A stretch of 64,000 bases of DNA, taken from Patescibacteria group bacterium. Its GTDB lineage: Bacteria; Patescibacteriota; Minisyncoccia; Phycocordibacterales; JBBUBG01. Positions 1 to 64,000 of the stretch are shown here, piece after piece. The stretch is taken from assembly GCA_040384765.1 (NCBI GenBank), contig JAZKIQ010000004.1, positions 71,424-135,423 on the forward strand, written 5' to 3'. The notes beneath the pieces are model-generated. The model saw nothing but the letters and a program-made list of their open reading frames with translations. It was not told where the DNA came from and made no database searches. The translations under genes were made by a program, and so were the position numbers. How positions within the stretch are numbered: position 1 is the first letter of the stretch; each line of letters starts with the position of its first letter.

Positions 1-807
1 TACACGCTTTTCTGCTGCCTCGCGCATCTCTCGGCGGATATCCTCCTCGGTTTTTCCTGTGGACTCTACATATCCTGGAAAGGTGCCTCCTGCACGCACG
101 ATGTCTGCTTTCATCTGGCTTACCATGCGCTCGAGCTCGGTATCTACGAGTATTGCGGGAAGCTCTGAGGTGCTCTTCTCAAGAATCCCTTCGAGGATTG
201 CCGTGCGCTTCTTGTCGCGGAGCTTGATCTCTTTCTCAAGACTAATGTTTTTTCCAATCTTTTCTTTAAAATCAGCCACACTTTCAAACTTGCCGAGCGT
301 TTTTACAAATTCGTCGGTAAGCTCGGGGGCGGCTTCACCCTCTTTGGTTCGCAGCTTCTTTATCTCTGCAACTACATCCTCGACCTCTTTCTCGGAGGCG
401 AGGGCAGTCTCGGTGTTCGCTGCAAGGCTCTCTTTGGCGATCTTTTTGTAGTCGGGGAGTACCACCTCGGGCATGACGGCTGTCTTGATGGTAAAGAGAA
501 CAGGCGCTCCCTTTTCGAGCTTTGTTATCGATATTTCAGGCCGGCCGAGTGCCTCGATCCCATGCTCTTCGATAATCTCCGGGTACGCCCGCTCGAGGGC
601 TCGGTGAGCCATCTCCTCGAGAAGAGCCCCCTCACCAAATTTTTGAATAAGTACTTTCTCGGGGGCCTCGCCTGGGCGGAATCCATCGATATGTATAGAT
701 GCTGCAATGTGGCGTACTGCCTTTCCGCGCTGTTTTTCAAAAAGCTCGGGGGCGATTTCGCCGGCGATAGTGACTGTTGAGTTCTCTCCTTTAGTGAGCG
801 TGGTCAT
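1..807 (-). CDS. tig: Trigger factor, 3' end runs off the window
   Basis: Manual translation from ATG at 807: MTTLTKGENSTVTIAGEI...IDGFRPGEAPE (ribosome-binding GFRxG motif), ALGRPEISITKL, PELTDEFVK. Missing from the ORF track because it is truncated. Confidence 0.92.
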   Translation of the reverse strand, partial: MTTLTKGENSTVTIAGEIAPELFEKQRGKAVRHIAASIHIDGFRPGEAPEKVLIQKFGEGALLEEMAHRALERAYPEIIEEHGIEALGRPEISITKLEKGAPVLFTIKTAVMPEVVLPDYKKIAKESLAANTETALASEKEVEDVVAEIKKLRTKEGEAAPELTDEFVKTLGKFESVADFKEKIGKNISLEKEIKLRDKKRTAILEGILEKSTSELPAILVDTELERMVSQMKADIVRAGGTFPGYVESTGKTEEDIRREMREAAEKRV

Positions 808-890
808 GATAAAAAAATATAAGAGTCTCCAATTATACAACTAAAAAGGCCTCTTGAAAAGCCCTGCACACTTTTTCTCTAGACCGGCGA

Positions 891-1154
891 CTAGTTCTTC
901 GTACTGCTTGCTGTCTCTTCGAGCGCGTTTAGCTTGGCCTCAATATCAGACAGATCGAGCTCTCCGTAGTCGCTTTTGAGGGTTCCTACATCATCTGTGC
1001 CTGTGGCATGAGGGCGGTCGCTCTCGGCTGAGATAAGAGGGGACGCCGCTTCGCGCTTTTTGATGCTTGCATACGCACCGATTCCAAGGAGCACAATAAG
1101 TGCTCCAACGAGGAAAAGCGGTCGAGATTGAATGAACGATGAGCGAGGACGCAT
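891..1154 (-). CDS. Small single-pass membrane protein, hypothetical
   Basis: N-terminal hydrophobic helix, acidic tail DYGELDLSDIEAKL; co-oriented between nusA and tig. Confidence 0.65.
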   Translation of the reverse strand: MRPRSSFIQSRPLFLVGALIVLLGIGAYASIKKREAASPLISAESDRPHATGTDDVGTLKSDYGELDLSDIEAKLNALEETASSTKN

Positions 1155-1166
1155 GCTGCGATGCGA

Positions 1167-1709
1167 TTAGCGGCTCTCTTCGGAAGAGGTGTTGGGGTTC
1201 CTTTCGAGATCGGCTGCCAGCTCAAGTGCGTCGATGGTTGCGCCGATCTTTTTATGAGTGAGAAGTACTGCATCCTGAGCATCTTTGATCGAGAGGCGAG
1301 CTTCTGTGAGCGCTTCTTTGAGGTTTCCAAAACCAAGCACTTCAGTGACATTCTCTTCGATGCTCTCAATTGCTGTTTTTGCACCTTCGAGTGCAGCCTT
1401 TGCTTCGATGAGTGACTGCTTTGCGTCCTCAACATTGCGGCGCTCCTCTTCAAATTTGCGTACGCGAGAATCGATGCGAACAAGAAGGTCCTCCTGCTTC
1501 TGGGATAGTACCGAAAGGCGATCTGCGGCTTCTCGGGCATACTGGACTGTTTTTTCTTTTTGAAACTCCGAAAGCCTGCTCTTTTGGAGCACTTTTGGGG
1601 TTGTAGATGTAGCTTTCTCTACTGGCGTGTGTACTGCGTAGACTGCTCCGCTTGGGACCGCCGAGAGGAGAGAGAGAAGGGCGGCTGCGGCAAAAAACGT
1701 TGATTTCAT
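1167..1709 (-). CDS. Secreted coiled-coil protein, hypothetical
   Basis: Signal peptide MKSTFFAAAALLSLLSA followed by a helical E/K/A-rich body. Confidence 0.75.
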   Translation of the reverse strand: MKSTFFAAAALLSLLSAVPSGAVYAVHTPVEKATSTTPKVLQKSRLSEFQKEKTVQYAREAADRLSVLSQKQEDLLVRIDSRVRKFEEERRNVEDAKQSLIEAKAALEGAKTAIESIEENVTEVLGFGNLKEALTEARLSIKDAQDAVLLTHKKIGATIDALELAADLERNPNTSSEESR

Positions 1710-1748
1710 GGGGTAACGAGGGTGCTGCCCTCGAGGTAGATAATACCC

Positions 1749-2966
1749 TTAGGATGCTGCTTCGTCAATTGAAGCGGTGCCCTCTTCGGGGATTTCTTTT
1801 TCGGGGGTAGCTTCAGGTTTTGGTGCGGCGGTTGAGCGGATGTCGATCTTCCAGCCAGTGAGGCGGGCGGCAAGGCGCACGTTCTGGCCACCTTTGCCGA
1901 TGGCGAGAGAAAACTGGTCCTCATCTACGAATACGGTTGCCTCTTTCGACTCGGATCGGAGCTCTATGCGGCTGATCTTGGCAGGGGAAAGGGCTGAGGA
2001 GATATACTCGTCGGCTTTGAGAGAGAATTCGATCACATCGATCTTCTCGCCTCCAAGCTCGCTGATCACCGTCGACACGCGTACGCCGCGCTGACCTACG
2101 CATGAGCCGACAGGGTCGATGTTGGGGTCTTTAGAAGCGACAGCGATCTTGGTGCGGCTGCCTGGCTCGCGAGCAATGCTCTCGATCGTGACCGTACCCT
2201 CTGCAATCTCGGGTGTCTCTACTTCAAAAAGCTTTGCGACAAACTGGGGATGGGAGCGTGACATGCGCACGTTTACGCCGCGAGGAGTGTCCTCAACCGA
2301 GAAGAGGTATGCTCGAATGCGCTCGCCTTGGCCGAAATGCTCGCCAGGGATCTGCTCTTCGCGAGGAAGAATACCGGTCGTGCGTCCGAGGTCCACAAAA
2401 AGAGTCCCGCGCTCGACGCGTTGTACCTTTCCTGAAACGATCTCTCCCTGGCGCTTGCCGTACTCACCGATCACGGCGCCTCGCTCTGCTTCGCGGATGC
2501 GCTGAATGATCACCTGTTTTGCGGTCTGAGCTGCAATGCGACCAAAGTCATCCTTCACCTCAAGCGGGAAGATGAGCTCGTCGCCAACCTTTGCACCTTT
2601 GCGAATCTTTTGAGCGTCCGCGAGCATGATGTGGTGCTCTTCATTGAAATATACCTTCTCTGGCACGAGCGATGCTGCGCCTTCAACATGATCCGCTGCG
2701 GCAGCTGGCGCATCATCTCCTTCGGCGCCCTCCTCGAGTGGGTCTTTGAGCATTGACTCGTCGACGACGATCTTTACCTGGTCAAACTCAACTGTGCCGA
2801 TGTTGGCATCGAGCTTTGCACGGATGATCTGGCCTTTCTTGCCGTAGTCTTTTTTGTAGGCAGTAGCAAGAGCCATCTCGACGGCTTCGAGAACTTTTTC
2901 TTTTGGAATACCGCGCTCCTCTTCGAGCTGAGCGAGAGCGGAATGCATTGTTTTGAGGTCGAACAT
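1749..2966 (-). CDS. nusA: Transcription termination/antitermination factor NusA
   Basis: FGRIAAQTAKQVIIQRIREAER, S1 domain, AREPGSRTKIAV, DPVGSCVGQRG, SLAIGKGGQNVRLAARLTGWKIDI. Confidence 0.98.
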   Translation of the reverse strand: MFDLKTMHSALAQLEEERGIPKEKVLEAVEMALATAYKKDYGKKGQIIRAKLDANIGTVEFDQVKIVVDESMLKDPLEEGAEGDDAPAAAADHVEGAASLVPEKVYFNEEHHIMLADAQKIRKGAKVGDELIFPLEVKDDFGRIAAQTAKQVIIQRIREAERGAVIGEYGKRQGEIVSGKVQRVERGTLFVDLGRTTGILPREEQIPGEHFGQGERIRAYLFSVEDTPRGVNVRMSRSHPQFVAKLFEVETPEIAEGTVTIESIAREPGSRTKIAVASKDPNIDPVGSCVGQRGVRVSTVISELGGEKIDVIEFSLKADEYISSALSPAKISRIELRSESKEATVFVDEDQFSLAIGKGGQNVRLAARLTGWKIDIRSTAAPKPEATPEKEIPEEGTASIDEAAS

Positions 2967-3078
2967 GTTAGATAGGGATTAGTACAGAAGGGACAAGGGA
3001 CCAGGTGGTCCAATACCTCTTCTTAAAAAAAGAAAGTCCTGGCTTGCGCCGGACGTCCTTTTTGGATAATAGCATCAC

Positions 3079-4074
3079 TTAGTACCCCCAGTCAAATGAG
3101 TCCCAGTCGGAGCTGACGTACTCGCTTCCGTACGAAGGAGGGAGGTTCCAGCTGTCGTCCGAGGACCAGATATCCCCAGAAATGAGGCTTCCCGTGAGGG
3201 GAAGATCGTTTGCGGAGTTTGAGTACAGGTAGTCGTAGCGGGCAGAGGAGATTGCGTTGAGTGTTTCTGGGTAGTACCCGTGGTCGTTGTCTGACATGTA
3301 GCCAAAGATATCTTCATCATCAGAGAAGAGGGTGCTTGGCGTGCTCGCTGGTACGTAGCCACTCGAGTATGAAGTAGGGGAAGCGGAGTAAAACGGAGTC
3401 GAGGCATCATACGTGCGACCGTAGTTTTCGAGCTCTGCTACATAGCCTGAAGTAAGCGGTGCGCCTGGGTAGTACTCGCGTGCCGGGGCAAGGCGTGATG
3501 GCGAGATATATGAAGAGCCGTTTACACAGTAGCCACAGCTGTTGCCAAGGTTGCCGAGCGATACGGAAGCGCTCCAGACTGTTGGGTATGGGCCCGAAAG
3601 GGGAACGATATAGTAGTCAGGGGTGTAGGTGTTGTAGGAGGTAAAGCCAGAGCGCGTCGCAAAGGCAGACTGATTGTATGAGGGTGCGCCAAAAAGAGAT
3701 GCCGACCCTGGTGCAGGAGGCGGATTTGAGCCAGGTGCTGGTGGCGGGTTTGATCCTGGTGCGAATGAAGCAATAGGAAGGATGTTTGCCGTCCGGGGGA
3801 GAGGCGCCACTACGTTTGTATTTATATGTGTAGTACCACCACCAATAAAGGCTGGTCCGTTATTAATAGGAGCAATGGGTACTGGTGTAGCCACGGGAGC
3901 GGCAGCAAAAGGGAGCGGCTTTGTGGCAAGCGCGGTGGTGTTTGTAGACGATGGGTAGTAGGGGTTGCCGGTATAAAAGGCGGCATCGGTGACTACCTGG
4001 GCATGAGCAAAGACAGGGGAGGCAAGAAGTGCACCCCCGACAACCGCTTTTGCAATATATTTGGTGAGTTCCAT
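3079..4074 (-). CDS. Secreted low-complexity Pro/Ser/Tyr-rich protein
   Basis: Signal peptide ending AHA; APGSNPPP tandem repeat; acidic Tyr-rich C-terminus. Confidence 0.7.
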   Translation of the reverse strand: MELTKYIAKAVVGGALLASPVFAHAQVVTDAAFYTGNPYYPSSTNTTALATKPLPFAAAPVATPVPIAPINNGPAFIGGGTTHINTNVVAPLPRTANILPIASFAPGSNPPPAPGSNPPPAPGSASLFGAPSYNQSAFATRSGFTSYNTYTPDYYIVPLSGPYPTVWSASVSLGNLGNSCGYCVNGSSYISPSRLAPAREYYPGAPLTSGYVAELENYGRTYDASTPFYSASPTSYSSGYVPASTPSTLFSDDEDIFGYMSDNDHGYYPETLNAISSARYDYLYSNSANDLPLTGSLISGDIWSSDDSWNLPPSYGSEYVSSDWDSFDWGY

Positions 4075-4134
4075 GGCTTTAAATATGGCTTTTTCTGTAG
4101 GGTTAATTATACACTAAAATAGGAAAAAGTCAAG

Positions 4135-4243
4135 CCTCTTCTGGATGTGTCTTTTTGGAACACGGATATTTTTCTGGTGAAAAATTCCTCGAGCTCGCTT
4201 CGGCCAAGCTCGCTAGTTTCCAAAAAGACACATCCAGAAGAGG
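4135..4243 (-). repeat. Dispersed structured element, family A copy 1
   Basis: 26-bp perfect inverted arms (4135-4160 / 4218-4243) around core ACGGATA...TTCCTCGAG...CTAGT, shared with copies at 17982, 24831 and 59700. Confidence 0.9.
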
Positions 4244-4321
4244 TCTTGAGAAGGGGAGGCGGACACTCATGTGGATAAGCACACACGAAGTGAAGAGATG
4301 GTGCTGTATGATAAAGGCATT

Positions 4322-5425
4322 ATGAGACAATCGCACACTCGTCAGTTTGTTCTTGCTGTTCTGCTTGCTGCGGTTGCGTTCTTTTTGCTCGCGCGGGGGG
4401 AGAGCCCTGCTTCAGATTCAAATATAGGTATCGTGCCCGAGATCGGGGTGCGGCTTGTGCATGCTGGCCCCGACCTTACCGGTGCGCTTTCTGGTGCTGC
4501 CTGGTCGAGCACTATCGGCTGGGTAAGCTTCAACAGTGCCAACTCGTGGACGGGAAGTAGTGTGCCATACGTTGTGCGCTCCGATGCCGATGGGTACCTC
4601 TCGGGGCATGCGTGGAATCCAAATATTGGCTGGCTCTCATTCAACCGCGCAGATACAGGTACTCCTCCGCAGGCGGATATCAGTACGGGAGGGGTGGGTG
4701 CGATTGCACGGCTTTCAGGCAACAGACTCATAGGGTGGGCTCGCTTTCTTTCTGCGTGCACCAAAAATGCGCAAGGGAGGTGCACGGGGACAAACCCCGA
4801 AGCAGGTGGCTGGGATGGCTGGGTCTCACTGAGCGATTTTAGCGGCGCTGCAAGCTATGGCGTTGGCTTCGACGGCACGATTCTCGGTGGTGGTGCCTAT
4901 GCCACAAGCGTTGCTTGGGGGAGTACCAACGTTGGCTGGCTCTCATTTAGCAAGGCTGCCGTTGGCTACGATGCTGTGAGCTTGGTGCCTGCAAACCAGG
5001 CTCCGCCCGAGGGCCTCGCGGCTCCAACAGGTCTCGTGCTTGCACCACCACGCCTCTCATTTCTCACCGATCGCCCGGAGACGAGCACCTTCGGTACACT
5101 CCACGTAGATATGAATCCACCGGTAACGATGACCCTTTCATATGGCGGTGTGCAGGCTCCTGCTGGGGTGACAGTGACTCAGACGATTACGCCGATCTTT
5201 AGCCAAAACCCCGTTACTGCATCCTCCAACGTCCGCATACGCTTCCGGGTGTGTGCCGCACTTCCGGCAGGGTGCAATGCAGCGAAAGGCCATGCCCTTC
5301 CCAAGAGTGGGCAGTATCTCGTGACGATCAATGGCACCTATAATGATGGTACCGGCCCTGTGACAGTACCATTTGTGGTGCCGGTCCAGGTGAATTCGCT
5401 CGTGAACAAGGTGAAAGAAAAATAG
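4322..5425 (+). CDS. Secreted/surface protein with GxAW-x3-IGWxSF repeats
   Basis: N-terminal TM/signal; three repeats AWSSTIGWVSFN, AWNPNIGWLSFN, AWGSTNVGWLSFS and GGWDGWVSL, a pattern I recognise from Parcubacteria surface proteins. Start ATG 4322 chosen over the upstream GTG. Confidence 0.8.
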   Translation: MRQSHTRQFVLAVLLAAVAFFLLARGESPASDSNIGIVPEIGVRLVHAGPDLTGALSGAAWSSTIGWVSFNSANSWTGSSVPYVVRSDADGYLSGHAWNPNIGWLSFNRADTGTPPQADISTGGVGAIARLSGNRLIGWARFLSACTKNAQGRCTGTNPEAGGWDGWVSLSDFSGAASYGVGFDGTILGGGAYATSVAWGSTNVGWLSFSKAAVGYDAVSLVPANQAPPEGLAAPTGLVLAPPRLSFLTDRPETSTFGTLHVDMNPPVTMTLSYGGVQAPAGVTVTQTITPIFSQNPVTASSNVRIRFRVCAALPAGCNAAKGHALPKSGQYLVTINGTYNDGTGPVTVPFVVPVQVNSLVNKVKEK

Positions 5426-5512
5426 GGAAGGGTACCCTGGCGCTTGCCTTGTACTTATCAACACCATCCCCGAAGCATGTCGCGTATACTAAACACACAG
5501 TAACTTTCCATT

Positions 5513-6622
5513 ATGAATATCAGTCAAGAATCACAAGGAGTATCTCTCGGAGCAAAGCTGCTCGGTGTGCTGATGGTGCTCGTTGTCGGTTTTGGTATCG
5601 CGCGCGCCGACTGGACAGCACCTGGCTCGACTCCACCGGGATGCACCGCTGGCACGGGGCCATGTGAGGCACCGATCAACGTAAGTAGTACCAACCAAAC
5701 AAAAAGTGGCGGCCTTACGGTGAACGGAAATTTCATTCCACCGCGCCTTGCGACAGCCTCTCTCCCGACGTGCAATACTGCAAACAGGGGCTCAACTGTT
5801 TTTGATACGACGGCAGGTAAGCTGAAAAATTGTGACGGTACTGTGTGGAAAGTGCTTGCCTCAGACGACCAGATTATCCCTCCCGTCCCATTTCCTTCTG
5901 GTGCAGTTATGTCGTTTGATATAGCAAATACGGGATCACCGAATGATTGCCCTGCGGGTTGGACGGAGTTTACTGCCGCTGAAGGCCGATCTGTGGTGGG
6001 GCTTCAGTACGCTGGAACGCTCCGTGGTACAGCAGGCACACCTCTGACAGATAGACAGGATAGACCTACTGGCTCGCATACCCACTACCAAGCTGTTCAG
6101 GATCACCCTATTTATGGGTATGGGCATACGCATCCTGTTGCTGCAAGCTTTAGCGGTAGCGGTACCGGTAGCACTGAATTGCCTAGACATCGGCATTGGC
6201 TGGGTACTAATCAATACGGTGGTGACGTCGGCGCCACAAGCCAATTTCATTTTGGAGGGAATGCTAATCAGCAGGGGTATACCTATGTAGGGTTCCAGGG
6301 GAGCGGTACGAATCTCGCCCCCTGGAGCGGCTACCAGGTTGGGTACGAGGGTGGCGTCAACGATTACTACTACGGCCAAAACCCATACGTAACCATAACG
6401 GTACCGATATCAGGTTCAGTCTCGGGAACCGCAAGTAAAGCGCATGAAAATATTCAGGTGTACAATCCTATCCAGGGTGGCTGGACCTATACATACGATG
6501 GTGCTCAGTACGCCCATCTCTACGAAGGGGGTTACGACACCAATGCTCCTACTCAGGCGGGTGCAAATATTGCGGGTACGAATGCTCCCTACATCCAGTT
6601 GTTGATGTGTAAAAAGAGTTAA
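5513..6622 (+). CDS. Secreted tail-fibre/tail-collar-like protein
   Basis: Signal anchor; WTAP..PP..APINVSSTNQTK N-terminus; collar-like PSGAVMSF..CPAGW..GR..VG; HxH motifs (HTH, HTH, HRH); C-terminal PYIQLLMCKK. Confidence 0.75.
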   Translation: MNISQESQGVSLGAKLLGVLMVLVVGFGIARADWTAPGSTPPGCTAGTGPCEAPINVSSTNQTKSGGLTVNGNFIPPRLATASLPTCNTANRGSTVFDTTAGKLKNCDGTVWKVLASDDQIIPPVPFPSGAVMSFDIANTGSPNDCPAGWTEFTAAEGRSVVGLQYAGTLRGTAGTPLTDRQDRPTGSHTHYQAVQDHPIYGYGHTHPVAASFSGSGTGSTELPRHRHWLGTNQYGGDVGATSQFHFGGNANQQGYTYVGFQGSGTNLAPWSGYQVGYEGGVNDYYYGQNPYVTITVPISGSVSGTASKAHENIQVYNPIQGGWTYTYDGAQYAHLYEGGYDTNAPTQAGANIAGTNAPYIQLLMCKKS

Positions 6623-6638
6623 TTATCTTCTTAAGTCT

Positions 6639-7106
6639 ATGCCTGAAAACGAAAAGTATCCTATCAGCGTCCTCCTTGCTGCTGTCTGCTTGCTTCTGCT
6701 TGGCTACCAGAATGTACAGCTTGCCTCGATCAGGAGTCTGCTTTCCCCGGGAGGTGCAGTTTCGTCTGAAATAAATCCACCCATACTGGACCCTTTGGAT
6801 GTTTCTAAGCAAGCAAAAGCAGGCACTCCTCTTCTTGGCACCGTGGTGTCAATTAAGGGTGACGAGATCGTGGCTACTGCTCAGTATCAGCAAAATGGTG
6901 AAAGTAAAACGAAGAAGGTGACACTTGTTCTTTCTTCGGATAGTGTGCTTGGACCGGGAGGTAGAAGCGCGCTCAAGGCTGGCGCTACTTTTTCAGCTCT
7001 TACCAAAGAGTCGGTTCTCGAGTCGGACCGCCTTACTGTTATCGGGCTGGGAATCATCCCTCCTTCGCCGCTTCCACCCCCACTTCCGCCTGAAATTGCT
7101 CAATAG
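6639..7106 (+). CDS. Membrane-anchored hypothetical protein
   Basis: N-terminal TM, beta-rich middle, Pro-rich tail. Confidence 0.7.
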   Translation: MPENEKYPISVLLAAVCLLLLGYQNVQLASIRSLLSPGGAVSSEINPPILDPLDVSKQAKAGTPLLGTVVSIKGDEIVATAQYQQNGESKTKKVTLVLSSDSVLGPGGRSALKAGATFSALTKESVLESDRLTVIGLGIIPPSPLPPPLPPEIAQ

Positions 7107-7118
7107 ATTTTAATCCCC

Positions 7119-7146
7119 AAGGCGCCGCGCAAGCGGCGCCTTTTTT
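7119..7146 (+). terminator. Intrinsic terminator
   Basis: aaggcgccgc-gcaa-gcggcgcctt followed by a T tract. Confidence 0.85.
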
Positions 7147-7164
7147 GTTTGCTACAATAGGAGT

Positions 7165-8925
7165 GTGCAGATTGATCCTCTTAAATTTAAGGAGTTTGTT
7201 ATTGACTCGGGGCTTATCTCCCGCGCGGATGTTGAAGCGGCGGAGGTGCTTTCCAAAAAAGAGCGCACAGGTCTTGGCGACCAGCTCGTGCTTTCTGGAA
7301 AGATCTCTGAGGCTGATGTGCGCCGCATGGAGGCGTACCTCCTCGGGATACCGTTTGTTGAGCTCAAAGATCAGAAGATCGATTTTGAAGTGCTCTCGCT
7401 CATCCCTGAGCCCATTGCGCGCAAGCACAACGTCGTGGCATTTCGCCGCACGCCAAAATCGGTAGAGGTGGCGATGCTCGACCCGCAGGACCTCGAGTCG
7501 ATCGACTTTATCAAAAAGAAGCTCTCGCTTCGCATTGAGCCGCGCCTGACCGATCGCGACTCGATCAAGAGTGCGTTGCTTTCATATCAGAAGAGTCTCA
7601 AGGCAGAGTTTGGTGACCTGATTCAAAAAGAGTCGAGTGGCATAAAGAGTGTCGCGGAAGGGGATGATGTGGTGGTGGAGGAGAAAGATCTCGAAGCGCT
7701 TGCCAAGGATGTGCCGGTCGTGCGCATTGTGGACACGCTCATCAACCACGCCATTTTGCAGCGCGCCTCGGATATTCATATAGAGCCTGGGCAAAATGAG
7801 CTCGTGATACGCTACCGCATCGACGGCATCCTTCACGATGCGATGGTGCTTCCGAAAAATACCTCGTCTGGCATCGTGGCGCGCATCAAGGTGCTCTCGA
7901 ACCTTCGCCTCGACGAGAAGCGCTTGCCGCAAGATGGTCGATTTCGGGTAGAGGAGGGCGGCGATGTGCCGGCGCGCGTGTCGTTTCGTGTTTCAACGTT
8001 GCCTACTTTCTACGGCGAAAAGGTGGTGCTGCGTCTCCTCCGAGAAAATGCAAAAGGGTTCTCTCTCGAAGTGCTCGGCTTCCATGGCGAGTCGCTTGAA
8101 AAGATTCATGAGGCGTCTCATGCCACGACCGGCATCATGCTCACCACCGGCCCTACCGGCTCGGGAAAATCGACAACCCTCTACACGCTGCTCGATCTTT
8201 TGAATACGCCGGATGTAAATATCTCGACCGTGGAGGACCCTATTGAGTATCAGATGCCGCGGGTAAACCAGACACAGGTAAAGCCGGAGATTGGCCTCAC
8301 TTTTGCAAATGGTCTCCGTGCACTGCTTCGCCAAGACCCGAACATTATTATGGTGGGGGAGATCCGCGATGGGGAGACGGCGGCGCTTGCCGTGAACGCT
8401 GCCCTTACGGGGCACCTCGTGCTTTCGACGCTTCACACAAACTCTGCTGCAGGTGCGATCCCACGCTTGATCGAGATGGGCTCAGAGCCTTTTCTTATCG
8501 TATCTACGGTAAACCTGATCATTGCTCAGCGCCTTGTTCGTCGCCTTGGCCCGGGTGCAAAGAAAGCACTTCTCACTAAAACTGAGCTCGAAAATCTGGC
8601 GCGCCACGCAGACCTCGACCGTGTATTGAAAGCACTTCATGCTGAAAAGAAGGTGCGAGCTGATGACACCTGGAGCACGATTCCGTTTTGGAAGCCGGAG
8701 CCTTCGACAGATGCACCGGACGGCTATCTCGGCCGACTGACGATTGGTGAGGTGTTCAAGATGTCCTCTGCAATCAAAGAGCTCATCATGAAGTCTGGCA
8801 CGGCCGATACTATCCACGAGCAGGCCCGCAAAGAGGGGATGCTTACTATGTTTGAGGATGGGGTGTTCCAGGCAGCCTCGGGTGTCACCTCGCTCGAAGA
8901 GGTGTTTAGAGTTGTGGGGGAATAA
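7165..8925 (+). CDS. pilB: Type IV pilus assembly ATPase (PilB/GspE family)
   Basis: ASDIHIEP, RLPQDGR, Walker A GPTGSGKST, EDPIEY, LRQDPNIIMVGEIRD, TGHLVLSTLHTN. Confidence 0.95.
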   Translation: MQIDPLKFKEFVIDSGLISRADVEAAEVLSKKERTGLGDQLVLSGKISEADVRRMEAYLLGIPFVELKDQKIDFEVLSLIPEPIARKHNVVAFRRTPKSVEVAMLDPQDLESIDFIKKKLSLRIEPRLTDRDSIKSALLSYQKSLKAEFGDLIQKESSGIKSVAEGDDVVVEEKDLEALAKDVPVVRIVDTLINHAILQRASDIHIEPGQNELVIRYRIDGILHDAMVLPKNTSSGIVARIKVLSNLRLDEKRLPQDGRFRVEEGGDVPARVSFRVSTLPTFYGEKVVLRLLRENAKGFSLEVLGFHGESLEKIHEASHATTGIMLTTGPTGSGKSTTLYTLLDLLNTPDVNISTVEDPIEYQMPRVNQTQVKPEIGLTFANGLRALLRQDPNIIMVGEIRDGETAALAVNAALTGHLVLSTLHTNSAAGAIPRLIEMGSEPFLIVSTVNLIIAQRLVRRLGPGAKKALLTKTELENLARHADLDRVLKALHAEKKVRADDTWSTIPFWKPEPSTDAPDGYLGRLTIGEVFKMSSAIKELIMKSGTADTIHEQARKEGMLTMFEDGVFQAASGVTSLEEVFRVVGE

Positions 8926-8930
8926 CTGTT

Positions 8931-9020
8931 CATGAAGCATAAAACATGAATCACGAATCATTCTTCAAAAAATCCCCTCAGCATGTTCGGCATGTTTTAT
9001 GTTTTATGTTTCATGTTCTA
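8931..9020. repeat. Inverted heptamer repeat arrays
   Basis: catgaag-cataaaa-catgaat-cacgaat facing catgttt-tatgttt-tatgttt-catgttc. Confidence 0.7.
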
Positions 9021-10237
9021 TGAAGTTCTCGTACACTGCCAAAACAAAAGCCGGAGATACCATAACCGGCATTGAAGAGGCTGCCGACAAGTTTGACCTT
9101 GCCAGGCGGCTTCGAACGGTGGGGTCTCTCGTTGTGCGGGCCGAGGAGGCAAAGGGAAATAAAGGAGTTTCACTTTCGCTCTCGTTCGGTACGCTTTTTA
9201 AGCGTGTGAAGCTCGAGGAGAAGATTTTTTTCACCACCAACCTCTCAGCCATGCTCTCTGCGGGCCTTTCGCTTGCGCGCGCTCTTGATGTGCTTACCCG
9301 GCAGACAAAAAACCCGGTGCTGCTTGCGGTCATCGAGGCTACTGCCCACGATATCGACAAGGGATCAAGTCTTTCGGAAGCGCTTGGTCGCCACCCAGAG
9401 GTGTTTCCAGAAGTGTTCACTGCCATGGTGGCGGCAGGAGAGGGCTCGGGAAAACTGCCCGACTCTCTGCGGCTGATCGGCGAGCAGCTTTCAAAGACGT
9501 ACGCCCTTCGCAAAAAAATCCGCGGTGCGCTTATCTATCCGGCGATTATCGTGACCGCGATGGTCCTCGTGGGTATCCTGATGCTCACCTTTATCGTCCC
9601 AACTCTCTCTGCCACGTTTGAGGAGCTCCATATTACGCTGCCGCTCTCTACTCGCCTCATTATCGGACTTTCGCATTTTGTGGAGCGAAACGGCATATAT
9701 CTTTTGCTTGCTCTTCCTTTCATCGGATACGCTTTTCTCAGAATGAGCCGAAGCGAGAAGGGAAAGCGATCGGTAGATACGTTTCTGATCCATGCACCAC
9801 TCGTCTCGCCGATTGTGCGCAATATGAACGCTGCCATGACCAGCCGGACACTCTCCTCGCTTGTTTCGTCTGGTGTGGAGATCGTGCAGGCGCTCGACAT
9901 TACGAAAAAAGTAATTCAAAACTCGTACTATCGAGCCGTGCTTACGAACGCCCAGAAGTCGGTCGAAAAAGGTGGCACGCTCGCCTCGGCGTTTCTCGCC
10001 GAGGCGAAGCTGTACCCAACACTGCTCGGCGAGATGATCGATGTAGGGGAGGAGACCGGAGCACTTTCAGATATGCTTTTGCGCGTGGCGGTGTTTTATG
10101 AAGGAGAGGTGGATACAGTGACCAAGGATCTTTCTACGGTGATCGAGCCTATATTGATGGTGTTTGTTGGTGCCGCAGTGCTCTTTTTTGCGATCTCGAT
10201 GATTCAGCCTATTTACAACATTAGCGCCGGCATATAG
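9020..10237 (+). CDS. pilC: Type IV pilus inner-membrane platform protein (PilC/GspF)
   Basis: FTTNLSAMLSAGLSL, AMVAAGEGSGKL, ALIYP, VGEETGAL, IEP; two T2SSF repeats. Confidence 0.95.
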   Translation: MKFSYTAKTKAGDTITGIEEAADKFDLARRLRTVGSLVVRAEEAKGNKGVSLSLSFGTLFKRVKLEEKIFFTTNLSAMLSAGLSLARALDVLTRQTKNPVLLAVIEATAHDIDKGSSLSEALGRHPEVFPEVFTAMVAAGEGSGKLPDSLRLIGEQLSKTYALRKKIRGALIYPAIIVTAMVLVGILMLTFIVPTLSATFEELHITLPLSTRLIIGLSHFVERNGIYLLLALPFIGYAFLRMSRSEKGKRSVDTFLIHAPLVSPIVRNMNAAMTSRTLSSLVSSGVEIVQALDITKKVIQNSYYRAVLTNAQKSVEKGGTLASAFLAEAKLYPTLLGEMIDVGEETGALSDMLLRVAVFYEGEVDTVTKDLSTVIEPILMVFVGAAVLFFAISMIQPIYNISAGI

Positions 10238-10240
10238 AGC

Positions 10241-10717
10241 ATGTCTAAAACCTCCAGCTTTTTCAAAAGAGGGTTCACCGCCGTTGAAATTTTGGTTGTT
10301 GTGGCAGTTCTCGGCATCATCGCGGCTATCGTGATCACCCCTTTTGGGGGCTACCGTGCAAATACGCTCCTTGATAGCACGGCATCTCAAGCCCTTGCGC
10401 TTCTCTCTGCTGCGCGCACTCGCACACTCGCTTCTCGTGGTGGCATGCGCCACGGCGTACATCTTGAGGCAGGAGCGCTCATCCTTTTTGCAGGCGATAC
10501 ATACCAGGCTGGTGCCGCCACAAACGAGCCGTACACCCTTGATGACGCCGTAGAGGTGGCTTCGATCACGCTTTCGGGAGGGGGGAGCGACATCCTGTTT
10601 GAGCGCCTTACGGGGAAAACATCCAAAAGCGGTAGTTTTGTAGTTCGTCTAAAATCTGATACGACCCGCTTGCGCACCATCTCCGTAACAGCGACCGGTC
10701 TTGCCAGTGTTCAATAA
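10241..10717 (+). CDS. Type IV pilin-like protein (GspH/FimT-like)
   Basis: Prepilin cleavage motif RG|FTAVEILVVVAVLGII. Confidence 0.9.
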   Translation: MSKTSSFFKRGFTAVEILVVVAVLGIIAAIVITPFGGYRANTLLDSTASQALALLSAARTRTLASRGGMRHGVHLEAGALILFAGDTYQAGAATNEPYTLDDAVEVASITLSGGGSDILFERLTGKTSKSGSFVVRLKSDTTRLRTISVTATGLASVQ

Positions 10718-10721
10718 TTCG

Positions 10722-11216
10722 ATGAAAAGAAACGCTCTCAAAGCAGGGTTTGGAATCGTTGAGGTGGTTGTCGGTTCTGCAGTCATCGCTGTGGTTGTGT
10801 TTGGATTTACCTCGCTCTCCGCCCAGCTTTTGCGCACATCGTATGCAAACTCTGATCGCGTAAAGGCGGTACACCTTTCCGAGGAGGGGATCGAGGCGAT
10901 ACGTTTTATCCGAGATAGCGACTGGAACACCTTTTCAGCACTCACCAATGGGGCTTCGTACGATGTCGTGCTTTCGGGTGGTGTTTGGCAGGCGTCGGCT
11001 TCGCGGAGCATGATCGACGGGCGCTTCCTTCGCACGGTCATGCTCTCGTCGGTATATCGCGACACCGCAGGTGCAGTTGTGGCAAGCGGCGGCACGCTCG
11101 ATGCCGACTCTCGCAAAGTTGTGGTGTCGATCGAGTGGAAGAACCATGCCAGCACCACTCCTGCGGCTGCTTCGACGACAGAGACGATCAGTACCTATCT
11201 CAACAGGATCTTCTAA
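10722..11216 (+). CDS. Minor pilin (PilV-like)
   Basis: AG|FGIVEVVV motif; AVHLSEEGIEAIRFIRD. Confidence 0.85.
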   Translation: MKRNALKAGFGIVEVVVGSAVIAVVVFGFTSLSAQLLRTSYANSDRVKAVHLSEEGIEAIRFIRDSDWNTFSALTNGASYDVVLSGGVWQASASRSMIDGRFLRTVMLSSVYRDTAGAVVASGGTLDADSRKVVVSIEWKNHASTTPAAASTTETISTYLNRIF

Positions 11217-11217
11217 T

Positions 11218-11727
11218 ATGCATCGATTTTTAAACACAAAAGGGGTGCGCGGCTACACGACTATGGAGCTTGTGGTGTACCTTGCGCTCTTTATAGTGCT
11301 CTCGCTCTTTCTTACGCAGGCCCTCTCTACGATGGCGCGCTCATTTCTCGCGCTTCGCCTCAACCAGTCAGTGACCGCGAGCGCCTCTGATATCCTTGAG
11401 AGGATGGTGCGCGATATGCGCCTCGCCAGCAGTATCGATACTGCCCAAACTATCTTTGATGCCTCTCCGGGCAAGCTTGTGCTCCAAGCAGGTGCCACTA
11501 CTACCGAGTATGCCCTTCTCGACGGCGCCATCACGCTTAGGGAAAATGGCATTTCGACCGGGCAGATTTCCAACCCAGGGGTGGTGGTGAGCTCGCTCGT
11601 TTTTCGAAAGGCGAGCAGTACGAGTGCTCTTTCGGTGCGAGCGGAGTTTTCGCTCTATGACAAACGTGCGGCTAGCACCACGAAGCGGACGTTTTATGGC
11701 ACAGCACTTCTGCGTGGAGGATATTGA
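11218..11727 (+). CDS. Minor pilin (PilW-like)
   Basis: RG|YTTMELVVYLALF; LERMVRDMRLA. Confidence 0.85.
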   Translation: MHRFLNTKGVRGYTTMELVVYLALFIVLSLFLTQALSTMARSFLALRLNQSVTASASDILERMVRDMRLASSIDTAQTIFDASPGKLVLQAGATTTEYALLDGAITLRENGISTGQISNPGVVVSSLVFRKASSTSALSVRAEFSLYDKRAASTTKRTFYGTALLRGGY

Positions 11728-11730
11728 TCT

Positions 11731-12888
11731 ATGCCTAAAGCCTTGAACCTAAAACCTAAAACTTATCGTGAAGGGCAAATAGTCCTCCTTTCCGTTTTCT
11801 TCATGGTGCTCATGTCGCTCGGGCTTCTTCTCGGGGGTACGGTCCCGCTCGTGCGAGAAACCCAAACGGTGAGAGATATCTCGCACTCTCGCGACGCATA
11901 CTACTGGGCAGAAGGTGCTGTGGAGGACGTGGTGTATCGGATAAAAAAAGGGTACTCAGTGGGGAGTAGCGTCTCTGTGCCTATCGATGGGTCGAATGTG
12001 GTGGTGACGGTGACAGATGTTCCTGGCTCACGCATCGTGAGCGCTCTCGGAGACAAAAATAGCGATCGCAGGCGCGTGCAGGCGACGGTGGTGGCGGGTA
12101 CTGGTATTTCGTTTAGCTACGGCATTCAGGTGGGTTCTCAGGGTATTTTCCTTGATAGCAATGCGGTCGTGAATGGGAGTATTTATACAAACGGAAGTGC
12201 AGAGGGAGAGAACGGATCAGCCGTGACGGGCTCGCTCTTTGCTGTGGGGAGCATCAGCTCACCCGACCCAGAGGTCACTGGCCAGGTGCAATCGGGAGCC
12301 GAGCCTCTCGCGCTTCCGGAAGTAGATATTGACTCGTGGAAGAGTGCCGCCAATGTGAACAACAACCCTATCGTGGGAGATGTTACCTATTCGGGTGCTG
12401 GCAACAGTCTCGGACCGCGCAAGGTGGTGGGAAATATGACCCTCAGTAATGGCGCCACCCTTACCGTTACAGGGCCACTTCATATTACGGGCAATCTTAT
12501 CCTCGATAACAACTCTACGCTCAAGCTCGACTCTTCTTTTGGCTCTGCGGGTACTGCGATCATTGTCGACGGAGAGGTCACGCTGTATAACAATGCGCTC
12601 GTGCTCGGTACGGGCGCTACGCCAAAAGGGTATCTCCTTATCCTCTCGACCTCTTCGTCAGCAAACGCGATAAAAATCGACAACAATGGAAACGCGCAGG
12701 CCTATTTTTATGCCTACAACGGCACGATCGTACTCGATAACAATGCGGGTGCCATGGCCATCGTGGGGCAGCGTGTCGTTCTTAATAATGGTGCGGAGGT
12801 GAATTATGAAATCGGCCTGGCACACCCTCAGTTTTCAAGCGGGCCAGGTGGCACCTTTGAGGTGAAAGGTTGGAAGGAGACCGAATAA
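11731..12888 (+). CDS. PilX-like minor pilin with beta-rich C-terminal domain
   Basis: EG|QIVLLSV, AYYWAEGAVED, repeated LDNN/LSNG motifs, ends WKE. Confidence 0.8.
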   Translation: MPKALNLKPKTYREGQIVLLSVFFMVLMSLGLLLGGTVPLVRETQTVRDISHSRDAYYWAEGAVEDVVYRIKKGYSVGSSVSVPIDGSNVVVTVTDVPGSRIVSALGDKNSDRRRVQATVVAGTGISFSYGIQVGSQGIFLDSNAVVNGSIYTNGSAEGENGSAVTGSLFAVGSISSPDPEVTGQVQSGAEPLALPEVDIDSWKSAANVNNNPIVGDVTYSGAGNSLGPRKVVGNMTLSNGATLTVTGPLHITGNLILDNNSTLKLDSSFGSAGTAIIVDGEVTLYNNALVLGTGATPKGYLLILSTSSSANAIKIDNNGNAQAYFYAYNGTIVLDNNAGAMAIVGQRVVLNNGAEVNYEIGLAHPQFSSGPGGTFEVKGWKETE

Positions 12889-12897
12889 GGTAGGCTC

Positions 12898-13000
12898 AAA
12901 CCTGCAAAAGCTATTTGCCGTCGCTGTCTGGCGCTGCTGCGCCAGCGCTGACTCTCGCGCCGTCGCGCTGCTAGACACGGCAAATAGCTTTTGCAGGTTT
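12898..13000 (-). repeat. Structured element related to family A
   Basis: 24-bp perfect inverted arms enclosing two hairpins; ctcgcgccgtcgcgctgctag closely matches ctcgcgccggtcgcgctccctag in copy A3. Confidence 0.75.
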
Positions 13001-13073
13001 TCGCTGGGGCGGCAGAGAATACGCACCCTTGATTCTCTCGGCGGGCTTACGCAACCTGTGATAAAGTGGATTG

Positions 13074-13829
13074 ATGAAACGGAAACTCATTGTCGCTAAC
13101 TGGAAGATGAATCCCGATACGTCACTCGAAGCCCTCCATCTCTGGGAGGAGATCGGGAAGGCCTCTTCGGCGCTTAAAAAAACCTCGGTCGTAGTCTGCC
13201 CTCCAGCGATCTATGTAGGGCTCGTGGCAGGGCAGGGGGGGCAGGCTCTCCTTGGAGCTCAAAACTGTTCCGCATCTTCTGAGGGAGCGCGTACGGGGGA
13301 AGTGTCAGCTTCAATGCTTGCCAACGCTGGCGTGGCGTATGTGATTGTGGGACATTCGGAGCGCCGCGCGATGGGGGAGACCAACAACGACGTTTCTGAA
13401 AAAGTGGCTGCAGTGCTTCGTGCAGATATGGTGCCTCTCGTGTGCGTGGGGGAGCGCGTGCGCGACCCGGACGGCTTCTACCTTAAGGAGACGACAACGC
13501 AGCTTGAAGAGGGGCTTGCAAAGGTGTCTAAGAAAAATCTTTCAAAAATAGTGATCGCCTATGAGCCGGTCTGGGCGATTGGCAAAAACGGGGCTGGCCC
13601 CGCTTCGGTAACCGACGTGCTTGAGATGGTGCTCTATATCCGGCGTGCGCTTATACGGATCTTTGGCAAGGAGGCGGCCAAAGTGCCGGTGCTCTATGGG
13701 GGGTCGGTAGAGGTAAAAAACGCGGCGGAGTTTATGGAGCACGCAGGTATCGACGGGCTCCTTGTTGGGCGTGAAAGCCTAAACACAAAGGCCTTCCCCG
13801 AGCTGCTTCGTATTGTTGATCACCTGTAG
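13074..13829 (+). CDS. tpiA: Triosephosphate isomerase
   Basis: ANWKMN, VIVGHSERR, IAYEPVWAIG, VLYGGSV. Confidence 0.98.
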   Translation: MKRKLIVANWKMNPDTSLEALHLWEEIGKASSALKKTSVVVCPPAIYVGLVAGQGGQALLGAQNCSASSEGARTGEVSASMLANAGVAYVIVGHSERRAMGETNNDVSEKVAAVLRADMVPLVCVGERVRDPDGFYLKETTTQLEEGLAKVSKKNLSKIVIAYEPVWAIGKNGAGPASVTDVLEMVLYIRRALIRIFGKEAAKVPVLYGGSVEVKNAAEFMEHAGIDGLLVGRESLNTKAFPELLRIVDHL

Positions 13830-13830
13830 C

Positions 13831-14901
13831 ATGTCTCTTCCTTCACTTCGCAAGCTCGAAGGCGGTGCGCTCCATGGTAAGCGCGTTTTTGCGCGTGTCG
13901 ACTGGAATGAGCCGGTGGCGGAGGGTGTAGTCAAAGATGATTTTCGGATACAAAAAACCCTTAGCTCGCTGCGGTTTATCCTTGCGCACGCAGAGCATCT
14001 CACTATCGCCACCCATCTTGAGGAGGATGACGGGGATGTCACACCGCTCTTTGAGAAGTTTCTTTCGTTCCCCGGCATCAGAGAGCATCAGTCGAAGATT
14101 TCGATGCTCGAAAACCTTCGAAAAGATCCCCGAGAGAAGGCGAACGATCCCGCGTTTGCAGCAGAGCTCGCTCGGATGGCAGATATATATGTGAACGAAG
14201 CGTTCGCGGTGTCGCATCGGGAGCATGCGTCTATTGTGGGTATTCCAAAGCTGCTTCCACCCTATGCTGGGTACACACTCGAAGATGAGGTGCGGGAGCT
14301 TGGGCGGGTGTTTACCCCAGAGCACCCGTTTGTTGCCGTACTCGGTGGCGCAAAGTTTGAAACGAAGATTGCACTCACGAAGCGCTTCTCGGAGCTCTCT
14401 GACACTATTTTCATCTCGGGAGCTCTCTGTATCGAATTTTTTAGATCAAAGGGGTACGAGATGGGCTGCTCGATCGAAACACCGGTACTGCATGAGGTGG
14501 CAGAGTTTTTGCACAATGCAAAGATACAGCTTCCCAAAGATATAATTACTGAAAAAGGAGAGGTGAAGCGGCCAGATCAGGTGGGAAAAGATGATGCAGT
14601 GCGCGATATCGGACCCGCGACAGTGCGCGAGATGACTGATGCGATCGCCAAGGCGAAGCTCGTGGTGTGGAACGGCCCGCTCGGGAAATATGAGGATGGG
14701 TTTACAAAAGCAACCGACGATCTTGCAGAGGCGATCGCAAAGTCAGGCGCCTACTCTATTGTGGGCGGGGGAGATACGCTTACCTCGATCAAGAAGCTCG
14801 ACCTTTTGTCGAAGTTTGATTTTGTATCGACGGGCGGAGGCGCGATGCTCGACTTTATTGCTGAAGGTACACTTCCTGGAATCGAAGCTCTTAAAAACTA
14901 A
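13831..14901 (+). CDS. pgk: Phosphoglycerate kinase (short form)
   Basis: RVDWNEP, LENLR, NEAFAVSHR, LGGAK, WNGPLG, GGGDT, STGGGAML. Confidence 0.97.
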   Translation: MSLPSLRKLEGGALHGKRVFARVDWNEPVAEGVVKDDFRIQKTLSSLRFILAHAEHLTIATHLEEDDGDVTPLFEKFLSFPGIREHQSKISMLENLRKDPREKANDPAFAAELARMADIYVNEAFAVSHREHASIVGIPKLLPPYAGYTLEDEVRELGRVFTPEHPFVAVLGGAKFETKIALTKRFSELSDTIFISGALCIEFFRSKGYEMGCSIETPVLHEVAEFLHNAKIQLPKDIITEKGEVKRPDQVGKDDAVRDIGPATVREMTDAIAKAKLVVWNGPLGKYEDGFTKATDDLAEAIAKSGAYSIVGGGDTLTSIKKLDLLSKFDFVSTGGGAMLDFIAEGTLPGIEALKN

Positions 14902-15251
14902 AGAGCTGCTCGAATTTTCTCTACGTTGTCTTTAAGGTCGGCCATATTCTTTTCGGTATTTGGCCACACCCACACATGGGCGTGTGCTACATCTTCGCCA
15001 AACACCTGGCTTCGGATGAGTTCTGCGCCGAAGGCCTCTTTTTGGGCTAGCGCGATCTTCCTCACGACTTCAAAATAGGGGCCGATCTCAGGCACATCCC
15101 ACACCCATCGGTAATGCTGTTTGGGGATTATCTGGGTGTGCCCCGTACCGCGCGGATGAATATCAAGAAAGGCGAGGAAAAGGTTGTCCTCGTACACCAC
15201 CAGAGCAGGGATCTCTTTTCGTACAATTTTGCAAAAAATGCAGTCAGTCAT
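14898..15251 (-). CDS. HIT family nucleotide hydrolase
   Basis: DCIFCKIV, AFLDIHP, GHTQIIPK, HAHVW (third His replaced by Trp). Confidence 0.92.
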   Translation of the reverse strand: MTDCIFCKIVRKEIPALVVYEDNLFLAFLDIHPRGTGHTQIIPKQHYRWVWDVPEIGPYFEVVRKIALAQKEAFGAELIRSQVFGEDVAHAHVWVWPNTEKNMADLKDNVEKIRAAL

Positions 15252-15281
15252 AGGTGGAGTATAGCGTGATACAATCCGGCG

Positions 15282-16916
15282 ATGGAAGAGTATCCCGAGC
15301 TGTTGCGCACCCTGCTTCTCAATCGTGGTATTACCACGAAAGACGAGGCAGAGCGATTTTTATACCCAGACTATGAGCGCGATCTGCACGATCCATTTCT
15401 GATTCTTCATATGGAGCGTGCGGTAGAGCGTATTTTGAAGGCAGTTGCTGATCAAGAAAAGATTGTTATTTGGGGCGACTACGATTGCGACGGTATTCCA
15501 GGCTCTGTGGTACTACACGACTTCTTTCAGAAGATTGGCTATGCCCATTTTTCAAACTATATTCCTCATCGCTACCTCGAAGGATATGGCCTCAATATTC
15601 CCGGTATCGAAAAACTCGCGGCAGAGGGAGCGAAGCTGATTGTCACGGTTGATTCGGGTATTACTGATGTCGAGCAGGTGGCGCGTGCAAACGAGCTTGG
15701 TGTCGATGTTATCGTTACTGACCATCATCTGCCGCAGGAGGTGCTTCCGAATGCGTATGCTGTCCTCAATTCGAAGCAGGCAGAGGATACCTATCCATTT
15801 CCGTTTCTGTCGGGAGCAGGCGTTGCTTTTAAGCTGGTCCAAGCCCTTCTTTTGCGAGGAGGCTTCGATGTAAAAACGGGATGGGAGAAATGGCTCCTCG
15901 ATGTTGCTGGCCTTTCGACCATTGCTGACATGGTGCCGCTTGTGGGAGAGAACCGTGCGCTTGCGCACTTTGGACTTCGAGTCTTGCGTCGTACTCCGCG
16001 TCTGGGCCTGCAGGCTCTCTATCGAAACGCTCGACTTAACCCAGATCATCTCACCGAAGATGATGTTGGCTTTACCATCGGTCCTCGCATCAATGCCGCC
16101 TCTCGCATGGGGGAGCCTATTCGAGCGTTTGAGATGCTCTCTACGCGTGATCCACTGGCTGCTGGAATGATGGCTGCGTATCTCGAGGAGAAAAATGATG
16201 AGCGGAAGTATGTGGTCTCAGAGATGATCGCAGAAGTTGATGCGCTCGTCGCGGCTCGCAGTACCGAGCCGGTTCTTGTTGTGGGGTCACCAAGCTGGAG
16301 ACCTGGAGTTGTGGGGCTTGCTGCATCAAGAATTGTAGAGCGATACGGACGCACGGCCTTTGTGTGGGGTGGTGAGGGATGCTCTGACCTCAAAGGTTCA
16401 TGTCGTTCTGATGGGACAGTCAATATCGTAGAGCTGATGAGAAATGCAGAGGCCGAGACGTTTCTTGGATTTGGAGGTCATGAGCAGGCCGGTGGCTTCT
16501 CAGTGCATCGAGATCGTATCGGAGCCCTCGAAGAGCGGCTGATGGTCGCGCACAGGGCAACGGCGCCACTCTCCAAGGGAAAGAGTGAGCGTCTTGTCGA
16601 CGCAGCTCTTTCGCTTGATGCAGTCACCTGGGATACCTATCGGCTTATCGAGCAGCTTGCTCCGTATGGAGAAGGGAATCCGAAGCCGATCTTTTCATTT
16701 GAGGTCAGGCCAACTGCTTCGCGTCGTTTTGGCAAGAAAAAAGAGCATCTCGAGGTGACTTTTAAAAAAGAGTCAGGGGAGCCGGTAAACGCCATCCAGT
16801 TTTTTTCGAGCAATGAGCTTCCTCGACCGGGAGAGAAGATGTCGATGCTTGCTCATATCGAAAAGAACACGTTTAAGCGCACTCCGGAGCTACGATTGCG
16901 CATCGTTGAAGCGTAG
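15282..16916 (+). CDS. recJ: Single-stranded-DNA exonuclease RecJ
   Basis: GDYDCDG, EGYGLN, TVDSG, TDHH, PRINAASR, GGH, APYGEGNP. Confidence 0.97.
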   Translation: MEEYPELLRTLLLNRGITTKDEAERFLYPDYERDLHDPFLILHMERAVERILKAVADQEKIVIWGDYDCDGIPGSVVLHDFFQKIGYAHFSNYIPHRYLEGYGLNIPGIEKLAAEGAKLIVTVDSGITDVEQVARANELGVDVIVTDHHLPQEVLPNAYAVLNSKQAEDTYPFPFLSGAGVAFKLVQALLLRGGFDVKTGWEKWLLDVAGLSTIADMVPLVGENRALAHFGLRVLRRTPRLGLQALYRNARLNPDHLTEDDVGFTIGPRINAASRMGEPIRAFEMLSTRDPLAAGMMAAYLEEKNDERKYVVSEMIAEVDALVAARSTEPVLVVGSPSWRPGVVGLAASRIVERYGRTAFVWGGEGCSDLKGSCRSDGTVNIVELMRNAEAETFLGFGGHEQAGGFSVHRDRIGALEERLMVAHRATAPLSKGKSERLVDAALSLDAVTWDTYRLIEQLAPYGEGNPKPIFSFEVRPTASRRFGKKKEHLEVTFKKESGEPVNAIQFFSSNELPRPGEKMSMLAHIEKNTFKRTPELRLRIVEA

Positions 16917-16983
16917 TGGGTCCTTGATAGTAGTATGCTTTGTAGTATCTTGTAGCGAGACCGCCGGGTAGCCGGCAGGAGGT

Positions 16984-17436
16984 GTGTCTCTGGAGAAGTG
17001 CCTCTTTACACCAAAAGAGGTGGGGGAAGTTGTCGGCGTTTCATATCGCCAGATCCGGTACTGGGGAAAAACCGGTTTCATCAAGCCGACAGCGATGAGA
17101 AATGGAAAGCATCGGCTTTTCACAAAGAAGGATGTCTGTCTCTTTGCCGCGGCGAAGCATTTCCGCGAGCATTACAGCATCCCGAAACTACGGGGGTTTA
17201 TGCAAGATATCGCGCAAGGGTTGCGCGATTGCTACCTCCCGCTTCCCGGCCTTGTGATCTTGATACAGGGGGGAAGGGCGTTTGTGATCTCGGGACAGGT
17301 CGTTGGATCGTTTCCAGGCACGCACGTCTTTAGTCTCGCGCCCGTGTGCGAGACAATAAAGCAGATGTACCCTGATACGGAGGATGGGCTCAGATTGAGC
17401 AAATCGCTCCGTATTGTGGGGCCAATGGCGGCCTAG
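16984..17436 (+). CDS. MerR-family HTH transcriptional regulator
   Basis: FTPKEVGEVVGVSYRQIRYWGKTGFIKP..GKHRLF; AGGAGG upstream of the GTG start. Confidence 0.8.
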   Translation: MSLEKCLFTPKEVGEVVGVSYRQIRYWGKTGFIKPTAMRNGKHRLFTKKDVCLFAAAKHFREHYSIPKLRGFMQDIAQGLRDCYLPLPGLVILIQGGRAFVISGQVVGSFPGTHVFSLAPVCETIKQMYPDTEDGLRLSKSLRIVGPMAA

Positions 17437-17526
17437 GTCAGTACCTGTTTTGTATAGGACTTGTTGCGCGGGCACCCTTTCTTTGGGTGCCCGTTTCATT
17501 TGCATCTGTTACTATCTTTTGTATCT

Positions 17527-17988
17527 ATGACCCCAAAAATAATCGCGTATACCGACGGGGGCTCGAGAAATAACCCGGGCGCGGCAGGGTCTGGGGCCTA
17601 TATTATCGATGCGGAAGGGAACGTCCTCAAAAAGGCGTGGAGGGCGCTTGGTGTCGCGACCAACAATGTTGCGGAGTATACGGCAGTGATCCTTGCTCTC
17701 GAAGAGATAAAAAAGTTGGTGCCGGAAGCGGCGCGAAAAGATGCGGAGATCGAGATCCGGATGGATTCAGAGCTTGTATGTAGACAGATGATGGGGAGAT
17801 ACAAAATAAAAGCACCAGGATTGAAGCCGCTGTATGCAGATGTGCGAAATCTGATTATCGACTTTCCAAAAACGAAATTTGTTCATGTGCGGCGCGAGCT
17901 AAACAAAGATGCGGATGCTCTTTCGAATGTGGCGATGGATGAAAGTGAGAAGATGCTAGCGAGCGCGAAAGAAGGGTTGTTCAAATAA
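17527..17988 (+). CDS. rnhA: Ribonuclease HI family protein
   Basis: YTDGGSRNNPG, TNNVAEY, DSELV, HVRRELNKDADALSN. Confidence 0.93.
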   Translation: MTPKIIAYTDGGSRNNPGAAGSGAYIIDAEGNVLKKAWRALGVATNNVAEYTAVILALEEIKKLVPEAARKDAEIEIRMDSELVCRQMMGRYKIKAPGLKPLYADVRNLIIDFPKTKFVHVRRELNKDADALSNVAMDESEKMLASAKEGLFK

Positions 17989-18098
17989 ATAAAACAGTAT
18001 CTTTTTTGGAACACGGATATTTTTCTGGTGAAAAATTCCTCGAGCTCGCTTCGATCAAGCTCGCTAGTTTCCAAAAAAGATACTGTTTTATTTATTTG
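17982..18098 (-). repeat. Family A copy 2
   Basis: 30-bp perfect inverted arms (17982-18011 / 18069-18098); core nearly identical to copy 1. Confidence 0.9.
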
Positions 18099-18107
18099 GT
18101 GCGCTCA

Positions 18108-18611
18108 CTAGCGAGAGAGGAGGAGGATTGAGAATGCAAATACGAGTGCTTGTGATCCGAGGCCAACTAGGTCCCATTTGAGGCGGGTCTTCGCATGCCA
18201 CACATCGTGAAACTCTTTGAGCTCTTTCACGGGTGTTTTGCGCCAGAACCAGTAGACGGACTGCAGTGCGTCGGGAAGAATAGCTCCGATGGCGACGGCA
18301 GCGTAGGGGAGAAGGCCGGAAAAGGAGAGCTCGGGGCGTACTACCAAGATTCCAGCTGCTGTGCCAACGGCCACATCAAACGTAATCTTTAAGAGATCTT
18401 TTGCAATATTGCGAGAAGTGGGGTGGAGCTCGATATGGAGAACCTCTGCGCGCTCCTGTTTTGCCGTGCCTAAGTGGTAGTCGTAGTGGGGGATCGCGTC
18501 AGCGAGGTAGTGCGTAAACATGCCAAAAAGAAACCCGAGGCCTGGGTTTGCTATGCCGATCATTGGCTTTGCTAGGGCTTCTGCTATTACAATATGAGTT
18601 GCCAGGGTCAT
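18108..18611 (-). CDS. Membrane protein, putative metal-dependent hydrolase-like
   Basis: MTLATH, THYLADAIPHYD, LPD and FHxxxH motifs within TM helices. Confidence 0.75.
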   Translation of the reverse strand: MTLATHIVIAEALAKPMIGIANPGLGFLFGMFTHYLADAIPHYDYHLGTAKQERAEVLHIELHPTSRNIAKDLLKITFDVAVGTAAGILVVRPELSFSGLLPYAAVAIGAILPDALQSVYWFWRKTPVKELKEFHDVWHAKTRLKWDLVGLGSQALVFAFSILLLSR

Positions 18612-18613
18612 GG

Positions 18614-18652
18614 AGTATGTTTTAAAAGCATCCGCTGCTTTTAAAACATACT
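18614..18652. repeat. 17-bp perfect inverted repeat between divergent genes
   Basis: agtatgttttaaaagca-tccgc-tgcttttaaaacatact. Confidence 0.8.
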
Positions 18653-18663
18653 TTAGCATAGGT

Positions 18664-20130
18664 ATGTACGACAACTACGCTGTCCCATTTTTTGTCGGAT
18701 TTTTGGTTGCGCTTACTGCCGCCTCCTTTTTGACGATTCCTCTCTCTGCCGTACTGTTTTCTTGCGTTGTTGCTCTCGCTTTTCTTTTGCTTTCCCGACA
18801 GTACCGTTTTACTCCAGCCGCTTTTTTCTGCGTGGGTGTCGCATTTGGACTGACGAGATTTCTTGGTTCGGATGTTCCGAGAGACCTGCCCAAAGAGGTG
18901 CTTGGCGTCGAACATTCATATGAGGGAGTAGTTGTAGAGGAGCCTGTCGTTTCGGATCAGAATGCAAAGCTTCTCGTGCATCTTTCCGATCCCGAGCTTT
19001 CTGTCCTTGTAACGACAAACCGATATCCGGTCTATGAATATGGCGATGATATCGAACTCGTAGGGAAGCTAAAGAAGCCTGAAAACTTTTCCGATTTTGA
19101 CTGGGTGGGGTATCTCGATATGCGCGGGGTTTCGTATGTGATGAGTTATCCGAATACCACCCTCATCTCTCGCGCTAGTGGATCGGCACTGCTCACGACC
19201 CTTCTTCGCTTCAAGCACTGGTCGATCGAAAAGATCGCGGAGGTGCTGCCCGAGCCAGCTGCTTCTTTTGCGGCCGGGATTGCATTTGGGGGAAAGGGAG
19301 GCCTCCCGAAAGATCTCACGGAGTCATTTAGAAAAACGGGCACTTCACATATTGTTGCAGTGTCAGGCTACAACCTTACTTTCGTTGCCGATCGCATCGA
19401 TCTCCTTTTGAGAGGTGCGCCACTGTTCCTTGCTCGATTTGGGGGAGTGCTCGGGATCATTCTGTTTACTCTTATGACTGGTGCACAGGGAGCAACTGTG
19501 CGCGCTGCCATCATGGCGCTCGCGCTTATTGCAGCCCGTCATCTGGGCAGGCCAGCGAGTCAGTTTCGACTCCTTATGATCGCGGTGTTTTTTATGGCGC
19601 TCCAAAATCCACGGATTCTTTTCTTCGATCTCTCTTTCGAGCTTAGTTTTCTCGCAACAGTGGGGCTCATTTTTCTGTCACCTCTCTTTGAGAATCTCAT
19701 TGAACGCTTCGTTTCGTCCGACGCGCTTCGGACTCTTATTTCAGGCACCCTTGGCGCACAGACGGCCGTGCTTCCTCTTATTTTGTATAAAACAGGGATT
19801 CTTTCCCTTGTCGCGCTTCCCGTAAATCTGGTCGTCTTGCCCTTGGTGCCTTTTGCGATGATCCTTGTTTTGGTGACAGCTCTCTTTGGGGCCTTCTCAC
19901 ACCTTCTTTCGTTCGCCATCGGTGCAGTTGCTTATGGAGTCCTCTCGGCAATCCTTTTTATTATCGAACAGTCTGCTGCGCTTCCTCTTGCTTTCGTTGA
20001 GGTTGGTTTTCCTTTTTCTCTCATGTGCTTTAGCTATGCGTTCCTCGTAGCTTGGATCTTCTTTGCTTATGAGCTTTCGAAAGCCCCGGCAGTGCTCGTC
20101 GACGGAGTCCGCATCGAACTCGTCGACTAA
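18664..20130 (+). CDS. comEC: ComEC/Rec2 competence channel (OB + competence domains)
   Basis: GDDIELVGKLKKP, TGTSHIVAVSGYN, RAAIM, SFELSFLATVG. Confidence 0.93.
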   Translation: MYDNYAVPFFVGFLVALTAASFLTIPLSAVLFSCVVALAFLLLSRQYRFTPAAFFCVGVAFGLTRFLGSDVPRDLPKEVLGVEHSYEGVVVEEPVVSDQNAKLLVHLSDPELSVLVTTNRYPVYEYGDDIELVGKLKKPENFSDFDWVGYLDMRGVSYVMSYPNTTLISRASGSALLTTLLRFKHWSIEKIAEVLPEPAASFAAGIAFGGKGGLPKDLTESFRKTGTSHIVAVSGYNLTFVADRIDLLLRGAPLFLARFGGVLGIILFTLMTGAQGATVRAAIMALALIAARHLGRPASQFRLLMIAVFFMALQNPRILFFDLSFELSFLATVGLIFLSPLFENLIERFVSSDALRTLISGTLGAQTAVLPLILYKTGILSLVALPVNLVVLPLVPFAMILVLVTALFGAFSHLLSFAIGAVAYGVLSAILFIIEQSAALPLAFVEVGFPFSLMCFSYAFLVAWIFFAYELSKAPAVLVDGVRIELVD

Positions 20131-20166
20131 GAATCGCGCTGTTCCTCGATCTGCTACACTTTTCCT

Positions 20167-21018
20167 GTGCCGTTTTCGTATAATAAATGGTTGCTAGTGG
20201 CTCTTCTTCTCGCTGGGAATATCGGCGTTTGGAATGCAGTTGCGGCAGAAGCCGCGCACCCTTTGCGCATATATGTGCTCGATGTGGGCCAAGGGGATGC
20301 GATATATGTAGAAGCTCCAAACGGAAACAGTCTTCTCTTGGACGGTGGGCCTGACCGTTCGGTACTCCGAAGGCTTGGTGAAATTATGCCCTGGTATCGG
20401 AGGTCGATCGACCTCATCGCTCTTTCTCACCCGCACAAAGATCATTTTGAAGGTCTTATTGACGTTGTCTCTCGGTATAAGGTTGGCGGACTGGTTGGCT
20501 CGGGTACACAAACGGATGACCCGTACTACCGGTCTTGGCGCGAGGCTCTGATTCAGGAAAAAGTATCTGAGGTGATTCTCGGCAAGGGCGCAGTGATCGA
20601 CCTCGGCGGTGGTGTTCTCTTGACCACGCTTCTTCCGAGAGAGGATGCGACACACTCAACACCGCATGATGGAATGCTCGTTATGCGTCTTGACTACGGT
20701 GAGAGCTCTATTCTTTTCACGGGCGATATGGAGGAAAATCTGGAGTCAGGACTCGCGATTTTCGAAAGGGAAGAGATACGGTCAGATGTTCTCAAGGTTG
20801 GTCATCATGGCTCGCGTACTTCGAGCTCCGAGCAGTTTCTCGATGCGGTAGGGCCCGCGATTGCGGTGATCTCTTTGGGAAAAGGGAATAGCTACGGTCA
20901 TCCGCACAGTGAAGTAGTGGAGAGGTTGCTCTCGCGCAAGATCGAGATTTTTCGTACTGATAGTGAAGGGACAGTACTACTTGAAAGTGAGGGAGAACGC
21001 TTTGTTATTCAAAAATAG
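20167..21018 (+). CDS. ComEC-type metallo-beta-lactamase-fold protein (stand-alone)
   Basis: LDVGQGDA, SHPHKDHFEG, LFTGD, LKVGHHGS, NSYGHP, RTDSEG. Confidence 0.92.
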   Translation: MPFSYNKWLLVALLLAGNIGVWNAVAAEAAHPLRIYVLDVGQGDAIYVEAPNGNSLLLDGGPDRSVLRRLGEIMPWYRRSIDLIALSHPHKDHFEGLIDVVSRYKVGGLVGSGTQTDDPYYRSWREALIQEKVSEVILGKGAVIDLGGGVLLTTLLPREDATHSTPHDGMLVMRLDYGESSILFTGDMEENLESGLAIFEREEIRSDVLKVGHHGSRTSSSEQFLDAVGPAIAVISLGKGNSYGHPHSEVVERLLSRKIEIFRTDSEGTVLLESEGERFVIQK

Positions 21019-21025
21019 CCCCCAC

Positions 21026-21823
21026 CTAATGAGCATGAGTGCCAGCCTCTGTTTCTGGTGGGAGTACGTATGGTGCGACTACGGGAGATGGAGTAGGAGA
21101 AAATGGGCGGATGCTCGCGAGAAGAGTTTTCCCTTCTTCTCTGTAGTTTTGAGTAAGGAGATCTTTTTGTTCTGCGACATAGTACCAGGTACGGATAACT
21201 ATGCCGTTTATGACTTCGCGTTTTTGGAGCGCGTAGATAGAAAGTGGGCCGAGGTTTGCGGGATCTTGGCAGTTTAGCGCGCGTGTTTCGATGAGGCGCG
21301 CCCGGAGAGAGGTGGGAAGCTCTGTGGGTATCGTATAGAGGCAGCGGTCAAAAAAGCTTTGCTGGTAGAGATTGGGGCGAGTTGGGATATCGCTTGTGCG
21401 AACACCTGTGGGGAAAATCTCTACGATAATCGTTTTTGTGACGCTACCGATTGTTGCGTAGACTGACTCTTTTTTTACAAAAATCGCTTGCACTACGTGG
21501 CCCGGCTTGTCGGCAAAGGTGAGCTTGCGTTCTCCTGCGTATGCCCAGCTGAGGTCGGGGAGTGGCATCGCTGTCCTGGTGCCGTTTGCTTCTATCAAGT
21601 AGGTGTTCGAAGCCCCGCCATTTCCGTTTGCGAGAACTGCTACATGGCCCGTACCCGGAGTGTTGATCGCTTTTGAGAAAGGGTCGACCAGCCCGTACAT
21701 AAGTGTGTATACGACAAAAGCGGCAAACCAGAGGCCAAGGAAGAGGACGAGGAGTCTGAATATAAGAAACCCCTCAATCCACTTGAACGACTTTGAGATT
21801 GCGTCTGAGATCAAGGTAAACAT
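21026..21823 (-). CDS. Membrane-anchored hypothetical protein
   Basis: 265-aa ORF with N-terminal TM; no recognised motif. Confidence 0.7.
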   Translation of the reverse strand: MFTLISDAISKSFKWIEGFLIFRLLVLFLGLWFAAFVVYTLMYGLVDPFSKAINTPGTGHVAVLANGNGGASNTYLIEANGTRTAMPLPDLSWAYAGERKLTFADKPGHVVQAIFVKKESVYATIGSVTKTIIVEIFPTGVRTSDIPTRPNLYQQSFFDRCLYTIPTELPTSLRARLIETRALNCQDPANLGPLSIYALQKREVINGIVIRTWYYVAEQKDLLTQNYREEGKTLLASIRPFSPTPSPVVAPYVLPPETEAGTHAH

Positions 21824-21877
21824 CTCTTTTAGTATCCCATAGAAAGCGGAAAGTTTTTAGGAGAACAGGGTAGAGAA

Positions 21878-21912
21878 AAAGAAACACCGCCACTTTGTGG
21901 CGGTGTTTCTTT
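21878..21912. terminator. Intrinsic terminator, probably for rpmB (minus strand)
   Basis: aaagaaacaccgccac-ttt-gtggcggtgtttcttt. Confidence 0.8.
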
Positions 21913-21923
21913 AGATTTTCTTA

Positions 21924-21986
21924 TTGCCTAGTGAAGTGAGAGTCGCGAAAGTGTACTCACTTTCATGACCGAACGAATGACGGCAA
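21924..21986 (+). repeat. Dispersed structured element, family B copy 1
   Basis: TTGCCTAGTGAAGTGAG-[hairpin]-CCGAACGAATGACGGCAA; related copies at 29303 (-), 36776 and 54113. Confidence 0.9.
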
Positions 21987-22001
21987 AAAAGTGAGCACAC
22001 T

Positions 22002-22250
22002 TTATGCTGCGACTGGCTCTGCTTTAGGTGTTATCGTTTTTCGCTTGCGTGCAGTTGAAGGTCCGAGGTGGAGCGATGCTTTCAAGCAGTGTGTACAGAT
22101 TTTGATACGTGAACCGTCTGCGAGGCGTGCCCACTGCAGGTTTGGCTGCCGACGGCGAGTGCCTGTCGGGTTGAATTTTGTAGCACGAACACGGTTGGAG
22201 TAGCCTCCTCCGTTGTGCGTACCTTTGCTGCAAATAGGGCACATCTTCAT
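22002..22250 (-). CDS. rpmB: 50S ribosomal protein L28
   Basis: CPICSK...RRRQPNLQ...IKICTHCLK, zinc-binding L28 type. Confidence 0.9.
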   Translation of the reverse strand: MKMCPICSKGTHNGGGYSNRVRATKFNPTGTRRRQPNLQWARLADGSRIKICTHCLKASLHLGPSTARKRKTITPKAEPVAA

Positions 22251-22282
22251 GGTTTTTGTATGCTACTATACCTCTACTCTCC

Positions 22283-22885
22283 ATGCAAGGATTTTCACTC
22301 ATTTTTGACCTCCTGATCGTCCTCGTTTCCGTCATTGTGCACGAAGTTTCGCACGGGTATATGGCGGCGTATCTCGGCGACCCTACAGCGAAGCTTTCGG
22401 GTCGCCTGACCCTCAATCCGCTTTCGCACCTTGATCCGTTTGGCTCGATTTTGTTGCCAGGGATGCTCTATTTTATAGGTGCACCGATGATCGGATATGC
22501 AAAGCCGGTACCGTACAATCCATATAACCTTCGCGGTGGGAAATGGGGACCTGCGCTTGTTGCAATGGCGGGACCCGGGACCAATTTTCTTATCGCTCTT
22601 ATTTTTGGTCTTTTGCTCAGGTTTGCTCCGGTTGATCTGGCAACTGTCTCGGTGCTTTCGTCGATCGTACTTATCAATATTGTACTTGGTGTTTTCAACT
22701 CGATACCTGTGGCTCCGCTTGATGGATCGAAGGTGCTTTTTGCCCTTCTTCCATATCGCTACTATTGGGTAGAGGAGTGGGCCGAGCGATACAGTCTTGT
22801 GCTCGTGCTACTTTTTATCATTCTTGGTTGGCCGCTCGTGGAGTGGATTGTGCCGCTTGTCTTCCGGTTGATTGTCGGTGTTTGA
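22283..22885 (+). CDS. Site-2 protease (M50) family membrane metalloprotease
   Basis: HEVSHG, GDPTAKLSGRLTLNP, AGPGTN, FNSIPVAPLDGS. Confidence 0.93.
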   Translation: MQGFSLIFDLLIVLVSVIVHEVSHGYMAAYLGDPTAKLSGRLTLNPLSHLDPFGSILLPGMLYFIGAPMIGYAKPVPYNPYNLRGGKWGPALVAMAGPGTNFLIALIFGLLLRFAPVDLATVSVLSSIVLINIVLGVFNSIPVAPLDGSKVLFALLPYRYYWVEEWAERYSLVLVLLFIILGWPLVEWIVPLVFRLIVGV

Positions 22886-23007
22886 AGCACGTTTTAAAAC
22901 CGCAGATTCGCGAAGCCGAGGGAGAAAAATGCGAGGTGTACACAAGGTACAGTGAGTGTTTTTCGACCGATGGCGACAAAGAAGGTGGGGTTTTAAAACG
23001 TGCTTCA
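22883..23007 (+). repeat. 125-nt MITE-like long hairpin element
   Basis: 19-bp terminal inverted repeats tgaagcacgttttaaaacc / ggttttaaaacgtgcttca; interior pairs with purine-rich internal loops. Confidence 0.75.
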
Positions 23008-23062
23008 GGAGGTATACTATCCTCGGCTTGTAAAAACAGGGGGAAGAAAGGGGTGATCTCAG

Positions 23063-23824
23063 GTGCCTTTTTCAAAAAGGGGAGCGGCTGGAAAGAAGCT
23101 ATTCGGACTTTCCACGGCAGATACAGAACAGAGTACTGAAAAAAAGGAGGTGATCGTACGTGCGCTCGTGCCTCTTGTGGAGGGTGCGCGGTCGCTCCTG
23201 CATATCGGGGCAGGGGACGGCGCTCTTGCCATCCCTCTTTCTCGAGTGGTGACTCGGTATGTAGCCCTCGATCGTAGGCCGACACATCTCAGGGCTCTCA
23301 AGGCAGCAGGCCTGGAGGTGATTGAGGGTACGTTTCCGTGCCCTGTCCGGACGAGTCGGGCGCTTGGGGTGAGAACCGAAGGGTTTGCTCGCGTGGTGGC
23401 ATGCGAGATAGTGCCATCTCGGCAGGACCAGCTCGAGGCGTTCATTACGAGTGCTTGGTCGTCCGTAGAGAGTCAGGGCGCGCTTATCCTCGTGGTTCTT
23501 GATGACGAGGATTCGGAGTGGCGGCTGCTTCTCGAAAAGCTTGGGCTCTTCGAGGATTCGGGTATCGTTCCGGGAAGAATCGACACAATCGCTTCAATGC
23601 TCGTGGGGAAGGGTAGCCTCGACATGATTGCTCTCGGGTCGGTCCTTGTTTCGGACGGATATGCGGATTTCATCGCAGAGCTTGCCCGTATCTATCTACG
23701 GGGCGACGCTGGCCACGACCGGTGCTTTCGAGCGACTGAAGCCCTGCTCAAGGCCCGATACTGGAACGGGACCTCCTTTTTATTCCCGCTTACGCACCTT
23801 ATCTATAGGTGCATTCGCTTCTAG
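23063..23824 (+). CDS. Class I SAM-dependent methyltransferase-like protein
   Basis: SLLHIGAGDG motif I, YVALD motif II. Confidence 0.75.
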   Translation: MPFSKRGAAGKKLFGLSTADTEQSTEKKEVIVRALVPLVEGARSLLHIGAGDGALAIPLSRVVTRYVALDRRPTHLRALKAAGLEVIEGTFPCPVRTSRALGVRTEGFARVVACEIVPSRQDQLEAFITSAWSSVESQGALILVVLDDEDSEWRLLLEKLGLFEDSGIVPGRIDTIASMLVGKGSLDMIALGSVLVSDGYADFIAELARIYLRGDAGHDRCFRATEALLKARYWNGTSFLFPLTHLIYRCIRF

Positions 23825-23843
23825 CCTCGGGTTCACGATGGCG

Positions 23844-23877
23844 CTGCGCACGGCTTCCGTGCGCAGTTCTCTTTTTC
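23844..23877 (+). terminator. Probable intrinsic terminator
   Basis: ctgcgcacgg-ctt-ccgtgcgcag plus pyrimidine/T tract. Confidence 0.6.
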
Positions 23878-23879
23878 TG

Positions 23880-23908
23880 TTGACAACCACCCTCCCTTTG
23901 CTTACTAT
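23880..23908 (+). promoter_or_regulatory. Sigma70-type promoter of the str operon
   Basis: TTGACA-17 nt-TACTAT, 15 nt before the rpsL ATG. Confidence 0.8.
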
Positions 23909-23923
23909 GTACCTCTACATATC

Positions 23924-24343
23924 ATGTCGACCATCAATCAGCTCATACGCAAGCCCCGCAAGCCTTCTCGCCGGCTCTCGCGCACCGTTGCGCTCGCGCG
24001 CGGCTTTAACACGCTTAAGAACCGCCCGGTGTTTTATCCAGCGCCTTTTAAGCGAGGTGTATGCACAAAGGTATCGACTACAACTCCGAAAAAGCCTAAC
24101 TCAGCTCTCCGAAAGATCGCCCGCGTTCGCCTTACGAACGGCATGGAGGTTACCGCATATATTCCTGGTATTGGCCACAATCTTCAGGAGCACTCAGTGG
24201 TGATCATCCGCGGCGGCAAGGTAAAGGACCTTCCTGGTGTTCGATATCATATCGTTCGCGGTATGCTCGATGCATCTGGCGTAGACAAGCGTAATCAGTC
24301 GCGCTCGAAGTATGGTGCAAAGCGACCAAAGGCTAAGAAGTAA
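23924..24343 (+). CDS. rpsL: 30S ribosomal protein S12
   Basis: [31 protein letters not shown]. Confidence 0.99.
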
Positions 24344-24357
24344 TTTTGTAATATCTC

Positions 24358-24828
24358 ATGCGACGCAAAGTAAAAGGACGAAATATAGTAAAACCGGATT
24401 TCAAATACAATTCGGTGAAGATTGCTCAGTTCATCAACTACACCATGGAGGATGGCAAGAAGGAGGTTGCCCGAAAGGTGGTGTACGGTATGCTCGAGGA
24501 TCTGAAAAGGGATATGAAGGTTGAGAACCCGGTAGAGCTTTTTGAGATTGCGATCAAGAACGTGGCGCCTTCAACCGAGGTGCGCAGCCGCCGCATTGGT
24601 GGTGCTACATACCAGGTACCTCGCGAGGTTCGTCCGGAGCGTCGACAGGCACTTGCGTATCGCTGGATTCTTGATGCAGCACGCAGCAAGAAAGGTTCGC
24701 CAATCCAGAAGCGTCTTGCGGATGAGATTATCGCTGCATCAAAGAACGAAGGGGAAGCGGTGCGCAAGAGAGAGAACACTCAGAAGATGGCTGACGCGAA
24801 CCGGGCATTTGCACATTTTGCTTGGTAA
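24358..24828 (+). CDS. rpsG: 30S ribosomal protein S7
   Basis: DGKK, EVRSRRIGGATYQVP, MADANRAFAHF. Confidence 0.99.
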   Translation: MRRKVKGRNIVKPDFKYNSVKIAQFINYTMEDGKKEVARKVVYGMLEDLKRDMKVENPVELFEIAIKNVAPSTEVRSRRIGGATYQVPREVRPERRQALAYRWILDAARSKKGSPIQKRLADEIIAASKNEGEAVRKRENTQKMADANRAFAHFAW

Positions 24829-24830
24829 GT

Positions 24831-24941
24831 GGCGCTCGCCACAGTTCCTTTTTGGAACACGGATAATTTTTTGCTAAAAATTTCCTCGAGCTCGCGCCGG
24901 TCGCGCTCCCTAGTTTCCAAAAAGGAACTGTGGCGAGCGCC
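24831..24941 (-). repeat. Family A copy 3
   Basis: 27-bp perfect inverted arms (24831-24857 / 24915-24941) around the family A core. Confidence 0.9.
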
Positions 24942-24999
24942 CTCGCTTGTTTCGAGTGCGCGATTGCCGGATTTTAAATAAAAATAAATTACACAAGGA

Positions 25000-27135
25000 A
25001 TGGAACGTGACTATCCTCTAGAGAAAGTACGCAACTTCGGTATCATCGCTCATATCGACGCGGGAAAGACGACAACGTCCGAGCGTATTTTGTACTACAC
25101 CGGAGAGACTCATAAGATCGGTGAGGTGCATGAAGGAGAGACAGTTACGGACTGGATGGAGCAGGAGCGCGAGCGTGGTATCACTATTACTGCCGCCGCT
25201 ATCACCTGTTTTTGGAACCCGACCTACGTGGCAAAAGGGGATGTTTCAAAGAAACATCGTTTCAATATTATCGACACTCCGGGGCATATCGACTTTACCG
25301 TAGAGGTAAAGCGATCGCTCCGCGTGCTCGACGGTGCTGTCGTGGTATTTGACGGAGTAGCCGGTGTAGAGCCTCAGTCAGAGACCAACTGGCGCTATGC
25401 CGACGATGCTATGACCCCTCGCATCTGTTTCATCAACAAGCTCGACCGTATGGGTGCCTCATTTGAGCGCTCGTTCGCTTCGATCCTCGATCGTCTCAAC
25501 AAAAACGCTGTTCGCGTGCAGATCCCTATGGGTCTCGAAGAGCATTTTGGCGGCGTGATCGACCTTCTCAAAATGAAGGCATATTACTTCGAAGGGGAGA
25601 TGGGCAACACGATTCGTGAGGAAGAGGTGCCAGCAGAATATATGGAGGAGGCAAAGAAGTATCGTGCAGAGCTCGTCGAAAAAATCGCCGCAGAAGATGA
25701 TGCCCTTATGGCTAAGTTCCTCGATGGCGCAGAGCTCTCTCTCCCAGAGCTCAAGGCGGGTCTTCGCAAGGCAACGCTTGCGGTGAAGCTTATCCCTGTT
25801 TTTACCGGCTCCGCGCTCAAGAACAAGGGTGTACAGCTCGTACTCGATGGCGTGGTGGACTACCTTCCTTCGCCTGTAGATATGCCGCCAGTACACGGTA
25901 TTGATCCAGCAACGGGTGCAGATATTGCCCGAAGCGCTTCTGATACAGAGCCATTTTCTGCTCTCGCTTTCAAGCTTCAGGTGGACCCCTTTGTGGGACA
26001 GCTCACGTTCTTCCGTGTCTACTCAGGTACGCTCGAAGCAGGAAGCTATATTTACAACGCAACAACAGGTGAAAAGGAGCGCCTTGGCCGCATCGTGCGC
26101 CTTCAGGCAGATAAGCGGGAAGAGGTAAAGAAAGTGTTCGCGGGAGAGATCGCCGCCGCGGTAGGCCTCAAGAGCGCGCGCACTTCGCACACTTTTTGTG
26201 ACGAATCGAAACCGATCATCCTTGATCCGATCAAGTTCGTTGATCCCGTAGTATCGCTCAGGATCGAGCCAAAGACGAAGGCTGACCAGGAGAAGATGGG
26301 TATGGCGCTCAAGAAGCTTGCTGATGAAGATCCTACCTTCCAGATCACCTCAAACGCGGAAACCGCTGAGACGCTTGTTTCAGGCATGGGAGAGCTTCAT
26401 CTTGAGATCATGATCGATCGCATGAAGCGCGAGTTTGGCGTGGAGGCAACAGTGGGCAAGCCACAGGTGGCATATCGTGAGACTATTCTCGGTACCGCTG
26501 AAGCAGAGTGCAAATATGTAAAGCAGTCTGGTGGAAAAGGTCAGTATGCTCATGTGAAGATCCGCGTAAAGCCACTCGACCTTTCCGAAGAGCCTTCAAA
26601 GCAGACGAAGCGTCGAGATCATTTCGAATTTACAAACTCAATCAAAGGTGGACTCATTCCGCAGGAGTTTATCCCAGCAGTGGAGAAGGGTCTTATCGAA
26701 GGCCTTTCGCGTGGTGTTGTTGCAGGATTTGCGCTCGTGGACGTGTCGGTGGAGCTTTTCCATGGTTCGTACCACGATGTAGACTCTTCTGAAATCGCCT
26801 TCAAGATCGCAGGATCGATGGCCGTGCAAGATGCGGTAAAGCAGGCTCGTCCGGTGATCCTTGAGCCGATCATGCGCGTAGAGGTGGTGATGCCAGAACG
26901 ATTTATGGGTGATGTTACCGGCTCGCTCAACTCAAAGCGTGGTCAGATCGAAGCGATGGAAGACCGTGGTCTCAACAAGGTGATCCGCGCCAAGGTGCCT
27001 CTTTCAGAGATGTTTGGGTACGTAACGAACCTTCGCTCTATGACCGAAGGCCGCGGCAGCTCCTCGATGGAGTTCGCAGAGTATGCAGTGGTACCGCCAA
27101 ACGTAGCCGCAACGATTGCCGCAAAGGTAAAGTAA
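25000..27135 (+). CDS. fusA: Elongation factor G
   Basis: [38 protein letters not shown]. Confidence 0.99.
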
Positions 27136-27146
27136 ACAGAATTTTA

Positions 27147-27184
27147 ATCAGAAAAGCCCCGGCAGATGCCGGGGCTTTTCTGAT
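27147..27184 (+). terminator. Intrinsic terminator after fusA
   Basis: atcagaaaagccccggca-ga-tgccggggcttttctgat. Confidence 0.85.
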
Positions 27185-27213
27185 GTGGACACTGAAGGCC
27201 TATTCTAAAAGAA

Positions 27214-27246
27214 AATCCGCGGCGGCCCGAAGGGTCGCCGCGGATT
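27214..27246 (-). terminator. GC-rich hairpin, probable terminator of the minus-strand gene
   Basis: aatccgcggcggccc-gaa-gggtcgccgcggatt with an A tract on its left. Confidence 0.65.
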
Positions 27247-27261
27247 GCGTGGAGAAGTCGA

Positions 27262-27705
27262 TCACCGCTTTCGTCCCTTTCGGAAATAGATGGGAAGGGG
27301 AGAGATGATCTGGAGGAGTTGTCCTTTTTGGTGAGAGTTCCACCACTTAGCCACCCGCGCATGCACCGCGCGGTACTGGGCAAGCTCACGTCGGGTGATC
27401 GCTTCCGTTTTGAACTTCTGCCGATCGCGGAGAGATTCTTCTCGGGCAACCCCCATCATCTGCTCGAAATCGCCCGACCTCGGGTCGACGGTTTCGCGCA
27501 TGATGTTCGTGCGAAGGTCGCCGATTATTTCGGTAATGTAGTCTCGATCTTGCTGCTCTTCGATGTCAGGAAAGTCTCTAAGCGGTCGACCTTCCTCGTC
27601 GTGAGACGCTATGGTGACATCGTACTCGGGCCGATTGTGCGTCGGTGCACTGAGGAGCAGTGTGGGCAGTACACACAGGGCGAATGACATGAACAGAAAC
27701 TTCAT
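27262..27705 (-). CDS. Secreted hypothetical protein
   Basis: AGGAG upstream; signal peptide MKFLFMSFALCVLPTLLLSA. Confidence 0.6.
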   Translation of the reverse strand: MKFLFMSFALCVLPTLLLSAPTHNRPEYDVTIASHDEEGRPLRDFPDIEEQQDRDYITEIIGDLRTNIMRETVDPRSGDFEQMMGVAREESLRDRQKFKTEAITRRELAQYRAVHARVAKWWNSHQKGQLLQIISPLPIYFRKGRKR

Positions 27706-27818
27706 GGGCGCATCTCCTTTGATGGGTCGCTCTACGTCTGCTGTAGATATACCACGGGAGTGTCGCCTATAAAAACACAAAAAACGTCCAAGGCGACTTT
27801 TGTGATACATTTAGACTC

Positions 27819-28505
27819 ATGAATAGAAATACTCTTGGGGTGCTTTCGATTGTGCTCCTCGCAATAGTAGCGTTTGTGTCGTATCAGCCGCCTACGCCAG
27901 TGACGATCGAGGAGGTCGCTAAAGAACAGCCTGCTACCACAACCGCAAAAACCGTCACAGCAACGGCCGTCTCCGAGGTAAAGACAGATCCCTACGAGGG
28001 GTGGAACACCTACAAAAACGATACGTACGGTTTTTCGCTTCGGTATCCTGCTGATTGGGTAGTCGAGGCTATCGATGGTTCATATGCTCCACCACCATCT
28101 CCTACGTTCCAAGTGATCAGTATTTTCCCGCGCAAATATCGTGGCAGCGCGCATCCCGAGCAGGCGATCATCATAAGCCCTGATATTCAAAGCCCTGTTA
28201 TTGATAGCGCTCGAGGTGGTGTTGATTCACTTCAGTACCGCTTTTCAATCAATGACCAAGAGCTTTTTCAGGAGTTTCGAACTGAGTTTGGGCCAGAGGG
28301 ATACCAGCTTTCAACAGATGTGACGAAAGTGAACGGTCTGCCAGTTCTGATGGTGTATTCAACTCGGTTTCAGGTCCCAGCAGGACTGTTCTTTGCGCTG
28401 GAAGAAGCTCAGTTTGTAAAAGTAGAAAATGTGCTGCCAAGGGCGCCTGAAACGCATGTACAGAAGCTAAACGAAAAGATTCTTCTTTCTCTGAAAACGT
28501 TCTAG
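27819..28505 (+). CDS. Membrane-anchored PsbP-like protein
   Basis: TM + Thr-rich linker + WNTYKNDTYGFSLRYPADW; ends ILLSLK. Confidence 0.8.
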   Translation: MNRNTLGVLSIVLLAIVAFVSYQPPTPVTIEEVAKEQPATTTAKTVTATAVSEVKTDPYEGWNTYKNDTYGFSLRYPADWVVEAIDGSYAPPPSPTFQVISIFPRKYRGSAHPEQAIIISPDIQSPVIDSARGGVDSLQYRFSINDQELFQEFRTEFGPEGYQLSTDVTKVNGLPVLMVYSTRFQVPAGLFFALEEAQFVKVENVLPRAPETHVQKLNEKILLSLKTF

Positions 28506-28528
28506 GTAGTTGTGCTACTGTTAGTTGT

Positions 28529-28957
28529 ATGCGACGCCTCAACCCGCTTTGGGCAGTGCTTATTATGTTCGCCTCTGCGATGGTGCCTATCGCGCTTTCG
28601 TTTGCGGCAGGGAGCTGGTGTTTTAAGAATGCAACTGACGCGAGTGGGTGCGATGCCTTCGCTTTTATTGCAATTCCGTTTATCGTACTGGGACTCTTTG
28701 GAGGACTGCTCCTTTTTTACCTCACCTTTTTCCTTCGCGTAATCTATCGCAAGCAAAGGGTGCTGGGCCTCTCGACGAGAGCCTATGCGCTCGTCGTGCT
28801 GGCGCGTTTTTGTGCGGTAGCTATTCCCGCCGTAGTACTGCTCGAGCAGTACTCACCAGGAGCGCTTTTTGGAGAAACACTTCTCTCGTATCTGCCAGGA
28901 CTTTTTATCTTCTGGTTTGGTTCACTTTTGTACTTAAACAAGAAGAAGGCACTCTAG
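28529..28957 (+). CDS. Four-TM membrane protein, hypothetical
   Basis: Four hydrophobic segments. Confidence 0.7.
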   Translation: MRRLNPLWAVLIMFASAMVPIALSFAAGSWCFKNATDASGCDAFAFIAIPFIVLGLFGGLLLFYLTFFLRVIYRKQRVLGLSTRAYALVVLARFCAVAIPAVVLLEQYSPGALFGETLLSYLPGLFIFWFGSLLYLNKKKAL

Positions 28958-29011
28958 AGATATTCCGCTCTTTTTGTGATACCCTCGAGCGAGAAGGGGG
29001 TGAGGAGAGAG

Positions 29012-29224
29012 ATGACTGAGCGAGCTGATGCTACTGATCAGTGTCATGTCACTTCGTGCGAGAATCGCGTGCCTGAGAACGATGCCGCGTTCTATTGCGA
29101 CACGTGCCAGGAGGCGGTATGCAAGGAGCATGTTCGCCCTGCACCGACCGCGAAAGGCGACAGGCCTCGCAACAGGTGCACCCAGTGTCAGAAGGCAGGT
29201 ATCCAGGTTATGCGTGTCGCGTAG
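29012..29224 (+). CDS. Small Cys/His-rich zinc-finger protein (B-box/AN1-like spacing)
   Basis: C-x4-C...C-x2-C-x4-C-x2-H...C-x2-C; GAGGAG upstream. Confidence 0.65.
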   Translation: MTERADATDQCHVTSCENRVPENDAAFYCDTCQEAVCKEHVRPAPTAKGDRPRNRCTQCQKAGIQVMRVA

Positions 29225-29302
29225 CTTTGAGCCTGCGATCCATGACTCCGCGCGCCTACCCGGTGCGCGGTTCTCTTTTGTATAAGTGGCATAATCCACT
29301 TT

Positions 29303-29363
29303 TTGCCGTCACTCGTTCGGGTATGAAAAGTGCTCTTTTCATGCCTCTCACTTCGCTAGGCAA
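29303..29363 (-). repeat. Family B copy 2
   Basis: Reverse complement reads TTGCCTAGCGAAGTGAGAGGCATGAAAAG-AGCA-CTTTTCATACCCGAACGAGTGACGGCAA. Confidence 0.88.
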
Positions 29364-29426
29364 TAAAAAATGAAAGCCGTCATCTCCATCTTGCAAGGCA
29401 AGGGGAGCATGACGGCTTCGAAGGTC

Positions 29427-29747
29427 TCAGGCGGCGCTACTGTTCCAGTAGCGGTCCGTCCGAGGGGGAAGGTACTTGAGGTAGACGAGGAGCCTGATGC
29501 GGGCATCTTCACCAGCGGCTTCGCCAAGTTCTTCGGCGAAAGCGTACACGAGCCGGCGCTGTTCAGCGCGGCCGAGCGGCGCCCTGCTCCGGTGTCGCTC
29601 ACTTTCCCGATTCACTTTTTGAGTCGGGAATGCTGGGCGAAGAACACGACGGGGATCGGCGAGTCCCTCTGCGCCGCAGTTTGCACACCGGTCACTTATC
29701 ATGCCGGTAGAGCATGAGCCGCACTCTTGGCATACGGGTTTTGCCAT
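29427..29747 (-). CDS. Small zinc-ribbon protein, hypothetical
   Basis: CQECG...CANCG; AGGAGG upstream of ATG 29747. Confidence 0.6.
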   Translation of the reverse strand: MAKPVCQECGSCSTGMISDRCANCGAEGLADPRRVLRPAFPTQKVNRESERHRSRAPLGRAEQRRLVYAFAEELGEAAGEDARIRLLVYLKYLPPRTDRYWNSSAA

Positions 29748-29838
29748 GACGCACACCTCCTTCAGGAGAAGATTATAGCACTTTTGGAGCAAAAGTCAAT
29801 CTGTTCTGTACTCACTTTTTTGTGACCTTTGGGTGGGG

Positions 29839-29867
29839 TTGACTCGAGGGTACTCTTTCTGTAGTAT
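29839..29867 (+). promoter_or_regulatory. Sigma70-type promoter for tuf-S10
   Basis: TTGACT-17 nt-TAGTAT. Confidence 0.65.
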
Positions 29868-29965
29868 TGTCCTACGCACGTTTCAAGGCGTTTTTTTGTT
29901 TGAATTAACACTAACTGCTTCCTCCTGGCACGCTCGATGCGGTCAGTGAAGCTCATACCCAACAT

Positions 29966-31159
29966 ATGGCAGGAACATTTGATCGCTCCAAGCCACACGT
30001 CAACGTGGGCACCATCGGCCACGTAGACCACGGCAAGACTTCGCTCACGGCTGCAATTCTTCACGTCCTCAACCTTGCAGGAAAGGATGTAAAGCTCCGC
30101 GGCATTGGCGAAATTGACAACGCTCCAGAAGAGCGCGCTCGTGGCATCACGATTGCCCTTTCTCACAACGAGTACTCGACAGACAAGCGTCACTACGCTC
30201 ATATCGACGCTCCAGGTCACGCCGACTATATCAAGAACATGATCACCGGTGCCGCCCAGATGGACGGTGCGATCCTTGTGGTTGCCGCAACTGACGGTGT
30301 TATGCCTCAGACTCGCGAGCATATTCTTCTTGCACACCAGATCGGTGTACCGAAGATCATTATCTTCCTCAACAAGATCGACCTCGTAGATGACAAGGAG
30401 ATCATCGACCTCGTAGAGCAGGAGGTTCGTGAGCTTCTCACCAAGAACCACTACGATGGTGACAACGCTCCGGTTATTCGTGGTTCAGCAGTAAAAGCCC
30501 TTGAAACAAAAGCTTCTACCGAGGAGTGGGCAAAACCAATCTTGGATCTTGCTGACGCCCTCGACAACTATATTCCTCAGCCAGTCCGCGAGCTCGACAA
30601 GCCATTTCTTATGCCAGTTGAAGACGTATTCTCGATCGAAGGTCGCGGTACGGTAGTTACCGGCCGCATCGAGCGCGGTGTCATCAAGGTAGGCGACAAC
30701 ATCGAAATTGTTGGTCTTAAGGATACCCAGAAGACGACCGTTACTGGTATTGAAATGTTCAACAAGTCTCTCGATGAGGGACAGGCTGGCGACAACGCAG
30801 GTATTCTTCTTCGCGGTCTCAAGAAGGAGGATATCGAGCGTGGCCAGGTGCTTTGCAAGGCAGCTTCAGTAACTCCACACACTGAGTTCACCGCAGAGGT
30901 GTACATCTTGAAGAAGGAGGAGGGTGGCCGTCACACGCCGTTCTTCACTGGCTACAAGCCTCAGTTCTATGTTCGCACAACGGACGTAACAGGTGAGGTA
31001 ACCCTTCCTGAGGATGTAAAGATGGTTATGCCAGGCGATACCGTAAAGTTTGTGGTAAAGCTTGTAGCGCCGGTCGCTCTTGAGGAGCAGCAGCGCTTTG
31101 CTATCCGTGAAGGTGGCAAGACAGTAGGTGCAGGTGTCGTAACAAAGATCACGAAGTAA
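29966..31159 (+). CDS. tuf: Elongation factor Tu
   Basis: [41 protein letters not shown]. Confidence 0.99.
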
Positions 31160-31214
31160 ATTCCGCAAAGTAAAGCGTACAAATAGTCCCTCGGGACCGC
31201 GTTACACAACACTC

Positions 31215-31571
31215 ATGGCAACGAAAGCTCCAAAAAAGACGACAAAGGTGAAAGAGGGAAGCGATCTCTCGAAGCTCCGCATTCGTATCAGTGCTTATGA
31301 AAATAAGGTGCTCGACGGATCGGTGCGACAGGTGATCGATACGGCGCTCCGCTATGGTGCGACTATCCAGGGTCCAACCCCGCTTCCGACCGAAATACGC
31401 AAGTACACCGTAAACCGCAGCTCCTTCGTGCACAAAAATGCGCGAGAGCAGTTTGAGATGCGCATCCACAAGCGCCTTGTCGATATTGTGAATCCGTCGC
31501 CAAAGATTGTTGAAGCGCTCACGAATCTCACCCTTCCGTCAGGTATCAATGTCGACGTGAAGATGATGTAG
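31215..31571 (+). CDS. rpsJ: 30S ribosomal protein S10
   Basis: GPTPLPT, REQFEMRIHKRL. Confidence 0.98.
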   Translation: MATKAPKKTTKVKEGSDLSKLRIRISAYENKVLDGSVRQVIDTALRYGATIQGPTPLPTEIRKYTVNRSSFVHKNAREQFEMRIHKRLVDIVNPSPKIVEALTNLTLPSGINVDVKMM

Positions 31572-31585
31572 ATAGACATACTGAA

Positions 31586-32203
31586 ATGAAATTCATTCTG
31601 GGAACAAAACAAGAGATGGTTCAGCTCTTCGATGAGAAGGGTAATGTCCACGCGGGCACTATCGTTTCTGCCGGGCCCGTTGTCGTGACCCAGGTGAAGA
31701 CTGCGGAGAAAGATGGCTATGAAGCGCTACAGCTTGGCTATGGAGTGCAGAAGGAGTCTCGCCTCTCAAAAGCCGAGAAGGGTCATCTCAAAGATCTTCC
31801 CCTTTCTCGCGTGCTTCGCGAAACCCGCCTGGCTGCTCCGGCTGACGCCGCTCTCGCTCGCGGTACTTCGATCGACCTTTCAAGCTTTGCTGAGGGTGAC
31901 CCAATCGAAGTGACGGGCATCTCAAAAGCAAAAGGGTTCCAGGGTACGGTGAAGCGCCATGGTTTCCATGGAGGCCCTCGCACGCACGGCCAGAAGCACT
32001 CTGAGCGTGAGCCAGGTTCTATTGGCGCCGGTGGATACCAGCGCGTATTTAAGGGCCGACGCATGTCTGGCCGCATGGGAGGGGATCAGGTGACCGTAAA
32101 GAACCTTCGCGTTTTGAAGGTTGACGCCGCTACAAATACGATGATTATCTCAGGTGCTGTCCCGGGCCGCCGAGGCACTCTTCTTGCGATCAAAGGTAAA
32201 TAA
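31586..32203 (+). CDS. rplC: 50S ribosomal protein L3
   Basis: DGYEALQ, KGFQGTVKRH, MSGRMG, GAVPG. Confidence 0.98.
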   Translation: MKFILGTKQEMVQLFDEKGNVHAGTIVSAGPVVVTQVKTAEKDGYEALQLGYGVQKESRLSKAEKGHLKDLPLSRVLRETRLAAPADAALARGTSIDLSSFAEGDPIEVTGISKAKGFQGTVKRHGFHGGPRTHGQKHSEREPGSIGAGGYQRVFKGRRMSGRMGGDQVTVKNLRVLKVDAATNTMIISGAVPGRRGTLLAIKGK

Positions 32204-32209
32204 ACCGAT

Positions 32210-32875
32210 ATGAAAGCAACGATCTATACACAAGAAGGGAAGGAAAACGGCTCAATCGAGCTTGCTGATTCGATGTTTGGTCTCGCGTGGAACGGCGACC
32301 TCGTAAAGCAGGTTGTTGACTCGATGCTCTCTTCTCGCCGCAAGCCAGTTGCTCATACGAAGGGTCGCGGAGAGGTGCGCGGAGGAGGCAAGAAGCCATG
32401 GAAGCAGAAGGGTACAGGCCGTGCACGTCATGGATCAATCCGCTCGCCAATCTGGCGAGGTGGAGGAGTCACCCACGGACCAACAAACGAGAAAATCTTC
32501 GAGCGCAAGATCTCAAAGAAGATGAAGGCGAAGGCTCTGCTCACGATCCTCTCCCAGAAGCTCCGCGAAGGGGAGGTGCTCTTTGTGGATTCGCTCGTGC
32601 TTAGTGCTCCAAAGACAAAGGAGGCTACGAAGGTGCTCATGGCACTCTCAAAGGTGAAAGGCTTCGAGAAAATGTCGTACAAGAAAGGCTCACGTGCCCT
32701 TCTTGCGGTGCCTGCACATGATGCGAAGCTCGCTCGCTCATTCCGCAATATTGCTTCTGTCGGTATCGATGAGGCTCGCAATATGAATCCAGTCGATCTG
32801 CTTCGCTACAAATATTTGGTGATCGCTCGTCCAGAAGAGTCGCTCAAAACGGTAGAGGGGAGGCTCGTTAAGTAA
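32210..32875 (+). CDS. rplD: 50S ribosomal protein L4
   Basis: KPWKQKGTGRARHGSIRSP. Confidence 0.98.
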   Translation: MKATIYTQEGKENGSIELADSMFGLAWNGDLVKQVVDSMLSSRRKPVAHTKGRGEVRGGGKKPWKQKGTGRARHGSIRSPIWRGGGVTHGPTNEKIFERKISKKMKAKALLTILSQKLREGEVLFVDSLVLSAPKTKEATKVLMALSKVKGFEKMSYKKGSRALLAVPAHDAKLARSFRNIASVGIDEARNMNPVDLLRYKYLVIARPEESLKTVEGRLVK

Positions 32876-32889
32876 TCGACTGCACCACC

Positions 32890-33213
32890 ATGGCAACCAA
32901 AAAGAACAAAAACGAACTCCCCGAAGCGGCTCCGAAAAAAATCTCGGTGCTTATAAAGCCACGGGTGACTGAGAAGGCAGCCATGAGCGCATCGCGCGAT
33001 CTTCCTGCGTATGTGTTTGAGGTGCTTCCGGGGACCAACAAGAATGCGGTCGTCGCTGCTATTAAAGAGCAGTACAAAGTGAACCCAATCAAAGTTCGCA
33101 TGACCTCTCTTCCCCGCAAACAGGTGTTTGTTCGCGGCAAGTGGGGGATGAAAAGCGGCATCAAGAAGGCCGTTGTATATCTTGCAAAAGGTGATAAGAT
33201 CGATCTCGCCTAA
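32890..33213 (+). CDS. rplW: 50S ribosomal protein L23
   Basis: PRVTEK, YVFEV, KKAVVYL; operon position. Confidence 0.96.
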   Translation: MATKKNKNELPEAAPKKISVLIKPRVTEKAAMSASRDLPAYVFEVLPGTNKNAVVAAIKEQYKVNPIKVRMTSLPRKQVFVRGKWGMKSGIKKAVVYLAKGDKIDLA

Positions 33214-33218
33214 CTTCC

Positions 33219-34064
33219 ATGCTTAAGCACTACCGCCCTACATCAAAATCTCGCCGTCATATGTCCACGATCATGTATCGTGGAGTTATCACGACGAACG
33301 AACCGTACAAGCCGCTCACCTCTGGTGGTAAGCGCGACATGGGCCGCAACAATGCTGGCCGCATCTCGGTCCGCCACAAAGGAGGAGGTTCGAAGAAGCT
33401 CTATCGTCTCATCGACTTTGTATACAATAAGCGCGATGTTCTCGCGACTATTGAGACCGTAGAGTACGATCCATACCGCTCGGGCTTTATCTCTCTTGTC
33501 GTGTATCGCGACGGTGAGCGCCGCTACGTGCTTCTTCCAAAGTCGCTCGGCGTAGGAGACACCTTTGTGGTTTCGGAGAAGGCGGATATCAAGCCGGGCA
33601 ACCGTTTGCCTCTTAAGAATATTCCTGTAGGTACGTTTGTATATAATATCGAATTTCACCCAGGTGGAGGTGGCAAGATCTCGCGATCTGCTGGCAACTA
33701 TGCTGAGGTTCTTTCCAATGACGCTGGCTACACCAATGTGCGCATGCCGTCGGGCGAGGTGCGCAAGGTAAATGGTATGTGCTGGGCATCGGTGGGAGAA
33801 GTCTCAAACGGAGAACATAACCTCGTAAACTTCGGCAAGGCAGGACGCTCACGATGGAAGGGTATTCGCCCAACGGTTCGTGGTACTGCTATGAACCCGG
33901 TAGATCACCCATACGGTGGTGGTGAAGGGCGCCAGGGTCGTGGTACTCGCCGAGCGAAGTCCCTCTGGGGCAAGCCAACAGGCGGGCACAAAACTCGTAC
34001 TCCCAAGAAATACTCAAATATTTTCCGAGTGTCGCGACGCCCTAAGAAGCTTCGCAAGAAGTAA
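33219..34064 (+). CDS. rplB: 50S ribosomal protein L2
   Basis: GRNNAGRISVRHKGGG, EYDPYRS, AMNPVDHPYGGGEG. Confidence 0.99.
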   Translation: MLKHYRPTSKSRRHMSTIMYRGVITTNEPYKPLTSGGKRDMGRNNAGRISVRHKGGGSKKLYRLIDFVYNKRDVLATIETVEYDPYRSGFISLVVYRDGERRYVLLPKSLGVGDTFVVSEKADIKPGNRLPLKNIPVGTFVYNIEFHPGGGGKISRSAGNYAEVLSNDAGYTNVRMPSGEVRKVNGMCWASVGEVSNGEHNLVNFGKAGRSRWKGIRPTVRGTAMNPVDHPYGGGEGRQGRGTRRAKSLWGKPTGGHKTRTPKKYSNIFRVSRRPKKLRKK

Positions 34065-34066
34065 TC

Positions 34067-34094
34067 AAAACGCCGCCCTTCGGGCGGCGTTTTT
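34067..34094 (+). terminator. Intrinsic terminator immediately after rplB
   Basis: aaaacgccgccc-ttcg-ggcggcgttttt type hairpin with T tract. Confidence 0.85.
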
Positions 34095-34135
34095 CGTTAG
34101 AGATTTTCTAAAAAGAAAAGTGGTACACTGGCTCT

Positions 34136-36157
34136 ATGAAAAAAAATGTAGCTAGGTTCTTTCTCTTCGTTTTGCTCATCATTACGTCTTTTGGTACTCC
34201 GTCCCGAGTATCAGCTTTCACGGAGCTGGAAAGGGAAATACTTATCGCGAAGCTCCAGGCACAGATCACGGGGTTGCTTGCACAGCTCCAACAGCTCAAA
34301 GCTACTTCAACGAGCACGAGCTTTTGCCACGATTTTAACCAAAATTTGGGCGTTTCTTCGTATGTGAATGATGTGGTTTTGCTCAAAGCGGCCCTGAACA
34401 AAGAGGGAATTAGCATCGACTCCAAGCCACTGTTTGATGAAGATACGGCAACGGCAGTAATCGCGTTTCAGGCAAAGCATGGTATTCGTCAGACGGGATA
34501 TGTGGGGCCTCTCACGCGTGGCAAGCTCAATCAGCTCTACCGTTGTGCAGTCGCAACACAGCAGTCTTCTTCGAAGCCGGCTCTTTCCACGTCGGCAACC
34601 CCTGTCATCTCCTACGTACAGGGGTCTTCGGGAGATCGAAATATCCTTCGCCTTGGTGAATCGGCAACGATCTTTGGGACCAATCTCCAGAACGCCGTGA
34701 ATATACGTTTTTCTTCGAATGGATCGACGGTAGCCCTCATTCCCGTTACCAATACGAATTTCTCTATTCTTACTTTTACCGTTCCCTCATCACTACCCGG
34801 CGCAACGATACTGACTGTCGAACTTCCTTCGAGTGCCGGTACGTGGACTGCCATCACGATCGCAAACAATAATCAAAATGTGCCAGCCATTACCTTCGTG
34901 GGTGGCAAGGATCGTCTCGATGGTCACATGAGCATAGGATCAGTGACTCAAATAAACGGAAATTTCAACGGCACCATTACGTTAGGATATTTGCGAGGTG
35001 CAGCAGGTACCGTAGACCAAACATATTTTTTTACGCCGCTCACTCGATGTGATGGTACAAATGGAATACATTGTTTGTCGCCCATCGTGCCCGCAAATGT
35101 TCCGGCGGGGCAGTACATGCTCTATCTCGCGAATGCACATGGTACAAGTGCAGGCTTTCCGGTGGTTGTGGATGCGGCTGGAACTTTGCTGTCCTCCAAG
35201 CCGGACATTTCAGTTTCCTCGGTTACTTTCTTTCCGGCCAGTCCAAAGGTGAACGATCTTGTTACGGTGTCGGTGACAGTTACGAATAACAGTTCGGTAG
35301 ACATCACGACCCCATTTTCGATCAACGTACAAGGGACAGCGAAGTCCGTCAGTTTTCTTCAGGCACACACCAGTCAGATAGTGACAGTTAACAACGCTTT
35401 TTCATTTGCGGATCCGGGGGTGAAGACGCTCAATTTTCCGGTGGATATTTCCAATTCGATAGATGAAAGTAATGAGAACAACAACGTGTACGTTGCGATT
35501 CTCTCTTTTGTCACGAATGCGCCTTCTGTTTCCATTACATCACCGCGCGAGAAAACGTACTGGAAAAAGAATACTCTTGCAACATGGACATGGAAAATAA
35601 GTGAATCTCAGATGCCGGTCGATATCTGGCTCATTCGTCCGAACGGTGCAGGAAATCTAGTATTTGCGAAGTCATATCCTAGTAATGATGGAGTCTTCTC
35701 GTGGAATGTAGGACTTACCCCATTCGAGTGGAATATGGCGGATAATATTCCCAACGGTGAATATCGTGTCGCTGTGTGTCCGGCGGGAGCGGCGATAGGG
35801 TCTACGTGTGGAATATTTAGTACGACTATCTATGGGTCTCAAGTAAAAGAGATAACGGTAACTTCGCCAGCGGCGGGAACCCAGCTTAGGCCTGGGGATA
35901 CGGTGAGAGTTGTATTTGCGAGGCCTGTTGTAGGAGAAAAATATTCGGTTACCCTGTATGCAGGAGGTGTATATCCACTCGGTACGCTTATCGGTACGGA
36001 TAGTTCCGAGCAGGCAGCTTTCTTTACTATCCCTTCAAATACGGGTCTGTCGGCCGGGCTTGCTGTTATCGAGGTGAGCCAGCTTACGAGTGATGGGGTT
36101 AATTGCGTCAACTTTTGTACTCGTGCTGATTCTGGAAACCTGACAATTACCCGCTAG
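34136..36157 (+). CDS. Secreted multidomain surface protein (peptidoglycan-binding + Ig-like/CARDB)
   Basis: Signal peptide; LIAKLQAQITGLLAQLQQL; FDEDTATAVIAFQ..GYVGPLTRGKLN; IPT-like repeats; CARDB-type VDISNSIDESNENNN. Confidence 0.85.
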   Translation: MKKNVARFFLFVLLIITSFGTPSRVSAFTELEREILIAKLQAQITGLLAQLQQLKATSTSTSFCHDFNQNLGVSSYVNDVVLLKAALNKEGISIDSKPLFDEDTATAVIAFQAKHGIRQTGYVGPLTRGKLNQLYRCAVATQQSSSKPALSTSATPVISYVQGSSGDRNILRLGESATIFGTNLQNAVNIRFSSNGSTVALIPVTNTNFSILTFTVPSSLPGATILTVELPSSAGTWTAITIANNNQNVPAITFVGGKDRLDGHMSIGSVTQINGNFNGTITLGYLRGAAGTVDQTYFFTPLTRCDGTNGIHCLSPIVPANVPAGQYMLYLANAHGTSAGFPVVVDAAGTLLSSKPDISVSSVTFFPASPKVNDLVTVSVTVTNNSSVDITTPFSINVQGTAKSVSFLQAHTSQIVTVNNAFSFADPGVKTLNFPVDISNSIDESNENNNVYVAILSFVTNAPSVSITSPREKTYWKKNTLATWTWKISESQMPVDIWLIRPNGAGNLVFAKSYPSNDGVFSWNVGLTPFEWNMADNIPNGEYRVAVCPAGAAIGSTCGIFSTTIYGSQVKEITVTSPAAGTQLRPGDTVRVVFARPVVGEKYSVTLYAGGVYPLGTLIGTDSSEQAAFFTIPSNTGLSAGLAVIEVSQLTSDGVNCVNFCTRADSGNLTITR

Positions 36158-36170
36158 CCGTTAGGTGAGA

Positions 36171-36206
36171 AAAACAAAAGCCGCCCCTAGGGGCGGCTTT
36201 TGTTTT
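36171..36206. terminator. Bidirectional intrinsic terminator
   Basis: aaaacaaaagccgccc-ctag-gggcggcttttgtttt. Confidence 0.85.
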
Positions 36207-36210
36207 GCAT

Positions 36211-36366
36211 TTAGCGATAAAGCTTCTCGAGCTTCGCACTATTTGCTTGTGCCGAACGGTGCGCTTTCTCGGAGTAGGAGGTCCTGACCGTAGCAAAGGC
36301 AAGTTTCCGAGAAGTGCCAAGGGCGAGGATAAGGATCGTTGCGATAACTGTAAGTGAAAGAATCAT
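36211..36366 (-). CDS. Possible 51-aa membrane peptide
   Basis: Manual translation MILSLTVIATILILALGTSRKLAFATVRTSYSEKAHRSAQANSAKLEKLYR, ending just before the terminator. Confidence 0.35.
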   Translation of the reverse strand: MILSLTVIATILILALGTSRKLAFATVRTSYSEKAHRSAQANSAKLEKLYR

Positions 36367-36488
36367 TGATGATAGTTCTGCTGATTGAAGCAGGAATGTA
36401 GTGTATTCCTCTGGAAAATCAATGCAAGCACGACAGTATATGAAGAGAGCCGTTTCCCAAGGGAAACGGCTCGTCCGGGCTTGCGCTG

Positions 36489-36701
36489 CTACTGCGTGTG
36501 GCTTGGGGCGCCGGGCACCCCTCCGATACGCAGCATAATTTTTTGGGAGGCTGCCCTCCTGCTTGCGCGTGCCTCCTCGGCCAGTTTCTCCTCGAGGCGG
36601 CTCGGGCCGTGGAGTGCTGCGACTATAACCACAGCAATTAGTCCCAAGATTACGCCGTACTCGATGAGTCCCTGCTTCTCTTCGCTGTACTTTTGGAACA
36701 T
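36489..36701 (-). CDS. Flp/Fap-like pilin
   Basis: EEKQGLIEYGVILGLIAVVIVAAL matches the Flp xxxxEY motif. Confidence 0.65.
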   Translation of the reverse strand: MFQKYSEEKQGLIEYGVILGLIAVVIVAALHGPSRLEEKLAEEARASRRAASQKIMLRIGGVPGAPSHTQ

Positions 36702-36775
36702 TACATCACCCCTTTTAGGTGTTCCGTATCTTTATATAATACCTTATTTTTCCTGATCTGTCTAGATGGCGTCTA

Positions 36776-36934
36776 TTGCCTAGTGAAGTGAGCGTCGCGA
36801 AAATGTACTCACTTTCATGACCGAACGAACGACGGCAAAAAAGGTGAGTACCCCGTCAGCTTTGCTGCGGACCCCAGTGTCAGTACTCTCACGCTGGGGT
36901 CCGAGGGCTTGCCCCGGGGTTAATACCCTTTATT
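36776..36934 (+). repeat. Family B copy 3 with second module
   Basis: B core 36776-36838, then TACCCCG..GCTTTGC..[stem]..GGGCTTGYCCCGGGGTTAATACCCTTTATT shared with the copy at 54113. Confidence 0.88.
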
Positions 36935-37248
36935 TTTGCCGCAAGAATGAAGTCGTTTTCAGAAAGACCACCAATTGCATGGGTCGAGAGCTCGAGTCGA
37001 ACAATGTTGTACGAGATCCAGATGTCAGGGTGGTGGCCTTCCTCTTCCGCAATTTTGGCAACAGCATTCACAAAATGCATTGATTGTTTAAAATCTTCGA
37101 ATTTCCACTCCTTCATGAGCTTCTTTGCTCCATCGATTTTCCAGCTTGGGTCGCTGAGCTCGGAGAGAAGGGGAGCAATCTCGCTTTCCGTGAGTGGTGG
37201 CACGCCACCTTCGCACGGCACGCACTTTTTTTCGGCAAGCATGGTCAT
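36889..37248 (-). CDS. Pterin-4-alpha-carbinolamine dehydratase
   Basis: CVPCEGG, AEEEGHHPDI, THAIGGLSENDFILAAKI. Confidence 0.95.
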   Translation of the reverse strand: MTMLAEKKCVPCEGGVPPLTESEIAPLLSELSDPSWKIDGAKKLMKEWKFEDFKQSMHFVNAVAKIAEEEGHHPDIWISYNIVRLELSTHAIGGLSENDFILAAKIKGINPGASPRTPA

Positions 37249-37301
37249 AACAAAATAGATGAAAAGTGTTAGTATCGCTAGTATATAACCTCATCATCGC
37301 T

Positions 37302-37865
37302 ATGGATATTTTCAAGAAAGGGTGGGTCTGGGTGATTGTCGCAGTTTTGGTGCTTGGTATCTGGGCTGTATCGTCCTACAACAGCTTCGTCTCGCTTTCC
37401 GAGGGCGCGGATACGCAGTGGGCACAGGTGGAGAATCAGTTCCAGCGCCGTTTTGACCTCGTGCCAAACCTCGTAGCTTCCGTAAAGGGTTCGCTTGCTC
37501 AAGAGCAGAAAGTGTTTGGTGACATTGCCGATGCTCGTACTCGGTATGCTGGGGCAGCATCAGTTGACGATAAGGTGGCGGCTGCAAACCAGCTCGAAGG
37601 CTCACTCGCGCGGCTTCTTGTGATTGTTGAAAGCTATCCCCAGCTCGCTTCGCAGGCAAATGTGCGTGCACTCATGGATGAGCTCGCTGGTACCGAAAAC
37701 CGTATTGCTGTGGAGCGCGGCCGTTTCAATGAAAAGGTGCAGGCGTACAATATCGCGGTAAAGCGCTTTCCGGGAGTGGTCACCGCATCACTTTTTGGAT
37801 ATAAGGAGCGAGCGCTGTTTAAGGCAAACGAAAATGCCGACACTGCTCCGGCGGTTTCTCTCTAG
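37302..37865 (+). CDS. lemA: LemA family protein
   Basis: YNSFV, QRRFDLVPNLV, VESYPQL, GTENRIAVER. Confidence 0.95.
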   Translation: MDIFKKGWVWVIVAVLVLGIWAVSSYNSFVSLSEGADTQWAQVENQFQRRFDLVPNLVASVKGSLAQEQKVFGDIADARTRYAGAASVDDKVAAANQLEGSLARLLVIVESYPQLASQANVRALMDELAGTENRIAVERGRFNEKVQAYNIAVKRFPGVVTASLFGYKERALFKANENADTAPAVSL

Positions 37866-38727
37866 ATCGGCTGCTCTTACACTCACGCTCCTTCTCGGGA
37901 GTGCGAGTGTGTATGCGGCAGTAGCTCTTCCTCCAGAGGGGTTTGTAAACGACCGTGCAAATCTTCTCTCGGAAGCCTATCGAGAGGCGCTTGAAACCGA
38001 GCTCAGAGAGTACGAGCAAATCTCAGGGAATGAGATCGCGCTTCTTGCCGTGCCCACTAGTCCCGAAGGCTCGATAGAGGAGTTCGCCGTGGAGGTGTTT
38101 GAAGAGTGGGGGATTGGAAAGAGCGACGCGGACAACGGGCTTTTGCTCGTGATTGCAAAGGAGGATCGAAAGATTCGAATAGAGGTAGGATACGGCCTCG
38201 AGTCGTATATTACCGATGGCCGAGCGGGTAGAATTATTCGAGACGATATGGCGCCCCTCTTCAAGGAAGGAGAGTACGACGAAGGGGTGGCGGCGGCAAT
38301 CTTGAGGATCAAAGAGCATCTCTCGGGTGCGCCTGCTGGAGCAGCTGAAGAGAGTTCAGGAGATGAGTACGCGCCGTTTATTGTTCTCGGGTTCTTCTTT
38401 GTGCAGTTCGTGTTTGGTGGATTGCTTCATGTGATGGCGAAGAGTAAAAGTGTTCTTCTTGGTGGAGGTTTGGGTATTGTCCTTGGTCTCGGGATAGGTT
38501 TTCTTGTAGGTCTTGGGTCGGTAGGGCTTATTTTCGCCCTCGCATTCTTTGGGGGCATCGGCACACTTTTTGACTGGCTTGTCTCGAACTATGCTTCAGA
38601 GCGCGTACGGAAGGGAGAATCGCCCTTTTGGGGTTATGGTGGTGGAGGAAGCAGCTCGGGAGATAGTGGATTTGGGGGCTTTGGAGGGGGTTTTTCGGGG
38701 GGAGGGGGAGCTTCAGGGGGCTGGTAA
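37834..38727 (+). CDS. TPM domain membrane protein
   Basis: [28 protein letters not shown], Gly-rich tail [14 protein letters not shown]. Confidence 0.93.
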
Positions 38728-38738
38728 AAGCCCTTGGT

Positions 38739-38766
38739 TTGACAGTATCCATAGGTTTGCTAATAT
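38739..38766 (+). promoter_or_regulatory. Sigma70-type promoter upstream of rpsS
   Basis: TTGACA-16 nt-TAATAT with extended -10 TGn. Confidence 0.65.
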
Positions 38767-38803
38767 GCTTGTCACGCACTTTGCGGCTTTTTCTTTTGAA
38801 AAG

Positions 38804-39151
38804 ATGGCACGATCCCTCAAAAAAGGACCATATCTAGACCCTCGCGTTCTCAAAAAGATCGCAGGCAAGAAACCCGAAAGCACACCTCTCATCAAGACGT
38901 GGTCTCGGGCATGCCAAGTTTCTCCCGAGATGGTCGGGTTTCTCTTTGGTGTTCACAACGGCAAGATCTTTATCGAGGTGCGCTGCACCGAAGATATGGT
39001 AGGCCACCGCCTTGGAGAGTTTTCACCAACGCGCAAGTTTATCCGCCACGGTGGAAAGATGCAGAAGGAGCTTGAGCTGAAGAAGAAAGAGTCCGAGGTT
39101 GCAGCAGCAAAGGCCGCTAAAGAGGCGCCAGCTGCCGCACCGAAAAAATAG
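38804..39151 (+). CDS. rpsS: 30S ribosomal protein S19
   Basis: [34 protein letters not shown]; Ala/Lys-rich tail. Confidence 0.98.
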
Positions 39152-39163
39152 TTTTTATATCCC

Positions 39164-39508
39164 ATGGAAGTACGCGCATCACTCAACCGCTATCGCCAGT
39201 CTCCTCGCAAGGTCCGCCTTGTGGCTGCTGCTATTAACGGAAAGCGTGCTTCCGAGGCTCTCGTCTTTCTCGGCGTAACAGCGAAGCGTTCTGCTGGGCC
39301 AATCGCGAAGCTTGTATCGAGCGCCGTTGCAAACGCAAAGAACCGCCAGCTCGACATTGAGACACTCTATGTCAAAAGCGTTACGGTGAACGAGGGTCCA
39401 ACTCTAAAGCGTTTTATGCCCCGCGCCTTCGGCGTTGCAAAGCGCATCAACAAGCGTACATCGCATGTTGAGATCGTACTTTCAGACGAAAAGAAGGCAA
39501 AGAAATAA
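39164..39508 (+). CDS. rplV: 50S ribosomal protein L22
   Basis: SPRKVRLVA, SAVANA, GPTLKRFMPRAFG, KRTSH. Confidence 0.98.
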   Translation: MEVRASLNRYRQSPRKVRLVAAAINGKRASEALVFLGVTAKRSAGPIAKLVSSAVANAKNRQLDIETLYVKSVTVNEGPTLKRFMPRAFGVAKRINKRTSHVEIVLSDEKKAKK

Positions 39509-39512
39509 TTTT

Positions 39513-40172
39513 ATGTCGCATACAGTACATCCATACTCCCACCGCCTCGGCATTCTTCGTGACTGGAAGTCTCGCTGGTTTGGTGCGCGCGGCATGTATC
39601 AGAAATACCTCAAGCAGGATATTCTCCTTCGCGAGTTTCTCGAGCTCCGTCTTCGCGGCATGTATGTAAACTCTATCGAGATGGAGCGCGGCCAGAACAC
39701 GCTTCGCGTTATCTTGAAGACGTCTCGTCCGGGTATGATCATCGGCCGATCGGGGGAGGGCGCGCAGAAGCTCCGCAACGACATCATCAAGAAGCTCAGC
39801 CGCATCAAGGCTCCAATGCCAGGTGACGTTCGTATCGATATTGAAGAGGTTCGCGTACCGGAGGCTCACTCTGCGATTGTTTCTCAGATGATTGCTGAAC
39901 AGCTTGAAAAGCGGTTGCCGTTTAAGCGCGTGATGAAGCAGACGATCGAGAAAGTGCTTGCAAATAAAGGGGTGGCAGGGGTGAAGATCACTCTGTCTGG
40001 CCGTCTCGGCGGTGCAGAGATGGGGCGTGTTGAAACGCTCAAAAAGGGCCGTCTTCCGCTCCAGACCCTTCGCGCTGATATCGACTTTGCTCGCGAGAAG
40101 GCCCATCTTTCATACGGAGATATCGGAATCAAGGTATGGATTTACAAAGGTGATGTATTTCCTACCAAATAA
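39513..40172 (+). CDS. rpsC: 30S ribosomal protein S3
   Basis: RPGMIIGRSG, SGRLGGAEM, PLQTLRADIDF, GIKVWIY. Confidence 0.98.
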   Translation: MSHTVHPYSHRLGILRDWKSRWFGARGMYQKYLKQDILLREFLELRLRGMYVNSIEMERGQNTLRVILKTSRPGMIIGRSGEGAQKLRNDIIKKLSRIKAPMPGDVRIDIEEVRVPEAHSAIVSQMIAEQLEKRLPFKRVMKQTIEKVLANKGVAGVKITLSGRLGGAEMGRVETLKKGRLPLQTLRADIDFAREKAHLSYGDIGIKVWIYKGDVFPTK

Positions 40173-40178
40173 ACTGCC

Positions 40179-40598
40179 ATGCTTTTCCCTAAAAAAGTAA
40201 AACATCGCAAGTGGCACGTAATGCGATCAAATCCGAAGAAGAAGCGCGTAGAGACGCGTGGCACTACGGTTGCATTCGGTTCGTTTGGGCTGAAAGCGAC
40301 GACACCCGCTCGTATCAAGTCGACGCAGATCGAAGCTGCCAGGAAGGCAATGCAGCGAAACCTCAAGAAAGCTGGCCGTATCTGGATTCGCATCTTCCCA
40401 GACATGCCATATGTAGGGCGTTCGGGAGAGGTGGGCATGGGTAAGGGAAAGGGTGATCCCCAGGGATATGTCTTTCAGGTATGGCCAGGACGCGTACTTT
40501 TTGAGATCGACGGTGTTGATGATGCGCTTGCGCACGACACGCTGATGAAGGGGTCTGCAAAGCTCCCGTTAACTGCGCGCGTTGTTGCTCGAACATAA
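40179..40598 (+). CDS. rplP: 50S ribosomal protein L16
   Basis: QIEAAR, WIRIFPD, MGKGKG, KLP. Confidence 0.98.
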   Translation: MLFPKKVKHRKWHVMRSNPKKKRVETRGTTVAFGSFGLKATTPARIKSTQIEAARKAMQRNLKKAGRIWIRIFPDMPYVGRSGEVGMGKGKGDPQGYVFQVWPGRVLFEIDGVDDALAHDTLMKGSAKLPLTARVVART

Positions 40599-40604
40599 AC
40601 TACT

Positions 40605-40862
40605 ATGACTGCTACCCCCACAAAACGAGAGGCAAGAACAATGAAAGGCGTCGTCGTGTCCGACAAGATGGACAAGACGGTGGTTGTCGTTGTTGAGCGA
40701 TATGTTAAACACCCGAAGTACGGCAAATACCAGACGTTACGCAAGCGATTTAAGGCACATGACGAAGGAAATATGTACAAGACGGGAGACAAGGTAGTTA
40801 TTGCCGAGTCAAAACCAATTTCAAAAGATAAGTCGTTTGTTGTTGTTTCGAAAGCAGCTTAA
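40605..40862 (+). CDS. rpsQ: 30S ribosomal protein S17
   Basis: GVVVSDKMDKTVVV, HPKYGK, AHDE, KPISK. Confidence 0.98.
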   Translation: MTATPTKREARTMKGVVVSDKMDKTVVVVVERYVKHPKYGKYQTLRKRFKAHDEGNMYKTGDKVVIAESKPISKDKSFVVVSKAA

Positions 40863-40867
40863 TTGCC

Positions 40868-41236
40868 ATGATACAGCCACGATCCATAGTAAAAATTGCA
40901 GACAACACGGGCGCCAAGATCGGCCGCATCTTCAAGGTGCTTGGTGGATCAAAGCGTCGCTACGCTCGCATTGGCGATGTCGTTGTTCTCTCCGTGCAGG
41001 TTGCCGAGCCTCGCAAGGCCACAAAAAAGAAGGATGTGGTAAAAGCAGTTGTTGTTCGCTCGCGCAATCCGTACCGTCGCGCAGACGGCTCGTATGTTCG
41101 CTTCGACGAAAACGCAGTCGTGATCATCGACGCAAAGAAGGAGCCGATTGGCGGACGTATCTTCGGTCCTATCCCACGCGAGATCGTGGAGGCAGGGTAT
41201 CAGAAGATTGGCTCGCTCGCTCCTGAAGTCGTTTAA
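40868..41236 (+). CDS. rplN: 50S ribosomal protein L14
   Basis: ADNTGAK, FDENAVVI, RIFGPIPRE, SLAPEV. Confidence 0.99.
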   Translation: MIQPRSIVKIADNTGAKIGRIFKVLGGSKRRYARIGDVVVLSVQVAEPRKATKKKDVVKAVVVRSRNPYRRADGSYVRFDENAVVIIDAKKEPIGGRIFGPIPREIVEAGYQKIGSLAPEVV

Positions 41237-41245
41237 TGCACATAT

Positions 41246-41560
41246 ATGGCAGCTACACTTAAAAAATCAGATACGGTTATCGTGCTTTCAGGAAAGGATG
41301 CAGGAAAGAAGGGGAAGATCCTTCGTGTGTTTCCGAGCGATCACAAAATCTTGGTGGAGGGTGTCAACGAGCAGAAGCGCCACCAGCGCCCATCTAAGTC
41401 AAACCAGAAAGGCCAGATCGTCACAAAGCTTTCTCCGATTCATATCTCAAACGCGCTTTACTACTGCTCGAAGTGTGGCAAAGGTGTGCGAATGGGGGCA
41501 AAGATGATTGGAGATAAGAAGGTCCGCGCCTGCAAAGGCTGCGGCGTCGAGCTTGCGTAA
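41246..41560 (+). CDS. rplX: 50S ribosomal protein L24
   Basis: KOW motif VIVLSGKDAGKKG, VEGVN, PIHISN. Confidence 0.97.
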   Translation: MAATLKKSDTVIVLSGKDAGKKGKILRVFPSDHKILVEGVNEQKRHQRPSKSNQKGQIVTKLSPIHISNALYYCSKCGKGVRMGAKMIGDKKVRACKGCGVELA

Positions 41561-41616
41561 TATACCGAATAATCATGGAACCGGGCCAAGAGCTCCTAGT
41601 ACAGGATTGAAATACT

Positions 41617-42153
41617 ATGAAAAACGAACTGAAATCTCACTACATAAAAACGATCCCCGCCATCAAGGAGGAGCTTGGCATTAAGAATGTCATGGCCGTT
41701 CCAAAGATCACCAAGGTGGTGGTATCAACGGGCACGGGCCGAAATCGTGATAAGAAGCGAGCAGCACTCATTGTTGACCGTCTTGCAAAGATTACTGGCC
41801 AAAAGCCGGCTTCGCGCGGTGCCAAGAAATCGATCGCAAGCTTCAAGCTTCGCGAGGGTGAAATCATTGGATACCAGATTACTCTTCGTGGTGCTCGCAT
41901 GTGGAGCTTTCTCTCAAAGCTGATCAACGTGGCAATCCCACGTACCCGTGACTTCCGAGGTCTTGAGACAAAGGGAGTTGATGAGATGGGCAACTTCACG
42001 ATGGGTGTAAAAGAGCATATTGTGTTCCCAGAGAGCGCCGACGAAGATATCAAGGATGTGTTCGGAATCGCTGTTACCGTAGTAACGACCGCAAAGGACA
42101 AGAAGTCTGCAGAATCGCTTCTCCGAGCCGTAGGGTTTCCGTTTAAGAAGTAA
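41617..42153 (+). CDS. rplE: 50S ribosomal protein L5
   Basis: ITGQKP, KSIASFKLREG, PRTRDFRG, GFPF. Confidence 0.98.
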   Translation: MKNELKSHYIKTIPAIKEELGIKNVMAVPKITKVVVSTGTGRNRDKKRAALIVDRLAKITGQKPASRGAKKSIASFKLREGEIIGYQITLRGARMWSFLSKLINVAIPRTRDFRGLETKGVDEMGNFTMGVKEHIVFPESADEDIKDVFGIAVTVVTTAKDKKSAESLLRAVGFPFKK

Positions 42154-42167
42154 ATTGTATTAAAGAT

Positions 42168-42199
42168 AAAAGGGCCCGGATCTCGTTCCGGGCCCTTTT
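42168..42199. terminator. Bidirectional intrinsic terminator after rplE
   Basis: aaaagggcccgga-tctcgt-tccgggccctttt. Confidence 0.85.
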
Positions 42200-42200
42200 G

Positions 42201-42599
42201 CTATTCGTAGCCTCCCACCAGTTCCCATGTCTGGTTTTCGGCGCATTTCGGAACCGTACACTCGAACAGTTCTACGCTGACATACCTGCTGCGCACGCCT
42301 TCTTGAGGCGAGAGAAGTTCGAGTGTCTTTTTGCATTTCATGGCACGCAAATGTACTCGGCAGGGCGGCTTGAAGAACTGTTCGTTTCTTTCGACTGTGC
42401 ACTTCTTGCAGCCCTTGCGTAGACGCCACTGATGCAGAAAGTCGCTATCAGAACGCGATTCGATGGCGATGAAAAGACACTGCCATGCATGAGAACAGCT
42501 TGCTTGTAATTGCGCCAACTCTTCCTCGGCAGATGAGATCTCGCGTTTGGCGGCTTCTATTCTTTGCTTCTGTTTTTGTACCAGGTCGAAAATGGCCAT
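42201..42599 (-). CDS. Hypothetical protein, coiled coil + Cys/His motifs
   Basis: GGAGGA upstream; CSH, CKKC, CRVH, CTVPKC. Confidence 0.6.
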   Translation of the reverse strand: MAIFDLVQKQKQRIEAAKREISSAEEELAQLQASCSHAWQCLFIAIESRSDSDFLHQWRLRKGCKKCTVERNEQFFKPPCRVHLRAMKCKKTLELLSPQEGVRSRYVSVELFECTVPKCAENQTWELVGGYE

Positions 42600-42675
42600 T
42601 CTCTCCTCCAGGTTTGTCTTGTCGCTATAACTGCACAAGGTCAGGATAGGTTGTTTTTGTGTTACTATCGGGCGC

Positions 42676-43254
42676 ATGAACCTCGACTCGCTTCTTCGGT
42701 TTGTTGCGCTCACGCATGAATTTCAAAAAATAGAGCGCAAGCTGTATGTTGCCGGGCTGTCTCGCAAAGAGAATGATGTAGAGCACTCGTACCAACTGGC
42801 GCTCCTCGCGTGGTATGTAGTTTCAACGCAAAAGATTTCGCTTGATGTCGATAAGGTGATTCGGTATGCGATGGTGCATGACTTCGTCGAAGTGTTTGCC
42901 GGGGACACTTTTTTCTTTGGCGAGCGGAGTGGAAAAGAGGAACGCGAAAGGGAAGCGGCTTTGCGTTTACAGAAAGAGTATCCAGAATTTTCAGAGCTTC
43001 ACGAGTGGATCGCTGCATATGAATCAAAAGCCGACCCGGAAAGCCTGTTTGTGTACGCACTTGATAAGGTGGTACCGATTTTAAATATCTATCTTGATGG
43101 CGGGCGAACTTGGAAGGAGCATGGGATAACTTTCGAGCAGCTCTTTCTCAACAAACAAAAAGTGATTAACGAGCCTCGTGTACGAGTGCTTTTTGACGAA
43201 CTTATGGCTCGCCTTCGTGACGAAGCCCCGAGTCTCTTTCCCGAGGATAGGTAA
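42676..43254 (+). CDS. HD-domain phosphohydrolase (YfbR-like)
   Basis: ENDVEHSY, VHDFVEVFAGD, YALDK. Confidence 0.92.
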   Translation: MNLDSLLRFVALTHEFQKIERKLYVAGLSRKENDVEHSYQLALLAWYVVSTQKISLDVDKVIRYAMVHDFVEVFAGDTFFFGERSGKEEREREAALRLQKEYPEFSELHEWIAAYESKADPESLFVYALDKVVPILNIYLDGGRTWKEHGITFEQLFLNKQKVINEPRVRVLFDELMARLRDEAPSLFPEDR

Positions 43255-43513
43255 TACCTTGTTCATTTCATCTTTCTCCTCTATACTCATCCCGTGAGTG
43301 CAGCTCGAAATAATTCTTATTACGAGCAACACCTTCATGAAGAATTGTGCACAAGGGTCCTTGGTTTACCTCGGACCTTTCGTGTTTACAGGCACTTCAT
43401 GTATACTCTCTGGCGTGGGTCGTCTTTTGGCATAGGTCACGGCGACACTCACATTCACAATTTTTTATGGAGGCTTGTCCCGTGGCCTTTGCCGCGAGAT
43501 GACCGACAGAAGA

Positions 43514-43549
43514 AAAAGAAAAAATCCGCGCAAGCGGATTTTTTCTTTT
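43514..43549 (+). terminator. Intrinsic terminator
   Basis: aaaagaaaaaatccgc-gcaa-gcggattttttctttt. Confidence 0.8.
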
Positions 43550-43568
43550 GTATTTCCGGTAAGAATGA

Positions 43569-43738
43569 GCATTAAAAAATTTCGAGCATCTGCAGTCAGT
43601 TTTTAAAAGAAAGGAGATATGATTTCCGAAAATAGTGGTCGCACTACACGAAGTGAGTGCGGGAACCGCTTTTATTTTCGAGAAATCAGAGCGACAATTC
43701 TTTTTTAAATGACGAAGCCGCGAGAAATTTTTTAATGC
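43569..43738 (+). repeat. 170-nt long imperfect hairpin element
   Basis: Terminal gcattaaaaaatttc / gaaattttttaatgc; inner helices gtca/tgac, aaaagaa/ttctttt, tgattt/aaatca, cgaaaata/tattttcg, cgcact/agtgcg. Confidence 0.75.
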
Positions 43739-43863
43739 GAATGAAGTTTATCCACACTTTTCTGTAAAAAAATATTGTATGCATCGTCATCATGGTCGAT
43801 AATGAATGCATGGAGGTGACAACTGGTCGACGTCACCGAATGCATAAACGAATGATACGAAAC

Positions 43864-43926
43864 ATGGCAAAGAAAAAGGCAATGAAGAAGAAGGCAGCAA
43901 AGAAGACAACAAAGAAGCGCCAGTAA
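43864..43926 (+). CDS. 20-aa Lys-rich basic peptide
   Basis: MAKKKAMKKKAAKKTTKKRQ; candidate promoter TTGTAT-17-GATAAT upstream and a terminator downstream. Confidence 0.6.
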   Translation: MAKKKAMKKKAAKKTTKKRQ

Positions 43927-43938
43927 TTTGTTTTCTCT

Positions 43939-43972
43939 CAAAAAACTTTCCGGACATCCGGAAAGTTTTTTG
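43939..43972 (+). terminator. Intrinsic terminator
   Basis: caaaaaactttccgga-ca-tccggaaagttttttg. Confidence 0.8.
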
Positions 43973-44049
43973 TTTTCACTGAAGTAAGTGGAGGTTTTTA
44001 TAGAGACTGTCTTTCAAACAAAAATGTGCTAAAATGCCTCTTTAAGAAT

Positions 44050-46596
44050 ATGTCTTTCCTTTCATCACTTTTTGGCACTTCTCCCGAGCGCGCTATGCGT
44101 CTCTATAGCCCGACCGTAGAGAAGATCAATTCATATGAGGCAGGTCTTAAAGATCTGCCCGACTCTGCTTTCCCGGAGAAGACTGCTGAGCTCCGATCGC
44201 GCCTCGCAGATGGCGCTACCCTCGAAGATATCCTCCCTGAGGCGTTTGCTCTCGTGCGAGAGGCTGCGGTGCGCACGCTCGGACAGCGTCACTACGATGT
44301 GCAGCTGATCGGTGGCATCGTGCTCCATCAGGGCAAGATTGCTGAGATGCGCACGGGAGAGGGAAAGACTCTCGTTGCTACGCTTCCGGTATATCTCAAC
44401 GCACTTACAAAAAAAGGAGTGCACGTGATCACCGTCAACGACTATCTCGCTCGTCGAGATGCCGTCTGGATGGGTCAGGTGTATGCATTCCTCGGTCTTT
44501 CGACATCGGTGCTCAATCATGAGTCATCGTTTCTGTACGACCCATCGCACAAAGAGCTCGATGAAAAACGCGACGAGACGGCATCGTTTAAGATTGTGTA
44601 CGAATTCATGCGCCCCTGCACCCGTCGTGAAGCGTACCAGTCTGATATTACGTATGGTACAAACCACGAATACGGATTTGATTATTTGCGCGACAACCTA
44701 GCCTACGGAGAGTCGGGTCTCTCGCAAGTGTCTCCCAGTTCTACCGACGCGAGCGGCAATCATCACTTTGCTGTAGTCGATGAGATCGACTCTATCCTTA
44801 TCGACGAGGCTCGCACGCCACTTATTATTTCTGCCCCCGTTGCTGAGAGTGAGTCGCTGTATAAGACATTTGCTGATATCGCCACCAAGCTTCTGCCAGA
44901 GAAGCATTATGCGATCGACGAAAAGCTTCGTGCTATCACCCTTACCGAAGAGGGCATCGAGACAGCTGAGAAGATCCTGGGCGTAGATAACATCTATACC
45001 GACAAGGGGATCAAGTACGTTCATCATCTCGAGACTGCCGTGCGTGCCCGGGCGCTCTTTCACCTTGATAAGGAGTATGTCGTAAAAGAGGGTGAGGTGG
45101 TCATTGTTGACCAGTCGACAGGTCGCCTTCAGCCGGGGCGGCGCTGGAGCGAGGGGCTTCATCAGGCGATCGAAGCCAAGGAGGGGGTTTACGTCAAAGA
45201 AGAGTCGCGTACCTACGCCTCGATCTCGTTTCAAAACTATTTTCGCCTCTACAAAAAGCTTGCTGGCATGACCGGTACGGCGCTTACCTCGGCAGAGGAG
45301 TTTACCAAAGTGTATCGCTTGGAGGTGGTGCCGGTGCCGACGCATCGTTCGGTTGCGCGAGATGACCTCGATGATTTTATTTTCCAAACTGAGATGGGAA
45401 AGTATTCTGCCATCGCAAAAAAGATCAAGGAGGTGAATCTTCTGGGTCAACCAGTCCTTGTGGGAACGATCTCGATTGAAAAGAACGAGCTTCTTTCGCA
45501 GTTTCTCTCCCGCGAAGGGGTGAAGCACGAAATTTTGAATGCAAAAAATCATGAACGTGAAGGTGAGATCATTGCAAACGCTGGACGAAAAGGGGCGGTG
45601 ACCATTGCGACCAACATGGCGGGTCGCGGTGTGGATATCAAGCTTGGCGGCGCTCTCGCAAAGGAAGATGCCTACAGCGAAGTTCGATCGCTGGGCGGCC
45701 TTTTCGTGCTTGGCACCGAGCGGCACGAAGCACGCCGTATCGATAACCAGCTTCGTGGGCGCTCTGGTCGCCAAGGCGATCCAGGAGCCACGCAGTTTTT
45801 CCTCTCGCTCGAAGATTCCCTCATGCGCGTGTTTGCGTCGGACACTGTGAAGAGCTTGATGGGGAAGCTAGGCATTCCAGAAGACGAGCCGATTCAGAAT
45901 CGTCTTGTGTCGCGATCGATAGAGTCCGCGCAGGAAAAGATCGAAGGGTTTCATTTTGATGCACGAAAGCATCTTCTTGAATACGACGACGTAATGAACC
46001 ATCAGCGCAAGATTATCTATGAGCGCCGCAGAAAGATTTTGCTTGGAACATACGACTATCTTGAGGAGTTTCTCACTTCGATCACTGATGAAAACGATAC
46101 CGAGTTTCAGGCAATGCTTGGTGGCAAAAAGGATGCTATGGGACGCGAGAAGTTTTTGGATATGGTACGTAGCCTGACCCTGCAGTGTATCGACATGTAC
46201 TGGGTAGAGCATCTCGAGGCGATGGATCACCTCCAGCAGTCTGTACGGCTGCGTGCCTATGGCCAGCGTGATCCGCTGGTAGAGTACAAGCGTGAAGGTC
46301 TCGGGCTCTTTAAAAATCTTGAGTCGAGTATTTTTGCAGAAGTGGTGCGCCTGTTGCCGGGGCTTGGGGTTGAGCTTGCAAAGAGCGATGCCCAGACGCA
46401 AAAACTCGAAGAGGTGCATGCTCAAGCGGTGCTGATCGGCGGATCAAATACGGGAAATGTTGAGGACAAGGGGAGCGATGCGGAGCCCGGCCTCGGAAGG
46501 AATGACCTGTGTCCATGCGGCTCTGGCAAAAAATATAAGCATTGCGGGCTCAAGGAGACCGAAGAACACAAGCGACTGATTGAGGAGAAGGCGTAG
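44050..46596 (+). CDS. secA: Preprotein translocase subunit SecA
   Basis: EMRTGEGKT, VTVNDYLA-like motif, DEIDSILIDEARTPL, NQLRGRSGRQGDPG, SEC-C GRNDLCPCGSGKKYKHC. Confidence 0.99.
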   Translation: MSFLSSLFGTSPERAMRLYSPTVEKINSYEAGLKDLPDSAFPEKTAELRSRLADGATLEDILPEAFALVREAAVRTLGQRHYDVQLIGGIVLHQGKIAEMRTGEGKTLVATLPVYLNALTKKGVHVITVNDYLARRDAVWMGQVYAFLGLSTSVLNHESSFLYDPSHKELDEKRDETASFKIVYEFMRPCTRREAYQSDITYGTNHEYGFDYLRDNLAYGESGLSQVSPSSTDASGNHHFAVVDEIDSILIDEARTPLIISAPVAESESLYKTFADIATKLLPEKHYAIDEKLRAITLTEEGIETAEKILGVDNIYTDKGIKYVHHLETAVRARALFHLDKEYVVKEGEVVIVDQSTGRLQPGRRWSEGLHQAIEAKEGVYVKEESRTYASISFQNYFRLYKKLAGMTGTALTSAEEFTKVYRLEVVPVPTHRSVARDDLDDFIFQTEMGKYSAIAKKIKEVNLLGQPVLVGTISIEKNELLSQFLSREGVKHEILNAKNHEREGEIIANAGRKGAVTIATNMAGRGVDIKLGGALAKEDAYSEVRSLGGLFVLGTERHEARRIDNQLRGRSGRQGDPGATQFFLSLEDSLMRVFASDTVKSLMGKLGIPEDEPIQNRLVSRSIESAQEKIEGFHFDARKHLLEYDDVMNHQRKIIYERRRKILLGTYDYLEEFLTSITDENDTEFQAMLGGKKDAMGREKFLDMVRSLTLQCIDMYWVEHLEAMDHLQQSVRLRAYGQRDPLVEYKREGLGLFKNLESSIFAEVVRLLPGLGVELAKSDAQTQKLEEVHAQAVLIGGSNTGNVEDKGSDAEPGLGRNDLCPCGSGKKYKHCGLKETEEHKRLIEEKA

Positions 46597-46626
46597 GACC
46601 AACCAGAGATATAATCACGTACCACC

Positions 46627-47340
46627 ATGGAACTCAACCGATATGCGACACAGGAGGAGACGCAAAAGGCTGCTACAGCAGCTCTAAACGAGCTACTTCG
46701 CACGCGGAGCGGTTTGCCGACCCTTTTTCTCGGAGTGGGGGGTTCGTCGCTCGCGCTACTCGACGGGGTTGACCTCGCTCTTGTTGGCCCGCATCTCATG
46801 TTTGGTCTTGCAGATGATCGTTTTAGCCCAGACCCGAAGGTGAACAACTTTTCGTCGGCAAAGGCTGGCGCGTGGTACCCGAAGTGGGTCGAAGCGGGTG
46901 TCGGTATAATCGACTCCACGGTCTCAGGCGGCGAGAGCTTGCAGGCTTTTGCGACACGCATCGAGAGTGCGATTAAAAAGTGGCGGGAGGATCATCCCGA
47001 TGGAATGATCATTATGACCCAAGGCGTTGGCCCCGACGGCCATACACAAGGGATCATGCCGTTTCCTGAAAACCCTGCTCGCTTCAACGAACTCTTTCTG
47101 AACACCGAGCGATGGTATACCGATTATGATGCTACTGGCAAGAACCCGCATCCGCTGCGAGGTACCGTCACAGCCTCTTTTTTGCGCACGGAAGTAGCCG
47201 AGTCGATTGTATATATGACAGGGGAGGCAAAGCGCGATGCTCTCGAGCGCATTCTTTCTTCCGAGGGAACTCTCGCGGAAACCCCCGCACGCATTATTCG
47301 TGAAATGCCTGCTGTCACGATCTATACCGATATTAGATGA
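46627..47340 (+). CDS. 6-phosphogluconolactonase/NagB-like protein
   Basis: GGSS, DDRF, GVGPDGHT, GEAK, PA motifs. Confidence 0.75.
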   Translation: MELNRYATQEETQKAATAALNELLRTRSGLPTLFLGVGGSSLALLDGVDLALVGPHLMFGLADDRFSPDPKVNNFSSAKAGAWYPKWVEAGVGIIDSTVSGGESLQAFATRIESAIKKWREDHPDGMIIMTQGVGPDGHTQGIMPFPENPARFNELFLNTERWYTDYDATGKNPHPLRGTVTASFLRTEVAESIVYMTGEAKRDALERILSSEGTLAETPARIIREMPAVTIYTDIR

Positions 47341-48095
47341 TCGTAGAGTCAATAAAAACTCGGCTTTTGGTGCCGCCGAAAGATGACCTCTTGTCGGCGA
47401 TTTTTGACTCGATCCCAGCTCTCCCTGAAAAATCAGTTCTTGCGGTCACCTCGAAGGTGGTAAGTATCTGGCAGGGGAGGTGCGTGTCCGCTTCCTCTGT
47501 TGTTGATAAGGATGAGTTGATCAAGAAAGAGGCGGATCGCTATCTGCCCCGAGGGTTTGCCTCGAACAGACTCGTGATGCATACGGAGAAGAACGGCTTC
47601 TTTATACCGACTGCTGGCATCGATGAGAGCAATGCCGATGGCTACTACATATTGTGGCCCGAGCATCCAGGGCGCTTGGCAGAAGAGATTCGGGCGGCGT
47701 GCATGAAGCACTATGGGGTATCGGCGCTCGGTGTGGTGGTTACCGACTCTCATTCGGTTCCACGGCGGCGCGGCACGGTGGGTGTGTCCCTTGGGCATGC
47801 TGGCTTTGCGCCGCTCCACGACTACCGCGAAACCCCCGACCTCTTTGGGCGTATCCTCAAAATAACGATGCTCAATGTGGCAGACTCTATCGCCTCTGCC
47901 GCTGTGCTTGCCATGGGTGAGGGTACCGAAAGGACCCCTCTCGCACTTCTCTCGGGAGTGCCCTTTGTCGATTTTGAGCACGGCGAATCAGATAAAAAGT
48001 ACGGCTCGTTTGAAGTGCCGAAAGACGAGGATCTTTACGCTCCATTTTTTGAAAGTGCGCCTTGGGAGGAAGGTGAGGGTGGCTTGCGAATATAG
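47337..48095 (+). CDS. CofE-like (F420-0:gamma-glutamyl ligase family) protein
   Basis: VTSKVVS, AGIDESN, VVVTDS, DLFGRIL, GEGTERTP. Confidence 0.88.
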   Translation: MIVESIKTRLLVPPKDDLLSAIFDSIPALPEKSVLAVTSKVVSIWQGRCVSASSVVDKDELIKKEADRYLPRGFASNRLVMHTEKNGFFIPTAGIDESNADGYYILWPEHPGRLAEEIRAACMKHYGVSALGVVVTDSHSVPRRRGTVGVSLGHAGFAPLHDYRETPDLFGRILKITMLNVADSIASAAVLAMGEGTERTPLALLSGVPFVDFEHGESDKKYGSFEVPKDEDLYAPFFESAPWEEGEGGLRI

Positions 48096-48113
48096 AAAGG
48101 GTATACTTATACC

Positions 48114-48803
48114 ATGAGCCACGTAGAGTCAGTACAGAAACTGTACGACGAGTGGGCCCCGCTTTATGACCTATCAACAAAGCGGAGTATTGCGTATCTC
48201 GTGGAAGATGGTATTTTCGCGGATGCCGTTGACCCCAAAAAGAGTGATCGGATTCTCGACCTAGGCAGCGGTACTGGCAGAACAGTCTCTCAGCTGCTTG
48301 GTTCTGGTGCGCATGTTGAGGGGATGGACCTTTCCCGAAAGATGCTCGAAATAGCGCGTGAGAAGTTTCCAGCCATTACGTTTCATGAAGGAAATATCGA
48401 AGAGGGTCTTCCGGGCGCGGAAGGCTTTTTTTCTAAAATAACGAGTTCGCTGACATTTCAGTTTGTGCAGTATGCGGAAAAGGTGTTTACCGAAGCGCAT
48501 AGGGTGCTCACTCCATCCGGCACCTTTTTCTTTACCGACTTTATTGCGGATGCTCCTCTCGAGTGGCCCTCAGTTGTGTACCGAGAGCCGAAGCTTTTTG
48601 CGGGTTCGATCGGCTCAATCTCTCGCTTTCGACGCCTCGTAGAGTATCTGGAGATGATCGACCACTCTGGGTTTCGACTTGTCGAGCTTCGTCCGCTTCG
48701 CGTGGGTGAGGAGTGTCGCGAGGTGCTCACTCCCGACTCTTTTGAGAAAGTGGTGGACAAATGGGCGAGTCTCTTGTTTGTTCTCAAGAAAAAAGAACGG
48801 TAA
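48114..48803 (+). CDS. Class I SAM-dependent methyltransferase
   Basis: YDEWAPLYD, ILDLGSGTG, GMDLSRKML, HRVLTPSG. Confidence 0.92.
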   Translation: MSHVESVQKLYDEWAPLYDLSTKRSIAYLVEDGIFADAVDPKKSDRILDLGSGTGRTVSQLLGSGAHVEGMDLSRKMLEIAREKFPAITFHEGNIEEGLPGAEGFFSKITSSLTFQFVQYAEKVFTEAHRVLTPSGTFFFTDFIADAPLEWPSVVYREPKLFAGSIGSISRFRRLVEYLEMIDHSGFRLVELRPLRVGEECREVLTPDSFEKVVDKWASLLFVLKKKER

Positions 48804-48864
48804 GTTTTTTGCTGCGGAAAGATGTCCACGGCCTCGAAAGATAACTCATGATACGATAAAGGAG

Positions 48865-49779
48865 ATGCGCACCTCGTTTGTTTCGCAAATCATTATTGTA
48901 TTTCTTGCAAACCTCGGCCTTGCCTTGGTTATTCCGCCTGTCTCTATTCCGAACTTGGATTCGCTCCTCATGTCGTCCGCCTTTCTTTTCTCGGTTGTGT
49001 ACGGCTTCGAGCTTTCTATGGTGCTTTCACACTTCTCCGAACTCAAGCGCCAGCTCGCCATCGAAAATGCCGGACTCCTCTCCGTGCACCATCTTTCGGG
49101 AATTGTAGGAGGGCCCGTAGGGAAAAAAGTACAAGCGGCTGTCGAGACCTATATCATGGCTGCTATCGACCAGCCTCTCTCGGCGCATCTGCGTGTTGAT
49201 AAGGAGTTTTTTGCAATCTGGAAACCGCTCGAGGACCTGGTAGAGGTGAAAGGGCAGGAGAAGGGGAGAGCACTTCAGTATTTAAACGAAGCACTGTACT
49301 ACATGCCTCAGGCTCGCTCGCGCATTGCCGCCGCCGCGCCGCGTTTTGTAGATGCTCCCGTGTGGGCGATGTTGGGCGCTCTCGGGATTGTGCTCGCGGG
49401 GCTTATTTTCACAAGCCATGATGCCTCGCTCTTTTCGCTTGTCTCCGCTGCGCTTTTCGTCACGATCGTTTTTGGGGCACTGCTCCTTCTTGATGAGATC
49501 GACTCAAACCGCATCGAAGAAGCAAAGCTAGAGTACGAGCAGTTCAACGAGACGCTCGTCTCGCTTGGCTACCTGCGCTACTATCCTGAGTTTGCGCTTG
49601 CACAGGGGGTGGTTGTGCCATCTCGAGATGCACGCTATCGAATTGGGGTGTTTCCGCACTATCCGTCTCTGGTGGGCCGCACTATCCACAAGGAGGGAGA
49701 AGAAAAAAGGGTTCGGACGGTTCGCACGCGGGCGGTCTCGAAAAAGCCCCAAGCGCCAAAACGGATAAAGAAAGTGTAG
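48865..49779 (+). CDS. Four-TM membrane protein (DUF4239/bestrophin-like layout)
   Basis: Two TM hairpins flanking a helical soluble domain; family assignment tentative. Confidence 0.65.
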   Translation: MRTSFVSQIIIVFLANLGLALVIPPVSIPNLDSLLMSSAFLFSVVYGFELSMVLSHFSELKRQLAIENAGLLSVHHLSGIVGGPVGKKVQAAVETYIMAAIDQPLSAHLRVDKEFFAIWKPLEDLVEVKGQEKGRALQYLNEALYYMPQARSRIAAAAPRFVDAPVWAMLGALGIVLAGLIFTSHDASLFSLVSAALFVTIVFGALLLLDEIDSNRIEEAKLEYEQFNETLVSLGYLRYYPEFALAQGVVVPSRDARYRIGVFPHYPSLVGRTIHKEGEEKRVRTVRTRAVSKKPQAPKRIKKV

Positions 49780-49813
49780 TTTCAGCACGCGCTCTTCTTC
49801 GCTGTGAGCCATC

Positions 49814-49840
49814 GCCACTCCTTCACAGGAGTGGCTTTTT
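49814..49840 (+). terminator. Probable intrinsic terminator
   Basis: gccactcct-tcac-aggagtggc-ttttt. Confidence 0.75.
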
Positions 49841-49864
49841 GTGTTAAAAATAGTACCACTTCAT

Positions 49865-50281
49865 ATGGAGAATCTCTCTCGTCTATGGACCGATATTCTT
49901 GAATCACGCCTCGGCGCGCTCTTCTTTGGTGTACCCATGATGCGCAATTCGGCCTTGTACGCCCTTGTTTGGTCGGGGTATGTTCTGCTCGCGTCGATCG
50001 ATTCGGCGTTTCGAGGGGAGCTCCCTCATGAGCTATGGCTTGCTACCGCAGGGCTTCCTCTTTTTATAGGCAACCTTCTTCCCTTTAAGAGCTTTGTAGC
50101 CGGGGCAGATCCGGAGGATACGCTCATCTTGCTCTACACTCTTGTGCCACTCCTCCTGTGGGTCATCTCCTTTGGGATTATCCACGGACTTTTTTTCTTT
50201 TTTGCCGCCCTCAACTCGGAGGCAGAGCGCCGCGTCATTATCTTCGAAACAGCTCGAGAGGCAGTAGCAAGTCCTGTTTAG
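49865..50281 (+). CDS. Membrane protein, hypothetical
   Basis: Hydrophobic 138-aa ORF. Confidence 0.6.
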   Translation: MENLSRLWTDILESRLGALFFGVPMMRNSALYALVWSGYVLLASIDSAFRGELPHELWLATAGLPLFIGNLLPFKSFVAGADPEDTLILLYTLVPLLLWVISFGIIHGLFFFFAALNSEAERRVIIFETAREAVASPV

Positions 50282-50299
50282 GAGAGAGAAAAAAAGAGG

Positions 50300-50385
50300 G
50301 TTGACCCCGATAGAAACCATCCCCGCATCTCGTCTTGCAGCAGGACGAAATGCGCCCGCAGCGGGCTGTTTCTAACGGGGTTGAC
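50300..50385. repeat. Branched hairpin element with CCCCGWTAGAAAC / GTTTCTAACGGGG ends
   Basis: Near-perfect 18-bp inverted ends enclosing two hairpins (gcat.tcgtcttgc/gcaggacga.atgc and gcccgc/gcgggc). Confidence 0.75.
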
Positions 50386-50409
50386 TTTTACCTAAAAGGG
50401 GTGTATATT
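50381..50409 (+). promoter_or_regulatory. Sigma70-type promoter of the RRM gene
   Basis: TTGACT-17 nt-TATATT with TG extension. Confidence 0.65.
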
Positions 50410-50497
50410 AGCTGCAATTGTAAGTTTTCTCGAGCGCGTCGCCGTAAGGAGAGATGAGCGAGAGGGTCGCCTTACAGTTTTAGTAGATAGTATCCAA

Positions 50498-50836
50498 ATG
50501 GCTACACGATTGTACGTTGGCGGATTGCCGTACTCGACCACTGAAGACTCGCTTCGCGCAGCTTTTGCGCAGGCAGGCGCAGTGACGTCGGCAACCATCA
50601 TCATGGACAAGATGACCGGCCGTTCCAAGGGTTTTGGTTTCGTCGAAATGGGATCTGATGCAGATTCCCAGAAGGCGATCGAAATGTGGAATGGTAAGGA
50701 ATTCGAAGGCCGCCGCCTTACCGTGAACGAAGCTCGCCCAATGGAAGCTCGCCCTCCACGAACAGGTGGAAATGGTGGAGGCTATGGGGGAGGTTCTTCT
50801 TTCGGTGGAAATGGTGGAGGTGGAAACCGCTGGTAA
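50498..50836 (+). CDS. RRM-domain RNA-binding protein with Gly-rich tail
   Basis: RNP2 LYVGGL, RNP1 KGFGFVEM, LTVNEARP. Confidence 0.97.
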   Translation: MATRLYVGGLPYSTTEDSLRAAFAQAGAVTSATIIMDKMTGRSKGFGFVEMGSDADSQKAIEMWNGKEFEGRRLTVNEARPMEARPPRTGGNGGGYGGGSSFGGNGGGGNRW

Positions 50837-50842
50837 CCAGCA

Positions 50843-50887
50843 GCGAAACTAAAACGGGCCGCTTGGTGCGGCCCGTTTTAGTTTCGC
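50843..50887 (+). terminator. 20-bp perfect hairpin, terminator-like
   Basis: gcgaaactaaaacgggccgc-ttggt-gcggcccgttttagtttcgc. Confidence 0.7.
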
Positions 50888-50952
50888 ATGGTGAGCTATC
50901 AGGAGACATTCGTCTCGACTCTCCTCGAACTCGAATTGAAATTTTCGCGAAT

Positions 50953-52758
50953 ATGAATATAAGAAACATTGCAATTATCGCCCACGTAGACCACGGCAAG
51001 ACCACTCTTGTTGATGCTTTGCTGCGGCAGTCGAACACCAAGCTTGCGAAAGAGGTGGCTGACTCGACCTGCATCATGGACTCAAACGAGCTTGAGAAGG
51101 AGCGCGGCATTACTATTTTTTCTAAAAATGCGAGCGTCTTCTGGAAGGATGTGAAGCTCAATATTATTGACACGCCAGGCCACGCCGACTTCGGTGGGGA
51201 GGTGGAGCGCGTACTTTCCATGACCGACGGTGCGCTTCTCTTGGTGGATGCAAAGGAGGGTCCTATGCCGCAGACTCGCTTCGTACTTAAAAAGGCGCTT
51301 GAGATGAAACTCAAGATTATTGTGGTGATCAACAAGGTAGACAAGTCCGACGCGCGCCCTGCTGTGGTTGTAGAGAAAGTGCTGGAGCTGTTTCTTGAGC
51401 TTGGAGCCGGAGAGAGCGCTCTCGATGTGCCGTTTGTGTATGCGGTGGCCCGCGAAGGCAAAGCTGGCCTTACGCCCGACATTCCTTCCATGAATGGCAT
51501 CGCTCCTATTTTTGATGCGATTCTTGAACATATTCCTGCGCCTACGGGAGATGCCTCAAAGCCTCTTCAGATGCTGGTCTCGTCGATTGTCGGCGACAAC
51601 TTCAAAGGCCGCATTGCTATTGGCCGTATTTATAACGGTGTGATCCACGCTGCCGAGCAGGTGATGCATATTAACCGCAGTGGTGAGATGAAGCCATATC
51701 GCCTTACATCGCTCATGACCTTTTCGGGCCTTGATCGCTTGGAAGCAAAGGAGGCATCTGCGGGAGATATTGTTTCAATCGCTGGAATTCCTGATATTAC
51801 GATTGGTGAGACGATTGCCGATCTCGCTACGCCTGTCGCACTTCCTCTTCTTGATATCGAAGAGCCAACGGTGAAGATGACCTTCAAGATCAACGACTCT
51901 CCGTTTGCAGGGAAGGAGGGGACATACTCTACTTCACGCCAGATCCGCGCACGCCTTATGAAAGAGCTTGAGACCGATATGGCGCTTCGCGTGGAAGATG
52001 GTCCTGATAACACATGGGTTGTAGCTGGCCGCGGAGAGCTTCACCTGGCTATTGTCATCGAGCGCCTGCGTCGCGATGGGTTTGAATTTGCCGTTTCTCG
52101 TCCGCAGGTGATCGTGAAAGAGGTGAATGAGGTAAAGATGGTGCCGTACGAAAAAGCGTATATCGAAGTGCCAGATCAGTTTGCGGGCGCGGTGATCCAA
52201 AAGCTAGGCAGCCGCCAGGGAGAGATGGCCGAGATGCGCTCAGAAAACGGGATCACATTTCTTGAATTTATCATTCCGACACGTGGCCTCTTTGGCTACC
52301 GCAGTGATCTCCTTACCGACTCGAAAGGGCTCGGCATCATCAATACGTCATTTCTTGAGTACCGACCTGAGCGTGGCGGCTTCCCTGAGCGTGCTAATGG
52401 CTCGCTGGTGGCCTTTGAGACGGGTGAGACGCGCCTCTTTGGCCTTCTCGCTGTGCAAGACCGTGGCGTGCTCTTCATTGGGCCGGCAGTACAGGTGTAC
52501 AAGGGGCAGGTGGTGGGTAAGAACTCTCGTGTGGAAGACCTGCCAGTAAACGTATGTAAAGAGAAGCAGCTTTCAAACATGCGCTCCAAAGGTGATGGTC
52601 CTGCAGAGAACCATGTGCCTCCAAAAATTATGAATCTTGAAGAGGCGCTTGAATATATCGGAGACGACGAGCTTGTGGAGGTGACGCCAAAGAGCGTACG
52701 TATCCGCAAGATGGTGCTCGATGAGAATGAGGCCCGAAGAAAAGCACGAGGAATGTAG
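50953..52758 (+). CDS. typA: Translational GTPase TypA/BipA
   Basis: IRNIAIIAHVDHGKTT, DTPGHADFGGEVER, GRGELHL, ELVEVTPKSVRIRK. Confidence 0.98.
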   Translation: MNIRNIAIIAHVDHGKTTLVDALLRQSNTKLAKEVADSTCIMDSNELEKERGITIFSKNASVFWKDVKLNIIDTPGHADFGGEVERVLSMTDGALLLVDAKEGPMPQTRFVLKKALEMKLKIIVVINKVDKSDARPAVVVEKVLELFLELGAGESALDVPFVYAVAREGKAGLTPDIPSMNGIAPIFDAILEHIPAPTGDASKPLQMLVSSIVGDNFKGRIAIGRIYNGVIHAAEQVMHINRSGEMKPYRLTSLMTFSGLDRLEAKEASAGDIVSIAGIPDITIGETIADLATPVALPLLDIEEPTVKMTFKINDSPFAGKEGTYSTSRQIRARLMKELETDMALRVEDGPDNTWVVAGRGELHLAIVIERLRRDGFEFAVSRPQVIVKEVNEVKMVPYEKAYIEVPDQFAGAVIQKLGSRQGEMAEMRSENGITFLEFIIPTRGLFGYRSDLLTDSKGLGIINTSFLEYRPERGGFPERANGSLVAFETGETRLFGLLAVQDRGVLFIGPAVQVYKGQVVGKNSRVEDLPVNVCKEKQLSNMRSKGDGPAENHVPPKIMNLEEALEYIGDDELVEVTPKSVRIRKMVLDENEARRKARGM

Positions 52759-52793
52759 AAATAAAAAAAGCGCCGTAAGGCGCTTTTTTATTT
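52759..52793 (+). terminator. Intrinsic terminator after typA
   Basis: aaaaaagcgcc-gtaa-ggcgctttttt. Confidence 0.85.
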
Positions 52794-52841
52794 GCTAGAC
52801 TTCTTACCCTGGCTGGTATTAATATCTATACAAGTTTGATT

Positions 52842-53051
52842 CGGGACGTGGTGTAACGGTAACATTCACGAGATGGGGTCGAATCTTTTGTCGGGCTATA
52901 GTGTAACGGTAACATTCACGATTCGGGTTCGTGAGACTCTGGGTTCAAATCCCAGTAGCCCGACAAAAGATTTGACGGGAATGCCCCAAGCGCATTCCCC
53001 GGATTTTCAGCAGAAAATGTGAGACTCCGGGTTCAAATCCCGGCGTCCCGA
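52842..53051 (+). tRNA. Interrupted (outer) tRNA-Pro; halves 52842-52880 and 53019-53051; anticodon most likely TGG
   Basis: Joined halves give a 72-nt cloverleaf: acceptor CGGGACG/CGTCCCG-A, D stem GTGT/ACAT, anticodon stem CACGA/TC^GTG with loop GATGGGG, T arm CCGGG-TTCAAAT-CCCGG. Position 33 is A rather than U, so a GGG reading or pseudogene status cannot be excluded. Confidence 0.7.
52892..52963 (+). tRNA. tRNA-Pro(CGG), intact, nested in the outer tRNA
   Basis: Acceptor CGGGCTA/TAGCCCG-A, D stem GTGT/ACAT, anticodon arm CACGA-TT CGG GT-TCGTG, T arm CTGGG-TTCAAAT-CCCAG; CCA not encoded. Confidence 0.93.
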
Positions 53052-53186
53052 CTGAGCAAGGCGAAGGAGCGGAGGAGAAAATGCCCTGCGGCATTTTTGT
53101 TCGGTATTTGAAGGACTTTTCAATGTCGAGCAATGCGAGACGTGAAAAGTACCCGCGACGGTAGTCGAAAATCCCGGCGTCCCGAC
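53035..53186 (+). repeat. 18-bp direct repeat of the tRNA 3' end bracketing a structured spacer
   Basis: aaatcccggcgtcccgac at 53035-53052 and 53169-53186. Confidence 0.85.
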
Positions 53187-53308
53187 ATTTTGACGGTTTG
53201 TGATCTGCGTTCTACCATAGAGCTTTTATTTGACAGGTATAACGGTTGAGGTAGATAATATCTCCATTAATTAACAAGGTCGAACGAAGCAAGTAATCAG
53301 AGTAAGAT

Positions 53309-53980
53309 ATGACGAACTACAAGCGAGGATCAACAGCGGCGGTACTCGTATCAGCAGTCGTGGGTCTTTTGGTAGGATACGGAATCGCACGCGGTACGAA
53401 TGGAAGCGCTGTGCCAGCAGGTGACATGGCGCCAACCTCTGTTTCGAAAGCAGCAGATCTCCGTGTTGTGCTCAATGCTATTGAGCGACAGCACGTAGAC
53501 CTCGCTTCAACAGCTGTGCGCAACGCCTTTGATGGCAGCGCAGACACAAACGCATCAGTGGATGCCCTATCGGCAAACACGAAGCGTCTTTCAGATGCAG
53601 TAGCAAGTGTATACGGAGCAGAGGCTGGGAAGAAATTCTCGGACATCTGGTCGAGCCACATCGGCTTCTTCGTAGACTATACGCTCGCTGCAAAGGCTGG
53701 CGATAAAGCAAAGATGGACAAAGCAGTGCAGAACCTCGGTGGATACGCAGATGCGGTCTCCGATTTTCTCTCACAGGCTAACCCAAACTTGCCTCGCGAA
53801 GCAGTGCACGGTCTCGTAATGCAGCACATTGGCCACCTCAAGGGTGCAGTTGATGCATACGGCCGGAAAGATTATGCCGGATCGTACACCGCTCAGTCTG
53901 AGGCGTACGAGCAGATTGGCAAAATTGCAGATGCGATCGCGGAAGCTATCGTAAAGCAGAAGCCAGAAGCGTTCAACTAG
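53309..53980 (+). CDS. Membrane-anchored helical His-containing protein (family often labelled copper amine oxidase-like)
   Basis: AADLRVVLN..QHV, YGAEAG..F..IWSSHIGFFVDY, QHIGHL; lacks the size and motifs of a true amine oxidase. Confidence 0.7.
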   Translation: MTNYKRGSTAAVLVSAVVGLLVGYGIARGTNGSAVPAGDMAPTSVSKAADLRVVLNAIERQHVDLASTAVRNAFDGSADTNASVDALSANTKRLSDAVASVYGAEAGKKFSDIWSSHIGFFVDYTLAAKAGDKAKMDKAVQNLGGYADAVSDFLSQANPNLPREAVHGLVMQHIGHLKGAVDAYGRKDYAGSYTAQSEAYEQIGKIADAIAEAIVKQKPEAFN

Positions 53981-54036
53981 AACGTCTTCTCTCACCGATC
54001 GACAGTTCGAAGAAACCCCGACGTGTCCTACGGGGT

Positions 54037-54079
54037 TTCTTTGCTAAAAGAGAGGTAAACCCTCTCTTTTAGCAAAGAA
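54037..54079. terminator. Perfect long hairpin, terminator-like
   Basis: ttctttgctaaaagagagg-taaac-cctctcttttagcaaagaa. Confidence 0.6.
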
Positions 54080-54112
54080 GTTATGCATAAAAACCGTTTG
54101 CAGATTACTTGA

Positions 54113-54269
54113 TTGCCTAGCGTAGTGAGAGAAATGAAAAGAGTACTTTTTATTTCCGAACGAGCGACGGCAAAAAAGGGCAGATACCCCGCCGCTTTGC
54201 GGCGCCCCGTACAAACAGTACACTGGTTGTACGGGGCGGGGGCTTGTCCCGGGGTTAATACCCTTTATT
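54113..54269 (+). repeat. Family B copy 4 with second module
   Basis: B core 54113-54173 plus the module shared with 36841-36934. Confidence 0.88.
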
Positions 54270-54287
54270 CGTTCCCATACTATATTT

Positions 54288-54734
54288 ATGAACAACAAAG
54301 CACTTGGCATTGGCGTAGTAGTCGTTATTATCATCGGTCTCTTCCTTCTCATGCCGAAGGGTACTGAGGCTCCTGCCGACAACAATGGCGCAGCGCCTGT
54401 ATCGGGGGGCACAGGATCTTCTGACACCACGACTGGTACCTCAGTAGATGTGTCCGCTACTGTATCTACAACCGTTGGAGCAGGACAGGTTGCCGCATCG
54501 ATCAAAGGATATGCTTTCGCTCCCGGAGTTATCAAAGTAAAGAAGGGGACCACTGTCACCTGGACTAACATGGATTCAGTTGGCCACAGCGTCGTTGCAG
54601 ATTCAGGAAAGTGGACGAGCGATCTTCTTGCAAAAGGCCAGACCTACTCGTACACCTTTGATGCAGTTGGAACGGTGGCATACCACTGCGGCCCACATCC
54701 ATACATGAAGGGTACTGTTGAGGTTACTGAATAG
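54288..54734 (+). CDS. Membrane-anchored cupredoxin (plastocyanin/amicyanin-like)
   Basis: GTTVTWTN, HSV, type-1 Cu loop YHCGPHPYMKG. Confidence 0.93.
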   Translation: MNNKALGIGVVVVIIIGLFLLMPKGTEAPADNNGAAPVSGGTGSSDTTTGTSVDVSATVSTTVGAGQVAASIKGYAFAPGVIKVKKGTTVTWTNMDSVGHSVVADSGKWTSDLLAKGQTYSYTFDAVGTVAYHCGPHPYMKGTVEVTE

Positions 54735-54740
54735 CATTTC

Positions 54741-55169
54741 GTGACAGAGCTTTTTCGCCACATCTGGAAAAAGGTGCTCGTGGTGTTCGTTTTTGCGATT
54801 GCCGCTGGTTTTATTATTGCAAAAACAACGTCACCTGAAGCCCCTGTTGCTGGGAACGAGCTTGAAGAGGCGACGCCAGCGGTTGTTGTTCGTCTGCTTC
54901 CGCTTGGTCCGGACCCCAAAGAGGTCACGGTCGCCCGCGGATCTATAGTTGAGTTTGCGGCTCGTGATGGCAAACTCCACGATCTTCGCGAGGGGGAGCC
55001 CGATCTCCATGAAGCGGCGCCCTCCAAAAAGGAAGGCTATCAGTCGGGAGTTTTTGCTCCAGACGAGGCCTACCGGGTGCGTTTTGACCGAGTCGGGGAG
55101 TTCGTCTTCCACGACCACCTTAATCTTAAGACAGTGATATATATTCACGTCTATGAACCAACCTCTTGA
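54741..55169 (+). CDS. Cupredoxin-fold protein lacking the Cys ligand
   Basis: PKEVTVARGSIVEF, HDL, GEFVFHDHLN. Confidence 0.7.
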   Translation: MTELFRHIWKKVLVVFVFAIAAGFIIAKTTSPEAPVAGNELEEATPAVVVRLLPLGPDPKEVTVARGSIVEFAARDGKLHDLREGEPDLHEAAPSKKEGYQSGVFAPDEAYRVRFDRVGEFVFHDHLNLKTVIYIHVYEPTS

Positions 55170-55695
55170 TACAGCGCCGGTAGAATCGTTCTGGAACCCG
55201 ATTCGTCGCATGTTCGCCTTGTGGGTCGTTGTATTGCTCATTGGGTTCTACGGGACACAATACGGACAGGATAAAGGTCCTACTACGACGAACGTGATCT
55301 GGCTCGTGCTCGGTCTCCTTGGGGTCGGGTATATGAAAAAGGTGATGCCATTTTCTGATCCGGTCTACGGTCCTCCAAACAAGAAGATCTTCTGGGCGTG
55401 GTTTGCGATCGTTTTCGGCGGCATTGCGCTTACGCAGGCCTCTTTCTACTACCAGCCGCTCACTATGTTTGTGCCGTATCTTGGCGCACTCTGGCTCTTT
55501 CTCATGGCTCTTGGTCATGCGATTACCGGACTCGTCGACAAGAAGAGCCTTGCAAACGTGTACGCAGCAACGACAGTGCTCCAGGTTCTCGCAGGACTCT
55601 TTATTATCTTCGTACCAATGCTGATGGGTCCGCAGTTTCTCTTTGCTGGTGTGGTAAGTGCGCTCGCCATGGTTCTACTCATTGCATTCGCTTAG
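55153..55695 (+). CDS. Six-TM membrane protein, hypothetical
   Basis: Hydrophobic throughout; overlaps the upstream gene. Confidence 0.75.
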   Translation: MNQPLDTAPVESFWNPIRRMFALWVVVLLIGFYGTQYGQDKGPTTTNVIWLVLGLLGVGYMKKVMPFSDPVYGPPNKKIFWAWFAIVFGGIALTQASFYYQPLTMFVPYLGALWLFLMALGHAITGLVDKKSLANVYAATTVLQVLAGLFIIFVPMLMGPQFLFAGVVSALAMVLLIAFA

Positions 55696-55696
55696 C

Positions 55697-56824
55697 ATGA
55701 ACTCATCTAAAGAAATCGTATACGATTACGCTATTGTGGGCGGCGGCATAGCTGGCCTTTCGACTGCGTATCACCTCGTTCGCGACGGGCATAGTGTTGT
55801 TGTATTCGACCGAGACAACTGTCTTTCAAACGCTAGCTTCAACTCTACGGCTATCACGTCCCACGACCCTGACTGCGACTGGGACAAGGTTATCGAAAAG
55901 TTTGGCATAGAGGGTGCTCGAGATATCTGGAAGCTCGGAGAGCATTCGATGAAGATGCTTGCTGAGTATGCGCACAAGGTGAACCCGCATTTTGTGGCAA
56001 AGCGCTTGCCTGCACATATCTTTTCAACATCTGCAAAGATGGATGAGATTGTGGCCTCGAAGTATGAGCTATATAAAAAGCTCGGTGGGCATGCAACGCT
56101 CATAAAAGAGGGAAGTACCATATTCAAAACGTTTCGAACGGTTCTTACCGTAGAGGCGGAAGGGCAGTCGAACAACCAGGCGCTCCTCAAGACTCTTGTG
56201 CGTGCCGTGAAATATCATGGTGGCAAGATTCTTACCTATGCGCCGGTCAGTGAGGTGAAGGAGGAGAAGGGCGCATCCACCATTGTCTACAAAGAGGGTG
56301 ATTCTCTGCGTGCAAAGAAGGTGCTGTTTGCAACGGGCGAGGGTGCGCTGCATCCGGCGCTTATGGGCCTCACGGTAAAGCGACGTACCTTTGTTATGGC
56401 GTACGATAAGCAGGATATTCCAAAGCCATTTCGCGGCTCTGTGCTGTGGGATATGGCCGATCCGTACCATTACATTCGTTCCTTCCGTGGCAGGACCGTC
56501 TGGGTGGGAGGGAGCGATATTCTGGATAGCGACTACGACCCAAAAAAGGATGATAGTTACTATGGCGCAGTAGACAAGTTTGCGCACGACACGCTTCTTT
56601 TCGATAGTACCTACAAAAAGTCGGGACAGTGGTCAGGTACGTTTTATCCTGCAAAAGATATCGAAGTACCCTACATTGGCGAGATCCCAGGATCGAGCAA
56701 CTATGCGAACCTTGGTTTCGGAGGCACCGGTATTTTGATGTCGTTTGTATCGGGGTATCTGTTTGCCTCATGGGCAAAGGGGAAGGAGACGGGGTACAAA
56801 AAATACTTCGCACTCGACCGCTAG
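55697..56824 (+). CDS. FAD-dependent oxidoreductase (DadA/PuuB-like)
   Basis: IVGGGIAGLSTAYHL, ASFNS, PYHYIR, PYIG, GFGGTGI. Confidence 0.9.
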   Translation: MNSSKEIVYDYAIVGGGIAGLSTAYHLVRDGHSVVVFDRDNCLSNASFNSTAITSHDPDCDWDKVIEKFGIEGARDIWKLGEHSMKMLAEYAHKVNPHFVAKRLPAHIFSTSAKMDEIVASKYELYKKLGGHATLIKEGSTIFKTFRTVLTVEAEGQSNNQALLKTLVRAVKYHGGKILTYAPVSEVKEEKGASTIVYKEGDSLRAKKVLFATGEGALHPALMGLTVKRRTFVMAYDKQDIPKPFRGSVLWDMADPYHYIRSFRGRTVWVGGSDILDSDYDPKKDDSYYGAVDKFAHDTLLFDSTYKKSGQWSGTFYPAKDIEVPYIGEIPGSSNYANLGFGGTGILMSFVSGYLFASWAKGKETGYKKYFALDR

Positions 56825-56830
56825 GCTCTC

Positions 56831-57694
56831 ATGAACGACTGGCTTCTCGATGCTTTTTCGCAGGCGAAAGCTATTACGAATCGTGCGAGTACCACTTACG
56901 CGCTCGCGTTTCGTTTCTTTCCTTCGGATATTCGTGACGCTGGGTACGCGATGTATGCTTTTTTCCGTACTGCCGATGATATTGTCGACGTAGGGAAGGG
57001 TAACCTCGACGATATTCGACGGTTCCGTGATTCGTGGGAGAAGGCACTTGAGGGTGATAGGGCAATACCTCTCCTTGCTGGAGCAGCGTATGTCTTTAAA
57101 AAATATTCTATTCCGGTTACACTCACTGATGAGTTTTTTCGAGCAATGGAGATGGATGCTGTGGGCCACTGTTACGAAACGTTCTCGGACCTAGAAGTGT
57201 ATATGAATGGGGCCGCAGGAACAGTGGGGGAGGTTATGGCGCACGTAATCGGTTTTTCAAGTTCTGAAGCCCTCGTAAGCAGCCGACAACTTGGCGTTGC
57301 TGCCCAGCTCACCAACATCTTGCGGGACGTCCGTGAAGATTATGATATGTATGGTCGCGTGTATATTCCCACAGAGACTCTTGATCAATTCGCTGTAACG
57401 CCGGCAGATATCGCTGATTGCCGCATGAGTCCTGCGATGAGAAATCTCATTCGCGACCTACTCGAAAGGAACCGGTTGATCTATTCGCACGCAGAGGTGG
57501 GACTCCGCGGGCTCTCAGAGCGAGGCCAGCTCGGCGTGCGTCTTATGGCGCGCTCCTCTCGCGAGATTCTAAGAGCGATCGAACGTAACAATTTTAATGT
57601 ATTTGAATCACGCGCAACCATACCGACATGGACAAGGGTAAGGCTATTATCATCGGCGGCGGTATCGGCGGTCTTGGGACAGCCCTCCTTTTAG
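56831..57694 (+). CDS. crtB: Phytoene synthase family protein
   Basis: YAFFRTADDIVD, AMEMD, AGTVG, LGVAAQLTNILRDVRED, GRVYIP. Confidence 0.92.
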   Translation: MNDWLLDAFSQAKAITNRASTTYALAFRFFPSDIRDAGYAMYAFFRTADDIVDVGKGNLDDIRRFRDSWEKALEGDRAIPLLAGAAYVFKKYSIPVTLTDEFFRAMEMDAVGHCYETFSDLEVYMNGAAGTVGEVMAHVIGFSSSEALVSSRQLGVAAQLTNILRDVREDYDMYGRVYIPTETLDQFAVTPADIADCRMSPAMRNLIRDLLERNRLIYSHAEVGLRGLSERGQLGVRLMARSSREILRAIERNNFNVFESRATIPTWTRVRLLSSAAVSAVLGQPSF

Positions 57695-59097
57695 GGAGAG
57701 CTGGCTATCGGGTCACTCTTTTTGAGAAGAACTCCACGCTTGGCGGAGTGTGTAATCGTTTTTCGGAGAATGGGTTTACCTTCGATACCGGCCCGTCGTG
57801 GTATATGTGGCACGAAGCGTATGAGCAGTTTTTTAAAGCTGCTGGGACGAGTGCAGAGCAGGAGCTTCGTCTTGTGCGGCTTGAACCCACAGCCCGCGTT
57901 TTTGGGGTAAACGAATCCTTTGATCTCGTCCCGAGCGAGGAGGCGATGGCGAATACGTATGAGCATCTTGAGACAGGCGCAGGAGAGCGGTTTCGCGAAT
58001 ATCTTGCCGATGGACGCCGCAAATATCGGTTGGCACAGGAGTACTTTCTCGAGAGCAATTTCAATTCAAAAATCGAAGCGTTTCTTTCAAGCTTTATTTT
58101 CAAACTCGGTCCCGGCGTGCTCTGGGGGAGTATGGAGCGCGAACTCGCGAAGCGATTCAAGCACCCGCTGGTTGAAGCTGCGATCATGCTTCCGGGGGCA
58201 TTTCTGGGAGCTCCGCCAGGCCGGACCTCGTCACTCTTTACCTTGATGAACTCAATAGAGACCGACGGGGGAGTTTCGCATCCGATGGGTGGCATGTACA
58301 CCATCGTGGAAGCTCTTGTGCGGCTCGGTAAGGCTGCGGGGGTGGAGTATCGCATTGATATGCCTGTAGTGAAGATCCAGACCGCTGGCGGACGGACTAC
58401 GGGTGTGGTGCTTGGCTCCGGCGAGCGCCACAATGCCGATCTTGTTGTGGCCGCCAACGACCGTGCGTTTATAGAACGAAACCTGCTTGAGCCGAGAGAG
58501 CGGGAATTTCCAGAGTCGTACTGGGCTTCGCGCGAAAAAACATTTTCGTGCCTACTTCTTTACTTGGGAGTGCGGGGGAAGTTGGAGAGGCTCACGCACC
58601 ATAATGTTTTTTTTGCTCAAAATTGGAAGAAGCATTTTGAGGAGATTGAAGCTGGTGTGCTTCCGTCTGACCCAAATATTTTCGTGGACATGCCAAGTGC
58701 AACCGATCCATCGGTTGCGCCAGAAGGGTCCGAAAATCTGTTTGTTTTAATCCCAATTGCTCCGCGGGAATACGAGACAGGGGAGCTCGAAATGTATGGC
58801 GATAGAATAATCGACAAGCTCGCAGCTCTTTTTGGTGAGCCTGATCTCGGCGAGCGAATCGTTGTGCGCAGGCAGTTTGGCGGCGCAGATTTTTCTCACA
58901 CATACAATGCGTTTGGTAACACTGCATTTGGTGTAAGCCACTCCCTTTTCCAGAGCGCCTGGTGGCGGCCGAACAACGTACACTCAAAGATTAAAAATCT
59001 TTTCTTTGTTGGCGCATCAACCAATCCTGGCATTGGAGTACCAACCTGTCTTCTTTCTGCCATTCGCGTAGCCCGCCGCATAGGATTGCAAAAGTAG
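57628..59097 (+). CDS. crtI: Phytoene desaturase (CrtI family)
   Basis: IIGGGIGGL, FTFDTGPSW, PMGGM, PSATDPSVAPEG, NLFFVGASTNPGIGVP. Confidence 0.92.
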   Translation: MDKGKAIIIGGGIGGLGTALLLGRAGYRVTLFEKNSTLGGVCNRFSENGFTFDTGPSWYMWHEAYEQFFKAAGTSAEQELRLVRLEPTARVFGVNESFDLVPSEEAMANTYEHLETGAGERFREYLADGRRKYRLAQEYFLESNFNSKIEAFLSSFIFKLGPGVLWGSMERELAKRFKHPLVEAAIMLPGAFLGAPPGRTSSLFTLMNSIETDGGVSHPMGGMYTIVEALVRLGKAAGVEYRIDMPVVKIQTAGGRTTGVVLGSGERHNADLVVAANDRAFIERNLLEPREREFPESYWASREKTFSCLLLYLGVRGKLERLTHHNVFFAQNWKKHFEEIEAGVLPSDPNIFVDMPSATDPSVAPEGSENLFVLIPIAPREYETGELEMYGDRIIDKLAALFGEPDLGERIVVRRQFGGADFSHTYNAFGNTAFGVSHSLFQSAWWRPNNVHSKIKNLFFVGASTNPGIGVPTCLLSAIRVARRIGLQK

Positions 59098-59181
59098 TAA
59101 AAGTATGGTATAATATATCCCAGAAAGAGCAGACCTAGACTCGGCAAACGACCGTCTTTAGGAAGCTCAAGGAGGCTGACC

Positions 59182-59538
59182 ATGTCCAAAGGCGACATGC
59201 TTAGCATTGTGAAGGCGATCCTTTCGATGCTCGCGATCACTCCAGACAAGACGCTCCGGAACGTGCACGAGCTGCTACTCCTGCTCACGGATACATACAA
59301 GAGGGAGGCATGCTGCGCGGCTTTCGGCCGGTTTGTTGAGGAGCAGATATACGCATCACCGAATGATGCTAGTCATTATTTGCTCCTCAACATGGACCCA
59401 GCAACTGTCAATTTGCAGGCGATTCTCGAGTTGGAGCTTGGAGTCGCAAAGGGGTCAACCATGCTGAGGGGTTCCTTCACTAAACTTCAGCGTGGATCTA
59501 TTTATGTGGTGTTGATCAACTACCGTCGCGTAGCTTAA
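59182..59538 (+). CDS. Hypothetical protein
   Basis: AGGAGG upstream and hairpin downstream; no recognised motif. Confidence 0.55.
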   Translation: MSKGDMLSIVKAILSMLAITPDKTLRNVHELLLLLTDTYKREACCAAFGRFVEEQIYASPNDASHYLLLNMDPATVNLQAILELELGVAKGSTMLRGSFTKLQRGSIYVVLINYRRVA

Positions 59539-59549
59539 ACACTTTCCCG

Positions 59550-59577
59550 GCCGGTTCGATCGTAAGATCGAACCGGC
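59550..59577 (+). terminator. Hairpin, probable terminator
   Basis: gccggttcgatc-gtaa-gatcgaaccggc. Confidence 0.6.
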
Positions 59578-59699
59578 TCGAATTTTTATATACGGTAAAC
59601 CTATATTCCAGGTGATTACCCCGGAATGACATCCCGTACATGCACAGCATTCTGTTTCCCCAGCCTAAGCGAGCTACGTGAACAAAATTTCGAGATGAG

Positions 59700-59791
59700 G
59701 GTTTTACCTTTTGAAAGACTAGATGAGGCGACGGCCGAATCTCGAGGAAATTTCTAGTAAGAAATTATCCGTACTTTCAAAAGGTAAAACC
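59700..59791 (+). repeat. Family A copy 4 (divergent, opposite orientation)
   Basis: 18-bp arms ggttttaccttttgaaag / ctttcaaaaggtaaaacc around ACTAG...CTCGAGGAA...TATCCGT. Confidence 0.82.
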
Positions 59792-59825
59792 GGAATCGAA
59801 GAGTATTTTGTGCTCTAGCGAGCCC

Positions 59826-61730
59826 CTATTTTGTTTTAAACTCGTACACCCCCTCCCACTTCTCGGGAGGCTCTGCGAGAAAATGTTCACAACGTTCAAA
59901 GAGGAGCTTGCTCGGAGCATCGACATGATCGGAAAGGATTTTTTTGAACAGTTCTGCGGCTCTGGAAAATTCACCATGGTAGTAGAGGTCGCGTGCCTGG
60001 TTGAAGAAGGGGAGTATTGATTTCACTGTTTCTCGTTTTGCATTTTCTGCAATCTCGTAGATGGTGGCTGGTAGCTTCTTGCCCTTCACTTTTATCTTGT
60101 CGAGTTCGCGTACGACATATTTCCCCTCGGGAAGGGCTTTGATGGTAGCTTCGGCCGCGAGGATATGCACACCGTACGTTTTTGTTTGGCTTTCAAGGCG
60201 CGAGGCGAGATTTACCGTATCTCCCATCACGGTATAGTCGAATCGCTCGTTTGAGCCCATGTTTCCTGCCACCACGGGGCCGGTATTAAGGCCGATGCCG
60301 ATATCGATTGGCGGCTCACCGTTGGCCGCAGACTCTCCATTGAATGCAGCGAGAGCGTCGATCATCTCAAGCGATGCTTCGACTGCATCCTCTGCCTGGC
60401 GAGGGTTATCAAGAGGGGCACCCCAAAAGGCCATGATCGCGTCGCCGATATATTTGTCTACGACGCCACGGCGGGCAAGCGCGATATCGGTCATGCGCGT
60501 TAGGTATTTGTTGAGAAACTGCACAAGGCCCGTTGCCGTAAGCGATTCGGAGAGGGTGGTAAAGCCACGCACGTCCGAAAAGAATACGGTTGCCTCTTTC
60601 TCGTCTCCGCCGAGCTTTACCTTTGAAGGGTCGCGCAGGATCTCTTCGAGAATGTCGCGAGAAACATATTTCGAAAAAGCTTGCCGCATCTCGCGCCGCG
60701 ATCGCTCAGTAATGAAATAGCGATAGGCAAAAAGAGATGCCGTCGAGACGATCCAGGCAAGCGCCAGGTGCAGGAGATTGGCGATGATACCTATGTCAAA
60801 AAGAAGAAGGGCTGCACCAAGCGACACGATGCCAAGAAGGGAATTTGTTGCGATGGCATTGCTTGCGCGGGAGAGGAAGATAAATGATGCTCCTGCGCAT
60901 AGAGCAGAGAGGAGGAGTATGAGCATCATGAGGCCTCGCGAGATCGGCACCAGAGATTCTCCGCGTGCAAGCATCTGGATTGCATGTGCTTGCAGCTCAA
61001 CGCCACTCATCGCCTTGCCGTTTGAGGTGGGCACTACCTGTTCGTCGTGCAGATCTGAGGCCGTTGCTCCGATCAATACGAGCTTTCCTTCGAGGCTTGC
61101 TGCTACTGATTCGTCGGTAAGGAGTTCCAAGACACTGACGGTACGAAAGTCTCCGGGTGCGCCTCTGAATACGATTCGTGAAGGTGTTTTTGGTGGGTTT
61201 TCAAGCGAAGGGGAAAGGAGTTTGGCATTTTGCCATGCAAACGAATCCGCGAGCTGTGCGCTACGCACCACGCCATCTGGGTCAACAACAAACTGTACTT
61301 GGCCAAGGGATACGGTTGGCTTTTCGCGAAAGAGGGGGAGGGGGAGAAGAGGCGGATTCTCTTCGCGTGGCATTACGACAGGAAAAGGGGTGCTGGAGAG
61401 CGTGCGGGCGAACGCGGCGTCGTCCTGTTTGCCTAAGCGTGACTCTTCAGAAAGAATGACGTCGAATCCAACCCCAAGCGGCGGATGCTTGCTGAGCTTT
61501 GCAAAGATCTGTGCGTACACCTCGCGCGGCCATGGCCACTGGCCTATCGAATGGATCGACTCGCTGTCGATGACGAGAATGACGATGCGGGGGTCGATAT
61601 CCTTTCGGGTGAAGAGGCGATCTTCGAGCGCCCGCTCGGGCCCAGCAAAAAGCCCAAGCGCAAAGCTGCCGGTTACGAGAATGCCCGATGCGAGGGCGGT
61701 GAGGAGCATGCCAGTGCGATCTGTTTTCAT
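59826..61730 (-). CDS. CHASE2-domain class III adenylate cyclase
   Basis: GQWPWPR, DPDGVVR, GVELQA, three TMs, FSDVRGFT, DKYIGDAIM, YTVMGDTVNLASRLE, C-terminal TPR-like helix. Confidence 0.95.
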   Translation of the reverse strand: MKTDRTGMLLTALASGILVTGSFALGLFAGPERALEDRLFTRKDIDPRIVILVIDSESIHSIGQWPWPREVYAQIFAKLSKHPPLGVGFDVILSEESRLGKQDDAAFARTLSSTPFPVVMPREENPPLLPLPLFREKPTVSLGQVQFVVDPDGVVRSAQLADSFAWQNAKLLSPSLENPPKTPSRIVFRGAPGDFRTVSVLELLTDESVAASLEGKLVLIGATASDLHDEQVVPTSNGKAMSGVELQAHAIQMLARGESLVPISRGLMMLILLLSALCAGASFIFLSRASNAIATNSLLGIVSLGAALLLFDIGIIANLLHLALAWIVSTASLFAYRYFITERSRREMRQAFSKYVSRDILEEILRDPSKVKLGGDEKEATVFFSDVRGFTTLSESLTATGLVQFLNKYLTRMTDIALARRGVVDKYIGDAIMAFWGAPLDNPRQAEDAVEASLEMIDALAAFNGESAANGEPPIDIGIGLNTGPVVAGNMGSNERFDYTVMGDTVNLASRLESQTKTYGVHILAAEATIKALPEGKYVVRELDKIKVKGKKLPATIYEIAENAKRETVKSILPFFNQARDLYYHGEFSRAAELFKKILSDHVDAPSKLLFERCEHFLAEPPEKWEGVYEFKTK

Positions 61731-61754
61731 GAAGTACGAGTCTCTGGGTATGCC

Positions 61755-63137
61755 TTAAATAGCGAGATCACTCTCTGTTGCGGCAGAAGCCTGCACTTTG
61801 AAGAACCCAGATGAGATCACATCCTCCTTTCCGGTCTCTGGATTTACCAGTATGGCAGCGATAGTGCCGGGTGCTTCGCCTGCCTCAGAGACAGAAGAGT
61901 CTAATTTTGCGGTGAACACGCCATCTGCTCCAATGGCGCCAACGCCTCCGATCACTTTCCATCGAAATCCAGCTGAAACTTTCTCCGGCACGCCGTTCGC
62001 TCCTGTGCGATAGAGGGTGAAGCTAACAGACTCTCCTTCGGTAAGCGATGTGAAAGCGCGCGATGGCTTTATTGCAAATTTTACTGTTGTTGGCGTGGCA
62101 GTTGTTCCCGCTGGCTGGGATACACTTGTGGTGTTGGTTGTTTCTGTGCGAGTCGTTGTTTGTATCGATGTGGGAGCCGTTTGGCGAATGGGGGTAACGG
62201 TAGGAACAGGGGTTTTAACCGAGCCTGCTGTTGGCTCGAGAAGAGGTTTTTGTTCGATGCGCAGTCTTAGATCTTGCTCGATCGTTTTGCGAAGCTCGAT
62301 GCGGAACTCTGTCTCAAGGGGATTTTTCTTGCGGAGCTCATCTACTCGCTTGTTGAGAAGCGTATCTTCGGTGAGCGCCTCTTTGACCCAGGCTCTCGCT
62401 TTTATCTCTGGGGAAAGGGGGACGGTTCGTATCTCTTCTGGAAGCACCGTCGCAAGCTTTTTTCCTTGGGTCACGGCGAGGGCGATTTTTTGCACAGATA
62501 TATCGGTAATATCGATCGCTTTCCCTTCACCAAGCATGAGCTCTGCGTCGGGAAGAGCTTTTTTTGTTTTTGGGTGAACAATACGGAGCGCAACTGTGTG
62601 CTCGTTGCCTACAAAACTCGTCTTGCCTTTTACGAGGCTCGTACCAAAGGCGGTGCCACGCACGGTGGCTACTGCGTGCGGTGTCGTCACCTCCCAGGTG
62701 GAGTCTGGAGTAGCGAGAGACACAATTTTTGACCAGATGTTGCCGGCAAGGAGGGTGATCTTTGCGGAGAGCTTTCCGCTTGCGGGGTCATACGCTCCGT
62801 CGGTGAGGGTTATGCGACTTTTTTCATCAAGGCGAAGTGCTGAGCCGTCAGGGAATACCACGTTTGCATGGGTTGCAGCTTCTGTGCCCAGCGTCGAGCC
62901 TTTCTCGACGGCATCGCCGTCTTTGAGTTCTGCTTTTTTGGTTGCACCATCTGCCTCAAAAAGGAACACGTGTCCGCGCACGATAAAGAGGTGTGCCCGT
63001 GTGTCGGCTGTGGTGGTTGCCACTACGCTTGCTGTTTGTATGTTGCCGCTCGAGCCGTTGCCTGTCGAGAGGGCAAATGCCCCGATGCCAAGAACGAGAA
63101 TTGCGCCTGCTCCCCAGATAAGATATTTAGAGTCCAT
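61755..63137 (-). CDS. FecR-domain membrane-anchored protein
   Basis: FPDGSALRLDEKS, EVTTPHAVATVRGTAF; Thr/Pro linker and Ig-like C-terminus. Confidence 0.88.
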   Translation of the reverse strand: MDSKYLIWGAGAILVLGIGAFALSTGNGSSGNIQTASVVATTTADTRAHLFIVRGHVFLFEADGATKKAELKDGDAVEKGSTLGTEAATHANVVFPDGSALRLDEKSRITLTDGAYDPASGKLSAKITLLAGNIWSKIVSLATPDSTWEVTTPHAVATVRGTAFGTSLVKGKTSFVGNEHTVALRIVHPKTKKALPDAELMLGEGKAIDITDISVQKIALAVTQGKKLATVLPEEIRTVPLSPEIKARAWVKEALTEDTLLNKRVDELRKKNPLETEFRIELRKTIEQDLRLRIEQKPLLEPTAGSVKTPVPTVTPIRQTAPTSIQTTTRTETTNTTSVSQPAGTTATPTTVKFAIKPSRAFTSLTEGESVSFTLYRTGANGVPEKVSAGFRWKVIGGVGAIGADGVFTAKLDSSVSEAGEAPGTIAAILVNPETGKEDVISSGFFKVQASAATESDLAI

Positions 63138-63425
63138 CTATGAACGGTAGCGTATTTTAGCCTCTTCTTCAATCACCCCGATCTGCTAAGATGTGTTGAT
63201 GAAAGATCGCTCAAAAGTAGGGGGTAAAAAGGGAGATCCGGCATACCGTACGCCTTCGCGTGTGCGCGTGCAGAATCCGCAGCAGGTTGCCCGAAATCGT
63301 GGTGCTACCAACGCCACCCGCCACCGATTTGGGCGGTAAGATTTCTGCCTAAGTGGGCCCCTTTGCGCATTTTTCTTGGCTTCTGTACTATGGAGGCACT
63401 TTAAAAATCCGCTTAACATACTGCT

Positions 63426-63992
63426 ATGAAAGAACTGATTGTCGCTATCCTTTTCGTCTTGATCGCCTTTGTTGGATCATCGCGCTCCGCACTCTTTGGA
63501 AATGGAGCTGCCGCCCCCTCCGATGGCATTGTGGTGAGCGGGCAGGCAACCTCTACAAATTCGGTAACGGGTGAGACAGGTGAGCCTAAAACCAAGATAG
63601 AGAAAGAAGTATCGAAAGAGGTGCCGGTAAAAAAGGAGGTTGTGAAGACCCCTGTTGTTGTTGCTTCGGATTTTCCTATCACCATGTCTGATGTCTCTGC
63701 GGGCTCAACGGTGACGGTGCCGTCGGTGAGTTTTGATGCCCCGGGGTGGGTCGCTATCCGCGAAAAGGGGACTGCGGGTACGACTTTTGGCGTAACGCTC
63801 GGTGCAACATGGCTTCCAAAGGGCGATCACAAGAATGTGATGGTAGAGCTTCTTCGCCCGACACTCGCAGGCGGTACCTATTTTGTGGTGCTCCATTCCG
63901 ATAACGGAGATAGAAAGTATGAGCGTGCAAACGATCCGATCATCACCCTTTTGGGAGTGGGGAATGCCGCGGTTTCGTTTAAGGCAAACTAG
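63426..63992 (+). CDS. Secreted/anchored beta-sandwich protein, hypothetical
   Basis: Signal anchor; VSFDAPGWVAIRE, LGATWLPKG, YFVVLHSDNGD. Confidence 0.75.
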   Translation: MKELIVAILFVLIAFVGSSRSALFGNGAAAPSDGIVVSGQATSTNSVTGETGEPKTKIEKEVSKEVPVKKEVVKTPVVVASDFPITMSDVSAGSTVTVPSVSFDAPGWVAIREKGTAGTTFGVTLGATWLPKGDHKNVMVELLRPTLAGGTYFVVLHSDNGDRKYERANDPIITLLGVGNAAVSFKAN

Positions 63993-64000
63993 ATCTTTAC

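What the first reader, a model, noticed from the sequence alone, without database searches (positions are those of the whole stretch)
52842..53051. A tRNA gene nested inside another tRNA gene
Seen: a 138-nt insert (52881-53018; junction ambiguous by one G) interrupts a tRNA-Pro in the 3' strand of its anticodon stem, around position 40/41. The insert holds a complete tRNA-Pro(CGG) at 52892-52963. Each tRNA has its own compensated stems (acceptor CGGGACG/CGTCCCG vs CGGGCTA/TAGCCCG; T stem CCGGG/CCCGG vs CTGGG/CCCAG), so the outer halves are cognate partners and not a tandem duplicate of the inner gene. The inner acceptor stem is extended by aatcttttgt/acaaaagatt, followed by two hairpins (gggaatgc/gcattccc and attttc-agca-gaaaat). 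Established: bacterial tRNA introns are self-splicing group I/II introns of several hundred nt, and only about 66 nt of non-tRNA sequence is present here. Inference: either a non-canonical spliced or split tRNA giving two isoacceptors from one precursor, or a small element that carried a tRNA into its paralogue and inactivated it. The non-canonical G32/A33 of the outer loop leaves both open.
Basis: partly seen in the sequence, partly recalled or inferred. Interest (0 to 1): 0.9.

Follow-up and report, generated by a model that had tools for sequence, protein, structure and literature searches.

The report
Working tRNA nested inside dead tRNA
A complete proline tRNA gene with its own small folded flanks sits inside the anticodon arm of a second proline tRNA gene, and relatives show this is a recurring DNA insertion that replaces the older gene, not a spliced tRNA.

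Summary
An intact tRNA-Pro(CGG) at 52892-52963 lies inside a tRNA-Pro(TGG)-like gene (52842-52881 and 53019-51). A second assembler gives the same sequence.

It is not a one-off. Homologous nests ("N1": 5' part, stem strand x, inner tRNA, x', hairpin 1, hairpin 2, 3' part) occur at 8 loci in 7 of 401 genomes of the same order and on metagenome contigs. A second nest type (N2) occurs in 3 more genomes. A nested tRNA-Ile lies elsewhere in this genome.

The 15-bp stem flanking the inner tRNA covaries: 96% of cells paired, 10 of 15 pairs changed on both sides, 0 of 500 shuffles as good.

In one genus, two species carry the uninterrupted outer-type tRNA at the same locus, one a full nest and one a half nest. 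The 137-nt block is therefore a presence/absence difference.

The inner gene is always intact. The outer parts range from intact-looking to truncated or re-interrupted, and N2 outers have no anticodon. This genome has another intact Pro(TGG), and I found no splicing endonuclease or RtcB.

Verdict: a DNA-level insertion or replacement that leaves a decaying outer gene. How the block moves is unknown.

The parts
52842..52881 (+). Outer tRNA-Pro 5' part: acceptor 5' strand CGGGACG, D arm, anticodon stem 5' strand, loop GATGGGG. The last 4 nt (GTCG) also form the base of the long stem.
   Evidence: D1: 80% identical to the inner 5' part, spacing 50; joined with 53019-53051 it is read as tRNA-Pro(TGG).
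52878..52891 (+). x: 5' strand of the 14-bp stem that extends the inner acceptor stem.
   Evidence: I2; covariation in 9 homologous nests; only the 2 nested tRNAs of 43 in the genome have such a stem.
52892..52963 (+). Inner tRNA-Pro(CGG), intact. It is the only CGG isoacceptor found in the assembly.
52963..52976 (+). x': 3' strand of the extension stem. It starts with the discriminator A.
52977..52999 (+). Hairpin 1 (GGGAATGC / GCATTCCC).
   Evidence: hairpin 1 forms in 8 of 9 homologous nests, with different stem sequences.
53003..53018 (+). Hairpin 2 (ATTTTC AGCA GAAAAT).
   Evidence: The two nests of G034 differ by a compensatory G-C to A-T change in this stem.
53019..53051 (+). Outer tRNA-Pro 3' part: end of the anticodon stem, variable loop, T arm, acceptor 3' strand CGTCCCG, discriminator A.
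   Evidence: D3: 85% identical to the inner 3' part; a second organism in run X1 has the same ends on an uninterrupted tRNA.
53052..53168 (+). Second structured element ('D1' type) with hairpins at 53078-53097, 53115-53150 and 53156-53167. Homologous elements follow tRNA-Glu, Arg, Asp, Ala and Pro genes in relatives.
   Evidence: query 283-360 hits in G003, G047, G057, G002, G008, G033.. No Rfam match.
53169..53186 (+). Third copy of the outer tRNA 3' end (T-stem 3' strand, acceptor 3' strand, discriminator). It matches 53035-53052 at 18 of 18 positions.
   Evidence: D2.
53187..53196 (+). ATTTTGACGG after the third copy. It resembles the x'/hairpin-1 junction ATTTGACGG at 52970-52978.
   Evidence: Read. 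The much clearer parallel is in G295.

Best explanation
This is a DNA-level nested gene replacement, not an RNA-level split gene. A block of about 138 nt lies in the anticodon arm of an older tRNA-Pro(TGG)-type gene. The block consists of x, a complete tRNA-Pro, x', hairpin 1 and hairpin 2.

The inner tRNA is the working gene. I infer that it is released from a precursor in which its acceptor stem continues into a roughly 21-bp stalk. RNase P and a 3' processing enzyme would release it, perhaps after a double-strand RNase opens the stalk.

The two outer pieces are what remains of the displaced gene. They are not rejoined and they decay.

The block belongs to a homologous family (N1) that has entered or been copied into different tRNA-Pro genes, both TGG and CGG, in several genomes of one order.

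Shown:
- the nesting;
- homology of the blocks;
- covariation of the stalk;
- an empty site in congeners;
- decay of outer copies;
- loss of half of a nest as if by recombination between the inner and outer repeats.

Inferred:
- that the block is mobile;
- how it moves. My best guess is spread of whole or half nests by homologous recombination, with the roughly 35-nt outer parts as arms, after a rare founding event. A structure-dependent mechanism supplied in trans is the alternative.
- what the hairpins do.
For: 1. Inner gene: a high-scoring tRNA and the only Pro(CGG) in the assembly.

2. Redundancy: a separate intact Pro(TGG) lies at C4:50136-50209.

3. Recurrence in the order: a two-D-arm pattern hit 14 of 401 genomes, against 3 for the reversed control. 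Of the 15 places, I judged 11 (in 10 genomes) to be nested or half-nested tRNA-Pro: N1 in G000, G034 (two loci), G295, G276, G287 and G397; N2 in G010, G247 and G308; a half nest in G052.

4. Recurrence in metagenomes: 10 contigs carry the N1 signature. Four duplicate G034 or G295 loci and two are identical to each other. One is doubly nested.

5. Stalk covariation: 96.3% of 135 cells paired, 10 of 15 pairs changed on both sides, 0 of 500 shuffles as high. Slid registers pair 36-47%.

6. Hairpins: hairpin 1 forms in 8 of 9 nests and hairpin 2 in most, each with different stem sequences.

7. Empty site in genus g74: G170 and G240 have an uninterrupted tRNA-Pro(TGG) with acceptor CGGGGCG/CGCCCCG, between flanks that G170 shares with G295 at 86-91% identity. 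G295 has the full nest with that acceptor on the outer parts and CGGGATG/CATCCCG on the inner gene. G073 keeps only the outer 5' part, x and the inner gene, followed directly by the common downstream flank.

8. Genus g107: G354 keeps the inner gene and a 12-bp x/x' stem, but only debris of the outer 5' part and no 3' part.

9. Outer decay: of 12 loci with both parts, the joined outer was called a standard tRNA in 7, aberrant in 2 and nothing in 3. By eye, L160 and L170 have extra insertions in the outer T loop, L166 lacks the acceptor 3' strand and L170's acceptor no longer pairs.

10. Enzymes: no tRNA_int_endo and no RtcB in a 99.8% complete genome.

11. The stalk is specific to nests: 2 of 43 tRNAs in this genome have one, and both are nested.
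Against: - No RNA data exist for this organism, so processing and the fate of the outer pieces are untested.
- In this window the outer copy still has perfect acceptor, D, anticodon and T stems. That means either a recent event, gene conversion from the inner copy, or some constraint I cannot exclude.
- The direction of the g74 difference (gain in G295/G073 or precise loss in G170/G240) is not proven.
- The history is more layered than one insertion. In G295 the element downstream of the nest ends with a copy of the inner-type 3' end plus x' plus the start of hairpin 1 (31 of 33 nt alike by my count). In this window the sequence after the third 3'-end copy resembles x'. So x' may be an old native trailer of these loci rather than cargo.
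- No recombinase, transposase or reverse transcriptase that could move the block was found. There is one tyrosine recombinase about 80 kb away, and no RVT_1, TnpB-type, IS110-type or Y1 transposase.
- The junctions share only 1-2 nt.
- The N1 hairpin module has no other copy in this genome. It therefore does not behave like a dispersed repeat here.
Confidence: 0.72

Rival explanations
1. Functional nested or split tRNA. One precursor yields the inner tRNA-Pro(CGG). After the insert is removed and the ends are ligated, or as a two-piece molecule held by its own stems, it also yields an outer tRNA-Pro(TGG).
For: - In this window the outer acceptor, D, anticodon and T stems all pair, and the joined halves are read as tRNA-Pro(TGG).
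- L168 (G034) and L172 also give clean joined tRNAs.
- Across the nests the 5' junction lies at the 3' end of the anticodon loop, close to the place where archaeal and eukaryal tRNA introns sit (position recalled, not from a call).
Against: - The window's outer loop has G32/A33 in place of the usual pyrimidine and U33.
- An intact Pro(TGG) exists elsewhere in the genome.
- No tRNA_int_endo and no RtcB.
- 5 of 12 joined outers are aberrant or unrecognisable.
- N2 outers lack an anticodon.
- Outer parts are lost in G073, G354, L171 and G397 while the inner gene stays intact.
- Congeners have the gene uninterrupted.
Confidence: 0.05
2. No mobile block. The nest is a purely local rearrangement (template switching or unequal recombination among tandem tRNA copies and their hairpin-rich flanks), kept similar by gene conversion and inherited vertically with frequent loss.
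For: - Inner and outer copies at one locus are often nearly identical outside the acceptor stem (L168), or fully identical (L159, L160).
- x' resembles the native trailer after the downstream 3'-end copy in this window and in G295.
- About 23 of 43 tRNAs in this genome have partial direct or inverted duplicates nearby, so local duplication at tRNA loci is common here.
Against: - Homologous x, x', hairpin 1 and hairpin 2 occur at non-orthologous loci: a Val-Pro(CGG)-Ala cluster, an Arg-Gly-Pro(TGG) cluster, and downstream of typA.
- 0 of 29 relatives' typA loci have a tRNA-Pro within 1.5 kb.
- The two nests within G034 are each other's closest relatives by eye.
- In g74 the inner acceptor stem differs from the uninterrupted congeners' gene.
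Confidence: 0.18
3. Assembly artefact: two similar tRNA-Pro genes wrongly interleaved.
For: The genome is assembled from a metagenome, and tRNA genes sit at contig ends (C2 starts inside tRNA-Cys).
Against: - An independent assembler gives one 3046-nt contig with 0 differences over 52400-53600, although the run may be the source sample.
- The same architecture, with covarying stems, appears in assemblies from other studies.
Confidence: 0.01

Closest known systems
Integrative elements (phages, islands) that insert into tRNA genes and carry a replacement for the displaced 3' segment (recalled knowledge, not from a call)
   Same: The target is a tRNA gene. Function is kept because the incoming DNA brings tRNA sequence. 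Displaced tRNA pieces remain as repeats, and serial events pile up 3'-end copies: here 53035-53052 and 53169-53186, and four 3'-end copies after tRNA-Tyr.
   Different: The block is about 138 nt, encodes no protein and carries a whole tRNA gene. It leaves both a 5' and a 3' orphan around it. The junctions share 1-2 nt rather than an att core. No integrase is adjacent.
Group I introns in bacterial tRNA anticodon loops (recalled; review PMC3984707 seen only in the listing)
   Same: An intervening sequence in the anticodon region of a bacterial tRNA gene.
   Different: There is no group I core: no Rfam match at E up to 10 over 52700-53400. Only about 66 nt are not tRNA. The exons decay in relatives, so there is no evidence of splicing.
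Archaeal and eukaryal tRNA introns, and split or permuted tRNA genes processed at bulge-helix-bulge motifs (recalled; PMC3978253 and PMC4090602 seen in listings)
   Same: The position is next to the anticodon loop. A long complementary stem brings the two halves together, as in split tRNAs.
   Different: This is a bacterium with no splicing endonuclease or RtcB found. I saw no bulge-helix-bulge at the junctions by eye. The intervening sequence is itself a tRNA.
Intervening sequences in bacterial rRNA helices that RNase III removes without religation (recalled)
   Same: A long perfect stem is inserted at the tip of a helix of a structural RNA gene. Removal would leave the host RNA in pieces.
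   Different: Fragmented rRNA still works. A tRNA cut in its anticodon arm is unlikely to, and here the host gene decays.

Membership tests
tRNA (inner gene) | Cloverleaf scoring above the curated threshold, with a standard anticodon loop | tested here: met
   Rfam RF00005 63.4 bits against a gathering score of 29. ARAGORN reads Pro(CGG).
Functional tRNA (outer gene) | Contiguous or spliceable gene with a canonical anticodon loop, kept intact in relatives | tested here: not met
   The loop is GATGGGG. Joined outers are normal in 7 of 12 loci, aberrant in 2 and undetectable in 3. Outer parts are lost in G073, G354, G397 and L171.
Group I intron | Conserved catalytic core (Rfam group I models), usually more than 200 nt | tested here: not met
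   No group I match over 52700-53400 at E up to 10. The insert is 138 nt, of which 72 are a tRNA.
Protein-spliced (bulge-helix-bulge) tRNA intron or split tRNA | Splicing endonuclease (PF01974) in the genome | tested here: not met
   0 matches in G000, which is 99.8% complete. The control rang in 4 archaea.
Protein-spliced (bulge-helix-bulge) tRNA intron or split tRNA | RtcB-type ligase in the genome | tested here: not met
   0 matches. The control rang in 10 of 14 genomes. Other ligase families were not searched.
Protein-spliced (bulge-helix-bulge) tRNA intron or split tRNA | Bulge-helix-bulge motif at both junctions | tested here: inconclusive
   None seen by eye. No dedicated motif search was run.
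Tyrosine-integrase element at a tRNA gene | Integrase gene in or beside the element, and identical att core repeats at both junctions | tested here: not met
   The only PF00589 match is at C4:42940-43464, about 80 kb away. The junctions share G (window) or TT (G034).
MITE or IS-derived element | Terminal inverted repeats at the element ends, a fixed target-site duplication and a cognate transposase family | tested here: not met
   The inverted repeat x/x' flanks the inner tRNA, not the ends of the block. No direct target duplication is present. No RVT_1, TnpB-type, IS110-type or Y1 transposase was found.

The most novel reading that the evidence does not exclude
A protein-less, roughly 140-nt structured cassette whose cargo is a complete tRNA gene. 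It propagates by entering the anticodon arm of the cognate tRNA gene, which makes itself indispensable by destroying the resident copy: a 'homing tRNA'. The covarying stalk and two hairpins would be the parts recognised by a host or trans-acting activity, as RNA or as single-stranded DNA. The layered 5' and 3' orphans at many tRNA loci of this order would be the fossil record of repeated replacements.
Probability: 0.3. Interest if true: 0.9.

Novelty: new variant of a known kind. Interest (0 to 1): 0.68.

Why it matters
- It shows a way in which bacterial tRNA genes are replaced: a whole tRNA gene lands inside its homologue and the old gene decays around it.
- Gene finders report only the inner gene. 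These nests and the orphan halves are therefore invisible in annotations and can mislead counts of tRNA genes and pseudogenes.
- If the block is truly mobile, it would be a selfish element whose only cargo is the gene it disrupts.
- The covarying stalk and hairpins give a small, testable RNA or DNA structure.
- The wider picture is that about half of the tRNA loci in a 0.82-Mb genome carry partial duplicates and structured elements that match no Rfam family. That is unexpected for such a streamlined genome.

Tried and rejected

- **RNA evidence.** No RNA holder was listed. The only run holding the sequence is a DNA run that may be the source.

- **tRNA-Asn as a test case.** I looked for an essential tRNA present only in interrupted form. 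ARAGORN, with and without introns, Rfam and an anticodon-arm scan all failed to find tRNA-Asn. Contigs end at tRNA genes, so it is probably in a gap. No conclusion.

- **Genome-contig scan.** That scan was wasted.

- **Viral contigs.** The N1 5'-junction pattern gave 0 hits. A 15-nt core of the dispersed repeat gave 90 hits, of which only 1 matched the repeat profile weakly (E = 3e-4). I treat these as chance.

- **Synteny.** tblastn of four window proteins found nothing in 24 fetched tRNA-Pro loci, both nested and un-nested. 0 of 29 relatives' typA loci hold a tRNA-Pro; one holds tRNA-Gln.

- **N2 empty site.** Congeners of G247 are too divergent, at 64-74% identity.

- **Class level.** The exact N1 pattern was found in 1 of 401 genomes, G000 only. 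About 380 of those came from other orders. An exact pattern misses diverged nests; it missed G073.

- **Link between N1 hairpin 2 and the dispersed repeat's hairpin.** It is seen by eye only. Neither profile finds the other.

- **Promoter scan.** No consensus promoter was found directly upstream of 52842.

- **Literature.** Searches listed no paper on a tRNA nested in a tRNA, or on split or disrupted tRNAs in these bacteria. Only listings and abstracts were seen, no paper was read, and supplements were not consulted.

- **Rejected mechanisms.** Archaeal-type splicing, group I self-splicing, a classic integrase att site, and copying from mature tRNA. On the last point, the downstream 3'-end copies include CCA only where the gene itself encodes it.

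Full report
**What is there.**
Reading 52700-53200 confirms the finding. The layout is:
- a 5' tRNA-Pro part at 52842-52881;
- 10 further nt;
- a complete tRNA-Pro(CGG) at 52892-52963 (ARAGORN; Rfam tRNA 63.4 bits);
- 55 nt holding two hairpins (52977-52999 and 53003-53018);
- a 3' tRNA-Pro part at 53019-53051.

The two outer parts pair with each other (acceptor CGGGACG/CGTCCCG, T stem CCGGG/CCCGG) and not with the inner gene's strands. The inner acceptor stem is prolonged by 14 bp, 52878-52891 with 52963-52976 (I2). The whole 211 nt folds as a tRNA standing on a stalk inside another tRNA, at -92.5 kcal/mol, z = -6.3. An independent assembly of the one run that holds the sequence gives a 3046-nt contig identical over 52400-53600. 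That run may be the source sample.

It closes a second structured element at 53052-53168.

**Is the outer gene needed?**
The laid genome has 0.82 Mb in 12 contigs and is 99.8% complete. It holds 43 tRNA genes. These include an intact tRNA-Pro(TGG) at C4:50136-50209, and the inner gene is the only Pro(CGG). The outer anticodon loop, GATGGGG, lacks the usual pyrimidine-32 and U33. I found no tRNA splicing endonuclease and no RtcB.

**It recurs.**
A BLAST of the locus against 60 relatives showed the same arrangement twice in G034 and a compact version in G010. A pattern of two tRNA-Pro D arms 30-62 nt apart hit 14 of 401 genomes of the order, against 3 for the reversed control. On inspection, 11 of the 15 places, in 10 genomes, are nested or half-nested tRNA-Pro genes.

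Seven genomes (8 loci) share one architecture, N1. The outer 5' part ends in the anticodon-loop GGGG. Then come x ending in GT, the inner tRNA, x', CC, hairpin 1, G-NGG, hairpin 2 and the outer 3' part. Three genomes share a second architecture, N2, in which the outer anticodon loop is replaced altogether. Ten metagenome contigs carry the N1 signature. Four duplicate the G034 or G295 loci and two are identical to each other. One is doubly nested, with a second stalk strand, hairpins and a degenerate 3' part further out. About 380 genomes of other orders of the class had no exact N1 signature.

In this genome a tRNA-Ile(GAT) on contig 7 is nested in the same way. tRNA-Thr(TGT) and tRNA-Ala(CGC) have orphan 5' pieces upstream.

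**The flanks are conserved as structure.**
In an alignment of 9 N1 nests, the 15-bp stalk next to the inner tRNA is paired in 96.3% of 135 cells. Changes on both sides occur at 10 of 15 pairs, and 0 of 500 shuffles match this. Slid registers pair only 36-47%. Hairpin 1 forms in 8 of 9 and hairpin 2 in most, with different stem sequences. The two nests within G034 differ by a compensatory G-C to A-T change in hairpin 2. Among the 43 tRNAs of this genome, only the two nested ones have a leader-trailer stem that continues the acceptor stem (14 of 14 and 10 of 14 positions; next best 8).

**Empty site.**
In genus g74 the locus is alignable. G295 has the full nest. In G170 the upstream 428 nt (86% identity) abut the downstream 164 nt (91%), and 137 nt (x, inner tRNA, x', hairpins) are missing. 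What stands there is an ordinary tRNA-Pro(TGG) with the acceptor stem of G295's outer parts (CGGGGCG/CGCCCCG). G240 is the same. G295's inner gene has another acceptor stem (CGGGATG/CATCCCG) and another T loop.

G073 has a degenerate outer 5' part, x and the inner gene, then directly the common downstream flank. This looks like recombination between the inner and outer 3' ends having removed the rest. In genus g107, G354 keeps the same inner gene as G397 (95%) and a 12-bp stalk, but only debris of the outer gene.

**Outer copies decay.**
I joined the outer parts inside a script for the 12 loci that have both. ARAGORN called a standard tRNA in 7. One of these was misjoined, and the two N2 calls depended on filler bases. 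It called an aberrant one in 2 and none in 3. Two outer T loops carry further insertions, one outer lacks its acceptor 3' strand, and one acceptor no longer pairs. The inner gene is intact at every locus.

**Reading.**
The nest is a DNA-level insertion or replacement. The inner gene works, and the outer gene is a relic that is lost piecemeal.

In this window the outer gene is a mosaic. Its acceptor and T stems are those of a tRNA-Pro(TGG) still intact in relatives G033 and G025, and in a second organism of run X1. Its D loop, anticodon stem and variable loop are those of the inner gene. That fits either gene conversion in place or arrival of the nest by homologous recombination with the outer parts as arms.

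**What remains open.**
No enzyme that could move the block was found. The genome has one tyrosine recombinase about 80 kb away, and no reverse transcriptase, TnpB-type, IS110-type or Y1 transposase. The junctions share 1-2 nt. The N1 hairpin module has no other copy in this genome.

The history is layered. In G295 the element downstream of the nest ends in a copy of the inner-type 3' end plus x' plus the start of hairpin 1. In this window the bases after the third 3'-end copy resemble x'. x' may therefore be an old trailer of these loci. I cannot order the events.

There are no RNA data. The typA-downstream position is not shared with 29 relatives.

**Context seen on the way.**
About 23 of the 43 tRNAs in this genome have partial direct or inverted duplicates within 350 nt. 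Many are followed by structured elements that end in a copy of that tRNA's 3' part. These elements begin with its exact Watson-Crick complement, so the G3-U70 pair of tRNA-Ala becomes A-U.

One core type is a dispersed repeat. An iterated profile search gives 44 hits at E<=1, 31 of them at E<1e-6, in 0.82 Mb. Some copies sit at the tips of long, locus-specific inverted repeats, several of them flanked by A and T runs like terminators. None of the copies in the window matches an Rfam family.

**Literature.**
Six full-text searches listed nothing on nested tRNA genes, or on split tRNAs in these bacteria. I saw only listings and abstracts.

Noticed in passing
window 53052-53186; also L007, L015, L016, L018, L024, L030, L031, L032: A conserved element of about 130 nt follows tRNA genes of several isotypes in several families. 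Its parts are the complement of the tRNA's acceptor 3' strand, a hairpin (GCAAACTGCTTTGC type), the complement of the T-stem 3' strand, two covarying hairpins, then a copy of the tRNA's 3' end. In one case the copy runs on through the terminator. No Rfam match.
   Followed up: partly
window 4160-4214, 18011-18064, 24857-24909, 59736-59772; genome-wide in G000: A dispersed structured repeat: 44 profile hits at E<=1, 31 of them at E<1e-6, in 0.82 Mb. One subfamily sits at the tip of long perfect inverted repeats that are unique to each locus, several flanked by A and T runs like terminators. At tRNA loci the flanking repeat is built from the tRNA's 3' part. No transposase family was found in the genome.
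   Followed up: partly
G000 contig C7:1100-1560 (outside the window): A second nested tRNA. An intact tRNA-Ile(GAT) with a stalk of about 20 bp lies inside an outer tRNA-Ile. The outer 5' part is itself interrupted in the D loop by a copy of the dispersed repeat and carries an inverted D-arm segment.
   Followed up: partly
G000 contig C2:7405-7800 (outside the window): Four downstream copies of the tRNA-Tyr 3' end (offsets 99, 187, 253, 308), separated by pieces of the structured elements, as if from serial events at one gene.
   Followed up: no
G000 whole assembly: No tRNA-Asn and no tmRNA were found by ARAGORN, and Rfam's tRNA model found no further tRNA. Contig C2 begins inside tRNA-Cys, so tRNA loci may break the assembly, perhaps because of these repeats.
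   Followed up: partly
L172 = L176 (metagenome contig), about 300 nt around the tRNA-Pro(CGG): A doubly nested tRNA-Pro. Outside the first outer 3' part lie a second stalk strand (complementary to the bases just upstream of the outer 5' part), a second hairpin 1 and 2, and a degenerate third 3' part.
   Followed up: partly
window 53309-53977 (+), 54047-54571 (-), 55153-55692 (+), 49841-50278 (+): Four open reading frames next to the locus have no Pfam family at E up to 0.001. I did not test whether they are real genes.
   Followed up: no
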